Shown: positions 1 to 64,000 of the stretch, one piece after another | Position numbering within the stretch: position 1 is the stretch's first letter | Layout of the letters: each line of letters starts with the position of its first letter | Source of the DNA: Macrostomum lignano | Lineage: Eukaryota | Direction: 5' to 3' | Length of the DNA stretch: 64,000 nt | Assembly (NCBI GenBank): GCA_002269645.1 | Contig: NIVC01001010.1 | Coordinates: 310,001 to 374,000 of the forward strand | Notes under the pieces: generated by a model | Told to the model about the DNA's origin: nothing | What the model saw: the letters and a program-made list of their open reading frames with translations, nothing else | The model's database searches: none | Made by a program: the position numbers and the translations under genes

Positions 1-616
1 ACCAGGAGGGGCTGCCGGGGCGCCAGTACCCGGGGCGCCAGCACATGGGGCGTCAAAGCTGTTGCAAGGGTTACCCCATGTACTTTTGCCAGCGGATGGG
101 GGCGCCACGACCCCCCCCCCTTGCCCCCTAGCTTGCCCCTCCCCGATCAGATTTTGATAGTCGCCTGGCTGCACGATTAATTGAAGATCTGCACGGTGAA
201 CAAAACACAAAGCACAAAGAAAACACACGGCAGGATTGCCGCCATCATCGCCTAGAAGGAGCAGCTTAGTCTCTGCGCGTGCTATCCTGCCAGATCCGTT
301 CCTGCTGGTGCCCCCGACGAAGAGACGCAGCCCTTGACGCGCGACAGTTGGCCCACTTGATCTCTCTTGTACTGTCAGGCCGGGTGCAGCGCTTTCGAAT
401 CTTAATGAATTCTTTGGGAAAAGTCAAGTCTATTTGCCTGCGATTCTCGATCAAAAACCATCTCTATCTATCGCGTGCACTGCGTCTTGTGCGTGGCATT
501 TCATTTGTCTGCATGCCCATCAGTGGGGTATTGCGGTAAGACTAAAACAACTCAGACAAATGCCAAGTGGTGTACAAGACACTCTATTGAGCTGTACAAG
601 ATACGATTACTTTATT

Positions 617-2035
617 TAGCTGTGTACAATAATCTATGGCGAATGCCGAGCTGTGTACAATAATCTGAATAATCTATGGTGAATGCCGAGCTGTGTACAA
701 GAAATCTATGGTGATCAATGCCGAGCTGTGTACAATAATCTATGGTGAACGCTGAGCTGTGTACAATAATCTATGGTGAACGCCGAGCTGTGTACAATAA
801 TCTATGGTGAACGCCGAGCTGTGTACAATAATCTATGGTGAACGCTGAGCTGTGTACAATAATCTATGGTGAACGCCGAGCTGTGTACAATAATCTATGG
901 TGAACGCCGAGCTGTGTACAATAATCTATGGTGAACGCCGAGCTGTGTACAATAATCTATGGTGAACGCCGAGCTGTGTACAATAATCTATGGTGAATGC
1001 CGAGCTGTGTACAATAATCTATGGTGAATGCCGAGCTGTGTACAATAATCTATGGTGAACGCCGAGCTGTGTACAATAATCTATGGTGAACGCCGAGCTG
1101 TGTACAATAATCTATGGTGAACGCCGAGCTGTGTACAATAATCTATGGTGAACGCCGAGCTGTGTACAATAATCTATGGTGAACGCCGAGCTGTGTACAA
1201 TAATCTATGGTGAACGCTGAGCTGTGTACAATAATCTATGGTGAACGCCGAGCTGTGTACAATAATCTATGGTGAACGCCGAGCTGTGTACAATAATCTA
1301 TGGTGAACGCCGAGCTGTGTACAATAATCTATGGTGAATGCCGAGCTGTGTACAATAATCTATGGTGAACGCCGAGCTGTGTACAATAATCTATGGTGAA
1401 CGCCGAGCTGTGTACAATAATCTATGGTGAACGCCGAGCTGTGTACAATAATCTATGGTGAACGCTGAGCTGTGTACAATAATCTATGGTGAACGCCGAG
1501 CTGTGTACAATAATCTATGGTGAACGCCGAGCTGTGTACAATAATCTATGGTGATCAATGCCGAGCTGTGTACAATAGTCTATGGTGAATGCCGAGCTGT
1601 GTACAATAATCTATGGTGAACGCCGAGCTGTGTACAATAATCTATGGTGAACGCCGAGCTGTGTACAATAATCTATGGTGAATGCCGAGCTGTGTACAAT
1701 AATCTATGGTGAACGCCGAGCTGTGTACAATAATCTATGGTGAACGCCGAGCTGTGTACAATAATCTATGGTGAACGCCGAGCTGTGTACAATAATCTAT
1801 GGTGAATGCCGAGCTGTGTACAATAATCTATGGTGAATGCCGAGCTGTGTACAATAATCTATGGTGATCAACGCCGAGCTGTGTACAATAATCTATGGTG
1901 ATCAACGCCGAGCTGTGTACAATAATCTATGGTGATCAAGGCTGAGCTGTGTACAACAATAATCTATGGTGATCAACGCCGAGCTGTGTACAATAATCTA
2001 TGGTGATCAACGCCGAGCTGTGTACAAGAAATCTA
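617..2035. repeat. 31-bp minisatellite
   Basis: Unit GCCGAGCTGTGTACAATAATCTATGGTGAAC. Confidence 0.95.
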
Positions 2036-2851
2036 AGCATATTTAATCAGACAAATAAGCAGCATTTTTAGTTTATCTTCTATTCAAACAACAGACAAGA
2101 TGCAACACTGCGATTTAATAAAGTTATATTTATATGATAAAAAAGATTCGTTGGCTACAAAATGAGTTTATTGCTGCATACATGTAGTAATTGTACGCTC
2201 AAACAAGACAGAAACAATGACAACAAAGAAGCGAGCAGAATAAACAAAACACACGCGGGAAAAAGCACAAACAAAAGACAACAACACACAACTAGCTAAG
2301 CTAAATTGCGCGAGAAAAGAAAATCTCTAAAAATTTACGCGCTTTGAAGAAAATGATAAAAAAGAAACCGTTATGATAAACATTGCTATAGGGGTGCTGT
2401 GCAAGTCTATAGTAACATAATATTACTAAGCATAGCTATCTGCATACTCGTATTCCTGCTGAAAATTGCCAAAACTTCTAGAGAAAAGAGGAAACTGTTG
2501 TCAATAAAGTTAGCTGGGACCACGCCAGGCCAGCATCACATGAGGGGGGATAGCAGTCGCATTTGGGAAGAAAATTTTCTAAATAGTTGATCCCAGATCA
2601 TAGACGCGGGCCCTTGCTGGTCTCGAAGATCCAAACACAAAATGCTGAACAGCCTATGGTAAGTGAAAACAGAATCTGCACATTGTAAACACAGTTCGCC
2701 GTGGAGATCCGGTGGTACAGAAGGGAACGGGGAGGTGAGCTTTCAGCACTGCTGCCGGCTTCTTCAAGTCACTGATGGGGCTGGCTCGGATGCTGTGTTG
2801 CAAGCTGCGCCGCTGCGAATATTCACCACTGCAAGAGGCATTGTGGGGTCC

Positions 2852-3129
2852 CTGACTGACTGACTGACTGACTGACTGACTGACTGACTGACTGACTGAC
2901 TGACTGACTGACTGACTGACTGACTGACTGACTGACTGACTGACTGACTGACTGACTGACTGACTGACTGACTGACTGACTGACTGACTGACTGACTGAC
3001 TGACTGACTGACTGACTGACTGACTGACTGACTGACTGACTGACTGACTGACTGACTGACTGACTGACTGACTGACTGACTGACTGACTGACTGACTGAC
3101 TGACTGACTGACTGACTGACTGACTGACT

Positions 3130-3161
<32 letters not shown>

Positions 3162-3229
3162 GACTGACTGACTGACTGACTGACTGACTGACTGACTGAC
3201 TGACTGACTGACTGACTGACTGACTGACT
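2852..3229. repeat. (TGAC)n microsatellite just 3' of the zfh2 stop codon
   Basis: Near-perfect tetranucleotide run. Confidence 0.97.
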
Positions 3230-3247
3230 CATTTACTCACCATGCGT

Positions 3248-5111
3248 CTAAACAGCTTCCGCCTCTGCACTGGGCTCCGCAGCGACCTCCCTGACGGTCT
3301 TGCCATTGTCATCGGTTCCATCGTCCTCCGCCGCGGACTCGGCAGCCCGCAGCAGGGCAGCCAGGTGCCGCTCGGTGTACAAGTGCTCGCTAGCCGGCGA
3401 ATCAGCGGGCAGCTCGCCAGCGCACAGGCGGCACCGACCGCCAGGAAGGCCCAGCCAGCTGGCCGCAGGACTTGGCGACCGCTGAGTGGACGAGCCGCGG
3501 CCACGGCCACCGCCGCCGGCGTCGCCGCTGCTCACATTGTTGCTGAGCCAGGCGCGGATGAGACGGCCGGGGAGGCCGAGAGCGGCGGCCACAGATTCAA
3601 CCTGCGGCTCGGACGGGGCGCCGCCGTCGATGCGCAACAGCTGCTGTTGCTGCTCGAAAAGCAGCCGCAGAGCCACCGCCTGCTGGGGACTCGGCAAGCC
3701 GGCCGCGGCAGGCGTCTGCGGTTGCTGCCGCTGTTGCTGCTGCTGCCCAGCAGTGCTGAGATCGAGCGGAGCGTCCAGCTCCGGGTTCTCTTCCTCCTCC
3801 TCGGCGGCAACAGCAGTCCGACAGCCGAGCAGCCAGCTGCTGTCCGAAGGAATCTGCGACGCAGGCGTCGGCTGCCGCCGTTCAATGCGCGCCCGCTTGC
3901 GCCCGCTGGCAGCTTCGGCAGCTTCAACGGCTGCTGGAGCAGCGGCAGCAGTGGACATCTCGTCGCCGGCGGCGGCCGCGGAAGTAGCGGACGGCCGCGG
4001 ACGCTTTCGCCTCGCGGCGCCGAGCGCCTGAGTGTGCAGCTGAACGCGCACGTGCTGCTCAATCTCCTCGGGCCGGGCGGGGAGCACCTCCACCTTGCCG
4101 GTCTTCTCGTACTCCTCCAGGTTGAGCTGCGTAGCCGGCGGGATGCTGAAGTTATATGGCGAGTCTTTGCAGCGCTGCCGCTCCTTGAACAGCGTGTTGC
4201 GGAACCAGTGCTTGATCACCTTCACAGGCAGGCCGGTGTCGCCCGACATCTGAGCGATCAGCTGATCGTTTGGCGAGCTGTTCAGATTGAAATTGGCCTT
4301 CAGCACGCGTAGCTGGTCCTCCGTGATGCGGGTCCGCGCCCGCTTGCCGTTCTGCTGGCCGCCGCCACCGCCGCCACCGCCCGCGTCGCTACCGCCGTCT
4401 CCACTGCAGCCGCCAGCGCTGCCGGCGCCGCCGCCGCCACTGCTACCGCCGCTGGCAGCCGCGGACGAGCTGCTGTTGGTGCCAACCGACGAAGTAATCG
4501 CGGATGTCGCAGCAGCGGCACTCGTTGCCATCGCGATGGACGCAGCCGGAGTGACCGCTGCTGACTGTGCCGGCTTCGCCGACGGGGCCGTGCCGTTAGC
4601 GGCCTGAGCTGCCGCGGCGGCTACAGCGGCTGCTGCGGCGGCCACCGATGTTACTGGCGGCCCGGGCGGCGGCTTCGTAAGCGGCGACGGAATCAGCGGA
4701 GGCAGGAAGTGGCAGAGCAGCGGCGGCGGGTGGGTGGGCGGAGATCCGGCCGACGAGGCAGCGATGGAATGCGGCGGCAGCGGCGGCGGCGGCGGCGGCG
4801 GAACAGCCAGCGAGGCCGCAGACATGGACGATGGTGTCGGATGCGGCGGGTGCAGCGGGAACGGCAACAGCAGCGGCGGCAGGAAGAGCGGCAGCTGATG
4901 AGACTTGGCGTGCGACCTCAGGTGCTCCGGGCCGGCGCAGGCGAGGCCGCAGAGCGGGCAGCGGCAGCTGGCCAGCCGCTTGTGCGTGTTGGAGCGCATG
5001 TGGGCCGCCAGCTGGATCTGGGTGCCGAAGCCCACCTGGCACTGCTCGCAGCGGTAGACCTCGCCGCATCCGCCAGTTGGCGAAGATTCCGACGGAACGG
5101 CCGAGACGGAA

Positions 5112-5143
<32 letters not shown>

Positions 5144-5402
5144 TGGCGTCAAGTGAAGAGTCTCGTAGTGGAGGCGGAGCTCCACCGAGCTACCCAGCCG
5201 CTGGTGGCAAAGCAGGCAGGCGAGCCGACTGGCCGCGTGCTGCCGTCGGTGCCGCTCCAGCTGGCGGCCATCCCTGAAGGCCAGACGGCAGGCGGCGCAG
5301 GCGTGGGGGAATCTGGCGGAGGAAGCCGCCGCTGCCGCCGAACCGCTGGACGGCAGCTCGGCGTCGCCGCCGGCAGAGCGGGTTGTCTTGGCGTGGATTT
5401 CG
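3248..5402 (-). CDS. zfh2: zfh2-like last coding exon (C2H2 fingers, homeodomain, PLDLS motif)
   Basis: Acceptor CCCGCAG|C, in frame with ORF 3248..5185. Homeodomain [19 protein letters not shown]...[25 protein letters not shown] is ZFHX/zfh2 type. Stop at 3248-3250. Confidence 0.92.
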
Positions 5403-6310
5403 CTGCGGGATTTATAAGCATAATATTTTTACGTTACTACTGGCAGTAGGGTGGCTTGCTTATCACTATTCTTGAACTATGCTGGCTCTGAGCCTTTTTA
5501 ACAAAACTGTGCAGCCAAAAAATGCAAATTTGCGAGCCCGCCCTGCTGAGAATGTCTATGGCCAAAAGCCTATTGGTTTAGCAGTGCAAAGCCAGCGCTA
5601 GCTGAGACACTCACTGTCTATGGCAAATCCTCACTTGTCTAATTAAAAGGAAGCAAAGCAAAGCGGTCTTGAATACTGAGACAAAGATCGAATTTATATG
5701 TCTAATGAAATTTTTACGAGCCCTACTGCAAGTAGACAGTTCGGGTTACTATAGAAAAAGTCTAAAACAGCTTCGAAGAGGGAGAGGAGACCTGAACCAA
5801 CAAGAATTATTTGGCCTGCAAAAAAACACAGAGAAAATATTAAACCAGTAAAAACCGGAAGTAGGGAGGAAGAGTGGAAAAAATGATGGAGCCAATAAGG
5901 AACCAGACGAGGATAAATGGATGGATGAGAAAGAATATCCCGTCGGCCTGGATTGCATCGGGAACGGAACTGGAATAAAAAAGGCCTGGGACAATAAAGA
6001 GAAAAGAATGATGAAGCGGGGAGACTGGATTGCCAGACTCTTCAAGACTCTTCTATTGCTTAAAAACTCTACGCTGAGATCATTTCTGGTTAAAGTTTTT
6101 CAGCACCAAATTTCCTGTCTCAAATCCAAAGCAATTTCTGTGTTTTTATACTCTGCTATCTGTGCTGCTATAACTCTTCAAGCTAGATTGGAGAGTTGAA
6201 ACAAGCCAAGAGTCATCTGCGAGTTAGCGTCGGAATAGAGTGGGAACTGGGATTCAAAACTTAAAATTTGTGTTTATGATAGACTGCCAGTCACGTGTCT
6301 CTAAGAGCTT

Positions 6311-7217
6311 GATTAGCAATCCATTCTATTCTCTAATCAGTATTGACTAGATTAGCAATCCATTCTATTCTCTAATTAGTATTGAATAGATTAGCAACCC
6401 ATTCTATTCTCTAATCAGTATTGACTAGATTAGCAATCCATTCTATTCTCTAATCAGTATTGACTAGATTAGCAATCCATTCTATTCTCTAATCAGTATT
6501 GACTAGATTAGCAATCCATTCTATTCTCTAATCAGTATTGACTAGATTAGCAATCCATTCTATTCTCTAATCAGTATTGACTAGATTAGCAATCCATTCT
6601 ATTCTCTAATTAGTATTGACTAGATTAACAATCCATTCTATTCTCTAACTAGTATTGACTAGATTAGCAATCCATTCTATTCTCTAATCAGTATTGACTA
6701 GATTAGCAATCCATTCTATTCTCTAATCAGTATTGACTAGATTAGCAATCCATTCTATTCTCTAATTAGTATTGACTAGATTAACAATCCATTCTATTCT
6801 CTAACTAGTATTGACTAGATTAGCAATCCATTCTATTCTCTAATCAGTATTGACTAGATTAGCAATCCATTCTATTCTCTAATCAGTATTGACTAGATTA
6901 GCAATCCATTCTATTCTATTCTCTAATCAGTATTGACTAGATTAGCGATCCATTCTATTCTCTAATTAGTATTGACTAGATTAGCGATCCATTCTATTCT
7001 CTAATCAGTATTAACTAGATTAGCAATCCATTCTATTCTATTCTCTAATCAGTATTGGCTAGATTAACAATCCATTCTATTCTCTAATCAGTATTGACTA
7101 GATTAGCAATCCATTCCATTCTATTCTCTAATCCGCATTGACTAGATTAGCAATCCATTCCATTCTATTCTTTAATCCGCGTTGACTAGATGACTAGATT
7201 AGCAATCCATTCTATTC
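6311..7217. repeat. 39-bp minisatellite (zfh2 intron 4)
   Basis: Unit GACTAGATTAGCAATCCATTCTATTCTCTAATCAGTATT. Confidence 0.95.
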
Positions 7218-7299
7218 TAATACTTTATCCTTAATAGGCCCCGCCCGCCCAGGTCACAGGAAGCAGTAGTCACAGGTAATAAAAAATGAATGCACTCAC

Positions 7300-7546
7300 G
7301 TGAAGTGCATCTGCAAGGTGTCCAGATCCGGGAAGTACTGGTTGCAGCCCTTGCGCCAGCACAGGTAACCAGGAGCCGCCTGGCCCTGCCTGTCCACCAG
7401 CAGCCTGTGGTGGCCGGCCTCTCGCTGATGGCGGAGCAGCTCCTCGAGGCTGGCGGCCGTGACGTGGCAGGCCTGACAGCGGAACTGTTGCTGCTCCTCG
7501 CCTGGCGACTCCGCAGTCGGCGGCAGCAGCAGGATGTCGGCTTCCG
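7300..7546 (-). CDS. zfh2: zfh2-like coding exon 4
   Basis: Acceptor TTGCAG|CG and donor AC|GTGAGT, phase 1 to 2. Encodes FRCQACH...RH and the ZFHX-type YLCWRKGCNQYFPDLDTLQMHF finger. Confidence 0.85.
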
Positions 7547-7641
7547 CTGCAATAAATACGAGCGTAGCAAATCATGATCGATCAGCTTTACCCGCGAAAT
7601 CCGGGATTCGAACCCGGGACCTTTGTTACGATGGACCCAAT

Positions 7642-7962
7642 GTTTCTTTTTTATTGGTGTCAGGGGACTGCGTGCACTCTGGCGCACTTTAAGCGACATT
7701 GTCACACAACCGGCGAGAGGTATTACTGTGATGCACATTCCGCCGACTCCCCTGAGCAGGCACACACTCACACAGGAGTGTACAGCGGCCCTAACTTTAT
7801 TTATCTTTATGGCATGTACACTTCACTGCGCCTTGGGGGCTGGTCATCAAGGCCGTTAATTGCACGAGCAGACCCTAGCTGAGATTCCAATTTAGCCCCA
7901 GATTAATGTGACTGCACTTGGAATCGAGCCTGGGCCGCTGGCACACCGGAGCACGCCCTAAA
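7642..7962 (-). mobile_element. tRNA-derived SINE family 1, copy A
   Basis: The reverse complement has a B-box (GGCTCGATTCC), a body colinear with 30943-31310 and an A-rich tail. An extra B-box fragment lies adjacent at about 7595-7622. Confidence 0.75.
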
Positions 7963-8011
7963 TGACGCACCTATATTTTTTTGGCCAAAAATGCCTGGCA
8001 CTGGCACTCAC

Positions 8012-8461
8012 CGCAGCTGGGGTCGCACGTGATCACAAAATCGGTTTCGTCAGCAGCGGCCTCTTCATCAGCTTCAGCCGATGATGCCAGGGGCAACTCC
8101 GGCTGCTCCTCTTCGACTGGACCCGTCACGTCAACGATGTCCTCGTCGACCTCGGCGCCTTCCGCCTGCTCATCCTCCTTGCTGGCAGCCGGAGGCGTCG
8201 CCCGCTGCTGCCGCTGCCGCCGCCGGCCGCCGGCCTCCTCCACGGCCGTGTCGGCCATTTCGATGAATCTCTCCAGCTGCTCATCGGAGACAGAGTGGGC
8301 GCTGCGCAGGTGGCTACGAAGGGCGTTGAACTTGGTGCTGGAGTCGCCTTCGGCCGAGCAGCCGCAGCGGCAGCACGGGCACAGGTACACCAGCTTGGAC
8401 CTGGCAGCTGAGTAACGCATTGTTGAGCTGGGATCAGCGGCGCCGCTGCTGCTACTGCTGT
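8012..8461 (-). CDS. zfh2: zfh2-like coding exon 3
   Basis: Acceptor TTGCAG|AC and donor G|GTGAGT, phase 1 to 1. Encodes a C2H2-like finger (YLCPCC...LRSHLRSAH) and an acidic region. Confidence 0.8.
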
Positions 8462-8839
8462 CTGCAATACAGGGGGGGGGGTGGGTTCGAACTTGCGTCG
8501 TGCACACGGACAAGACATTCTGTTAGCTAGAAAATAGAAAATTTCTAGCTCGATAGATTACAGTAAATTAGATATAAACAGGCTTTCTTTGGAAGAATAG
8601 AAAATTTTAAATTAGAAACGTAGAAGACATTAGTACCAGCAAAGAGATCTAGCACAGCACAGGTGCATACTCGTACAAAAGTGCACAGAGTGAATTTGAT
8701 CTGGAATTTAAAGCTCCAGCATTTTTCATAATTCAAGTTTTTTGCCTTGTCCAGTGCGCCACAATGCCAATCACTTGAGCCTGCGGCGGGTCTGTAACCA
8801 TGGACGCCACAAACATAACTGCCGAACATAACACTATAA

Positions 8840-9020
8840 TAAACTAAAACCTGTTCTAAAACCTAATTCCCTACGCACTAACCCTAAAAATCTAACCTAA
8901 CCCTAGCTATAAACCCGACATAAACCCGGAAACAAATCTAACTTAAATCCTATCCTAAACCCTTAATCTAAGCCCTAAATCATAAATCCTAAACTCTGAC
9001 CTAACTTTAAACCTAACCTA
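8840..9020. repeat. degenerate telomere-like (TAACCC/TAAACC) tract
   Basis: Loose 6-7-nt periodicity of CTAA(A)CC-like words. Confidence 0.5.
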
Positions 9021-9427
9021 CTTCATAGATCGTAGGCAGTCCAATTATCTTGCCCCGGTCCTTTCACAGCTCTCACTTGGCAGTTGAAATGCTAATTTGT
9101 ACAGTGAGACAGGCACTACGATTGGCGTATAGTTAAAGTACAGATAGACACACAGGTAGAAGAGTCACACTTGCACGTGTGCTAAATAAAGCGGTAAAAC
9201 TTATAGTCAGAGATAGGCTATTAAAGACTTAAAGATGATATAGACAAATATATAACAGATAACAGATTGACTGGTAGATTGGTTGGACATTTACTCGACT
9301 GCTCATTCTGGTTGAGTTCATAATTCCAACACTGATGCGGACTGCAAGGAGACTGCAAGTTGTTCGAGTTTCAGTATTAATAAATTTATTATTATTGGAA
9401 TCAACGGTAATAGCCAGGATTGCTATT

Positions 9428-9612
9428 GGGGGCGAGGGGCGCCAAGGGGCGCCAGCACCAAGGGGCGCCAGCACCAAGGGGCGTCAGCACCAAGGGGCGC
9501 CAGCACCAAGGGACGCCAGCACCAAGGGGCGCCAGCGCCAAGGGGCGCCAGCGCCAAGGGGCGCCAGTACCAAGGGGTGCCAGCACCAAGGGGCGACAGC
9601 GCCAAGAGGCGC
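9428..9612. repeat. 16-bp GGGGCGCCAGCACCAA array, probably inside a decayed MITE
   Basis: Tandem units; the left flank TAGCCAGGATT...ATTGGGGG resembles the left end of the 63-kb MITE. Confidence 0.8.
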
Positions 9613-11259
9613 CAAAGAACACATCAAAGTAGTTGTTGGGGGATATGCAAAATTGGGAACTGCGGATGGGGCGATATGGGGGGCCCCTAGTTTTGGCAAC
9701 ACTGCAGAGCTTTGAAAAGGACTCACCAGGAAATACCGGCAAAATGCTACGTCTCGCAATCAGGGGGAAAAAGCCCTGGCAACTAACGAAGATTTCTGAG
9801 ATGAAGATATAAATATACGCGGCTCTCTAGTTCGCGCTGTTTATCTTGGAGCGGCGAAAAACCCCTCAGAGTGGCCGGTCCGGTGGATTAAAAAACTGAA
9901 TGAATGAATTGAATCTAGAGTTTTGAATTGTGTAGAGGAGGCTGGGATGGCGGGGGGGGGGCGGCTAGAGAAATAAAGGAGTTGCGGGTCAGCCAGCTAT
10001 TATTTTCCATGAATAGAATGGGATCAGCCAATGCGATGCTCTCCCTCTCTCTCTCTAATGGAAAGATTAGGCAACCCCCTCCCCCCTTAAAAGCGGGATT
10101 TATTAAGACTGCAGACTCAAGTTGAAAACGGACGAGATCGGGAAGAAAAGGCGCAACGTTGGGATTAAAATGAGAGAGAGAGATTGAGGAATAAAAGAGA
10201 GAGAGGCGGGAGGGAGAAAGAAAAGGGGGGTTGCAGCGTCTTGCTTTCACATGCAGATTTTCTGGGGATGGGTGGTTGGGCTGGCGGGTCCCAATGGGAG
10301 TCTTGGAGCTGGGGTTTGAGCAGATGAAGCTCATATTGAGGCGATAGGGGTGGGGACAGAGGTCCCCCTCTCTCTCCCGGCACACACAGACTCACGAAAC
10401 TCTTGCAAGCCAGAGCAGCGCGAGAAGGCAACTGTCCCAACTTTATTATTAGCGAGACCAATTAGACAATGGCTGGGTGTGGGGGGGGGGCGCTCCGTCA
10501 CACAGTCAGCTACCGTAAACTGGGCAAGGATGATGGAAGCCGATGCTGACTGAAGGAAGAAGAAAAGAAGGAAGGCCTGTGGGAGGAAGCAGCGGCAGAA
10601 GCCACCCCCTCCCCATCCCCGGAGCAGATCCTCAAGGAGTTTTAATCACAGCCCGGGCAATCGTCAATTGCCAAGTCTCAGAGCCCGGGGCGGGGGCCCC
10701 AAACAATGAGCAGGCTTTTGAGCTGGTCAGGAAGTGCATTTGTGCTGGGTGCTCTATCACGAGACAAAGCAGGGGGCTAAGGAATGGGTCTCCATTCTCT
10801 TGCAGCACCGGATGCGAGAGCGCGGGCTGCGGGGGAAGCCGAGGCTGCGGGACCCCATGGGAAACATTGTTTCGTGCTCAAAACTCCCGCTAAGGACCCG
10901 GGCAGGTAGGTGTGAGTGGAGCACGCAGATTCTTTCTGGCTGTTCTCTCTTTCTTCAAATCTTCTTCTTCACTTGCTCCGAGGGGAAGACTGGGAGGAAG
11001 GAGAGAAGAAGAAGCAGAGGGGATGAAAAATCAGGCCAGCCAAGGGCCTGGGATGGCCGGAGCAGCCGGTTGCCCCAAGCCCGGTAGGTAACTGAGGCAG
11101 GTGTTGTGCCAGCGGCTTTATTTTTTTCAGGGCTTAAAGCAGCAGCAGCAAAAATAGCTGCAATGTTGCAAGCAGTTGCAAAGTTCTTGCTTTTACACAA
11201 AGTCATCTACCGTTGTTGGGCAGTTTCTGAGATTTGGAATCAAGTACTAGAGTAGTCTG

Positions 11260-11880
11260 CCTACCACACTGAGGTGGAGCTACTAGGGTAGCCTGTCTAC
11301 CACACTGAGGAACCTGCCGATCACACTGAGGTAGAGGGCTACTAGGGTTGCCTGCCTACCACACTGAGGAGCCTGCCTACCACACTGAGGTAGAGGGCTA
11401 CTAGGGTAGCCTGTCTACCACACTTAGGTAGAGGGATACTAGGGTAGCCTACCACACAGAGCTAGGTAGAGGGCTACTAGGGTAGCCTGCCTACCACACT
11501 GAGGTAGAGGGATACTAGGGTAGCCTACCACACAGAGCTAGGTAGAGGGCTACTAGGGTAGCCTGCCTACCACACTGAGGTAGAGGGTTACTAGGGTAGC
11601 CTACCACACAGAGCTAGGTAGAGGGTTACTAGGGTACTCGTAGCCTACCACACAGAGCTAGGTAGAGGGTTACTAGGGTACTCGTAGCCTACCACACAGA
11701 GCTAGGTAGAGGGTTACTAGGGTAGCCTACCACACAGAGCTAGGTAGAGGGTTACTAGGGTAGCCTACCACACAGAGCTAGGTAGAGGGTTACTAGGGTA
11801 GCCTACCACACAGAGCTAGGTAGAGGGTTACTAGGGTAGCCTACCACACAGAGCTAGGTAGAGGGTTACTAGGGTAGCCA
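11260..11880. repeat. 38-bp minisatellite
   Basis: Unit TAGGTAGAGGGTTACTAGGGTAGCCTACCACACAGAGC with variants. Confidence 0.9.
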
Positions 11881-12835
11881 CTAGGATAGTGCATCATTCC
11901 GTGTACTAGCTTGCCAAGTGTCAATGATATATACTACCCTATAATTTTTAATTATATATTTCAGGCGCATTACTAACAGTAGTCGCATCAGGCATAAAAA
12001 ACCGTTGTCCAAAACCTCTATGGACTCAATGGCTAATGGCTAAATATGGCTAAATATGCAGGTATATTGCCGAAATTCGAGCACTAGCTCGTAACAGCCT
12101 CGCTTGAACAATGAATGATGAATAAATAATGCAAAATTTCGGATTGAAAGAAGAATCTAGAAAAAGATTGACAAGCATTTATGCATATAAAACAACGCTA
12201 AACAAACAAATGACAATTGTTGGTTCGATTTCCACTTCAAATAGACATGACGGCCCACTCGATCAGTGTCTCAGTTGTCAAGGGCACGGGAGCAGCCTCG
12301 ATGAAGAGGTTTCTCCTATCAAAAAAATGGAGCCCACTGTTGAGCCAGTGAAATGGCCTATAAGCCGGTCCTGGAACAATGACGCTTTATTCCGGCTGTC
12401 TGAACTCCTGACCCTATAGCGCTTTCCGGGAAACACAAGTCCATACAGGGCTCGGTTACGTGAGCAGGCAGGCGTGCGAATGGGAAACCTTTATAGGGCT
12501 TGCCTAAGGGGGTTGGGGGCAAAAGGTGAAGTTCAGAAGCTCTTCGGGGCAGATCAAGATTATGAAAACTCAGCGAGCCGTGCACATTTTGTAAGTAGGC
12601 TATGAGTGTCTGAATCCACTTTGGCAACTGAGTCACACAGAAGCTTTTCAAACTTTATTTGTAAGTCGCTTATTGAACCCGAAAATCCTTGCTATAAATC
12701 AATTTAACTATAAAGTCTAAGCCGATCGTTCCAACTTTTATCAATTATCACTGAAGCGGCAATACCTTAAATATCTCTGCAAAATAACCAAATGTAGTGC
12801 GAGTACAAACAGTCTCTGAAGGACAGGAAATCGCA

Positions 12836-13466
12836 AGGATCGGGGCTAAAGGGCAGCACCAGGTCCTGAAGGATCAGGGCAAGAGGGCAGCACCAGGTCC
12901 TGAAGGATCAGGGCAAGAGGGCAGCACCAGGTCCTGAAGGATCAGGGCAAGAGGGCAGCACCAGGTCCTGAAGGATCAGGGCAAGAGGGCAGCACCAGGT
13001 CCTGAAGGATCGGGGCAAGAGGGCAGCACCAGGTCCTGAAGGATCGGGGCAAGAGGGCAGCACCAGGTCCTGAAGGATCGGGGCAAGAGGGCAGCACCAG
13101 GTCCTGAAGGATCGGGGCTAAAGGGCAGCACCAGGTCCTGAAGGATCGGGGCAAGAGGGCAGCACCAGGTCCTGAAGGATCGGGGCAAGAGGGCAGCACC
13201 AGGTCCTGAAGGATCGGGGCAAGAGGGCAGCACCAGGTCCTGAAGGATCGGGGCAAGAGGGCAGCACCAGGTCCTGTAGGATCGGGGCAAGAGGGCAGCA
13301 CCAGGTCCTGAAGGATCAGGGCAAGAGGGCAGCACCAGGTCCTGAAGGATCAGGGCTAGAGGGCAGCACCAGGTCCTGAAGGATCAGGGCAAGAGGGCAG
13401 CACCAGGTCCTGAAGGATCAGGGCAAGAGGGCAGCACCAGGTCCTGAAGGATCGGGGCAAGAGGGC
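12836..13466. repeat. 34-bp minisatellite
   Basis: Unit GGATCGGGGCAAGAGGGCAGCACCAGGTCCTGAA. Confidence 0.95.
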
Positions 13467-14214
13467 GTTGCTATTTACAATACACGGTAGTTTATTGTAA
13501 ATTGTGTTATTAATATGTGTATTATAAGTGGCGTCTTTCGCCATTTTTGCTATCACTACGGTAATATTTTGTATTTTCTATTCTTACAGTGAGCTGTACT
13601 ACTTAACCTGTGCTGTGACTGTCTCTCGTTACTGCATGCTTCTTTTTCTATAGCGCCATCTTCTATCATTTTCACAAGAAGATTTTGTAAACAAGCTGCA
13701 GCCTGCCCTGATAGTCGGGATTCTGGATTCTGGAAAAGATAAATAAGAAATTATTCTTTTCTTAAACCTTGCTCTGTCTCTGTGTGTCTCTACCCAGTGT
13801 GTAGCAGGGTTCTTTTAAGTTTTTTACAGCCAACAGTGTCCGCCTTACATTGTCTCAAACTGTATCCAGCATTGTCTCAGTCTGGGGGCAGCTCAGAGAG
13901 GCGGGTAAGGCAGCCATCTCACTCGGTTTACTCATAGCTGTGTATAATTAAGATTGTAGAAGTTTAGCAAAAGAGAAATGAATGAGCAGTTGAGTTAGTG
14001 GCGCTTGGTAAAGCTGTGCTATAGTTTTTGTCATTTTTTCTCTGGATGCTTTTTGCATAGTAATTGTAGAATTTCACACTTAGCAACTGCTCGTGGCTAT
14101 GCGTACGATTTCAACTAATACTATTATAGGGCACCGAATGAGGTATGAATATGATCAACTACCTTACAAGTAGTCACGTGTTCGAATGAGTTTATAGTAA
14201 GCTAATTTATTGCA

Positions 14215-15810
14215 CTGGGGTGGCACTGTTGTGGGGTGGCACTGTTGTGAGGTGGCACTGTTGTGAGGTGGCACTGTTGTGAGGTGGCACTGTTGTGAGG
14301 TGGCACTGTTGTGAGGTGGCACTGTTGTGAGGTGGCACTGTTGTGAGGTGGCACTGTTGTGAGGTGGCATTGTTGTGAGGTGGCATTGTTGTGAGGTGGC
14401 ACTGTTGTGAGGTGGCACTGTTGTGAGGTGGCACTGTTGTGAGGTGGCACTGTTGTGAGGTGGCACTGTTGTGAGGTGGCACTGTTGTGAGGTGGCATTG
14501 TTGTGAGGTGTCACTGTTGTGAGGTGGCACTGTTGTGGGGTGGCACTGTTGTGAGGTGGCACTGTTGTGGGGTGGCACTGTTGTGAGGTGGCACTGTTGT
14601 GGGGTGGCACTGTTGTGAGGTGGCACTGTTGTGAGGTGGCACTGTTGTGGGGTGGCACTGTTGTGAGGTGGCACTGTTGTGGGGTGGCACTGTTGTGAGG
14701 TGGCACTGTTGTGAGGTGGCACTGTTGTGGGGTGGCACTGTTGTGGGGTGGCACTGTTGTGAGGTGGCACTGTTGTGAGGTGGCATTGTTGTGAGGTGGC
14801 ACTGTTGTGGGGTGGCACTGTTGTGGGGTGGCACTGTTGTGAGGTGGCACTGTTGTGGGGTGGCACTGTTGTGAGGTGGCACTGTTGTGAGGTGGCACTG
14901 TTGTGAGGTGGCACTGTTGTGAGGTGGCACTGTTGTGAGGTGGCACTGTTGTGAGGTGGCACTGTTGTGAGGTGGCACTGTTGTGAGGTGGCATTGTTGT
15001 GAGGTGGCATTGTTGTGAGGTGGCACTGTTGTGAGGTGGCACTGTTGTGAGGTGGCACTGTTGTGAGGTGGCACTGTTGTGAGGTGGCACTGTTGTGAGG
15101 TGGCACTGTTGTGAGGTGGCATTGTTGTGAGGTGTCACTGTTGTGAGGTGGCACTGTTGTGGGGTGGCACTGTTGTGAGGTGGCACTGTTGTGGGGTGGC
15201 ACTGTTGTGAGGTGGCACTGTTGTGGGGTGGCACTGTTGTGAGGTGGCACTGTTGTGAGGTGGCACTGTTGTGGGGTGGCACTGTTGTGAGGTGGCACTG
15301 TTGTGGGGTGGCACTGTTGTGAGGTGGCACTGTTGTGAGGTGGCACTGTTGTGGGGTGGCACTGTTGTGGGGTGGCACTGTTGTGAGGTGGCACTGTTGT
15401 GAGGTGGCATTGTTGTGAGGTGGCACTGTTGTGGGGTGGCACTGTTGTGGGGTGGCACTGTTGTGAGGTGGCACTGTTGTGAGGTGGCACTGTTGTGAGG
15501 TGGCACTGTTGTGGGGTGGCACTGTTGTGGGGTGGCACTGTTGTGAGGTGGCACTGTTGTGAGGTGGCACTGTTGTGAGGTGGCACTGTTGTGAGGTGGC
15601 ACTGTTGTGGGGTGGCACTGTTGTGAGGTGGCACTGTTGTGAGGTGGCACTGTTGTGAGGTGGCACTGTTGTGGGGTGGCACTGTTATAGGGTGGCATTG
15701 TTGTGAGGTGGCACTGTTGTGAGGTGGCACTGTTGTGAGGTGGCACTGTTGTGAGGTGGCACTGTTGTGAGGTGGCACTGTTGTGGGGTGGCACTGTTAT
15801 AGGGTGGCAC
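14215..15810. repeat. 16-bp minisatellite with higher-order structure
   Basis: Unit GGTGGCACTGTTGTGA/G. Confidence 0.97.
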
Positions 15811-15914
15811 TCATATCGCTCATAGACAGTTGAATTGTGCGAGAACTGCAGCTGCTATGACTTGTAATTAATGAATAAAAGCCGAGCAAGGCAAAGCAAA
15901 GCGCCGGTGCTCAC

Positions 15915-16038
15915 CACCCGTATCAGTAGGCAGGCTGTTGGCAAACCCAGTCGCCGCAGATGCCGCAGAGGCGGGCAGCACGGAGGCCAGCTTGTTGGGA
16001 TCGGTGAGCAGGCCGCCGCCCTTCTGCTGCAGTTTGTG
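15915..16038 (-). CDS. zfh2: zfh2-like coding exon 2 (not in the ORF track)
   Basis: Acceptor TTGCAG|CAC and donor G|GTGAGC; 124 nt, phase 0 to 1, encoding HKLQQKGGGLLTDPNK. It reconciles the phases of exons 1 and 3. Confidence 0.75.
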
Positions 16039-16229
16039 CTGCAAAGTTAGAAATTCGGTGAGTTCAGTGAATTACACTAAGGCTGGGTCTGGGTTCCTCA
16101 GGCAGTCTTCATTGATATAAATAGTCTCAAGCCTTCCGTATATTTATGCTATAAATAATGCAGCCCAGGCCCCTCGAGTCCGCTCGTGGCGGCGGTCACA
16201 GTGAGGGGTTTGAAGTTGTTTCATCGAAA

Positions 16230-17360
16230 CAATATTCGGAATTTTTTGTTGGAACAAATGGCTGAGTCAGACCTCTAAAGGGCTAGTTTAGAATTTTATA
16301 ATATAAAGCGAAAAAAACACCGTATTGACGTCCCCAGACAGACAACCACAGCTGTGCACTCGATGCACATCTGTACCTCTCTCCCCAAATTTACTAAATG
16401 CATATAAGATATAGCACTAGTATTGCTTACACCGAGTCTAAAAGGAAGTCAAGGTGGAACAACGGGGGTTTACAAGCCCTAGATTTAACTCGTTCACAAA
16501 CTCGAATACTTCTCTTCTCAAGCTCAAAGTGCCACAAACTCGAATACTTCTCTTCTCAAGCTCAAAGTGCCACAAACTCGAATACTTCTCAAGCTCAAAG
16601 TGCCACAAACTCGAATACTTCTCTTCTCAAGCTCAAAGTGCCACAAACTCGAATACTTCTCAAGCTCAAAGTGCCACAAACTCGAATACTTCTCTTCTCA
16701 AGCTCAAAGTGCCACAAACTAGAATGCTTCTCTTCTCAAGCTCAAAGTGCCACAAACTCGAATACTTCTCTTCTCAAGCTCAAAGTGCCACAAACTCGAA
16801 TACTTCTCTTCTCAAGCTCAAAGTGCCACAAACTAGAATGCTTCTCTTCTCAAGCTCAAAGTGCCAAAAACTCGAATACTTCTCTTCTCAAGCTCAAAGT
16901 GCCACAAACTCGAATACTTCTCTTCTCAAGCTCAAAGTGCCAAAAACTCGAATACTTCTCTTCTCAAGCTCAAAGTGCCAAAAACTCGAATACTTCTCTT
17001 CTCAAGCTCAAAGTGCTAAAAACTCGAATACTTCTCTTCTCAAGCTCAAAGTGCCACAAACTCGAATACTTCTCTTCTCAAGCTCAAAGTGCCACAAACT
17101 CGAATACTTCTCAAGCTCAAAGTGCCACAAACTCGAATACTTCTCAAGCTCAAAGTGCCACAAACTCGAATACTTCTCGAGAATTGTTTTGCCCTCTTAG
17201 TAGAATTACTCGGCAAACTACTCAGCTGAGATGCCGCAGCTTCATTTAAAATACATTTGGCTTTTAATTCTCAAATCAAATCTTTCGTGGACTTGGCTCT
17301 TTGTTTAATTCGCCTTATGCTTTGAGCGGAGAGATCGAATTCTGCGGTACTTGTTCTGGA
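16230..17360 (-). pseudogene. decayed P-element/THAP9-like transposase sequence downstream of the THAP ORF
   Basis: Hand translation gives RRIKQRAKSTKDLI*ELKAKCILNEAAASQL and KQY*CYILYAFSK, resembling the coiled-coil and following segments of THAP9/P transposases. It carries stops and a frameshift and is split by a minisatellite. Similarity was judged by eye. Confidence 0.5.
16495..17178. repeat. 38/33-bp minisatellite within the decayed transposase
   Basis: Unit CTCGAATACTTCTC(TTCTC)AAGCTCAAAGTGCCACAAA. Confidence 0.95.
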
Positions 17361-17361
17361 G

Positions 17362-17810
17362 CAGGGGTTGGCAAACTCTTTGTCTCCAGGGCCAGATGGA
17401 GAACCTAGCGCGTGACTGCGGGCCAGAGGAGGAGAGAGAGGAAGAGAGGAGAGGAAGAGGAGAGGAGAGGAGAGGAGAGAGAGGAGAGGAGAGGAGAGGA
17501 GAGGAGAGGAGAGGAGAGGAGAGGAGAGGAGAGGAGAGGAAAAGAAAGACCGGAGAGGAGAGGAGAGGAGAGGAGAGGAGAAGAGAGGAGAGGAAAAGAA
17601 AGACCAGAGAGGAGAGGAGAGAGAGGGGCGAGGAGAGAAGAGAGAGGAGAGGAGAGGAGAGGAGAGAGGATAAGAAAGATGAGGAGAGAGGAGATTAGAG
17701 AAGATAGCTGAAAAGAGACAAGCCTGGAGCGGGCCGAATTGCAATTGTGAAGTTTCAAAGGACCCGATGACCGGACAGAGAGGCTTGGCGGGCCGATCTG
17801 GACTCTAAAG
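17362..17810 (+). mobile_element. hAT-Charlie-like non-autonomous fragment with internal (GAGAG)n
   Basis: Starts CAGGGGTTGGCAAACTCTTT...AGGGCCAGAT, a Charlie/MER58-like terminus. Purine microsatellite at about 17425-17700; the far TIR was not seen. Confidence 0.6.
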
Positions 17811-17868
17811 CAAACGTACTAGGATTTCATTAGCCTAGCTGCACTTTTCTTGGGCCGGCAATGGGCAG

Positions 17869-18414
17869 CTAGAAGCCTACTGTATCTGCGCTTGAGATCT
17901 TCACCTTATCGAAGCAGTTAGCATGGAGGTCCGGTCTTGGATGCTCATCTTTTTCACTGCCAGCCACAGGGGCTTTCGGCTTGCTGCTGCTGCTCTCTGT
18001 TGATTGACAAAATGCAGCGGAATCAATTTCGCGAGCTGCGGCCGCGGTGGCAGTCTTTCGTTTCTTTTCAGCTTTCGGCTGCAGATGGTCAGGGAACGCC
18101 GGGAAGATGGAAGGAACGGCGTTCGGATACAGGCGTCTTCTGACGGTAGGCAGAAAGCCTGCGAACTGCTCCTTGAAGCAGGATTGCTCAAAATGAATCG
18201 AGCAGACTTGCGTGGATGGCGATGGCTCGAAGTTTTTTCGTCTCAGCGCTACCAGCCACCTGTTCCTGAGCTGCTTGTCCTTTGGAAAAGTATGGAAGGA
18301 CACTCCGGGCAGAGACATTGCTGCGTTGTTTGAGCAGCCAAAAGCGCAGCAAAAGCTGCCGTGATTTCCTCTTATTTTTCTCGGCAATTTGGAAGATTCC
18401 GATTGTTGTTCCAT
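17869..18414 (-). CDS. THAP-domain ORF (P-element/THAP9-like N-terminus) nested in zfh2 intron 1
   Basis: Complete C2CH THAP signature: CAFGC, FHTFP, RWL, CSIHF, AVPSIF. Open for 181 aa; in-frame acceptor at 18438 and donor at 17905. Confidence 0.85.
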   Translation of the reverse strand: MEQQSESSKLPRKIRGNHGSFCCAFGCSNNAAMSLPGVSFHTFPKDKQLRNRWLVALRRKNFEPSPSTQVCSIHFEQSCFKEQFAGFLPTVRRRLYPNAVPSIFPAFPDHLQPKAEKKRKTATAAAAREIDSAAFCQSTESSSSKPKAPVAGSEKDEHPRPDLHANCFDKVKISSADTVGF

Positions 18415-19019
18415 TTCGTTTTGAATAAGTTTGCTTAGCTGTGTAAAATTAGTTGGCCTTGCTATTCATACTTCGGTCCCCAGGCCGTATTAATATGCAT
18501 GCTGGTTTAAAATGGGGCAGACGGCTGGCCTCCCCAGGCCCCAAATATCGATCGTTTTTGGATGCGGTTCACGCGGGGAGAGGACCATTTTTGCTTTGTA
18601 ATTTGGCAACAAACGAGCCCAGACAAGCAATGTTGGATGCATGCAACAGTCAAGTTTATCTGGTCTATCTGTGACCGTGTCTGTCTGGAACAAAGACCTA
18701 TGGGCTCTACTAAGACCTAAAAAATCTTATTTATAGTTATGATGCTATTTTTAGAATTTGCGGCAATAAATCATTCGCAATTTTATTTTGTGGCTTTGCG
18801 GGTTCGAAGCGTCGAGATTCTGTGGGAATTGGGGAGCTCAAATGACAACTACGGCCAGGCAGGGAATACTTTACATAGAGTAGAGTATTCCCTGGGCCAG
18901 GTGTTCGAGATTTGGCCGAAAAAACTGAGCAATAAAGAAGCTCACTACTTAATAGAAAATTTAGAGACGGAATAGCTTCCATTGATGTAATATTATCCTA
19001 TACATCCCTTTTCGGAGAG

Positions 19020-19650
19020 GCGGGTGAGAGAGACGGAGGAGGGAGGGAGAAAGGCGGAGAGAGGTGGGAGAGAGACAGAGGAGAAGGAGACAGGCGGGAG
19101 AAAGGCGGGGAGAGCAGAGGAGAGAGAGAGGCGGGAGAGAGGTGGGGGAGAGGCGGGAGAGAGGTGGGGGGAGGCGGGGGAGGCAGAAGAGAGAGGCGGG
19201 AGAGAGAGGCGGGAGAGAGGCGGGAGAGAGAGGCGGGAGAGAGGTGGGGGAGAGGCGGGAGAGAGGTGGGGGAGAGGCGGGGGAGGCAGAAGAGAGAGGC
19301 TGGAGAGAGGTGGGGGAGAAGTGGGAGAGGCAGAGGAAAGAGGCGGGAGAGGTGGGGGAGAGGCGGGGGAGGCAGAAGAGAGAGGCGGGAGAGAGGCGGG
19401 AGAGGCGGGAGAGAGGCGGGAGAGGCGGGAGAGAGGCGAGAGAGGCGGGAGAGGCGGGATAGAGAGGCGGGAGAGAGGCGGGGAGAGGTGGGGGAGAGGT
19501 GGGGGAGAGGCGGGGAGAGGTGGGGGAGAGAGGCGAGAGAGGCAGGAGAGAAGCGGGAGAGGCAGAAGAGAGAGGCAGAGGAGAGAGGTGGGGGAGAGGT
19601 GGGAGAGAGGCGGGGGAGAGGCGGAGGAGAGAGGCGGGAGAGAGACGGAG
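19020..19650. repeat. purine-rich GAGAGGCGG(G) low-complexity repeat (zfh2 intron 1)
   Basis: Begins about 35 nt after the exon 1 donor. Confidence 0.9.
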
Positions 19651-19684
19651 ACCCCAGCAATACCAGCACCTGCGTCTTGCTCAC

Positions 19685-20769
19685 CTCTCTCAGCTTGTGG
19701 CCAGGCTGTTGGAAGTGCCGCAGCAGTTCCGCCTTAGTCTGGCAGACGCAGCTGCACAGCTGGCAGCGATAGCGACAGCAGCCGGGGCCGCTAGTGAGCC
19801 TCCGCTCCTCGCTGCAGAGGTGCAGTAGCAGGTAGGCATTCAGCTGGTGACTGGGGAGTGCCAGGTGCAGCTGCATTTTGTGCAGCGAGGCCGCCACGTA
19901 GCCGCAGGCATTGCAGCGCAGCTGCACAGGGTTGCCACTGGTTGCAGTGGACAGCCGGGAGGTGCCGCCGTTGGCATCGCCGCCGGCGCCCAGCCGCAGG
20001 TGGTTGAGCAGCTGCAGCCGCTGCATGTGCTTATCAGTCTTGCAGTGGAGGTGAAAATTCGCCTTCAGATTGGAGCGATAGTCGCATAGCGCGCACTGCC
20101 AGTAGCCTGCGGCGTAGCCTGTGGCCTCCGAGCTGGGCTCAAGTCGTGGCTCCACGGAGTGCGCGTGAAGCTCCGGCAGCGAGTCGGTGTGGAAGCTGTC
20201 GCACACCTGGCAGGTGAACAGGTGCGACGGATCGTTGGCGGATCGAGCACCGGCTGACCGAGGCTGATGCGGCTGTCTGTGCTGTTGGGCCTGCTGCTGC
20301 TGATGGTGCCGCCCGCTGCCGCCCGGCTTCGGGTGTATCGCCGATCGAGCAGCGCCCGAGGCCGAAGTCGACGCCGGAGCGAGGCCTGACAAAGCGGAGG
20401 CGCCGCCGTTTCCGCCAGAGCCGGCAATGACGCCGGCGGCGCGCTGCAGATCGTGCACGTTGTTGCAGTGCTTATCGGACTGCATGTGGATGGCCAGGTT
20501 GCCCTTGGTGGTGGTGCTGTAGTTGCACACCTCGCAGCGGTAGGGCTTGTAGCCGCAGTTGTAGGTCTCGCCGCGGGCTAGCCGCGGATGGCTCTGGTTA
20601 GTCAGGCAGTAGTGGCAGGCATCGCATCGGCCCTGACCGCCAGGATCGCCCGAGCCGGTTTCCGGGTGCTTCTCTTTGAGGTGAATCTCCAGAGTCTCCT
20701 GGTACTTGTAGTGCCAGTTGCATTTCGGACACTTGATGTGCTTGTTCAAGTGGCGTGCCTGGCCGCTGC

Positions 20770-20804
<35 letters not shown>

Positions 20805-21697
20805 TGCGAGTCGGCTGGCAGATGCGGCATCGGCGGTGGCGGCCCCAGCGGCGGCGGCAGGAAGGCTGTCCAGGGAAAGGCGGACAAGAGGCCGGCAAAG
20901 GAGGGCGGCGGATGAGGCGGCGGCAGCGGTGGCAGCGGCAGAGACGGCAGCTGGACAGGCGGCATGGATGCTGCAGCTTCATCAGGTTCATCCGCGGACT
21001 CGTCAGCAGACTCGGGGTTGGCCGCATCAGCAGCTCTTTCCTCGGTCTCCGCCTCGTCGCCTTTGTTATTCTCCTCGTCCGAGCCATTCGCGGCTTCCTG
21101 GTCCTGTTCGCTGCGGCTGCCGCTGTGCCACGGGCGGTCCTCGAACAGCCGCAGGCGGAGTCCGCGCCCGCCCCAGTCAGCGATGACGCCAGCCACTCCG
21201 GCGCCAAACGGTTCGTCCGGCGCCGCCAGACTGTGCCCCGTGCAGTGTCCGGTCAGCTCGTCCGCCCTGGCCAGCCGCCGCCTGCAGGCGAGACAGACAA
21301 GCAGCGGCGGCTCTTCAGTTGGCGAGGCGGCGGACAGTCGGCAGTAATCGACTGCGACCGAGCGACCGAGGGCTCTGTGGAGGCGGGTCTCGGCGGCCTG
21401 ACGACATTCGGCCAGCGACGTCAGCGGATCAGCGGCTGCACCGCTACTGGATCGCTCGCGCAGCAGGAAGGCTCGAACTCCGCACTGCTCGGCCAGGCAC
21501 AGGAGCACAGAATCTGTTGCAGACTCGGCCAGCAGCAGCTCGGACTCTTCATCAGTCACGGCGTCAGTGGAGTCTGCGCCAATTTTGTTATCATCGTTGA
21601 CTTCGGTCTGACCAGCCAGGAGGAGCAGCACCTGGAGGCTGGCGCCACTGCTGGCGCGGATTTTGGCGCCAATTAATCGGTTGAAATCTGTCGACAT
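19685..21697 (-). CDS. zfh2: zfh2/ZFHX3-4-like zinc-finger homeobox protein, coding exon 1
   Basis: ATG at 21697. Encodes the ZFHX signature KCPKCNWHYKYQETLEIHLKEKHP...HPRLARGETYNCGYKPYRCEVCNYSTTTKGNLAIHMQSDKH plus further C2H2 fingers. Phase-0 donor GAG|GTGAGC at 19685. The Pro/Ser-rich tail of the listed ORF is intronic repeat. Confidence 0.92.
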
Positions 21698-24600
21698 GCT
21701 GCTGGTCGGCTGCAGCTGTGCGATGGCGCGGGTGCGGGCAGTTTATTTGAGCAGGAACAGAAAAATTTCTTATGGGGGGGGGCCTCGCTGAGCAGCCGAG
21801 AAGGCAAAGAGAATAAGTCTGATGAAGACACGGCGCGGTCTGCGAATTGCGAGAGGAGGCTGCGGGCCGCTGCTGCTCAGGGGAGGGCCAGGATAAATAT
21901 TATGAGGGAGGAGCGGGAGGGAGGGAGGCTGAGAGCGGGAGGGCCGGCCCCTGATGAGGCCCTAATCAAGAGCTCATCTTATATGCAAAATAGATAATTA
22001 GAATGGTTTGCAATCAGCCAGGGCCCCAGCGGTTAGTTGTATCTTAATCTCGGGAGGCAAATCTTAAGCACCTAATCAGCAGAGAGAATGGAGCGGGCGG
22101 AGCGGGCCTAACACAATTCTACAGTGAAAATGAGCACTAATCACTTGCGCTTTAAGTAAGCACAAATTAATGCAGCCTCCCGGGCCCCCGGTTCGCTAAC
22201 TCGATAATCCAGCCTGAGGACTCGGCACCATCCTCAATCTTAATTACCAATATCAGAACTCCAATCTCCACTTGGTGGTCCCTCGGCCCTTCCCCCCCTC
22301 AGACCCAATCCAGACCTCTCCAGCCTCCGGTCCGGGGAGGGAATACCAGAGGGACCTCCTGTGGCCGAGTTGCCCCAGTCCAGCCGCGCTGGTCGGTGCC
22401 AAGGGATGCCTCGGAAGCTGGTGACGGGGCGCCAACCCCGCTCGAGCCCAAGAAGATATCGAAGGGTGGGGCTGGTGGGCCGAGCGAGACGAAAGTCGAA
22501 AGGAACGGAGCCGAGGCTTAGGCCCGCAGCCGGGAGCTTATCAAGGCAATTATTATCAAGTATTCTGCTAATTACTGGGATACTCGCCGCCTGAATTAAT
22601 CAGCATTTTAAACAGGCGCATGGCCCGCGGCTTCAGGCGGATGGGGATGGGTGAAAACTTGTTTTTCTGGCGCTGGTATATGCTTGGAAATTACTGGGCA
22701 CCGAGAGGAGTCGAGTGGCCGCTCGGTGGGATTGGGGGGAGGGGAGGAGGCTGCGGACCCCTCACCCAGCCTCTGTGAAGAGATGCTCGCCGAATAATGT
22801 TGAAAATTAGGGCTCCCCCGCCTCCAGAGAGGATGGGGACTGCATGGTCCTCGGTCCATCAGGCCCATCCCCTCCTGCCACTCAGCGCTCCGGCCAGCCC
22901 GTGAATGCCGCCAGTTGTCTGCCGCGCGGTTCTCTCCTCAAGTGCCCCAGCGCTAACAGCATGAGCAACAGCACCGCATCATCCCCAGCCTCCTCCGCCC
23001 GGCTCATCCCCGCCTCTTATCATCCCCTTGCTTTACTTCTATTTCTCTGTCTCTCTCTCTAGGGGCAGTCGAGCCAAGTTGTTCTCTACTTTTCTTTCTA
23101 GCTGCTCAAGCCTGGCTGTGCTCAAGTTAAGACACTGGTGTTGTCTGGACTCAGCCAGTGCTGCATGTGTATATGGAAGCTAATATCCAAAAAATCCATG
23201 CCTTCAGCATTGCATAGGGCCGCATGGCCAAGCCGTGCTCAATCATCGTCTTCAGTCTGCTTCTCTCCAATCTGGCCCGGGCTTCATCATCACTTCAGCC
23301 AGCGGAGTCCAGACTCCCAGACTGACTCCCAAAAGTCGAAGACTATAGGGGTGATAATTGGGCGCGATAGAGCAATCAATACAATATTATTATTGGGGGA
23401 TAAGTTGGAAGGAACAGATGCAGAGTATAACGAATATTCAGCATCCAAAAATGCCCAGCAGATTGTGGATAAGAAGACAGCAGCAAAAACTAGCAAACAG
23501 ATGGCGAACTAAACTTTAAGGCAATCTTTGTAGCTCACTTACCTTTTTCTGTCGCTTTTTAATCCTCTGCTGATCTCTCCGTCTTTCGCTGTTTAAATAC
23601 TAGACTCCGCCGTCATTAATTATATGAATTGTTAAAACTGAGATAAAGTCATAAGAGATTGAAAATAACAATATCAAAATTCTTTACTAACAATTTGTAT
23701 GTGGAATAGTAAAATAAAATAACGCTGTTTTTGTTTCCAACTTCGCCTTGTTAGATTAGATAGGCTTGTAAAATTTTTCACTGGTGGTTGGGACCCTCGG
23801 GGAGGTCGGGGGTTATTAGACGGTTGGCTATTAATTAGTCTGGTGCCCCGGGATTGGGTGGTGGGGAGCTGGGGTGGTTGGGGGTTGGGTTTGGATTTTT
23901 ATTGATACAGACGCTTGAACGGAGCCAGCCACTTTGCATAAGAAATCATATCAATTATCGGAAATTACACCCAACAAGTATAGAGTAAACACGTAGCGCG
24001 TATACCATAGAATTATTAAGACTTTAATATCTTTTTATTATTTTTTAGTGTTTTGTTAGTTAAAAGTAACGTCATGGCGCATCCCCCCAGACCGACATTA
24101 TAATATTTGACTGGGCATTGTTGCACAATCAATTAGACTACCCAGACGTGTTATAACAAAAATAATTCCAACTGTTCAAAGTTAAAGTAGCCCTTTTTAG
24201 GGGCGCGCTTGTGTTGCTGCCCAGACAAACATGCGCACCATTTGTGTTGTGTATCCTATACAGTCTTAACAGGTCATCTACAGTATATTAATAATAGAAA
24301 TGAATCAATTACTCACGCAAAGGAAATCAATCATATTTTGAAAAATAATGTTACATTAGCTAGAAAAGCTCCGAGGCCAGTTGTTCTATTGTGTATTAAT
24401 AATATAATATTTTGTTGACCAAAATTTCTAAATTTGTTTCACATCTGCACGCAATGCTTATTCGCATAGAAACTATTTAATAGCCATGCTTTACATGTAC
24501 TTCGATACATTTTCAAAACTTAACATTGTTTCCCAGATAAATTCCCATCGTCTGGGGGAAGCCAAAGTAGTTGGGGAACTGCTAATATTTGAGAGCATAG

Positions 24601-25094
24601 GCGTTAAACCGAGAGGGTTGGTCCAGAGTCTCCAGTCTAGGTAAAAAATGCATTCAGCTTGATCATTACCAGCCTGACGGATCTTCGAGACCTTCAACAC
24701 GATGAAACAAGTAAATTATTTAAATTTCTGTCTATTTGAGCACAGTGGCAGCAAACGTGTGCCTTTTTAAAGAAAGCAAACGAGAACAGTAGTATCGTGA
24801 GGATAAGAGCCAGTTCATTTGAAATGAAATTTATTGGATATAATTAGAAATCCTGTCTAGTTTAAAAGAGAAGTACTAGACGCGAATCTTTACACATTTA
24901 TATATCAATTTATTTATTCATAGACGTTTTGAAAGAAAAAACAATCATATACGGTAACACGGTAACACTACAGAAGTAATTTATTGTTCATTCAGATTTC
25001 ATTTGTAAGCAATGCAATAAATGAGTAACAAGGTATAGCCAATGTACACTTGTTAAAGCAACAGTCAATCTCAAGTTCCGATAGAGTGCCCACA

Positions 25095-25645
25095 GTCGCT
25101 CATAGAACGATAAACAGTCGCTCATAAAACTGTAAACTGTCGCTCATAGAATGGCTAACTTACAGTTGATAATAGGATGACAACTAATCGCTCATAGGAT
25201 GGCAAACAGTAGCTCATAGAATGGCAAACGATCGCTCATAGAATGGTAAATAATGGCTCATAGAATGGCAAACAATCGCTTATAGGATGGCAACTAATAG
25301 CTCATAGAATGGCAAACGATCGCTCATAGAATGGTAAACAATCGGTCATAGGATGGCAAACAGTCTCTCATAGAATGGCAAATAATCGCTCATAGGATCG
25401 CAAACAGTCGCTCATAGAACGGTAAACAATCGCTCAAAGAATGGCAAATAATCGCTCATAGAATGGCAAATAATCGCTCATAGGATCGCAAACAGTCGCT
25501 CATAGAACGGTAAACAATCGCTCAAAATGGCAAATAATCGCTCATAGAATGGCAAATAATCGCGCAAACAGTCGCTCATAGAACGGTAAACAATCGCTCA
25601 AAGAATGGCGCTCATAGGATCGCAAACAGTCGCTCATAGAACGGT
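25095..25645. repeat. degenerate ~22-bp minisatellite 3' of SNF8
   Basis: Unit approximately CGCTCATAGAATGGCAAACAAT. Confidence 0.85.
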
Positions 25646-25676
25646 ACAGAACTCAGCACACAGTTCGATCACCCCC

Positions 25677-26423
25677 CTAGGCAGCCAGTAGCGCGGGCAC
25701 CAGACTGGGGAACCAGAACGCCCTTTCGCCGCTCGGCTCGCCGTCGTCAACCCAGGCGAAAGCTTCGCGCACCAGCTGGTCGAGCACGCGGTCGACTCGC
25801 TCCGGCGCCCAGGCCAGGGCTGTCCGACAAGCTGACGCCGTCACTCGGCCGCCATTGCCGTCGGCAAGGCGCATCACCGAGTTGGCATCGAGGCTGAGCT
25901 CGCCAGGCACCGATTGCACCAATCGCCGGTTGCCAAGCGTTACCAGAGTGAATCCGTTGCCTAGGCAACGGAGCTTATCCACGGCGCGAACAATGTCGTC
26001 CTCGGAGACCGGATCTCCGGCGCCTCGTCCAGCATTGAGCGCTTTCAATAAATCGCTAACGTCCATCAGACCGCCGTGCTTGTGGCTAGTTGCCATGGTA
26101 ACCTCGATAATCTTGACGCCAAGCTCGAAATAGAAGCCGCCAACCCCGAGCATGTCGGACCAGAAGCCTTTGCCGGATTGCAGCGGATCGACGCCAATAG
26201 CGGCGCACATCTGCTGGAACTGCGCCCGGAACTGCTGATTGCGTCGAATCTTGTCGGCGTGCTTCCTGGCGAACTCCTCCAGGTGTTGCCGGAACGCGCC
26301 AACCTGGGCGCTGACCTGCGCCAGCTCCTGGTCGGCCAGTTGGCCGCCTTTGCTTTTGAATCGATCGGCCGCGGCCGCGTGCCGCTGAGCGCCGCCAACG
26401 CCAACACCGCGTCCGCGTCGCAT
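25677..26423 (-). CDS. SNF8: ESCRT-II subunit SNF8/Vps22/EAP30, single exon
   Basis: ATG at 26423 gives MRRGRGVGVGG...QFRAQFQQMCAAIGVDPLQSGKGFWSDMLGVGGFYFELGVKIIEV...VQSVPGELS...AWVDD...FWFPSL, a full-length Vps22 pattern (248 aa). Confidence 0.95.
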   Translation of the reverse strand: MRRGRGVGVGGAQRHAAAADRFKSKGGQLADQELAQVSAQVGAFRQHLEEFARKHADKIRRNQQFRAQFQQMCAAIGVDPLQSGKGFWSDMLGVGGFYFELGVKIIEVTMATSHKHGGLMDVSDLLKALNAGRGAGDPVSEDDIVRAVDKLRCLGNGFTLVTLGNRRLVQSVPGELSLDANSVMRLADGNGGRVTASACRTALAWAPERVDRVLDQLVREAFAWVDDGEPSGERAFWFPSLVPALLAA

Positions 26424-26537
26424 GGCAACTAAATTTGGCGTAGCATGAATGGTGTTTGCCGGTTGAGCGATTCCGCTTAAAAAACTGCTGGACACATGCT
26501 TAATATAAAAAGGCACGCCAAAACAAGCATGTTTAAA

Positions 26538-26574
26538 GCCAACGCGTTTCGATGCAATCTGTCATCTTCAGGGC
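26538..26574 (-). ncRNA. second minimal hammerhead motif (weaker helix II), on the SNF8 sense strand
   Basis: Reverse complement reads GCC-CUGAAGA-U-GACAGAUUGCAUC-GAA-ACGCGU-U-GGC. Confidence 0.45.
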
Positions 26575-27013
26575 ATGCCACAGTCAAGACTGATTTCATT
26601 TAAGGCCGGTCGATAAATAAGCGAACACTAGAGGGATAGTCACCCTGTCAACTCACAGCACTCTGAGTTGGGTGTTCCACTACGGCTAGCAAGCTGCACA
26701 TTCAAACTAAGGCTTGTGTAATTTTATTTGCAAAGCTTTAATCATTATTAGTTTGAAATCGTTTTTGCAACCATTTAACAGCTGTATCGGATCGTTGTCA
26801 CGACACGCAACGCAACCAAACAAGTAATCTTGAATAGACGAACTCTTTAGCCAGTGCTCTCTTGCTCTTGTGTGCAGATGTCGCTTAGTTTTTCCTATGT
26901 AGGAAACTGATCAACAAAGCAACGGAATTGATAGAAAACACCTGCATTGAGAGGAATAGACACAACCGACATAAGTCTGTTTATAAATTTGTTTTTCGTG
27001 ATGATTGTGGCAT

Positions 27014-27050
27014 GCCCTGAAGATGACGGTTTGCGTCGAAACGCGTTGGC
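27014..27050 (+). ncRNA. minimal type-I hammerhead ribozyme motif
   Basis: GCC-CUGAAGA-U-GACG/guuug/CGUC-GAA-ACGCGU-U-GGC: core, 4-bp helix II, palindromic helix III and 3-bp helix I. Confidence 0.6.
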
Positions 27051-27924
27051 TTTAAACATGCTTGTTTTGGTGTTCCTCCTTGTATCATTTATTAAGCGAG
27101 CTAATCTTCCACAGTTCCACATGCTTGACGTTATCACGTTATTAGGCCATACGACCAATTAAGGTCATGGTCCATAGGAGACGGGATTTTTTTAGCATCA
27201 CCAAAACTGCTCGATGGAGCAGTTGCTAATTGCATTGCAAGCCGTGTCAGACTACTGCTAGTAGACAAAATCAATTCAAATAGTCAAAATACTCAATAAT
27301 AAGATTTACTAGCAATAAAAAAGACCTTAAGTCGTCTTAGTTCTCAAATGAGAAGTATATAATCTTAAACACAATACTCAAATACTGGTATCATATGCAA
27401 TCTAAAATATAATGGTATATAATTTCAAAAGGGATCTTTCCTCGAAATTCCCCAAGTTGAAACTCAAAACTGACTCGAGCCTAAACATGGATCCAGGAGC
27501 CTAAATAGTTGACAGTTATACTGAAAGTACTCTAAACTTATGCAAAACAAAAATAACAGACTCAATTAAAACTCATTACATTATTTCTTCCCCCAGCCTT
27601 GAAAACATACAAGGAATCCAACACATCCGATGTCTATGGTAATGAGACGATTCAACCTTTTAAGGAAATTTTAAATAGATAGCTTACTTCTAATTATGTA
27701 CGGAATCTCAGGAACCAGTGACAGAAGCAATAAAGGGTATTGAGCACGGACGGATTAGTCGTTAATCCCGGCGTCATGAGCCGCAGCAGCCTGGCATGGG
27801 TCAGCTCGCCTTACATGGCTCATTTCAAACACAAAAGCGCAGCTGTGCAGGTTGTGCTCTACAGTTCAAGGCTGTGCGTCACCTGCCAGGAGAAGCTGGT
27901 GAGTGTCTCTAAATACGTATCTGA

Positions 27925-28940
27925 TGTACTGTCGGAGGGTGTCATGGAGGTGTTGTGCTGTTGGAGGCGTGTCATGGAGGTGTTGTGCTGTTGGAGGCGT
28001 GTCATGGAGGTAGATGTGCTGTTGGAGGCGTGTCATGGAGGTGTTGTGCTGTTGGAGGCGTGTCATGGAGGTAGATGTGCTGTCGGAGGCGTGTCATGGT
28101 GTTGTGCTATCGGAGGCGTGTCATGGAGGTTGTGTGCTGTGGGAGGCGTGTCAAGGTGTTGTGCTGTCGGAGGCGTGTCATGGAGGTTGTGTGCTGTGGG
28201 AGGCGTGTCATGGAGGTAGATGCGCTGTCGGAGGCGTGTCATGGAGGTGTTGTGCTGTCGGAGGCGGGTCATGGAGGTGTTGTGCTGTCGGAGGCGTGTC
28301 ATGGAGGTGTTGTGCTGTCGGAGGCGTGTCATGGAGGTGTTGTGCTGTCGGAGGCGTGTCAAGGTGTTGTGCTGTCGGAGGCGTGTCATGGAGGTTGTGT
28401 GCTGTCGGAGGCGTGTCATCATGGAGGTGTTGTGCTGTCGGAGGCGTGTCATGGAGGTGTTGTGCTGTCGGAGGCGTGTCAAGGTGTTGTGCTGTCGGAG
28501 GCGTGTCATGGAGGTTGTGTGCTGTGGGAGGCGTGTCATGGAGGTAGATGTTGCTGTCGGAGGCGTGTCATGGAGGTGTTGTGCTGTCGGAGGCGGGTCA
28601 TGGAGGTGTTGTGCTGTCGGAGGCGTGTCATGGAGGTGTTGTGCTGTCGGAGGCGTGTCATGGAGGTTGTGTGCTGTCGGAGGCGTGTCATTATGGAGGT
28701 GTTGTGCTGTCGGAGGCGTGTCATGGAGGTGTTGTGCTGTCGGAGGCGTGTCATCATGGAGGTGTTGTGCTGTCGTCGGAGGCGTGTCATGGAGGTAGGA
28801 TGCTGTCTGTGGAGAGGCGTGTCATGGAGGTAGATGCGCTGTGGGAGGCATGTCACGGAGGTGTTGTGCTGTGGGAGGCATGTCATGGAGGTGTTGTGCT
28901 GTCGGAGGCGTGTCATGGAGGTGGTGTGCTGTCGGAGGCG
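27925..28940. repeat. ~30-bp minisatellite
   Basis: Unit GTGTTGTGCTGTCGGAGGCGTGTCATGGAG. Confidence 0.93.
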
Positions 28941-28979
28941 TGTAAAACTTCACAATTGTAAAACTTCACAATAGCAATA

Positions 28980-29109
28980 TAGCCCGCTCAAGTCTCATGA
29001 CTTTTTTCAGCTGTCTTCTTTTTTCTCCTCTCCTCTCTCATCTTCCCTCTCTTCTCTCCCCTCTTTTTTGTTTTTCTCCCCTTAAGTTAAAAAAGCTTGC
29101 CAACCCCTG
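28980..29109 (-). mobile_element. second, shorter copy of the same hAT-like end, inverted
   Basis: Ends AAGCTTGCCAACCCCTG. The reverse complement also shares a GAAGAYAGCTGAAAA...GAGCGGGC block and a GA-rich tract with the 17.4-kb copy. Confidence 0.5.
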
Positions 29110-29249
29110 ATCTAAGTGGTATGCAATGAAGGTTAACGCACAGTCAGATATATGAAGTGATGATTTGTTTCTAACATAACCGAACCTCGTGTTCGTGAGA
29201 GAGCCTGTGCATGCAGCAGCCAAAAACTAAAACAGAAATAAAATGCTTC

Positions 29250-29600
29250 TAAGGTGCCGCTGTTCGAAGAGCTGTCAGCTTGGCCGCTAAGCCACTGGCG
29301 CGCACACGGCTACAAGGCGCCGGCCGCTCTCAGATTTAGCGCTATTGACACAGTGAGCAATGCCAGGCCAAGCCAGTCTGAGTCGCACGATGTACAGCGC
29401 GTGCCCTGCGTGCAATTGTGGGCGCCAGCGGAGATGAACTACGCGCCAAAACTCTATTGCGAACGGGCCTGCCGCCGGTTGAGCTATGGCGCTCTGCGGC
29501 GCAACCTGATTGGCTGGATTATCAAGCATGCAAATAGCATTTGATTGTTAATTCATGTCTGCAATTGGCTGTTTGCTTATCTATTATTTACTTGCTTTCA
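29250..29600. promoter_or_regulatory. possible promoter island upstream of FoxO
   Basis: CpG-rich patch with two inverted CCAAT boxes (ATTGG at 29509 and 29564) and an octamer ATGCAAAT at 29528. The assignment to FoxO is inference. Confidence 0.3.
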
Positions 29601-30942
29601 GTAGCTGGCAACTGACTGCAACAACTTTATAATGGCTAACTAGGCGAGGGTTTGATTTTAGCAGTTAAACCATTGGGAAGTCTTGACATAAAAATGAAAA
29701 TCATTAAATTAAGCATTTTCAAAACAACATTGGCTGTTTAAAATTGATATTTTTTTCAAATTTCATTTTTGCAGTTCCATTTGCTAACAAAACTCACTGA
29801 AAAGACTAGCATTTATAACTTCAATACTTTTGTGATAAATATTTGATTTTGGCTTTTGCATTAATTTGTTGCTTCATTTTATGATTATTTTTATGATGCA
29901 GAACAGCAAAGAAAATGCTACTTAAAATAAACTTCTTGCCAATGGCAAGTGAATCCAAACTAAGGTCAGATAAAGTAATTTCTTGGACTATCTATATGAT
30001 TAGGATTGAACTAAAATTGAATATTTGAATATTACACCTAGTAGTCAAGAGATAAATATACATTATTTTTAAGGGTTGGTAAAGTCTAGGACATGGGCCA
30101 TATTCAGTATATAAAGCCTTTCTATCTAGCCCTCAGGTCCTTTGAAATTTTTGCAATAGCAATCTAGCCTATTCAAAACTAGAAACTAGAAATTTGTTGA
30201 AAGGGTAGATTTTTTAAAGATAAAGACCCAAAGAGGATATAAGAAGATAACTTTGAATTTTGGCAAAAATACACTTGGCCCCCCTTTTATTTCTTAGGTT
30301 TCTATCAAAAGGGGCAGCTGCCCTTTACTTCTTATTGGTATGTCTTTATACTTACCTTTATTTAAATAAAAAAATAAATGTCAATAAAATCATTGAACAA
30401 TAATAAACATATATAAACATAGTTAAATACTTATAAATAAGTTAAAAACCTTGAAAATGTCAAGAAATAGTAGACCATTTCTTGTACTTCTAAGATCCCA
30501 ATAAACCCAATGAATAATTAAAAGTAGGAAACTAGGAAATTGAATTTATATAACTATATCTATATCTACATAGGCTTATGTTTTGTCTAAAAACCTTGAT
30601 ATCCAACAATAAATTTATAATTATAAGGAAAGTACAAAGGGTATATCTCTCCTATTTCTATTAACTTTGATTTTTTCTATGGATAATACATTATCAAATA
30701 AAAAATAATCAAAAGCAATGTACTAAGTACTTGAATAACTTATGCCTCCCTGTTCAATATTCTCTGATATATGCCTATATATCTTGAATCTATAACTTCC
30801 TATAATCATATAGATCATAAATGTCTATAATAGCCATAATCCATAGCTAGTATTAGTCACAATTAATGAAAAGCTTAACTTCTATGAATGGCAAAAGTAT
30901 AAATGTGGAATTAAAACAAAAAATCTTTACTTATTACTTTAA

Positions 30943-31310
30943 GGGGGCCATAGCCCAGCGGTAGCGCAGCTGCTTTGGTTTGCTAGCAACCCAGGCTCAA
31001 TTCCAAGTGCAGCCACATTAATTTGGGGTTGAATTGGAATCTTGGCTTGGCTCTGCTTGTGTAATTAACGGCCTTGAGAGCCAAACCCCCAAGGCATAGT
31101 GAAGTGTACATGCCTAATGATAAAATAAAGTTAGGGCTGCTGTACACTCTTGTGTGAGTGTGTGCCTGCGTACATATCTGCGCAATTGTATGTCTGCTCA
31201 GGGGAGTTGGCAGAATGGGCAGTAATGCCTCTCGCTGGTTGTATGCCTATGTCGCTTAAAGTGCGCTAGGGTGCACATAATTCCTTGCCTCTAATAAAAA
31301 AATAAAAACT
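30943..31310 (+). mobile_element. tRNA-derived SINE family 1, copy B (C>T/G>A mutated)
   Basis: A-box TAGCCCAGCGGTAGCGC, B-box GGCTCAATTCC, body colinear with copy A, tail TAATAAAAAAATAAAAAC. Confidence 0.75.
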
Positions 31311-34300
31311 TGTTACTTTTAATTTATAAGTTGGACAATATCAAATTTTCAAGATTTGAGATTTAGCTTAATTAGCATCTTGTAGGCCTATTTACACTAT
31401 AGTTTATCTATTAATTGTTAATAATGTTACTTGTTAAATGTATCCAATGATGATAATAAAAAGAAAAACAATGATGATTTACTATTATGCTTGTTAATAA
31501 CTTGATGTATATATCAAACATAGGTATAATAATATTAGCAAGCTTCTAATTTGTTTTGCAATATTAGTTTCTAGTTTGAATCAGTGCCACAACATAGTGT
31601 CTCTAAGCACTAGATGGAGCAATTTATTGAAAGTAAATAGAGCAATAGTTAGAGTAGTAAATAGAGCAATAGATTAGGACAGTAAAAGTATAAATAGATA
31701 GAGTGGTCAATAGAGTAATAGATAAAGCAATAGATAAGAGCTAAGGGCTAAAGAATTCTTTGATACCATTTAACTATCCCTTTTGTCCATAGATATCATT
31801 TTCTACTATGACACTATATTGCAACATCAATTCAAACTTGAAAATTAATATCATATCAGGAAACAAACTAGATCACTATAACCATAATATCATATTTATC
31901 TTGAAAATCTAGACTTTTTTTAGATCTTAAAACCAAGATTAAAATTGAATAAAGTGAAAAAAGGCTAAGATCTTGATAAACCTCTATTTGATTTTATTAA
32001 GTTTACTGAAAGTTAACTAATAATAGGCCCCCTATACTAGTTAATAAGCATTAATCTATTAACATAGGCCCCTAATACAAATTCAAAAAATAATTTTTTT
32101 CAAAACAGACTTTATATTGCATTGTCCTTGTTTTTCTTTTTAGCTAATATGGGCTTAGTTTTATAGAGAGGTTGTCTTGTTTTCCAAGAAATTTATATGC
32201 TAAAAAGTAGAAAAATAATAATTAAAACTTACTTATAAAAATATTACTTCAAAAAAACAGTTTAAAGTAAAATAAGTAAGTCTAACTTATTTACTTGAAA
32301 CTTAAAAGCTAATTAATTGGGAATATAAACAAAGTTTGTATTTTAGGCATAATTTAGGCAATAATTATTCTAGGCATATAGCTAAAAACTTTCTTTAGAG
32401 AGAAAATATATGCAGCTTCTAATCAATCCAAAAACAAGACAAGCTAGTGACAGATGATTTGGCAATTAGTCAAAGTGGCAATAAACAATCTCATAATAGA
32501 TTTTGTATTGGATATTTTTATAGATTTTAGATACATATACAAATACAACTTTATATGTAGTATTTACTATTTACATGTAGAAAATTCACTTTAGGATTGT
32601 GTCTTTCCTAATAATAAAAACTGTACATTATACAACTTGGCTATACTTCTGAAATAATTTAAGCTCTCTAATCTATTTAAATGCCAAATATCCAATTTAA
32701 TAGCTTTTTACTACACTTTGTCACTGGATTGACTGTTGCCAGATTGTCTGTCAGTGTCACCAGATTTTCCTGTGGTTGCCCAGGGCCCAGGGATGGTGGA
32801 GCCTAATATTTTAGAGGGGCAACAGGTACAAGGCAAGGGGGGCACAAGTACCTTTATAAGATGCTAATTGGGGTCTAAAATTAGAAAAGCACTAAAAATT
32901 ACCACATGAACTCATTTTCTGGGGGGGACACATACCCCCAGTGCCGCAAGCTCTTGCTGCCCATGCTGTCGCCACCAGCCCACCACTAGGAATCCTAGGA
33001 TGCTAGATTGACTAGATACTAGGATAGGCTACCCCAGCAGAGGGAAAAAAGAAAGATAGTAGAAAAGCAACAAAAAAGAAAATTTTTACGCTGTTTGGGG
33101 GGATACATCTTCCCTTTCCTATACCCCTGGTTTTCTCAGAGCAGAGCACTAGAAGATGCAGCAGAAAGTTACAAAAGAATAACAAAGATTAGGAAAGAAG
33201 TGAATCAAAGCAATACTTATGTGCTAGCAGTAAAATTCATAATTTTAATTCATTTAAATTTATAAGTAAGAATTTGTTGCGATGCCGCAGCCAATGATGA
33301 AATGATCGTGAATAGATTTTTTGAAAAATGCCTGTGACAGCTGTTTGTAGCTTTCAAAAATTTAAATAATTTTTTAGAAGATTGGCTTTGCAAAGCTTAG
33401 AGCAAAATATGTTTTACTAGGTCAATGTTTTAGACAATTTATTTCAATGATGAATTAAAATGCAAAATCTTTTGTTTTTCGATTTGAAAGACTTTTTTTC
33501 ATATTTAAGTTGGGTTGTATCTAAGAAAAAATTATCACTATATTTAATTCTTAAATACTTAGTCTGCTCTTCTCACGCCTTACCATGTTAAAATTTCGAC
33601 TTGCACGTCTGTCTGCGTCTCGTCGACTATGCTAATTTTTTTTCTAATTACACTTACTCACTGCAAATCTGATAGTGTTTTGATACCATTCTATGTATGT
33701 TCTGTTTTAAATATTTATTTTATATATAAAATTGAAAATGTAAATGATGTAGGCCTCAATTCAATAGTTATAACAAACTCATACATTAATAGTAAGTACT
33801 TTACCCAAGAAGCAAGTCTAAAAACAAGAAACAAGAAAAAAGCCTATTGTACTTTTGATCTTACTTTTTTTGTTCTTAGCTTAGTTTAGTAAATTATTTA
33901 ACATTTTTTAATTTTTATCAATATTAAAATTGCACTATTTATCCTAATCTTTAGTCTAATATTTTATAATGTTTAACAAAATTTGGCTAATCTGATTTAA
34001 AACTTATATAGAATTTATAAAAATGCATTCTACTATATCCTATATTTGTACTTTGGGAAAATATCAAATATTGCTTTTACTAAATTTGTCTAGAAGTTTG
34101 TCAATTATAAGTTTTTGAACATATTTAGCTCTAGATGTATTCAATTAGTAATGCTTTTGCTTAAGCCTATAGTTCTTTGTTGTTAAGTAAACTTCAGGTA
34201 TAGTCAATATATATTATATTCATATCATTATATAGTCTAGATTCACTCCTATTTGAGTTCATAAACAAATATTCTAAACTTATTTTTCTTCATGTGCCTT

Positions 34301-34337
34301 TGGGCAAAGCCTCTCCACTTCTTTGATATTCTTTACA

Positions 34338-34877
34338 ATGGAGCTAGACAATGAATGCGAAATGGATGACTACCTATTGAATTGCGACCCAATTGACACT
34401 GATGAAATCATCTACTACAATGACTCCCAGTCAGCAGCTGAGGCTGAGGCCAGCTTCCGCGGTCGCGCCTCTACCTGGGACCCCTCATTTAAACGTCGAC
34501 AGCATGATGCTGCCGCAGCCGCTGCTGCAGCCGCTTCAGCGAGTCCATCCTCGTCATCGGCCACTACCGATGTTGCATTGTCGCTTGACGAGCCTGGGCC
34601 TAGTTATCTGCAGTCTGGCAGCCTCTTCAACTCTCAATTCGGCTCCGGCACTGCCAACTCGTCAACGTCTGCCGCTGCAGCGGCGGCCGCGGCTGTAGCT
34701 GCTGCACAGAAGCGACGGAACGCTTGGGGCAACCAGAGCTACGCTGAGCTCATCACCCAGGCCATCCAATCCAGTCCGAATGGCCGGCTGACCCTGGCCG
34801 AGATCTACGACTGGATGGTGCGTCACGTGCCCTACTTCACAGCCCGGAGTGATTCGGCAAGCTCGGCTGGTTGGAAG
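34338..34877 (+). CDS. FoxO: FoxO forkhead transcription factor, exon 1
   Basis: ATG at 34338. Akt site RGRAST and [36 protein letters not shown]...SSAGWK. Phase-0 donor AAG|GTTTGT at the FoxO-typical intron position. Confidence 0.93.
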
Positions 34878-34887
34878 GTTTGTTAAT

Positions 34888-35670
34888 GTGATATTGTGTC
34901 TGTGGGTAGTCATTGCAGTGATCTTGTGTCTGTGGGTAGGCATTGCAGTGATATTGTGTCTGTGGGTTGCCATGGCAGTGATCTTGTGTCTGTGGGTAGT
35001 CATTGCAGTGATCTTGTGTCTGTGGGTAGTCATTGCAGTGATCTTGTGTCTGTGGGTAGGCATTGCAGTGATCTTATCTCTGTGAGTAGCCATTGCAGTG
35101 ATATTGTGTCTGTGGGTAGCCATTGCAGTGATCTTGTGTCTGTGGGTAGTCATTGCAGTGATCTTATCTCTGTGGGTAGCCATTGCAGTGATCTTGTGTC
35201 TGTGGGTAGTCATTGCAGTGATCTTGTGTCTGTGGGTAGGCATAGCAGTGATATTGTGTCTGTGGGTAGGCATTGCAGTGATCTTGTGTCTGTAGGTAGG
35301 CATAGCAGTGATCTTGTGTCTGTGGGTAGGCATTGCAGTGATCTTGTGTCTGTGGGTAGTCATTGCAGTGATCTTGTGTCTGTGGGTAGGCATTGCAGTG
35401 ATCTTGTGTCTGTGGGTAGGCATAGCAGTGATATTGTGTCTGTGGGTAGGCATTGCAGTGATCTTGTGTCTGTAGGTAGGCATAGCAGTGATCTTGTGTC
35501 TGTGGGTAGGCATAGCAGTGATATTGTGTCTGTGGGTAGGCATTGCAGTGATCTTGTGTCTGTGGGTAGGCATAGCAGTGATATTGTGTCTGTGGGTAGG
35601 CATTGCAGTGATCTTGTGTCTGTAGGTAGGCATAGCAGTGATCTTGTGTCTGTGGGTAGGTACTGCAGTG
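34888..35670. repeat. 30-bp minisatellite (start of FoxO intron)
   Basis: Unit GATCTTGTGTCTGTGGGTAGGCATTGCAGT. Confidence 0.95.
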
Positions 35671-36344
35671 AACTTTAGCCAATTATATTTTGTGAGAATA
35701 AAGACAATAAAAGACACTAACATGGTTTCTTGCTTTATTGCTGAGCAGCAAACTCTAGCTAATCTACTGGCTCAAGTTCTAATAGCTACACAGGAGCGAT
35801 GGCACCAGTTGTACTAAATTGTTGCAGAGCGCGCCACTTAATGTTCTGTCTCTTCGCAGCCGAGTTCCAATAAGTTGCCCAGGCTTGGATAATTTCTCAC
35901 TCTCACCCCTACAGCCAAACTCGTTGCAATTTCCTCTGCTCAGTTGCTTCCAACCGCCCCCCCCCCAGTCCCTTCCTTTTGGGTAATTGAAACGTTTAAA
36001 TAAAATTGCTGGCTGCGCCAAGGCTTCTGGGGAAATGCATAAAATCTTGAATAATTCAAATTGCCCGAACCCAGCTTCTGTGTCTTGAGGCGTTGGAGGA
36101 TTTTTATTTAGAAAGTTGTTATTTTCAATTTCCGCTAGCAAATTGCAGCTCAGCTGTTTCGAAAAATTCTGCTTTTGGTACAGCGACAAATTCGATTTCG
36201 ATATGGTTTTAATAGAATCGAAATGTACTCGAACAAACCGCGATCCAAAACTGTTGCAATAATTATGCAACTAATTTTCATAAACAATTCATTAAGCGCA
36301 TCATTTTATTTAATTACAATATGGAATATTTTCAAAATTACCGC

Positions 36345-37540
36345 TTTCTGAAATTCGGAGCTTCATTTCTGAAATTCGGAGCTTCATTCTTAAATTCGGC
36401 ACTTTATTTCTGAAATTCGGAGCTTCATTTCTTAAATTCGGAGCTTCATTCTGAAATTCGGAGCTTCATTTCTTAAATTCAGAGCTTCATTCTGAAATTC
36501 AGAGCTTCATTTCTTAAATTCGGAGCTTCATTCTGAAATTCGGAGCTTCATTTCTTAAATTCGGAGCTTCATTCTGAAATTCGGAGCTTCATTTCTTAAA
36601 TTTGGAGCTTCATTCTTAAATTCGGCACTTCATTTCTTAAATTCGGAGATTCATTTCTTAAATTCGGAGCTTCATTTCTGAAATTCAGGGCTTCATTTCT
36701 AAAATTCGGAACTTCATTTCTGAAATTCGGAGCTTCATTTCTCAATCTCAGGGCTTCATTTCTAAAATTCGGAGCTTCATTTCTGAAATTCAGGGCTTCA
36801 TTTCTGAAATTCAGGGCTTCATTTCTGGAATTCGGTGCTTCATTTCTAAAATTCGGAACTTCATTTCTGAAATTCGGAGCTTCATTTCTCAATCTCAGGG
36901 CTTCATTTCTAAAATTCGGAGCTTCATTTCTGAAATTCAGGGCTTCATTTCTGAAATTCAGGGCTTCATTTCTGAAATTCGGAGCTTCATTTCTGAAATT
37001 CAGAGCTTCATTTCTGAAATTCAGCGCTTCATTTCTGAAATTCAGGGCTTTATTTCTTAAATTCAGGGCTTCATTTCTGAAATTCGGAGCTTCATTTCTA
37101 AAATTCAGAGCTTCATTTCTGAAATTCGGAGCTTCATTTCTGAAATTCAGAGCTTCATTTCTGAAATTCAGCGCTTCATTTCTGAAATTCAGGGCTTCAT
37201 TTCTTAAATTCAGGGCTTCATTTCTGAAATTCGGAGCTTCATTTCTGAAATTCAGGGCTTCATTTCTGAAATTCGGAGCTTCATTTCTGAAATTCAGAGC
37301 TTCATTTCTGAAATTCAGCGCTTCATTTCTGAAATTCAGGGCTTCATTTCTGAAATTCGGAGCTTCATTTCTGAAATTCAGGGCTTCATTTCTGGAATTC
37401 GGTGCTTCATTTCTAAAATTCGGAACTTCATTTCTGAAATTCGGAGGTTCATTTCTCAATCTCAGGGCTTCATTTCTAAAATTCGGTGCTTCATTTCTGA
37501 AATTCAGGGCTTCATTTCTGAAATTCGGAGCTTCATTTCT
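36345..37540. repeat. 21-bp minisatellite (FoxO intron)
   Basis: Unit TTCATTTCTGAAATTCGGAGC. Confidence 0.95.
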
Positions 37541-37861
37541 TCATTTTGCATTTTGCTGCACTCTACTGGAGCTGTACTTTAGACGCCATTTCCTTATTAT
37601 TTCCTAATCCTCGTTTTTCGGCATCAAGCAGGGGCCGGCGAATATCTGTGACGTGCGTGTCGTGCACTTCTAGCAGTCAGCTGCTAATTAATTCACTCAA
37701 TTCCATTCTGACGTCATTAACGGCTGTTCGCTTCGCTTCGCTAGGCAAAGAGATTAATTCATTTCTATTCAGTCCAAAGTTCAAAGGCTGATCACAGAAG
37801 ATTGTTCAAATTTTCATCTCGGAGAGAAGCTTGCTAATGCGACAAGACGTTTCAAGGCTAA

Positions 37862-38845
37862 GCCTGTCAGTCCACCTGTCCGCTAAGTTTACAGCATCTG
37901 TCAGTCCACCTGTCTGCTGTGTTTACAGCATCTGTCAGCTCACCTGTCTGCTGTGTCTACAGCATCCGTCAGCTAATCTGTCTGCTGTGTTTACAGCATC
38001 TGTCAGCTCACATGTCTGCTGTGTTTACAGCATCTGTCAGCTCACCTGTCTGCTGTGTTTACAGCATCTGTCAGTCCACCTGTCTGCTGTGTTTACAGCA
38101 TCTGTCAGCTCACCTGTCTGCTGTGTTTACAGCATCTGTCAGTCCACCTGTCTGCTGTGTTTACAGCATCTGTCAGCTCACCTGTCTGCTGTGTTTACAG
38201 CATCTGTCAGTCCACCTGTCTGCTGTGTTTACAGCATCTGTCAGCTCACCTGTCTGCTGTGTCTACAGCATCCGTCAGCTAATCTGTCTGCTGTGTTTAC
38301 AGCATCTGTCAGATTACCTGTCTGCTGTGTTTACAGCATCTGTCAGCTCACCTAACTGCTGTGTTTACAGCATCTGTCAGCTCACCTAACTGCTGTGTTT
38401 ACAGCATCTGTCAGCTCACATGTCTGCTGTGTTTACAGCATCTGTCAGCTCACCTGTCTGCTGTGTTTACAGCATCTGTCAGCTCACCTGTCTGCTGTGT
38501 CTACAGCATCCGTCAGCTAATCTGTCTGCTGTGTTTACAGCATCTGTCAGATTACCTGTCTGCTGTGTTTACAGCATCTGTCAGCTCACCTAACTGCTGT
38601 GTTTACAGCATCTGTCAGCTCACCTAACTGCTGTGTTTACAGCATCTGTCAGCTCACATGTCTGCTGTGTTTACAGCATCTGTCAGCTCACCTGTCTGCT
38701 GTGTTTACAGCATCTGTCAGCTCACATGTCTGCTGTGTTTACAGCATCTGTCAGCTCACCTGTCTGCTGTGTTTACAGCATCCGTCAGCTAATCTGTCTG
38801 CTGTGTTTACAGCATCTGTCAGTCCACTTGTCTGCTGTGTTCCAA
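37862..38845. repeat. 34-bp minisatellite containing a forkhead motif (FoxO intron)
   Basis: Unit CTGTCTGCTGTGTTTACAGCATCTGTCAGCTCAC. Confidence 0.95.
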
Positions 38846-39315
38846 CATCTTTCGGCAGACCGTTGCTGCGACTGTTTTAGATGTTTTTTGCAGCCAGATT
38901 CATCCGATTTAGACAGTGTCTGCTGCTTACGAGTACTGCGCCAATTAAACCATTCCGCATCCGTCCTTCTGCACCTGCGATTAAATCCTTTGATTTTAAG
39001 TCAAGCGATTAAGCAATTGCTGCGCCCATCTGCTTTTTTCGTTGCGCAACTGGGTGAAATTTTTAGCATATTCTTTTCTTTGCCAAATAGCCTTTCACGT
39101 CACTCTTTAGGCCTTGAAAACCTGAACAAATTCTGCTTGGCCATGGTTTTCAGTCCCAGTTCTATTTTTTATTGAATATTAATATTCTGTATGATAAGCT
39201 TGTTAGTTCAACTCGAATAGCTTATGAATAAATAAGTGTCAGTGCGTCTGCAGCTTTTGTTAATAAATCCAGATGGTTAGAAATTGGTTCCAGTAGTTTA
39301 AAATTAGTCATAATT

Positions 39316-40000
39316 ACATGTATCTGAGTCCCAATCTCCTGTATCTGAGTCCCAATCTCCTGTATCTGAGTCCCAATCTCCTGTATCTGAGTCCCAATCT
39401 CCTGTATCTGAGTCCCAATCTCCTGTAGCTGAGTCCCAATCTCCTGTATCTGAGTCCCAATCTCCTGTAGCTGAGTCCCAATCTCCTGTATCTGAGTCCC
39501 AATCTCCTGTATCTGAGTCCCAATCTCCTGTATCTGAGTCCCAATCTCCTGTATCTGAGTCCCAATCTCCTGTATCTGAGTCCCAATCTCCTGTATCTGA
39601 GTCCCAATCTCCTGTATCTGAGTCCCAATCTCCTGTATCTGAGTCCCAATCTCCTGTATCTGAGTCCCAATCTCCTGTATCTGAGTCCCAATCTCCTGTA
39701 TCTGAGTCCCAATCTCCTGTATCTGAGTCCCAATCTCCTGTATCTGAGTCCCAATCTCCTGTATCTGAGTCCCAATCTCCTGTATCTGAGTCCCAATCTC
39801 ATGTATCTGAGTCCCAATCTCCTGTATCTGAGTCCCAATCTCATGTATCTGAGTCCCAATCTTCTGTATCTGAGTCACAATAATCTCTACCTGAGTCCTG
39901 ATCGCCTGTAACTGAGTCCCGATCGAATGTAACTGATTCCCGATCGACTGTAACTGAGTCCCGATCGAATGTAACTGATTCCCGATCGACTGTAACTGAG
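39316..40000. repeat. 21-bp minisatellite (end of FoxO intron)
   Basis: Unit TGTATCTGAGTCCCAATCTCC, drifting to a CCCGATCGACTGTAACTGAGT variant after about 39890. Confidence 0.95.
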
Positions 40001-40091
40001 TCGGATCGCTTGTCCTGGAAGCCTAATGATCTGCAACCAGGCGAGCTATTATTATTAAAGCAGCCGCCGCCCTCCACCCGACACTCCGCAG

Positions 40092-40925
40092 AACTCCGTC
40101 CGCCACAATCTATCGTTGCACAACAAATTCGTCCGCGTACAAAACGACCAGTCGGGCAAATCCTCATATTGGACCATCAATCACGAGATCCGCGATCGGG
40201 CCAGCTACCGGCGGCGGGCGGCCACGGCCGAGACGCGAAGCGGTGAACTGCTGCACAAACGGCAGCTGGCGCTGGCCAAGCAGCGCGCTCGTACGGCTGC
40301 TGCGGCCGCCGCCGCCGCCTCCTCCGCCGTCGGGGCTTTCAGCGAGGCTTCTCCGCCGCCGCCGCCGAAGCAGCAGCAGCAGCACCGGACGCCAAGCGCC
40401 GCGCCTCTGTCGGCACCCGCCACTCCGATGCAGCGTCCGCCCATGCCGCGCACCCTCAGCGTCACCGAGGTTATCCGGGACCTGGTGCCGCCCGAACAGC
40501 TGCTGGACCATTCGCGCACCACCGAGGACCTGCTGCTGGAGTCGCTGACAGATGCCGTCCTGCAGGAGGCCTGTCCGGAGATTGAGCAGCAGCAGCAGAT
40601 GCCTATGCAGGAGCTCGCTAACCAGCTCAATCAGCTGTCCTGTCGCCAGCAACTAAGCGACTCATCCATTGTCTCTCCACAGCTGCCGCCTCAGCCTCAG
40701 CCTCCTCAATTGCTTCATCAGCAGTACCAGCATCAGCTGCATCGGCAGAGCAGCGCATCGGCTGGCATGTGGTTTAACAGCGATCTTGGGCTGCCTGACA
40801 TTCAGGAAGCAGCCGAGCAGCCGTCTAGCAGCGGCGGCTGCTGCAACGGCGGTCAGCCTCAACAGCTCCTGGGCGCCTCGTCGCAGTTGCAACAATACGA
40901 CCTGTTGATGGAGGAGTTTGCCTAG
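40092..40925 (+). CDS. FoxO: FoxO exon 2
   Basis: Acceptor CCGCAG|AAC gives [30 protein letters not shown], then Akt site RRRAAT; stop TAG at 40923-40925. Confidence 0.93.
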
Positions 40926-41040
40926 GCTGCTGTTCGGTTTGTCCAGATAATGACGTTACGGGTGAGCAGCAGCCTAAGATGGGGTCGTATTCAGTTACTT
41001 TACCTTACGCCTAATCAGGCGTAAATTTCTTTATTTGAGG

Positions 41041-41330
41041 GTCTTGTAGCCTCGAGTGGTTTAATCGTCGGACTCACGACTGAAAGGTTGGTCGGGGGTT
41101 CGATTCTCGACCCATCTTGAACAATTTGGGTCCTTGAGCAAGTCACTTAACTCTGCAGTGCTTCAGTTTACCCAGGGCAATTGAGGGGTTGTGTGGCGAC
41201 CCCCCCCCCCCAGTCCTTGGACTGACCAGCCGTACGCAGCCTTCAGATGCGCCGCGCAATAGCTGCGGCTGAGCTGTCGGTTGCACATCTGGCCCTATTA
41301 GGACAGGTGTAATCAATTATTATTACTCTT
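41041..41330 (+). mobile_element. tRNA-derived SINE family 2 with CORE/MIR-like central block, copy A
   Basis: A-box TAGCCTCGAGTGG, B-box GGTTCGATTC, then GTCCTTGAGCAAGTCACTTAACTCTGCAGTGCTTCAGTTT; homologous to 62765-63049. Confidence 0.75.
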
Positions 41331-41849
41331 TAGTTGAGTCAATCATTAAAGTTTAGAGACAGTCTCTTAGAGCTCAGCGGAGCTAACTAACGGTTGTTGA
41401 AGTGTTGAATAACCTGACGGCCTCGGCCGCTGCTGGTCCTTGTAGCTTCGATATCGCACTTGGCATCGGGACTGTTGATGCACTCTCTGGCAGTTAAAAA
41501 TATCTGTTATATTTTGTTCATTCTTCTCCTTTTCCAGCTTTCTGTGTCTGCGCAAATTATTTTAGAACCTCTGAAGATTTCTGTCATTTTCCTGCTTTTC
41601 TTGATGCGCTAAACCAAAGCATTGTTCCCGCGTTTTTTACCTGTGAATCAATCATTTCTATTTTAGTCATTATTTGTCTTACTGTGCGGCAAACAGGGGG
41701 CAACAGCCTCTCTCGGCATCCTTCTCAGTGCAGCTGCGGCGCTTTGTCTGGTGTTTTGTATGTTATTAGTAGTTTTGTGACGGCTTTATTAGAGGATTTT
41801 CTTACAAATCATTGATTTCCATAGATTAATATTTATTAGATTAAGATAA

Positions 41850-41929
<80 letters not shown>

Positions 41930-41932
41930 TAG

Positions 41933-41969
<37 letters not shown>

Positions 41970-41984
41970 TAGTGTCTGTCTGCC

Positions 41985-42021
<37 letters not shown>

Positions 42022-42024
42022 GCC

Positions 42025-42077
<53 letters not shown>

Positions 42078-42080
42078 TAG

Positions 42081-42113
<33 letters not shown>

Positions 42114-42116
42114 TAG

Positions 42117-42149
<33 letters not shown>

Positions 42150-42152
42150 TAG

Positions 42153-42209
<57 letters not shown>

Positions 42210-42275
42210 TAGTGTCTGTCTGTCTGCCTGTCTGTCTGTCTGTCTTTCTGTCTGTCTGTCTGTCTGTCTGTCTGT
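41850..42275. repeat. (TCTG)n microsatellite
   Basis: Tetranucleotide run with occasional TTAGTG interruptions. Confidence 0.97.
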
Positions 42276-42649
42276 CCCTGGCCCCACTCTACATGACTTG
42301 AATAATTTTCCTTTTCTTACTTGTACATGTAGTTATGTGCTGTTTGTTGTTTACAAATGTCATATTGTTCTAGTGGATTTTTAATTATCAGGAGCTATTG
42401 ATTGAGCTGTTTTATGTGCAGATTAATTTGACAAAAAGTGGGGTTTTCTTGTCCTGTGTCGGCGTGGCTCTGCGTCATTCTTTGTTTTATTTTTTTACAC
42501 TTTTAATTATCGTTAAGTAGTGTAGAATTTCACTGTGCTTCTGTTGGCTAAAATGTATTGTTTTAAAGTAAAATCCACAGATATATTTTTACTGCAGTTC
42601 TTGACTGGATCATTTTGTAGCAACCAATGCTGGCATTAGCTGATTTCTC

Positions 42650-43450
42650 CCTCTGCTACCTTCTCACACCCTCTGCTACCTTCTCACACCCTCTGCTACC
42701 TTCTCACACCTTCTGCTACCTTCTCACACCCTCTGCTACCTTCTCACACCCTCTGCTACCTTCTCACACCCTCTGCTACCTTCTCACACCATCTGCTACC
42801 TTCTCACACCCTCTGCTACCTTCCCACACCCTCTGCTACCTTCCCACACCCTCTGCTACCTTCTCACACCCTCTGCTACCTTCTCACACCCTCTGCTACC
42901 TTCTCACACCCTCTGCTACCTTCTCACACCTTCTGCTACCTTCTCACACCCTCTGCTACCTTCTCACACCTTCTGCTACCTTCTCACACCATCTGCTACC
43001 TTCTCACACCCTCTGCTACCTTCCCACACCCTCTGCTACCTTCCCACACCCTCTGCTACCTTCTCACACCATCTGCTACCTTCTCACACCTTCTGCTACC
43101 TTCTCACATCCTCTGCTACCTTCTCACACCCTCTGCTACCTTCCCACACCCTCTGCTACCTTCTCACACCCTCTGCTACCTTCTCACACCTTCTGCTACC
43201 TTCTCACACCCTCTGCTACCTTCTCACACCATCTGCTACCTTCTCACACCCTCTGCTACCTTCTCACACCCTCTGCTACCTTCTCACACCATCTGCTACC
43301 TTCTCACACCCTCTGCTACCTTCTCACACCCTCTGCTACCTTCTCACACCATCTGCTACCTTCCCACACCCTCTGCTACCTTCTCACACCCTCTGCTACC
43401 TTCTCACACCATCTGCTACCTTCTCACACCCTCTGCTACCTTCTCACATC
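42650..43450. repeat. 20-bp minisatellite
   Basis: Unit CCTTCTCACACCCTCTGCTA. Confidence 0.96.
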
Positions 43451-43954
43451 CTCTATCGGTGACAGCAGTTAATAAGAACTCCTTGAAAAAAATTTCAATG
43501 TCATCAAATCTCAGAAATTTGTGTTGTTGGTGAGCCCGCCTCAATCCGCCTATCTAATATTTGGTTTCGAAATGCTAACTGTCTCACTATTTTTGGACTA
43601 ATTCTTCTGTGTAGAAAAATATACTTACTTTTGGAACATTTTCTCCAATATTTTCCTTTGCCATTATTTTGTATTTTTAGTGTACCTCATTCTGGTTCAG
43701 TTGAGAGTTAGCTGTCTTATCTGTGTTAATTATTCCATCCACGCTTCTATTGTCTTGCAGATCTTTGTGTCACTATTATAAATAGAACATCGTGTTATAT
43801 TTGCTTTTATTATAGAATTTTAATTAATTTTTCATTCAAGGGTATATCTAGATCGAAACAATACATATGAGATTATTGTGAGTTCATGAGATTACTTGAA
43901 ATTTAAAAGCGTTAAAATTGTTTCAGTTCTTTGAGAATTCAGGATATTTAATCT

Positions 43955-44545
43955 CTTGCAAATGGTCTTTGTTTTGCATCGATTCTACTGCAAATGGTCT
44001 TTGTTCTGTGTTGATTCTCTTGCAAATGGTCCTTGTTCTGCATTGATTCTCTTGCAAATGGTCTTTGTTCTGCATTGATTCTCTTGCAAATGGTCCTTGT
44101 TCTGCATTGATTCTCTTGCAAATGGTCCTTGTTCTGCATTGATTCTCTTGCAAATGGTCCTTGTTCTGCATTGATTCTCTTGCAAATGGTCCTTGTTCTG
44201 CATTGATTCTCTTGCAAATGGTCCTTGTTCTGCATTGATTCTCTTGCAAATGGTCCTTGTTCTGCATTGATTCTCTTGCAAATGGTCCTTGTTCTGCATT
44301 GATTCTCTTGCAAATGGTCTTTGCTGTGCATTGATTCTCTTGCAAATGGTCCTTGTTCTGCATTGATTCTTTTGCAAATGGTCCTTGTTCTGCATTGATT
44401 CTCTTGCAAATGGTCTTTGTTCTGCATTGATTCTCTAGCAAATGGTCTTTGTTGTGCATTGATTCTCTTGCTAATAGACTTTGTTCTGCATTGATTCTCT
44501 TGAAAATGGCCTTTGTTCTGCATTGGTCCTACTGCAAATGGTCTT
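43955..44545. repeat. 32-bp minisatellite
   Basis: Unit TGCAAATGGTCCTTGTTCTGCATTGATTCTCT. Confidence 0.95.
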
Positions 44546-45736
44546 TGCTTCTCAAGGAAGCATCATTCACAATTTAAGTCGTGCACCTGTTACCAAAGTA
44601 CAAGACTGAGAAGCCAGCCTTTGTCTGCTGTAAATTTTACGGAATTGTTGCGGTCTGGCGAGTCCAAGTGAACCTATAAAAATCTGCTAAATGCCTGTGT
44701 GGAAATGTCCTCAAAGTACTTTACCCACTGTGGTACGAGTGCACTCTGAGGCTCTTGCCTCGGCTGATTGCTCTGCCGCTGCATTTTCGATGACGCACAA
44801 AGGGGATTAGTAAGAGGAGAACGGGGAGAGGGGAAAGGGGAGAAAGGCAGAGCAGAGCTTAACGGAAAACGAGGATTTGAACCGGAAAAATTCTATTTAT
44901 AGTCACTGCAACTTTTCTCAACTTGACTCGCATCTTCTTGAATATCTGCTTCGTCTGAAGCATCTTTTTGTGATGGCAAGGTATAATTAAAGAAGATTTG
45001 AATGATTTAATAGATACGAGTAGATGATGGATAGATTGATAAGCCACCCAGCAGCCATTGAAGAAACTCGCTGTCTATCACGCCACAAGGTCGGTCGTGA
45101 CGCATGCAGCCCTGCTCTGTCTCAATCCATTCTGATCTGCTATGCAATTGCGTGACAGATTCTTCACGGGCAAAGCAGCTGTGCGCAGCATAAAAGACGA
45201 TTGCTGAAAGAAAAGTGCAAAAAGTGAAAAGGAAGAAAAGAAAAGATGAGAGATTGTCTCCAATCTGGTAGATTAGCGCTCGTGAATGAGAATGCTTCTG
45301 TGTCGTATCGCGTGACTCAGCGGGTGTACATTGAGTACAATCGCTGTTTTATTTTATTGATTGACTGACAATAATGGCGCTCGCGTGTTATACCAATATC
45401 ATGCACCCCGACTGCAGATTTTTATAAATCTTTTTCTTCACTGGCTCGGCGATTGAAGGGGGTCATTGAGTCGAATAATGGATTGGCATTTTATGATGTA
45501 CTCGTACGTACCTATGACTGTTCTTTACGTAATATTTGATTATTGGTAATTCTAACAAATTGGACTGAATATATTTTGTTTAAATAAGTGGAATCGTATT
45601 TTATATTAGAAGCAATGCTTTTGAGAAAAAGGAGGGATTATCTGATTGTTTCTATGCAGTGAGCATGAATTGCCACTAAGATCATGGCGTTAAAATCTCC
45701 AGTAGGGAGATGAGAGATTGTCACCAATCTGGTAGA

Positions 45737-45966
45737 TTAGACGGCCTGCTCTTCTTCATCCTCCTCGAATGCCTCCTCCTCGGCTGTGGCGTCCTGGTAC
45801 TGCTGGTACTCGGAGATCAGATCGTTCATGTTGCTCTCGGCCTCCGTGAACTCCATCTCGTCCATGCCTTCGCCAGTGAACCAGTGCAGGAAGGCCTTGC
45901 GCCTGAACATGGCGGTGAACTGCTCGGAGATTCGGCGGAACAGCTCCTGGATGGCCGTGTTGTTGC
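45737..45966 (-). CDS. TUBB: beta-tubulin exon 4
   Basis: Acceptor GGCAG|GC; [28 protein letters not shown]...[20 protein letters not shown]. The four exons total 1335 nt (444 aa). Confidence 0.95.
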
Positions 45967-45974
45967 CTGCCGGT

Positions 45975-46660
45975 GCGCGGGGGGCTCTAGCTTCGGCTCT
46001 AGCTGGCGGGACTGAGGCTCTCGGGCAGGGCGGAGAGGGAGGAGGGGCTCTGGGGCAGAGCGGGGAGGGAGAAGGGGGCAGAGCGGGGAGAAAGAAGGGG
46101 TTCTGGGGCAGAGCGGGGAGAAAGAAGCGGCTCTGGGCAGGGCGGAGAGGGAGGAGGGGCTCTGGGCAGGGCGGAGAGGGAGGAGGGGCTCTGGGGCAAA
46201 GCGGGGAGGGAGAAGGGGGCAGAGCGGGGAGAGAGAAGGGGTTCTGGGGCAGAGCGGGGAGAAAGAAGGGGCTCTGGGGCAGAGCGGGGAGAAAGAAGGG
46301 GCTCTGGGGAAGAGCGGGGAGGAAGGAGGGGCACTGGGGTAAAGCGGGAAGGGAGGGGGGCTCTGGGGCAGAGCGGGGAGGAAGGAGGGGCTCTGGGGCA
46401 GAGCGGGGAGAAGGAAGGGGCTCTGGGGAAGAGCGGGGAAGAGGAAGGGGCTCTGGGGCAAAGCGGGGAGGGGGGAGGGAGGGGGGCTCTGGGGCAAAGC
46501 GGGGAGGGAGGAGGGAGGGGGGCTCTGGGGCAGAGCGGGGAGCAAGGAGGGGCTCTGGGGCAAAGCGGGGAGGGAGGGGGGCTCTGGGGCAAAGCGGGGA
46601 GCAAGGAGGGGCTCTGGGGCAGAGCGGTTAGGGAGGAGGCAGAGTGGGGAGGGAGAAAGG
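45975..46660. repeat. G/A-rich degenerate minisatellite (tubulin intron 3)
   Basis: Recurrent GGGGCTCTGGGGCAGAGCGGGGAG blocks. Confidence 0.88.
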
Positions 46661-46777
46661 GCTTTGGGGGCATCGAAATTAATTGAGAAGGAAAGCATTA
46701 AAAAGTGGAAGGCTGTCTTTCTATGGAATTTGGCATCCTCTGTCTTGAAAATGAACAAAAGTGCGCCCCAGACCTAC

Positions 46778-47464
46778 CAATGAAAGTGACAGACATTTTG
46801 AGTCCCCTTGGAGGGACGTCGCACACAGCGGTCTTGACGCTGTTCGGTATCCATTCAACAAAGTACGAGCTGTTCTTATTCCTGGCATTGAGCAGCTGCT
46901 CCTCAACTTCCTTCATTGACATTCGGCCGCGGAAGACGGCAGCGACGGTGAGGTAGCGGCCGTGCCGGGGGTCGCACGCGGCCATCATGTTCTTGGCGTC
47001 GAACATCTGCTGTGTGAGCTCCGGGACAGTCAGGGCTCTGTACTGTGCACCGCCCCGGCTGGTCAGCGGAGCGAAGCCGGGCATGAAGAAGTGCAGCCGC
47101 GGGAACGGCACCAGATTCACGGCCAGCTTGCGCAGGTCGGCGTTCAGCTGACCAGGGAAACGGAAGCTGGTGGTGACGCCGGACATGGCGGCGCTCACCA
47201 GGTGGTTCAGATCGCCGTAGGTCGGCGTGCTCAGCTTCAGTGTGCGGAAGCAGATGTCGTACAGGGCCTCGTTGTCGATGCAGAACGTCTCGTCGCTGCT
47301 CTCGACCAGCTGGTGGACGGACAGGGTGGCGTTGTAGGGCTCGACAACCACCTCGGAGACTTTTGGCGAGGGCACCACGCTGAAGGTGTTCATGATGCGG
47401 TCGGGATACTCCTCCCGAATGCGGGACATTAGCAGCGTTCCCAGGCCCGAGCCGGTGCCACCGC
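46778..47464 (-). CDS. TUBB: beta-tubulin exon 3
   Basis: Acceptor CGCAG|GC; GGGTGSG...[15 protein letters not shown]...KMSVTFIG; donor G|GTAGGT. Confidence 0.95.
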
Positions 47465-47697
47465 CTGCGGTGTTTCAAACAGATTGCCACTGCTGAGTAA
47501 TTAAAGCTGATAAATGTACGCAATGCTCTACTGACAGTAAGTAGAGCTGAGAAGTTTTTCAATTAAATGCATGTATCAATTGTATCTACACCATTGGGAA
47601 CCGATTAATGCATTTGCAGATCTATGCGCCCAGTCTTTGCAAGACCATGGGACTATAGATCCCCGAGGATCTGCAGAAACTTGCGGAATTTTAGTGA

Positions 47698-48245
47698 TAT
47701 AAATCAACAGAGATCTATAAATAGAAATCTACTGAGATATACTGGTATGAATAGAAATCTACAGAGATATATAAATAGAAATCTACTGAGATATATGAAT
47801 AGAAGTCTACAGAGATCTATAAATAGAAATCTACAGAGATCTATAAATAGAAATCTACAGAGATCTATAAATAGAAATCTACAGAGATATATGAATAGAA
47901 ATCTACAGAGATATATGAATAGAAATCTACTGAGATCTATAAATAGAAATCTACTGAGATATGTAACTAGAAATCTACAGAGATATATAACTAGAAATCT
48001 ACAGAGATATATAAATAGAAATCTACTGAGATATATGAATAGAAATCTACAGAGATCTATAAATAGAAATCTACAGAGATCTATAAATAGAAATCTACAG
48101 AGATATATGAATAGAAATCTACAGAGATATATGAATAGAAATCTACTGAGATCTATAAATAGAAATCTACTGAGATATATGAATAGAAATCTACAGAGAT
48201 ATGTAACTAGAAATCTACAGAGATATAAAAATAGAAATCTACAGA
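47698..48245. repeat. 24-bp minisatellite (tubulin intron 2)
   Basis: Unit ATAGAAATCTACAGAGATATATGA. Confidence 0.93.
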
Positions 48246-48345
48246 GACCTATCCAGGACCTACTAGAATGCGTGAGGATTTTTAGACATCAACGGGATCA
48301 ATTTGAACAATCCTTCCTCCAGCTCCCCCCTCGAGTCTCACTCAC

Positions 48346-48706
48346 CGAGCGAGTGGCACAACTGAAAGCCCTGCAGGCAGTCGCAGGCTTCGCTCTCCTT
48401 GCGCACCACATCAATGAGAGAGTCCACCAGCTCGGCACCCTCAGTGTAGTGACCCTTGGCCCAGTTGTTGCCGGCGCCGCTCTGGCCGAATACGAAATTG
48501 TCCGGTCGGAATAGCTGTCCGAACGGGCCAGACCGGACACTGTCCATGGTGCCGGGCTCCAGGTCTACTAGAACTGACCGCGGAACATATCGACCGCCTG
48601 CGGCTTCGTTAAAATAAACATTGATGCGCTCCAGCTGCAGGTCCGAGTCTCCGTGGTAGGCGCCGCTCTGGTCTATGCCGTGCTCGTCTGAGATCACCTC
48701 CCAGAA
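48346..48706 (-). CDS. TUBB: beta-tubulin exon 2
   Basis: Acceptor CCAG|TTC; [10 protein letters not shown]...[17 protein letters not shown]...CHSLG; phase-1 donor G|GTGAGT. Confidence 0.95.
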
Positions 48707-48749
48707 CTGGCGTTGGGGATCGGGGATAGGGATTTAGACTAGTTGATTG

Positions 48750-50299
48750 CCGATAGACAGTTCCCGATAGACAGTTCCCGATAGACAGTTCCCGATAGAC
48801 AGTTCCCGATAGACAGTTCCCGATAGACAGTTCCCGATAGACAGTTCCCGATAGACAGTTCCCGATAGACAGTTCCCGATAGACAGTTCCCGATAGACAG
48901 TTCCCGATAGACAGTTCCCGATAGACAGTTCCCGATAGACAGTTCCCGATAGACAGTTCCCGATAGACAGTTCCCGATAGACAGTTCCCGATAGACAGTT
49001 CCCGATAGACAGTTCCCGATAGACAGTTCCCGATAGACAGTTCCCGATAGACAGTTCCCGATAGACAGTTCCCGATAGACAGTTCCCGATAGACAGTTCC
49101 CGATAGACAGTTCCCGATAGACAGTTCCCGATAGACAGTTCCCGATAGACAGTTCCCGATAGACAGTTCCCGATAGACAGTTCCCGATAGACAGTTCCCG
49201 ATAGACAGTTCCCGATAGACAGTTCCCGATAGACAGTTCCCGATAGACAGTTCCCGATAGACAGTTCCCGATAGACAGTTCCCGATAGACAGTTCCCGAT
49301 AGACAGTTCCCGATAGACAGTTCCCGATAGACAGTTCCCGATAGACAGTTCCCGATAGACAGTTCCCGATAGACAGTTCCCGATAGACAGTTCCCGATAG
49401 ACAGTTCCCGATAGACAGTTCCCGATAGACAGTTCCCGATAGACAGTTCCCGATAGACAGTTCCCGATAGACAGTTCCCGATAGACAGTTCCCGATAGAC
49501 AGTTCCCGATAGACAGTTCCCGATAGACAGTTCCCGATAGACAGTTTCCAATAGACAGTTTCCAATAGACAGTTCCCGATAGACAGTTCCCGATAGACAG
49601 TTCCCGATAGACAGTTCCCGATAGACAGTTCCGATAGACAGTTCCCGATAGACAGTTCCCGATAGACAGTTCCCGATAGACAGTTCCCGATAGACAGTTC
49701 CCGATAGACAGTTCCCGATAGACAGTTCCCGATAGACAGTTCCCGATAGACAGTTCCCGATAGACAGTTCCCGATAGACAGTTCCCGATAGACAGTTCCC
49801 GATAGACAGTTCCCGATAGACAGTTCCCGATAGACAGTTCCCGATAGACAGTTCCCGATAGACAGTTCCCGATAGACAGTTCCCGATAGACAGTTCCCGA
49901 TAGACAGTTTCCAATAGACAGTTTCCAATAGACAGTTCCCGATAGACAGTTCCCGATAGACAGTTCCCGATAGACAGTTCCCGATAGACAGTTCCCGATA
50001 GACAGTTCCCGATAGACAGTTCCCGATAGACAGTTCCCGATAGACAGTTCCCGATAGACAGTTCCCGATAGACAGTTCCCGATAGACAGTTCCCGATAGA
50101 CAGTTCCCGATAGACAGTTCCCGATAGACAGTTCCCGATAGACAGTTCCCGATAGACAGTTCCCGATAGACAGTTCCCGATAGACAGTCCCCCATAGACA
50201 GTTCCCCATAGACAGTTCCCGATAGACAGTTCCCGATAGACAGTTCCCGATAGACAGTTCCCGATAGACAGTTCCCGATAGACAGTCCCCCATAGACAG
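48750..50299. repeat. 14-bp minisatellite filling tubulin intron 1
   Basis: Unit GATAGACAGTTCCC, very homogeneous. Confidence 0.97.
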
Positions 50300-50308
50300 T
50301 CAACTCAC

Positions 50309-50365
50309 CTTCGATCCAATCTGGTTTCCGCACTGACCAACCTGAATGTGCACAATTTCTCTCAT
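50309..50365 (-). CDS. TUBB: beta-tubulin exon 1
   Basis: MREIVHIQVGQCGNQIGSK with donor AAG|GTGAGT (57 nt, the canonical first exon). Confidence 0.95.
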
Positions 50366-50789
50366 GCTGCCGTTACGATCTATTGCTTTCAAGTCAAATA
50401 AAATTCAAAAACACGCCCTCGATAAAAGACGCGCAATGCCCGAAGTGGTTTGTTTGTGCTTCACGAAGCATTTGAGAATTATATTTATGCATGTGATAGC
50501 AATCAAAGTCCACAGAGGTGCAATATACAGAGAGACAGAGGTGCACAGAAACGATAGGGAAAATTGGGCTCAGCACGAGGCTATTTCAACAAAAGTACCC
50601 AAGCCCCCTGTACCTGCGCTTCGATAAGCTTGCTGACTCACCAGCCGACTGACTTGCCTCAGCGATAAGCGAACCGATAGAAGGGAGGGGCTGACCCGAG
50701 CATGCGGTGCGGCTCGCCTGGGCTCACTGGGTGACGCATCGGGCGGGGCCTCCCATATGACTGTTGCCTGTTTTTATGCCTGCTATCTG

Positions 50790-51135
<346 letters not shown>

Positions 51136-52879
51136 ATATATCTATCGCTTTTTGTTTCATGATGCTTCTTTTATGTTTTACATGGCGCTTGTTTTTATGT
51201 TACATGGCGCATCTTTTATGTATTACATGACGCTTCTTTTATGTATTACATGACGCTTCTTTTATGTATTACATGACTCTTCTTTTATTTTTATATGATG
51301 TTTCTTTTTTTATTCGACAAGTCGCCTCCTTTTTCTTGTTCTATCTTTAGCTATATACTAGACCTAAATATATAGCGCCAGTCACGAGGGTAATCAAGCG
51401 AACCAATCAAAGGAATGAAAACGCATATGGATAAAGTCAAAGCGGATACAGAATAGGTCTGCATCTAGATGTATTTACGATTTAATGCGAAATGCGAGAT
51501 ATGAATTCTACAAATTTGATGCAGAAGTGTGAGTCACTTATAAATACATGAGCTAAATATAGCAGGATTCTGATCAAAACAGGACACAGATGGATTAAAA
51601 ACATTTATTCACGAATATTATTACAATACAAGGGTTTGCAGAGGCAATATACAATGCAATAGCACAAGATGCCGAACATGAACTATATCGTTGTTAAAGA
51701 CCGGAGAAGTACTAATATTGAAACAAAATTTTATTGTTTATTCAATAATGAGCAACGTTATACAACAAAAAAGATTTTGCCTATGCAGAAAAAAGTTTCA
51801 TTTATAGGTTTTTTATTTTTCTTTAACATTTCCGGCAGCAATGTTTCGGGATAAATAAATGCAGCTAATGTTTAAATTTTTCCATTAGAGAAACTGGGCT
51901 CATTAAATTAAATGTAAGCTGGAGCAGAACCAAGTCAAAATATTTTTTCTTTTTTATTTCCCCATTAACATACTAACCTTTGCTCATGAACACCAATTAA
52001 TAACATTTAAATTTTCTTAGAGATAGAGCTAGGTAAAATACTTTATGAATAGGTAAAAAGAGTTGAACAAGTAACAAATGAATTAGGAGAGTTCAAATGA
52101 ATTAGGAGATTATATAATTGACAAACTACTTACTTCGATTTCAATCTATATAGCGGCTAATGATAAATTAGAAAGAGTACCAATTAAAAATGTTTTAAAT
52201 AGCATGAATATAACAAAAACTAATGCATAATTGCATCAGCATTACTTGCGGAATAAAATATTTGAAAATGTTGTGACTATTAAAGTCGTTTCTAAAGTAG
52301 TCCCTAGTAACTGAAAATTTACATATACTTCAGCTCTGAAATATTTATTATCTTAAAGGATTTTAAACACTCGAGTTGCTGTATCTTAATAGCAATATTT
52401 CTTAATAAGCATCAGCGTGCAGTTGTTATGATTTTTATCACTATAGAGTTATGAAATTCAAGAAGATATTTTATAGGTAAGGGACTATAAAATCCTAATT
52501 TTTAGCACAAAAATTCATATATTAATTCACTGTTTTATATTATAAAAATATCTTCTAGAAATCAATCCTAAATGGAAAATTTATCCTCTATATTTCATAC
52601 AGACATAGTACATTCATAAATATTATGTGTATCTATAAACATAGAAAAAAGAAGCATCTCAGTTTATATTTTACCCAGCAAAATGCATTAAGCTATTATG
52701 GTCTATCCATTATATTATCTAATTGACAGTAGACTACCTGAATTGTTGAATTATATTGAGGATTTCCTCTAAAGTATTTAGTGAAGTACTATTTATTTTA
52801 TTCGATTTTTAAAATAAGACAATTATTATTTAAGTACATCTGCGCATATGAGATAAAAAGGAAATACTTTCCAATCCAG

Positions 52880-53495
52880 AAGAAAAAGCAGACCATCTCG
52901 CAGTCGGAGACTGTCACCACGGAGTCCTTGATCGACCTGGTCGACGACCGGTGGCCTCTCAGCGACATTGCTGTCGACGCAGCGCCGACATCGACTGACG
53001 TTGCCGAAGTCGACGAAGACGCCGACGACATTGAAGAGGATGGAACTGACGTCGATCGGCGGCCGCTGGTGCCGCCACGCGATGGCGTCGGGTGCGGCGA
53101 CGAAATCGATGAGAACGTCGACGGCGGCGGCGACGTCGAGCTTCGCGGCCACCGCCGTCTCTGGCGAGGTCGTCAGGCTTTGCGAAATCGGCGTCATCAC
53201 CGACGACTTCTGGCTGGCTGCCCGTTGACCGCCGCCATCGCTTACGCCACGGCCACCATCGCTACCATAGTCCTGCTCGCCACTGCCGCTGCCTACGCTC
53301 TGCACCGATCGAACTCGGCTGCGACCTCGGCGACGGCTTCTCAGCGGACGCTGCCAGCCGAGGCCGCCTGTTCGAGCATCAGCGTGCAGTCCGTCTGGCG
53401 TCGGGTGTTCCCGCGGCTGAGCACTGGCGGCCCGCTGCGCCTGCTGGACGTCAATCAAGACGGCGTGCCGGATGTCATTCTCACGTTTGGCCAAG
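52880..53495 (+). CDS. FAM234B: FAM234-like type II membrane FG-GAP beta-propeller protein, exon A (start codon not located)
   Basis: Acidic N-terminal region, hydrophobic TM segment (AAIAYATATIATIVLLATAAAYAL) and LRLLDVNQDGVPDVILTFG. Probable acceptor CCAG|AAG; donor G|GTGAT. Confidence 0.7.
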
Positions 53496-53788
53496 GTGAT
53501 TTGTTATATTGCATAACTGCTCCAATAAATAATTTTAGATGTTTCCATGGCAACATCCCTCCGTCACCATAGCAACAGCCGTTTTATATATCATGCAAAA
53601 TCTACCCGTGCTACCATGGCAATACTCCCGTGTCATATTGACATTCCAAAATCATTATCGACATCTGGGTTGTCATAGCAACCTCAGGTTTCCATAGCAA
53701 CCGTCCCGCGTCCTCAAAGGAGTTAATATTACTCCAACTTCGATCCCAGACTTCGACAGGTTGGTACCGATGGGTGCTGATTGCTCAG

Positions 53789-53958
53789 ATTCGACAACGC
53801 CGGCCTCAGCCTGCGCAGGCGGCATCGAAGCTCTGGACGGCGCCACCGGGCGGACCATCTGGCGGAGCCGACTGGAGCAGCGACCGATGGCCGTCAGCTG
53901 CGAGGCCGACCTCAACAAGGACGGCCTGCCGGACTGCCTGGTTGGCGGACGCGGCGGG
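53789..53958 (+). CDS. FAM234B: FAM234-like exon B
   Basis: Acceptor CTCAG|AT; CAGGIEALDGATGRTIW...DLNKDGLPDCLVGGRGG; donor GGG|GTGAGT. Confidence 0.8.
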
Positions 53959-53959
53959 G

Positions 53960-54410
53960 TGAGTCTGATGTTTATTGCTGCCTGAGTCTGATGTTTATTG
54001 CTGACTGAGTCTGATGTTTATTGCTGACTGAGTCTGATGTTTATTGCTGACTGAGTCTGATGTTTATTGCTGACTGAGTCTGATGTTTATTGCTGACTGA
54101 GTCTGATGTTTATTGCCGACTGAGTCTGATGTTTATTGCTGACTGAGTCTGCTGTTTATTGCTGACTGAGGCTGCTGTTTATTGCTGACTGAGGCTGATG
54201 TTTATTGCTGACTGAGTCTGATGTTTATTGCTGACTGAGGCTGCTGTTTATTGCCGACTGAGGCTGCTGTTTATTGCCGACTGAGGATGCTGTTTATTGC
54301 TGACTGAGGCTGCTGTTTATTGCTGCCTGAGGCTGCTGTTTATTGCTGCCTGAGGCTGCTGTTTATTGCCGACTGAGGCTGCTGTTTATTGCTGCCTGAG
54401 GCTGCTGTTT
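53960..54410. repeat. 23-bp minisatellite (FAM234-like intron B-C)
   Basis: Unit GTCTGATGTTTATTGCTGACTGA, starting at the donor site. Confidence 0.93.
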
Positions 54411-54507
54411 GGGCCTTTCGCACGGAAATTGGCCCACGAATTGTTGGGCGATTCAAGACCAACCAAAGCACAAGGCATGGACGCTGCTTTGCATACAATG
54501 CCCTCAG

Positions 54508-54925
54508 CTGTTGTCCGCCCATGATGCGGCAACGGGCGCCCGCCTCTGGCGCTCGCTGGTCACCCGAGGCGGCTTACTTCACCGCGCAGCCCATCGGCGA
54601 CGTGGACGACGACGGGGTGCCGGATTTTGTTCAGACGAGGGGCGGTGGAGGCGACGACCTTGACGAACTGCCGCCCAAGGGCGAACTGCTACTGCTGTCG
54701 GGCGCTACCGGGGCGGAGACGGCCTGGCAGTATGTCCCGGACAGGCGGCCGGTCCACCTGCCGCCACAAATTGTTCGGCTGGCCGACAATGAACGCGGCA
54801 GTGATGACGGATCAAGAAGGATTCTATTTTCAACTGGCGGCGACTTTGAAGACGGTGACCGACAAGGCGGGGCGCTGTACTTGCTGCGATTGAAGACTTT
54901 CCTGCTTTCTGGAGAGGCAGCTAAG
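54508..54925 (+). CDS. FAM234B: FAM234-like exon C (contains an apparent 1-nt frameshift near 54560)
   Basis: Acceptor CTCAG|CTG gives LLSAHDAATGARLWRS, continuing in the next frame as AYFTAQPIGDVDDDGVPDF...GGALYLL; donor AAG|GTATGC. Confidence 0.7.
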
Positions 54926-54929
54926 GTAT

Positions 54930-55937
54930 GCGGCAGTGGGTGTAGCAGTGGCAATAGCAGTGGCAGTAGCAGTGGCAATAGCAGTGGCAGTAGCAGTGGC
55001 AGTAGCAGTGGCAGTAGCAGTGGCAGTGGCAGTGGCAGTAGCAGTGGCAGTAGCAGTAGCAGTAGCAGTGGCAGTAGCAGTAGCAGTGGCAGTAGCAGTG
55101 GCAGTGGCGGCGGCAGTAGCAGTAGCAGTGGCAGTGGCAGTAGCAGTAGCAGTAGCAGTAGCAGTGGCAGTGGCAGTGGCAGTAGCAGTGGCAGTGGCAG
55201 TGGCAGTGGCAGTAGCAGTGGCAGTAGCAGTGGCAGTAGCAGTAGCAGTGGCAGTAGCAGTGGCAGTGGCAGTAGCAGTGGCAGTAGCAGTAGCAGTGGC
55301 AGTAGCAGTGGCAGTGGCAGTGGCAGTGGCAGTAGCAGTGGCAGTAGCAGTGGCAGTAGCAGTAGCAGTGGCAGTAGCAGTGGCAGTGGCAGTGGCAGCG
55401 GCAGTGGCAGTGGCAGCGGCAGCGGCAGTGGCAGTGGCAGTGGCAGTAGCAGTGGCAGCGGCAGCGGCAGTGGCAGTAGCAGTGGCAGTAGCAGTGGCAG
55501 TAGCAGTAGCAGTGGCAGTGGCGGCGGCAGTAGCAGTAGCAGTGGCAGTGGCAGTAGCAGTAGCAGTAGCAGTAGCAGTGGCAGTGGCAGTGGCAGTAGC
55601 AGTGGCAGTGGCAGTGGCAGTAGCAGTGGCAGTAGCAGTGGCAGTAGCAGTAGCAGTGGCAGTAGCAGTGGCAGTGGCAGTGGCAGTAGCAGTGGCAGTA
55701 GCAGTGGCAGTAGCAGTAGCAGTGGCAGTAGCAGTGGCAGTGGCAGTGGCAGTGGCAGTAGCAGTGGCAGTAGCAGTGGCAGTAGCAGTAGCAGTGGCAG
55801 TAGCAGTGGCAGTGGCAGCGGCAGTGGCAGTGGCAGCGGCAGCGGCAGTGGCAGTGGCAGTGGCAGCGGCAGTGGCAGCGGCAGTGGCAGTGGCAGCGGC
55901 AGTGGCAGTGGCAGCGGCAGTGGCAGCGGCAGTGGCA
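54930..55937. repeat. (AGT/GGC/AGC)n triplet-mosaic repeat (intron C-D)
   Basis: Follows donor AAG|GTATGC and produces a spurious Ser/Gly ORF tail. Confidence 0.93.
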
Positions 55938-56577
55938 GAAAATCTCCAAGAATTTTTTAGGGTCTTCCCCGCATCAATCTAACGTTACCGTGTCCATACG
56001 AAGTCTTTCAAAGATTAGTAATACTCAGCAACCGTATCTGCCAACCTCCTGTGCATTATCTGCCCCATCTGCTGTAGAAACCAGAGCTCGGTACAGAAGA
56101 AATAGTACATGTAGGTCCGGTCCAGCAGCTCAGAAGCATTTTCTAAGCATACTGCATGCTTTCTAAATCCTGTGCTTCTAGAAGCGAGTTCTCTCTCGGG
56201 AAATATTTTTTCGCAGCAAGGGAAGGATTCTTGCATCTCGCGAGGCATGCCTAGCTAACTATTTTTCGGCTTATCTAAAGAAGCCATGCTTGCTTCTCTT
56301 GTCCAAGCCATAGCACAGATGCACTTAATGCATATAGGCTTGGCCAGTTTCCTGCTTACAACATTTCAGCTTTCCTTCTATCAAATTTATGACTCAAAGC
56401 CTTACGAATAACAGAAGCCCCAACGCTTATTGCTATAGAAGACTGGGGATTGACTGCCAAGTATTGAGCTTTTCCCGCCTGAATATCTTCTAAACAGGGC
56501 CGTCAGCCAGATTAGCCATTGCACTCACTGCAAGCAGCTTGTTGCAGCCAGCTTCTAGCAGCAGTCACAGGGACCCT

Positions 56578-57150
56578 CATTGCTGGCGCCCCCTCTGTAG
56601 CTGGCGCCCCCTCTGTAGCTGGCGCCTCTCTCTGTAGCTGGCACCCTTTCTGTAGCTGGCGCCCCTCTCTGTAGCTGGCGCCTCTCTCTGTAGCTGGCAC
56701 CCTTTCTGTAGCTGGCGCCCCTCTCTGTAGCTGGCGCCTCTCTCTGTAGCTGGCACCCTTTCTGTAGCTGGCGCCCCTCTCTGTAGCTGGCGCCCCTCTC
56801 TGTAGCTGGCGCCTCTCTCTGTAGCTGGCACCCTTTCTGTAGCTGGCGCCCCTCTCTGTAGCTGGCGCCCCTCTCTGTAATTGGCGCCCCTTCTGTAGCT
56901 GGCGCCCCTCTCTGTAGCTGGTGCCCCTGCTGTAGCTGGTGCCCCTCTCTGTAGCTGGCGCCCTTTCTGTAGCTGGCGCCCCTTCTGTAGCTAGCGCCCT
57001 TTCTGTAGCTGGCGCCCCTCCTGTAGCTGGCGCCCTTTCTGTAGCTGGCGCCCCTCCTGTAGCTGGCGCCTATCCTGTAGCTGGCGCCTCTCCTGTAGCT
57101 GGCGCCCCTCCTGTAGCTGGCGCCCCTTCTGTAGTTGGCGCCCCTCTCTG
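56578..57150. repeat. 19-21-bp CTGTAGCTGGCGCCCCTCT array
   Basis: Tandem units; the reverse complement carries the GGGGCGCCAG core. Confidence 0.92.
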
Positions 57151-57358
57151 TAGGTGGCGTCCCTTCAGAAGATATTTAGCTCAAATGGCTAGAAAATCCC
57201 TTGTGGTGAAAATTTGCGGCTGGCCAAGAGCTACAAATACTGAGAAGAATTTCCGACATAGGCCAGAATATTATCGTATGTTGTCCACTATTAGTAGGAA
57301 AAATATATATAAAAATTTATTTTATTTAATTTATTAAAATTTGAATACCTTTCGGCAG

Positions 57359-57679
57359 GCCGCCCCCGTCATATCAGGCGTGGCGCACAAAGGCCCGCTA
57401 GGCGGCCCGGCCACCCTGGCCGATTTAAACTCGGACAGCCGGCCGGAGCTGATCCTGCCGCTGCTCAACGGCTCCGTGATGGCCGCTGATGTTACGCATC
57501 TTTTCGGTAGCCAAAGGCGCGTGCGGCCAACCGTTTGGCGCGCAGATTTGCCCGGTAGCGTCAAAGGCGCGGAGGTTCGGTGGGCCCTGGCGCCGGGGTT
57601 CTTCAGCCAAGACCGGGTGCCAGACTTTTTTGTGCAATACTGCGTGGGGCCCGGATATCCGGTCTACAGGAGTCAGAGA
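57359..57679 (+). CDS. FAM234B: FAM234-like exon D
   Basis: Acceptor GGCAG|GCC; ATLADLNSDSRPELILP...ALAPGFFSQDRVPDFFVQYCVGPGYPVY; donor AGA|GTGAGT. Confidence 0.8.
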
Positions 57680-57699
57680 GTGAGTGCGGGGGTGCTGTT

Positions 57700-58660
57700 G
57701 GTCACTGTGTTAATCCTGAATGTCACTCTGTTGATTCTAAATGTAGTACACTAAGTTTGAATCCTGGTGTCGCTCTGTTGATCCTGATGCCACTCTGTTG
57801 ATCCTGACGTCACTCTGTTGATCCTGACGTCACTCTGTTGATCCTGACGTCACTCTGTCGATCCTGATGTCACTCTGTTGATCCCAATGTCACTCTGTTC
57901 ATTTTAATGTCACTCTATTGATCCCAATGTCACTCTGTTCATTTTAATGTCACTCTATTGATCCTGATGTCACTCTGTTGATCCTAATGTCACTCTGTTG
58001 ATCCTGATGTCACTCTGTTGATCCTGATGTCACTCTGTTGATCCTGATGTCACTCTGTTGATCCTGATGTCACTCTGTCGATCCTAATGTCACTCTGTTG
58101 ATCCTGATGTCACTCTGTTGATCCTGATGTCACTCTGTTGATCCTGATGTCACTCTGTTGATCCTGATGTCACTCTGTTGATCCTGATGTCACTCTGTTG
58201 ATCCTGATGTCACTCTGTTGATCCTGATGTCACTCTGTTGATCCTGATGTCACTCTGTTGATCCTGATGTCACTCTGTTGATCCTGATGTCACTCTGTTG
58301 ATCCTGATGTCACTCTGTTGATCCTGATGTCACTCTGTTGATCCTGACGTCACTCTGTTGATCCTGATGTCACTCTGTTGATCCTGACGTCACTCTGTCG
58401 ATCCTAATGTCACTCTGTTGATCCTGATGTCACTCTGTTGATCCTGATGTCACTCTGTTGATCCTGATGTCACTCTGTTGATCCTGATGTCACTCTGTTG
58501 ATCCTGACGTCACTCTGTTGATCCTGATGTCACTCTGTTGATCCTGATGTCACTCTGTTGATCCTGATGTCACTCTGTTGATCCTGATGTCACTCTGTTG
58601 ATCCTGATGTCACTCTGTTGATCCTGATGTCACCCTGTTGATCCTGATGTCACTCTATCG
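57700..58660. repeat. 20-bp minisatellite (intron D-E)
   Basis: Unit GATCCTGATGTCACTCTGTT. Confidence 0.96.
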
Positions 58661-58718
58661 ATCATTCTATCATCCTACTAACAATTTTTTTAACTCATTT
58701 CAACGCCGACTCTCTCAG

Positions 58719-58890
58719 TTCGTCGTCCTCGACGGTTCCACCGGCCGGGTGATCAAAGAGTTGCCGCCTGCCGAGGCCGCGGTTGGCATCGCTGGATCGC
58801 TCGGCTCCCCGCTGACCGTGTCATTCGAGGGAGTCGGTCAGGACCTGTTCCTGCACTGGCGGCTTGACTGTCGCAGGCGGAGGGCGTCGG
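58719..58890 (+). CDS. FAM234B: FAM234-like exon E
   Basis: Acceptor CTCAG|TTC; FVVLDGSTGRVI...GSPLTVSFEGVGQDLFLHW; donor G|GTGAGA. Confidence 0.8.
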
Positions 58891-59029
58891 GTGAGACTTG
58901 GCCGACTGTTTGATTGGCACTCTGTTTACGCTAAATGTTATTCTGGTTAATCTGAAATGCTACTTTTGATCTTACATGTCAGTAACTCTACTTATTATGT
59001 TACCCTGTTATGTATAATGTCACTCAGTT

Positions 59030-59545
59030 GATTATAGTGTCACTCTGTTGATTGTAGTGTCACTCTGTTGATTGTAGTGTCACTCTGTTGATAACAACGT
59101 CATTTTGTTGATTATAGTGTCACTCTGTTGATTATAGTGTCACTCTGTTGATTGTAGTGTCACTCTGTTGATAATAACGTCACTCTGTTGATAATAACGT
59201 CACTCTGTTGATTATAGTGTCACTCTGTTGATTATAGTATCACTCTGTTGATTATAGTGTCACTCTGTTGATTATAGTATCACTCTGTTGATTATAGTGT
59301 CACTCTGTTGATTATAGTATCACTCTGTTGATTATAGCGTCACTCTGTTGGTTATAGCGTCACTCTGTTGATTATAGTGTCACTCTGTTGATTATAGTGT
59401 CACTCTGTTGATTATAGCGTCACTCTGTTGATTATAGCGTCACTCTGTTGATTATAGTGTCACTTTGTTGATTATAGCGTCACTCTGTTGGTTATAGCGT
59501 CACTCTGTTGATTATAGGGTCACTCTGTTGATTATAGTGTCACTC
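59030..59545. repeat. 20-bp minisatellite (intron E-F)
   Basis: Unit GATTATAGTGTCACTCTGTT. Confidence 0.95.
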
Positions 59546-59563
59546 TCTCCCCACTTTTCTTAG

Positions 59564-59674
59564 GCGCCGCAAAATGGCTGCCCTGTTGGCGAAGATTCAA
59601 CGCGAACTCGGCCGCTCAGCTGTTGCTGGTTGGCCAGCACATCCCGGCGTCTGGCGTCACCGTCTACGATGAAC
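59564..59674 (+). CDS. FAM234B: FAM234-like exon F
   Basis: Acceptor CTTAG|GC; CWRRFNANSAAQLLLVGQHIPASGVTVY; donor C|GTGAGT; phases are consistent. Confidence 0.7.
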
Positions 59675-59689
59675 GTGAGTTTATCGCTG

Positions 59690-59985
59690 TGTCTGTTGGT
59701 TCCGGTCGCTGTGTCTGCGGCTTCCGGTGACTGTGCCTGTGAGTTCCAAGTCACTGTTTCTGTGGGTCCCGGTGACTGTGCCTGTGGCTTCCGGTCACTG
59801 TGTCTGTGCGTTCCGGTGACTGTGTCTGTGGGTTCCGGTGACTGTGTCTGTGGGTTCCGGTCACTGTGCCTGTGGGTTCCGGTCACTGGCTGTGGGTTCC
59901 GGTCACTGTGCCTGTGGGTTCCGGTCACTGTCTGTGGGTTCCGGTCACTGTGCCTGTGGGTTCCGGTCACTGTGCCTGTGGGTTC
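59690..59985. repeat. ~22-bp minisatellite (intron F-G)
   Basis: Unit approximately GTGGGTTCCGGTCACTGTGCCT. Confidence 0.88.
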
Positions 59986-60112
59986 CAGTTTTGGGCGGGA
60001 TTACACAGTGTTTCTGGTCAATGCATCTTTTAGATTCAGTTAATTTAAGTTTGTGTAATTTCATGTTAGCTATGTCAGTGAGAAAACTGCCACTGCATTC
60101 CCCCTTCGTTAG

Positions 60113-60322
60113 GCGCTGAAAATGACAGCTCATCAGACCGGCCCTTAGCAACCACAGGCACTTTGGCGCCGCCAGTCAATCGAAATTCCCACGGCAACAA
60201 CGGCAGTAGCAGCATCGATGCGGTGTTCGCCGTTGCCTCCACTGCGGATGACCCAGCCAGTCAGGAGCAAACTTGCCTGGACAGTTACCTGAGCCGCTCG
60301 GCTGATAGGTTTAATAGAGCCA
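60113..60322 (+). CDS. FAM234B: FAM234-like exon G
   Basis: Acceptor GTTAG|GC; ATTGTLAPP...SIDAVF; donor A|GTAAGT. Confidence 0.7.
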
Positions 60323-60408
60323 GTAAGTGGCACTGTTTCGAGGAAATCTTGATAGATAATTGGGTGGAAATTTCCTAAGCCAAGCCCGGTCATCTCTCTA
60401 TCTCGCAG

Positions 60409-60550
60409 GCAAGAGCTACGGCATGAGTGCGCGGCGCTACAGAGCTATGGCTATGCGACGCTGTTATCAAAAGTTCAATAAAATTTATTCCACTCACAAT
60501 ATAAATAGCGACCGGTTTGCTAGCAAGTTTAAACAGCTGGTTGTCTATCG
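60409..60550 (+). CDS. FAM234B: FAM234-like exon H
   Basis: Acceptor CGCAG|GC; ends FKQLVVYR; phase-2 donor CG|GTGAGT. Confidence 0.7.
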
Positions 60551-62070
60551 GTGAGTGAAGTGATGGTGTTTATCTGTGAGTGAAGTGATGGTGTTTATCT
60601 GTGAGTGAAGTGATGGTGTTTATCTGTGAGTGAAGTGATGGTGTTTATCTGTGAGTGAAGTGATGGTGTTTATCTGTGAGTGAAGTGATGGTGTTTATCT
60701 GTGACTGAAGTGATGGTGTTTATCTGTGAGTGAAGTGATGGTGTTTATCTGTGAGTGAAGTGATAAGTGTTTATCTGTGAGTGAAGTGATGGTGTTTATC
60801 TGTGAGTGAAGTGATGGTGTTTATCTGTGAGTGAAGTGATGGTGTTAATTTATTTGTGAGTGACGTGATGGTGTTTATCTGTGAGTGACGTGATGGTGTT
60901 TATCTGTGAGTGAAGTGATGGTGTTTATCTGTGAGTGAAGTGGTGTTTATCTGTGAGTGAAGTGATGGTGTTTATCTGTGAGTGAAGTGATAAGTGTTTA
61001 TCTGTGAGTGAAGTGATGGTGTTTATCTGTGAGTGAAGTGATGTTGTTAATTTATTTGTGAGTGACGTGATGGTGTTTATCTGTGAGTGACGTGATGGTG
61101 TTTATCTGGGAGTGAAGTGATGGTGTTTATCTGTGAGTGAGGTGATGGTGTTTATCTGTGAGTGAGTGAGTGAAGTGATGGTGTTTATCTGTGAGTGAAG
61201 TGATGGTGTTTATCTGTGAGTGAAGTGATGGTGTTTATCTGTGAGTGAAGTGATGGTGTTTATCTGTGAGTGAAGTGATGGTGTTTATCTGTGAGTGAAG
61301 TGATGATGTTTATCTGGGAGTGAGTGAGTGAATTGATAGTGTTTATCAGTGAGTGACGTGTTGGTGTTTATCTGTGAGTGACGTGATGGTGTTTATCTGT
61401 GAGTGACGTGATGGTGTTTATCTGTGAGTGACGTGATGGTGTTTATCTGTGAGTGACGTGATGGTGTTTATCTGTGAGTGAAGTGATAACTGTTTATCTG
61501 TGAGTGAATTGATGGTGTTTATCTGTGAGTGAAGTGATGGTGTTTATCTGTGAGTGAAGTGATGGTGTTTATCTATGAGTGAGGTGATGGTGTTTATCTG
61601 TGAGTGAGTGAGTGAATTGATAGTGTTTATCAGTGAGTGACGTGTTGGTGTTTATCTGGGAGTGAAGTGATGGTGTTTATCTGTGAGTGAGGTGATGGTG
61701 TTTATCTGTGAGTGAGTGAGTGAAGTGATGGTGTTTATCTGTGAGTGAAGTGATGGTGTTTATCTGTGAGTGAAGTGATGGTGTTTATCTGTGAGTGAAG
61801 TGATGGTGTTTATCTGTGAGTGAAGTGATGGTGTTTATCTGTGAGTGAAGTGATGGTGTTTATCTGTGAGTGAAGTGATGGTGTTTATCTGTGAGTGAAG
61901 TGATGGTGTTTATCTGTGAGTGAAGTGATGATGTTTATCTGGGAGTGAGTGAGTGAATTAATAGTGTTTATCTGTGAGTGACGTGTTGGTGTTTATCTGG
62001 GAGTGAAGTGATGGTGTTTATCTGGGAGTGAGTGAGTGAAGTGATGGTGTTTATCTGTGAGTGAAGTGCT
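60551..62070. repeat. 25-bp minisatellite beginning at the exon H donor
   Basis: Unit GTGAGTGAAGTGATGGTGTTTATCT. Confidence 0.96.
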
Positions 62071-62108
62071 GGTATTTACCAACCGCTTCTACCTACATGC
62101 ACTCGCAG

Positions 62109-62247
62109 GCGACGTATCACCTGTCACTGCAATCGGAGGGCCAGAGCGAGCAACCGGAAGTGTCTCCGGATTCTCCCCTACTCAGAGCAGCGCTGGACAG
62201 CCTACATGGGCAACCGGGCCGATGGCTACCTGAGAAATGCGCCCTGA
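62109..62247 (+). CDS. FAM234B: FAM234-like last exon
   Basis: Acceptor CGCAG|G; ...LPYSEQRWTAYMGNRADGYLRNAP*, with a FAM234-type W-x-A-Y-M-G C-terminal motif; stop TGA at 62245-62247. Confidence 0.72.
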
Positions 62248-62764
62248 TAAAAATCGAATGTTGCTATTGATGAATAATTATGAGGAAAGTGGGCAGTATT
62301 TAACCAAATAATTGCGCTTTGTGAAACATTTGACCATTCGATCTAACTGTACTGCGGTGTACTTTTTACCCGTGTGATCAAGTCATATCTGTCATCAGTG
62401 GGATATACATACTATCTGATAATTTTACGGAGTCTAACCTCATTCTATATACTCATTCATTCATTCCATATCATATGCTTTAATTATATCTAACATGGTG
62501 TCCTTCGGCCGACTACATGAAGGAAAGTACATGTGACAATTTTCAAGCGTTTCTTGCCCCTCTTGGGGCCATAGACAAAACAGATATACCTCGTGCATAA
62601 ACACCATACTTCCTCTGGTCATTGAAAACTTTACAGTTGGCTTCAGCTCTTATTAACAGTCTATTGATTTTTTAGAGAAATAAGAAATACCAGTAATTGC
62701 TAATTCACATAATTCAACAGACTCGCAGTGTTCACGCAGTGTTCATTCTACAGTTCAAAACAAA

Positions 62765-63049
62765 TAATTGATTACACTTGCCCTGATAGGCAGATGTGCA
62801 ACTGACAGCTCAGCCGCAGCTATTGCGCGGCGCATCTGAAGGCTGCGTAAGGATGCTCAGTACAAGGACTGGGGGGTCGCCACACACATCCTGAATTAGC
62901 CCAGCTGGCACCCATTTTACAACTGGGTGAACTGAAGCAATGCAGAGTGAGTATCTTGCTCAAGGACACAAATTGTTCCGAATGGTTCGAGAATCGAACC
63001 CCCGACCTTCGCTCCGACGAGTCCGACGCTCCAACCACTAGGCTACAAC
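62765..63049 (-). mobile_element. tRNA-derived SINE family 2, copy B (head hit by the MITE)
   Basis: Reverse complement: GTTGTAGCCTAGTGGTTGGAGCG...GGGGTTCGATTCTCGAACC...GTCCTTGAGCAAGATACTC...TGTAAAATGGG. The 3' half is colinear with the 41-kb copy. Confidence 0.75.
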
Positions 63050-63624
63050 CAGGGGCGTAGCCAGGAATTTTGATTGGGGGGGGCCGTGAGTTAGGGGGCG
63101 CCAGCTTCTTATAGGGGGGCGCCAGTTTCTTTTAGGGGGGGCGCCAGTTTCTTATAGGGGGGGGCGCCAGTTTCTTTTAGGGGGGCGCCAGTTTCTTTTA
63201 GGGGGGCGCCAGTTTCTTTTAGGAGGGGCCGGGGGCACCAGTTTCTTTTAGGGGGGGGGGCGCCAGTTTCTTTTAGGGGGGGGGGGCGCCAGTTTCTTAT
63301 AGGGGGGGGGGCGCCAGTTTCTTTTAGGAGGGGCCGGGGGCACCAGTTTCTTTTAGGGGGGGGGCGCCAGTTTCTTTTAGGGGGGCGCCAGTTTCTTATA
63401 GGGTGGGGGCGCCAGTTTCTTTTAGGGGCCGGGGGCACCAGTTTCTTTTAGGGGCCGGGGGCACCAGTTTCTTTTAGGGGGGGGGGCGCCAGTTTCTTAT
63501 AGGGGGGGGGGGCGCCAGTTTCTTATAGGGGGGGGCGCCAGTTTCTTTTAGGGGGGGGCGCCAAGGCCAGAGTTGGTGCTTGGGGGGGCCACGGCCCCCT
63601 TGCCCCCCTCTGGCTACGCCCCTG
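63050..63624. mobile_element. hAT-type MITE with internal G-rich minisatellite
   Basis: 15-bp TIR CAGGGGCGTAGCCAG at both ends and a perfect 8-bp TSD GCTACAAC (63042-63049 and 63625-63632). The interior is tandem GGGGGGCGCCAGTTTCTTTTA units. Confidence 0.9.
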
Positions 63625-64000
63625 GCTACAACCTAGTTTTAAAGCTGTCTATGGCCTTACCCTATGGTTAAAAGAATATGACGGGGGAAGGAATTGGACA
63701 CTCATTTCGGCCATAGACAGCGCTGCAATTGGTTGTCCTCTTGCTCAGCTTACCAAGCAAGTGCAGTTGCTCAAAACTTATGAAACCGAAATTATTGTCA
63801 CTTGTCACTTGTATTTGGTTTATACTCGTAAGAAAACGGGCCATTGGACATGCAGAGTTTAATATACATTTACATTTATTTAATATACATTCGGTACATT
63901 TACGACACCGAATTTAGCCTTCTTAGCTTCATCTTTCTGCACGAGCCTCATTCGTGAAGCTAAGTTGGGAATTCCTGCCTGCCGCCGCGGTGGCGGACTA

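What the first reader, a model, noticed from the sequence alone, without database searches (positions are those of the whole stretch)
17905..18438. Intact THAP exon with phase-0 splice sites at both ends inside zfh2 intron 1: candidate host-transposase fusion exon
Seen: on the zfh2 strand, the THAP ORF is preceded by a good acceptor (CTAATTTTACACAG|CTA at 18438), in frame with its ATG (LSKLIQNE-MEQQ...). It is followed by a phase-0 donor (AAG|GTGAAG at 17905). This defines a 534-nt, stop-free, 178-codon cassette. The host intron it sits in is also phase 0 (19685 to 16038), so inclusion would give an in-frame ZFH2 with an added THAP DNA-binding domain. The rest of the transposase is broken by stops and a frameshift, while the THAP exon is clean. 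Known: transposase DNA-binding domains are captured by host genes through alternative splicing, and P-element transposases have their own introns. Inference: a THAP-ZFHX chimeric transcription factor, or a nested domesticated THAP gene. The donor lacks +5G, and both sites could just be the element's native splice sites.
Basis: partly seen in the sequence, partly recalled or inferred. Interest (0 to 1): 0.75.

Follow-up and report, generated by a model that had tools for sequence, protein, structure and literature searches.

The report
Broken transposon's THAP gene piece in intron
An intact THAP DNA-binding reading frame does sit inside an intron of a zinc-finger-homeobox gene, but it is most likely the surviving front end of a broken P/THAP9-type jumping gene, and nothing available here shows it is spliced into the host protein.

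Summary
On the minus strand there is a 181-codon ORF (18414..17869) with a complete THAP zinc finger. It is preceded by CTAATTTTACACAG|CTA (exon start 18438) and contains AAG|GTGAAG (exon end 17905). Both sites are phase 0, inside a phase-0 host intron (19685 to 16038).

The host is a ZFHX3/4 (zfh-2 family) gene, but probably not in a fly. The closest THAP relative is a Macrostomum lignano (flatworm) protein, and the window is packed with minisatellites.

Downstream of the THAP ORF, only a short coiled-coil remnant of a P/THAP9-like transposase can be detected, in another frame and with a stop codon. No catalytic domain and no terminal repeats were found.

The donor lacks the GT[G/A]AG motif that both host donors have. 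The frame just after it faintly continues the transposase, so the GT may be former coding sequence. Motifs of this quality arise jointly in about 1% of shuffles, under criteria chosen after the fact.

The constitutive junction rebuilds a motif that is uninterrupted in homologues, and none of the 120 listed homologues carries THAP.

Best reading: a transposon relic, possibly a stand-alone THAP-only ORF like the KP repressor. The fusion exon is possible but unproven (about 8%).

The parts
17869..18414 (-). Intact 181-codon ORF (ATG..TAG) encoding an N-terminal extension, a THAP zinc finger, a KKRK-containing linker and a short tail
18103..18351 (-). THAP domain proper (C22, C27, C71, H74; AVPSIF box)
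   Evidence: Pfam PF05485 E=2.9e-19. Invariant columns present. Fold matches 2d8r, 2ko0, 2jtg and 3kde.
18439..18452 (-). Acceptor-like motif CTAATTTTACACAG, with a putative CTAAT branch point and CAG. An exon would start at 18438, phase 0, 24 nt before the ATG.
   Evidence: Function not shown.
17899..17907 (-). Donor-like motif AAG|GTGAAG (last exon base 17905, phase 0). It lacks +5G.
   Evidence: Function not shown.
17822..17902 (-). Frame-shifted stretch EDLKRRYSRLLAAHCRPKKSAARLMKS directly after the donor-like GT. It may continue the ancestral transposase coiled coil.
   Evidence: Matches P0066 and P0025 at the corresponding position (z about 5 each). Not significant over all 103 relatives. 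Suggestive only.
17425..17694 (.). Degenerate CT/GA-rich microsatellite separating the THAP ORF from the coiled-coil remnant
17217..17357 (-). Remnant of the P/THAP9-type post-THAP coiled coil (RTSTAEFDLSAQSIRRIKQRAKSTKDLI*ELKAKCILNEAAASQLSS). It lies in a different frame from the THAP ORF and has an in-frame TGA at 17273-17271.
   Evidence: 14 of 103 related proteins align with z>=3, against 0 and 1 for the other two frames. Summed score z=4.2, with 0 of 200 shuffles reaching it.
16495..17178 (.). 38-bp minisatellite (18.5 copies) that begins where the transposase remnant ends. Nothing transposase-like lies beyond it.
19679..19699 (-). End of the upstream ZFHX exon (..GHKLRE, last base 19685) and host donor GTGAGC
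15915..16050 (-). Host acceptor CTAACTTTGCAG and the next ZFHX mini-exon (16038 to about 15915, HKLQQKGGGLLTDPNKLASV..., followed by G|GTGAGC)
19015..19648 (.). 11-bp (GAGAGGCGGGA)n array filling the first part of the host intron

Best explanation
The feature is the 5' fragment of a P-element/THAP9-type DNA transposon. It lies in the sense orientation inside an intron of a ZFHX3/4 (zfh-2 family) gene, and that intron appears to be specific to this lineage. The genome is probably a flatworm of the Macrostomum type.

What survives of the element is:
- the transposase's own start codon;
- the THAP DNA-binding domain and the nuclear-localisation-like linker, as an intact 181-codon ORF;
- a short, frame-shifted and stop-bearing piece of the coiled-coil dimerisation region further downstream.

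The HTH, RNase H, GTP-binding and C-terminal domains are gone, and so are the terminal inverted repeats. Where they would lie there is a microsatellite and a 38-bp minisatellite.

On this reading the element is dead as a transposon. The AG 24 nt before the ATG and the GT near the end of the ORF are incidental sequence, not working cis-splice sites of the host gene. The host mRNA simply removes the whole 3.65-kb intron (19684..16039).

Shown here: the THAP identity and integrity, the coiled-coil remnant, the absence of a transposase body and of TIRs, and the host junction.

Inferred: that the motifs are not used, and that the ORF is open because the fragment is young or by chance.

If the ORF is expressed at all, the likeliest product is a stand-alone protein of about 180 aa with only a THAP domain.
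For: - THAP is intact.
- The closest relative, P0004, is from Macrostomum lignano and is 63% identical over 155 aa, linker included. That THAP sits in a 900-aa model that also has a P-like transposase body.
- A coiled-coil remnant is detected in one frame only.
- tblastn with six full-length or N-terminal transposases finds nothing but the THAP ORF in all 64 kb.
- Pfam finds nothing in the three downstream frames.
- No inverted repeat links the two flanks.
- The donor-like site lacks the GT[G/A]AG motif seen at both host donors and dominant in M. lignano.
- The frame after the GT resembles the coiled coil of two relatives at the matching position.
- Related transposases are uninterrupted ORFs.
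- The host junction 19685|16038 rebuilds a conserved, uninterrupted homologue motif.
- None of the 120 listed ZFHX homologues has THAP.
Against: - The ORF has 181 codons (198 counting the open leader) without a lesion. The roughly 85 recognisable downstream codons carry at least one stop and apparently two frame changes. If lesions were uniform, the chance of none in the ORF is between about 0.002 (3 lesions per 85 codons) and about 0.12 (1 per 85). This is my arithmetic. It hints that the ORF is better preserved than its surroundings.
- The acceptor-like site is the only phase-0 AG in the leader. It has a CTAAT element placed like the CTAAC of the true host acceptor. Sites like it arise in fewer than 5% of shuffles.
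- The sense orientation and matching phase at all four sites are what exonisation needs.
- The age of the insertion could not be measured, because no other copy or orthologous locus was reachable.
Confidence: 0.55

Rival explanations
1. Nested, independently expressed THAP-only gene. The truncated element still makes a nuclear THAP protein of about 180 aa, either from its own promoter or by spliced-leader trans-splicing at the AG at 18439. The protein binds the family's transposon ends or other THAP sites. It would act like the KP-type repressors encoded by internally deleted P elements, or it may already be domesticated. Selection on this protein keeps the ORF open.
For: - The ORF has its own ATG and stop, and it is far cleaner than the downstream remnant.
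- It carries a KKRK linker, and the model shows a confident THAP fold with disordered tails.
- Small non-autonomous P elements often encode repressors such as the 207-aa KP protein (PMC7776569).
- In M. lignano 30-39% of genes are SL trans-spliced at an AG just upstream of the ORF (PMC5730564; PMC8629364).
- Many stand-alone THAP proteins of 177-189 aa exist among the relatives.
Against: - KP needs the dimerisation (leucine-zipper) region. Here the coiled coil is out of frame and carries a stop.
- ACACAG does not fit the [T/C]TNCAG motif of M. lignano SL acceptors.
- No canonical AATAAA lies near the stop.
- No identical or near-identical protein is present in the protein collections. The host species seems to be absent from them altogether.
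- No TIRs remain for such a repressor to act on locally.
Confidence: 0.25
2. Host-transposase fusion. The THAP exon is spliced to the upstream ZFHX exon at 19685>18438. It then either rejoins the gene at 17905>16038 as an in-frame 178-aa cassette, or ends at the element's own stop as an alternative 3'-terminal exon. Either way the product is a ZFHX zinc-finger protein with an added THAP DNA-binding domain.
For: - The THAP ORF is on the same strand as the host gene.
- All four sites are phase 0, and 534 nt are stop-free.
- The site at 18438 is the single phase-0 AG in the leader, with a branch-point-like CTAAT, and resembles the host acceptor.
- Joint chance of the two motifs is about 1% under post hoc criteria.
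- THAP is intact while the rest of the element is wrecked.
Against: - The donor lacks +5G, unlike both host donors.
- The GT may lie in former continuous coding sequence.
- The polypyrimidine tract is weak (9/15).
- The insert would split a motif that is uninterrupted in homologues.
- None of the 120 listed ZFHX homologues carries THAP.
- CTAAY-N3-12-YAG occurs at chance frequency in the window: 78 observed against 82 expected.
- No transcript evidence exists.
Confidence: 0.08
3. An ordinary host THAP-family gene that was never part of a transposon and happens to be nested in the intron.
For: Most database relatives are short THAP-only proteins annotated as THAP1-, THAP2- or THAP6-like.
Against: - A coiled-coil segment typical of THAP-transposase N-termini lies downstream in another frame, with a stop.
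- The closest relative is embedded in a model with a transposase body.
- The next closest relative with an attached body, P0283, is 53% identical and carries Tnp_P_element and RNaseH_N domains.
Confidence: 0.05

Closest known systems
Internally deleted or truncated P / THAP9-like elements, including KP-type elements (Drosophila P element; zebrafish Pdre; PMC7776569)
   Same: - An N-terminal THAP domain followed by a basic linker and a coiled coil.
- Loss of the catalytic part, leaving a short ORF that encodes only the DNA-binding end.
- The predicted fold matches the P-element THAP-DNA complex 3kde.
   Different: - No TIRs, subterminal repeats or 8-bp target-site duplication could be found.
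- The dimerisation region is out of frame, so the ORF is shorter in function than KP.
- The missing interior is occupied by minisatellites, not a clean internal deletion.
- The host is probably a flatworm.
Macrostomum lignano THAP-type protein A0A1I8H379 (P0004)
   Same: Its C-terminal 153 residues are 63% identical to the window ORF. The match includes the N-terminal extension (HGSFCC), RRRLYPNAVPSIFP, the KKRKTATAAAA linker and the ELHA/DLHA end.
   Different: - That THAP is the last part of a 900-aa computed gene model. The model starts with a different, partial THAP (34-37% identical) and has a P-like transposase body.
- The model stops 5 residues before the window's donor-like site.
- Its DNA could not be retrieved.
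Host-transposase fusion genes made by exon capture (for example vertebrate KRAB-, SCAN- or THAP-containing fusions; Cosby et al. 2021, from general knowledge)
   Same: - A transposase DNA-binding domain in the sense orientation in a host intron.
- An acceptor-like site just upstream of the transposase ATG.
- The rest of the transposon decayed.
   Different: - No chimeric transcript, no orthologous conservation and no evidence of selection is available.
- The donor is weak.
- No ZFHX-THAP architecture is seen among the 120 listed homologues.
Domesticated P-derived neogenes of Drosophila (obscura and montium groups) and THAP9 (Quesneville et al. 2005, from general knowledge; PMC7776569)
   Same: An immobile P-derived coding sequence without TIRs.
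   Different: Those genes retain most of the transposase or repressor-length coding sequence and are conserved across species. Here only about 180 aa remain, and conservation is untested.

Membership tests
THAP domain (PF05485) | Profile match above Pfam's gathering score over the whole model | tested here: met
   70 bits against a cut-off of 23.9, model positions 1-87 of 87
THAP domain (PF05485) | C2CH zinc ligands with C-X2-4-C-X35-53-C-X2-H spacing, plus the conserved P, W, F and AVPTIF box | tested here: met
   C22-X4-C27-X43-C71-X2-H74. P44, W53, F75, P101 and AVPSIF are present. All columns invariant in 39 THAP sequences are kept.
THAP domain (PF05485) | THAP fold | tested here: met
   AlphaFold pLDDT 85-96 for residues ~21-110. 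Foldseek matches 2d8r (E=7e-6), 2ko0, 2jtg and 3kde, with target-normalised TM 0.63-0.71.
THAP domain (PF05485) | Sequence-specific DNA binding | not testable with these tools
   Needs EMSA, SELEX or ChIP
P-element / THAP9-type transposase gene | Coiled-coil (leucine-zipper) dimerisation region after the THAP domain | tested here: inconclusive
   A remnant is detected at 17357-17217 (14 of 103 relatives with z>=3, in one frame only). It is out of frame with THAP and has a stop.
P-element / THAP9-type transposase gene | HTH, split RNase H catalytic domain, GTP-binding insertion and C-terminal domain (PF12017, PF21787 and related) | tested here: not met
   tblastn with six transposases finds nothing beyond THAP in 64 kb. 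Pfam finds nothing in the downstream frames at E<=10.
P-element / THAP9-type transposon | Terminal inverted repeats and 8-bp target-site duplication | tested here: not met
   No inverted repeat of at least 14/16 between the 5' flank (18415-19030) and the 3' flank (16039-17440). None either, apart from low-complexity matches.
P-element / THAP9-type transposon | Multiple copies in the genome | tested here: inconclusive
   No second copy in the window. The genome itself is not in the searchable collections.
Host-transposase fusion (captured DNA-binding-domain exon) | Sense orientation and reading-frame compatibility with the flanking host exons | tested here: met
   Same strand, all four sites phase 0, 534 nt stop-free
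Host-transposase fusion (captured DNA-binding-domain exon) | Functional splice sites and chimeric transcripts | not testable with these tools
   Motifs only. The acceptor is fair (CTAAT..CAG). The donor is weak, with no +5G.
Host-transposase fusion (captured DNA-binding-domain exon) | Purifying selection and conservation at the orthologous locus | not testable with these tools
   No orthologous or paralogous locus was retrievable. There is only an internal hint: the ORF is cleaner than the remnant.
Host-transposase fusion (captured DNA-binding-domain exon) | The same domain architecture in related proteins | tested here: not met
   None of the 120 listed ZFHX-like proteins has PF05485
KP-type truncated-element repressor | One ORF with the THAP domain plus the dimerisation region, from an internally deleted element that keeps its ends | tested here: not met
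   The ORF stops 11 codons after the donor-like site. The coiled coil is in other frames. No TIRs.
ZFHX3/4 / zfh-2 family (host gene) | ZFHX-type C2H2 fingers plus homeodomains | tested here: met
   PF24056 in the exon 19686-21697 and a homeodomain in 3248-5185 on the same strand. The named hits are ZFHX3, ZFHX4 and ATBF1.

The most novel reading that the evidence does not exclude
In a flatworm-type genome, the front end of a P/THAP9-like transposon has been captured by a ZFHX (zfh-2 family) gene. It would serve either as an in-frame cassette or as an alternative terminal exon. The result would be a zinc-finger-homeobox protein with an extra THAP DNA-binding domain. That would be a transposase-capture transcription factor outside vertebrates, caught at an early stage while remnants of the transposase are still visible beside it.
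Probability: 0.08. Interest if true: 0.65.

Novelty: new member of a known kind. Interest (0 to 1): 0.28.

Why it matters
If the THAP exon really were spliced into ZFHX, it would be a young, still-legible example of transposase-domain capture creating a new transcription factor in an invertebrate. It would be directly testable by RT-PCR.

As the evidence stands, it is one more truncated P/THAP9-like insertion. Its practical value is as an annotation warning. Gene predictors may well join this open, in-frame THAP ORF to the ZFHX exons. The closest relative in Macrostomum lignano is already part of a suspicious two-THAP computed model.

It also corrects the assumed organism: this is not a Drosophila zfh2 locus.

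Tried and rejected
- Exact-sequence look-ups of the THAP ORF, of the neighbouring EAP30/Vps22 gene (two start choices) and of P0004 in the assembly index and the protein collection all came back empty. The species and any allelic or paralogous locus therefore could not be retrieved.
- The word-indexed protein search found no close relative. It even missed P0004, so its silence on copy number means little.
- The host exon has no near-identical homologue in the database.
- The search for TIRs between the two flanks found nothing.
- Pfam on all downstream frames found nothing.
- A generic profile of post-THAP tails recovered only the linker.
- The frame-2 'continuation' after the donor looked convincing against two hand-picked relatives. 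It was not significant against all 103 (z=1.1), so I keep it only as suggestive.
- I first counted a 12/15 direct repeat flanking the host intron and thought of a target-site duplication. A script recount gave 10/15, so I withdrew that idea (notes).
- The M. lignano spliced-leader sequence is not in the window.
- Rfam and tRNA scans were empty.
- The branch-point-plus-AG motif is not enriched in the window, so it cannot serve as a genome-specific acceptor predictor.
Full report
**1. What is in the sequence**

Reading the minus strand, the upstream host exon ends ...CAC AAG CTG AGA GAG|GTGAGC, with its last base at 19685. This is phase 0 in the frame that is open from 21697.

The intron then contains, in order:
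- an 11-bp (GAGAGGCGGGA)n array (19648-19015);
- about 570 nt of unique sequence;
- the motif CTAATTTTACACAG|CTAAGC (AG at 18440-18439);
- 24 nt later, the ATG at 18414 of a 181-codon ORF that ends with TAG at 17871-17869.

Within that ORF, AAG|GTGAAG places a GT at 17904-17903 on a codon boundary.

The host acceptor is CTAACTTTGCAG|CAC, with the exon starting at 16038. A 124-nt mini-exon follows and ends G|GTGAGC at about 15915.

**2. The ORF is a genuine, intact THAP protein**

- Pfam THAP scores 70 bits (E=2.9e-19) over the whole model.
- PDB sequence matches are THAP2 (2d8r), THAP1 (2jtg, 2ko0) and THAP11.
- In an alignment of 39 THAP proteins, every invariant column is present in the window protein: C22, C27, P44, W53, C71, S72, H74, F75, P101.
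- An AlphaFold model is confident for residues ~21-110 (block pLDDT 85-96). Foldseek matches it to 2d8r, 2ko0, 2jtg and the Drosophila P-element THAP-DNA complex 3kde.
- The first 20 residues and the last ~70 are predicted to be unstructured.

**3. The host gene and the organism**

The exon 21697-19686 carries ZFHX3-type C2H2 fingers. The large minus-strand ORF at 5185-3248 carries a homeodomain. Named database relatives are ZFHX3, ZFHX4 and ATBF1 from crustaceans, chelicerates, annelids and molluscs, at 30-40% overall identity. No near-identical protein exists in the collections. 'zfh2' is therefore correct as a family name, but nothing points to Drosophila.

The closest relative of the THAP ORF among 1.8 billion representatives is UniRef A0A1I8H379 of the flatworm Macrostomum lignano. 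It is 63% identical over 155 residues, including the normally fast-evolving linker.

The window is about 47% GC. Roughly a third or more of it consists of about 30 unrelated minisatellite arrays of 0.4-1.6 kb each. That fits a Macrostomum-type genome, in which simple and tandem repeats make up 15% of the assembly and average introns are 1.1-1.4 kb (PMC5730564). The species itself could not be identified: exact look-ups of the THAP ORF and of the neighbouring EAP30/Vps22 gene found nothing.

**4. The ORF is the front end of a P/THAP9-type transposase, and little else is left**

Running tblastn with six related full-length or N-terminal transposases against the whole window hits only the THAP ORF. 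Pfam finds nothing in the three frames between 17904 and 16039.

One piece is recoverable. The frame containing RTSTAEFDLSAQSIRRIKQRAKSTKDLI*ELKAKCILNEAAASQLSS (17357-17217) aligns to the 'QSKRRL...L..ELK.K' coiled coil that follows the linker in THAP transposases.
- In an unbiased test against 103 relatives, 14 reach z>=3 in this frame, against 0 and 1 in the other two frames.
- The summed score has z=4.2, and none of 200 shuffles reached it.
- This frame differs from the THAP frame and contains a TGA at 17273-17271.

Between the THAP ORF and this remnant lies a degenerate CT-rich microsatellite (17694-17425). Immediately after the remnant, a 38-bp minisatellite begins (17178-16495).

No inverted repeat links the 5' and 3' flanks, and no second copy is in the window. 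The catalytic two-thirds of the transposase is simply absent.

**5. Are the splice-like sites meaningful?**

*Enumeration.* The site at 18438 is the only phase-0 AG in the 17-codon open leader. Three phase-0 GTs follow the domain, and 17905 is the best of them.

*Shuffling.* A comparable donor appears in 17.7% of shuffles and a comparable acceptor in 4.6%, about 0.8% jointly. The criteria were chosen after seeing the sites, so this is a lower bound.

*In favour of function.* The acceptor has a CTAAT branch-point-like element 10 nt upstream, an arrangement much like the real host acceptor (CTAAC-TTTGCAG).

*Against function.*
- That composite motif occurs at chance frequency in the window, 78 observed against 82 expected.
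- The pyrimidine tract is weak (9/15).
- The donor lacks +5G. Both host donors are GTGAGC, and GT[G/A]AG is the dominant donor motif in M. lignano (PMC8629364).
- The hexamer ACACAG also fails the [T/C]TNCAG motif of M. lignano spliced-leader acceptors.
- The frame that starts 2 nt after the GT reads EDLKRRYSRLLAAH.... It resembles the coiled coil of two relatives at the corresponding distance from the THAP domain (z about 5 each). It is not significant over all 103 relatives.
- Related full-length transposases are single uninterrupted ORFs of about 900 aa on 3.1-3.7 kb contigs.
- The nearest relative with DNA in hand has THAP, linker, coil and HTH in one 314-codon ORF.

Together these points make it more likely that the GT lies in former coding sequence next to a frameshift than that it is a native or acquired donor.

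**6. The host junction**

Joining 19685 to 16038 gives ...GHKLRE|HKLQQKGGGLLTDPNKLASV.... This lines up with the continuous 'H-LRNESLRQMQ-KE-G...IF-V' segment found directly after the same zinc finger in homologues. In several homologues on large genomic contigs, the ORF runs through this point and ends about 40 residues later, which is where the window's mini-exon also ends.

Three things follow:
- The constitutive junction is well supported.
- The intron that carries the THAP fragment looks specific to this lineage.
- A 178-residue insert would split a conserved segment.

None of the 120 listed ZFHX homologues has a THAP domain.

**7. Weighing**

The anatomy permits exonisation but does not show it.

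The one internal argument for selection is that the THAP ORF has no lesion in 181 codons, while about 85 recognisable downstream codons have at least one stop and apparently two frame changes. Under uniform decay, that has a probability between about 0.002 and 0.12, depending on which lesions are counted. The numbers are small. The frame changes could reflect lost introns. The lesions also cluster around repeat expansions, which are rampant in this genome.

My weights are:
- about 55% on a plain transposon relic;
- about 25% on an independently expressed THAP-only ORF. This resembles the KP-type repressors of deleted P elements (PMC7776569), although here the dimerisation region is out of frame;
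- about 8% on a ZFHX-THAP fusion, as a cassette or a terminal exon;
- about 5% on a non-transposon THAP gene.

**8. Novelty**

Truncated P/THAP9-like elements and THAP-only ORFs are well known, so this is a new member of a known kind. The fusion reading would be interesting, but it needs transcript and comparative data that these tools cannot supply.

Noticed in passing
window 1-64000 (e.g. 618-2035, 14219-15811, 48750-50300, 60542-62078): About 30 unrelated minisatellite arrays (units of 12-39 bp, each 0.4-1.6 kb) make up roughly a third or more of the window. Many of them create long spurious ORFs in the six-frame list.
   Followed up: partly
window 19685/16038 junction (minus strand): The intron carrying the THAP fragment interrupts a segment that is one continuous ORF in ZFHX homologues from other animals, so the intron looks specific to this lineage. 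The exon ends flanking it both encode HKL (CACAAGCTG / CACAAACTG, 8/9 identical). Over 15 nt only 10 match, so this is a weak hint of insertion-type intron gain at best.
   Followed up: partly
window 16495-17178: The 38-bp minisatellite starts exactly where the transposase remnant stops. One frame of its unit reads REVFEFVAL, faintly like the 'YSEEVRxFAxTLHFYS' motif at the start of the P/THAP9 HTH region. The array may have grown out of transposase coding sequence. This was not tested statistically.
   Followed up: no
window 25677-26423 (minus strand): An apparently intronless 248-aa EAP30/Vps22 (ESCRT-II) gene lies about 4 kb upstream of the ZFHX ORF on the same strand (Pfam PF04157, E=6.6e-50). 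Its exact sequence is not in the protein collection.
   Followed up: partly
P0004 (UniRef A0A1I8H379, Macrostomum lignano): This 900-aa computed protein begins with a partial THAP, continues with a P-like transposase body that lacks its last ~100 residues, and ends with a second, different THAP that is the window ORF's closest relative. It looks like a gene model that joins two adjacent elements. The same kind of join could be made at the window's locus.
   Followed up: partly
window 18998-21697 (minus strand): The host exon's reading frame stays open for 229 codons past the real donor. This is only because the CT-rich microsatellite contains no stop codons. It is an artefact that inflates the apparent exon to 899 aa.
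   Followed up: yes
window 18860-18894: A small near-perfect palindrome (CAGGGAATACT...AGTATTCCCTG) lies in the unique sequence 5' of the THAP ORF. Its meaning is unknown.
   Followed up: no
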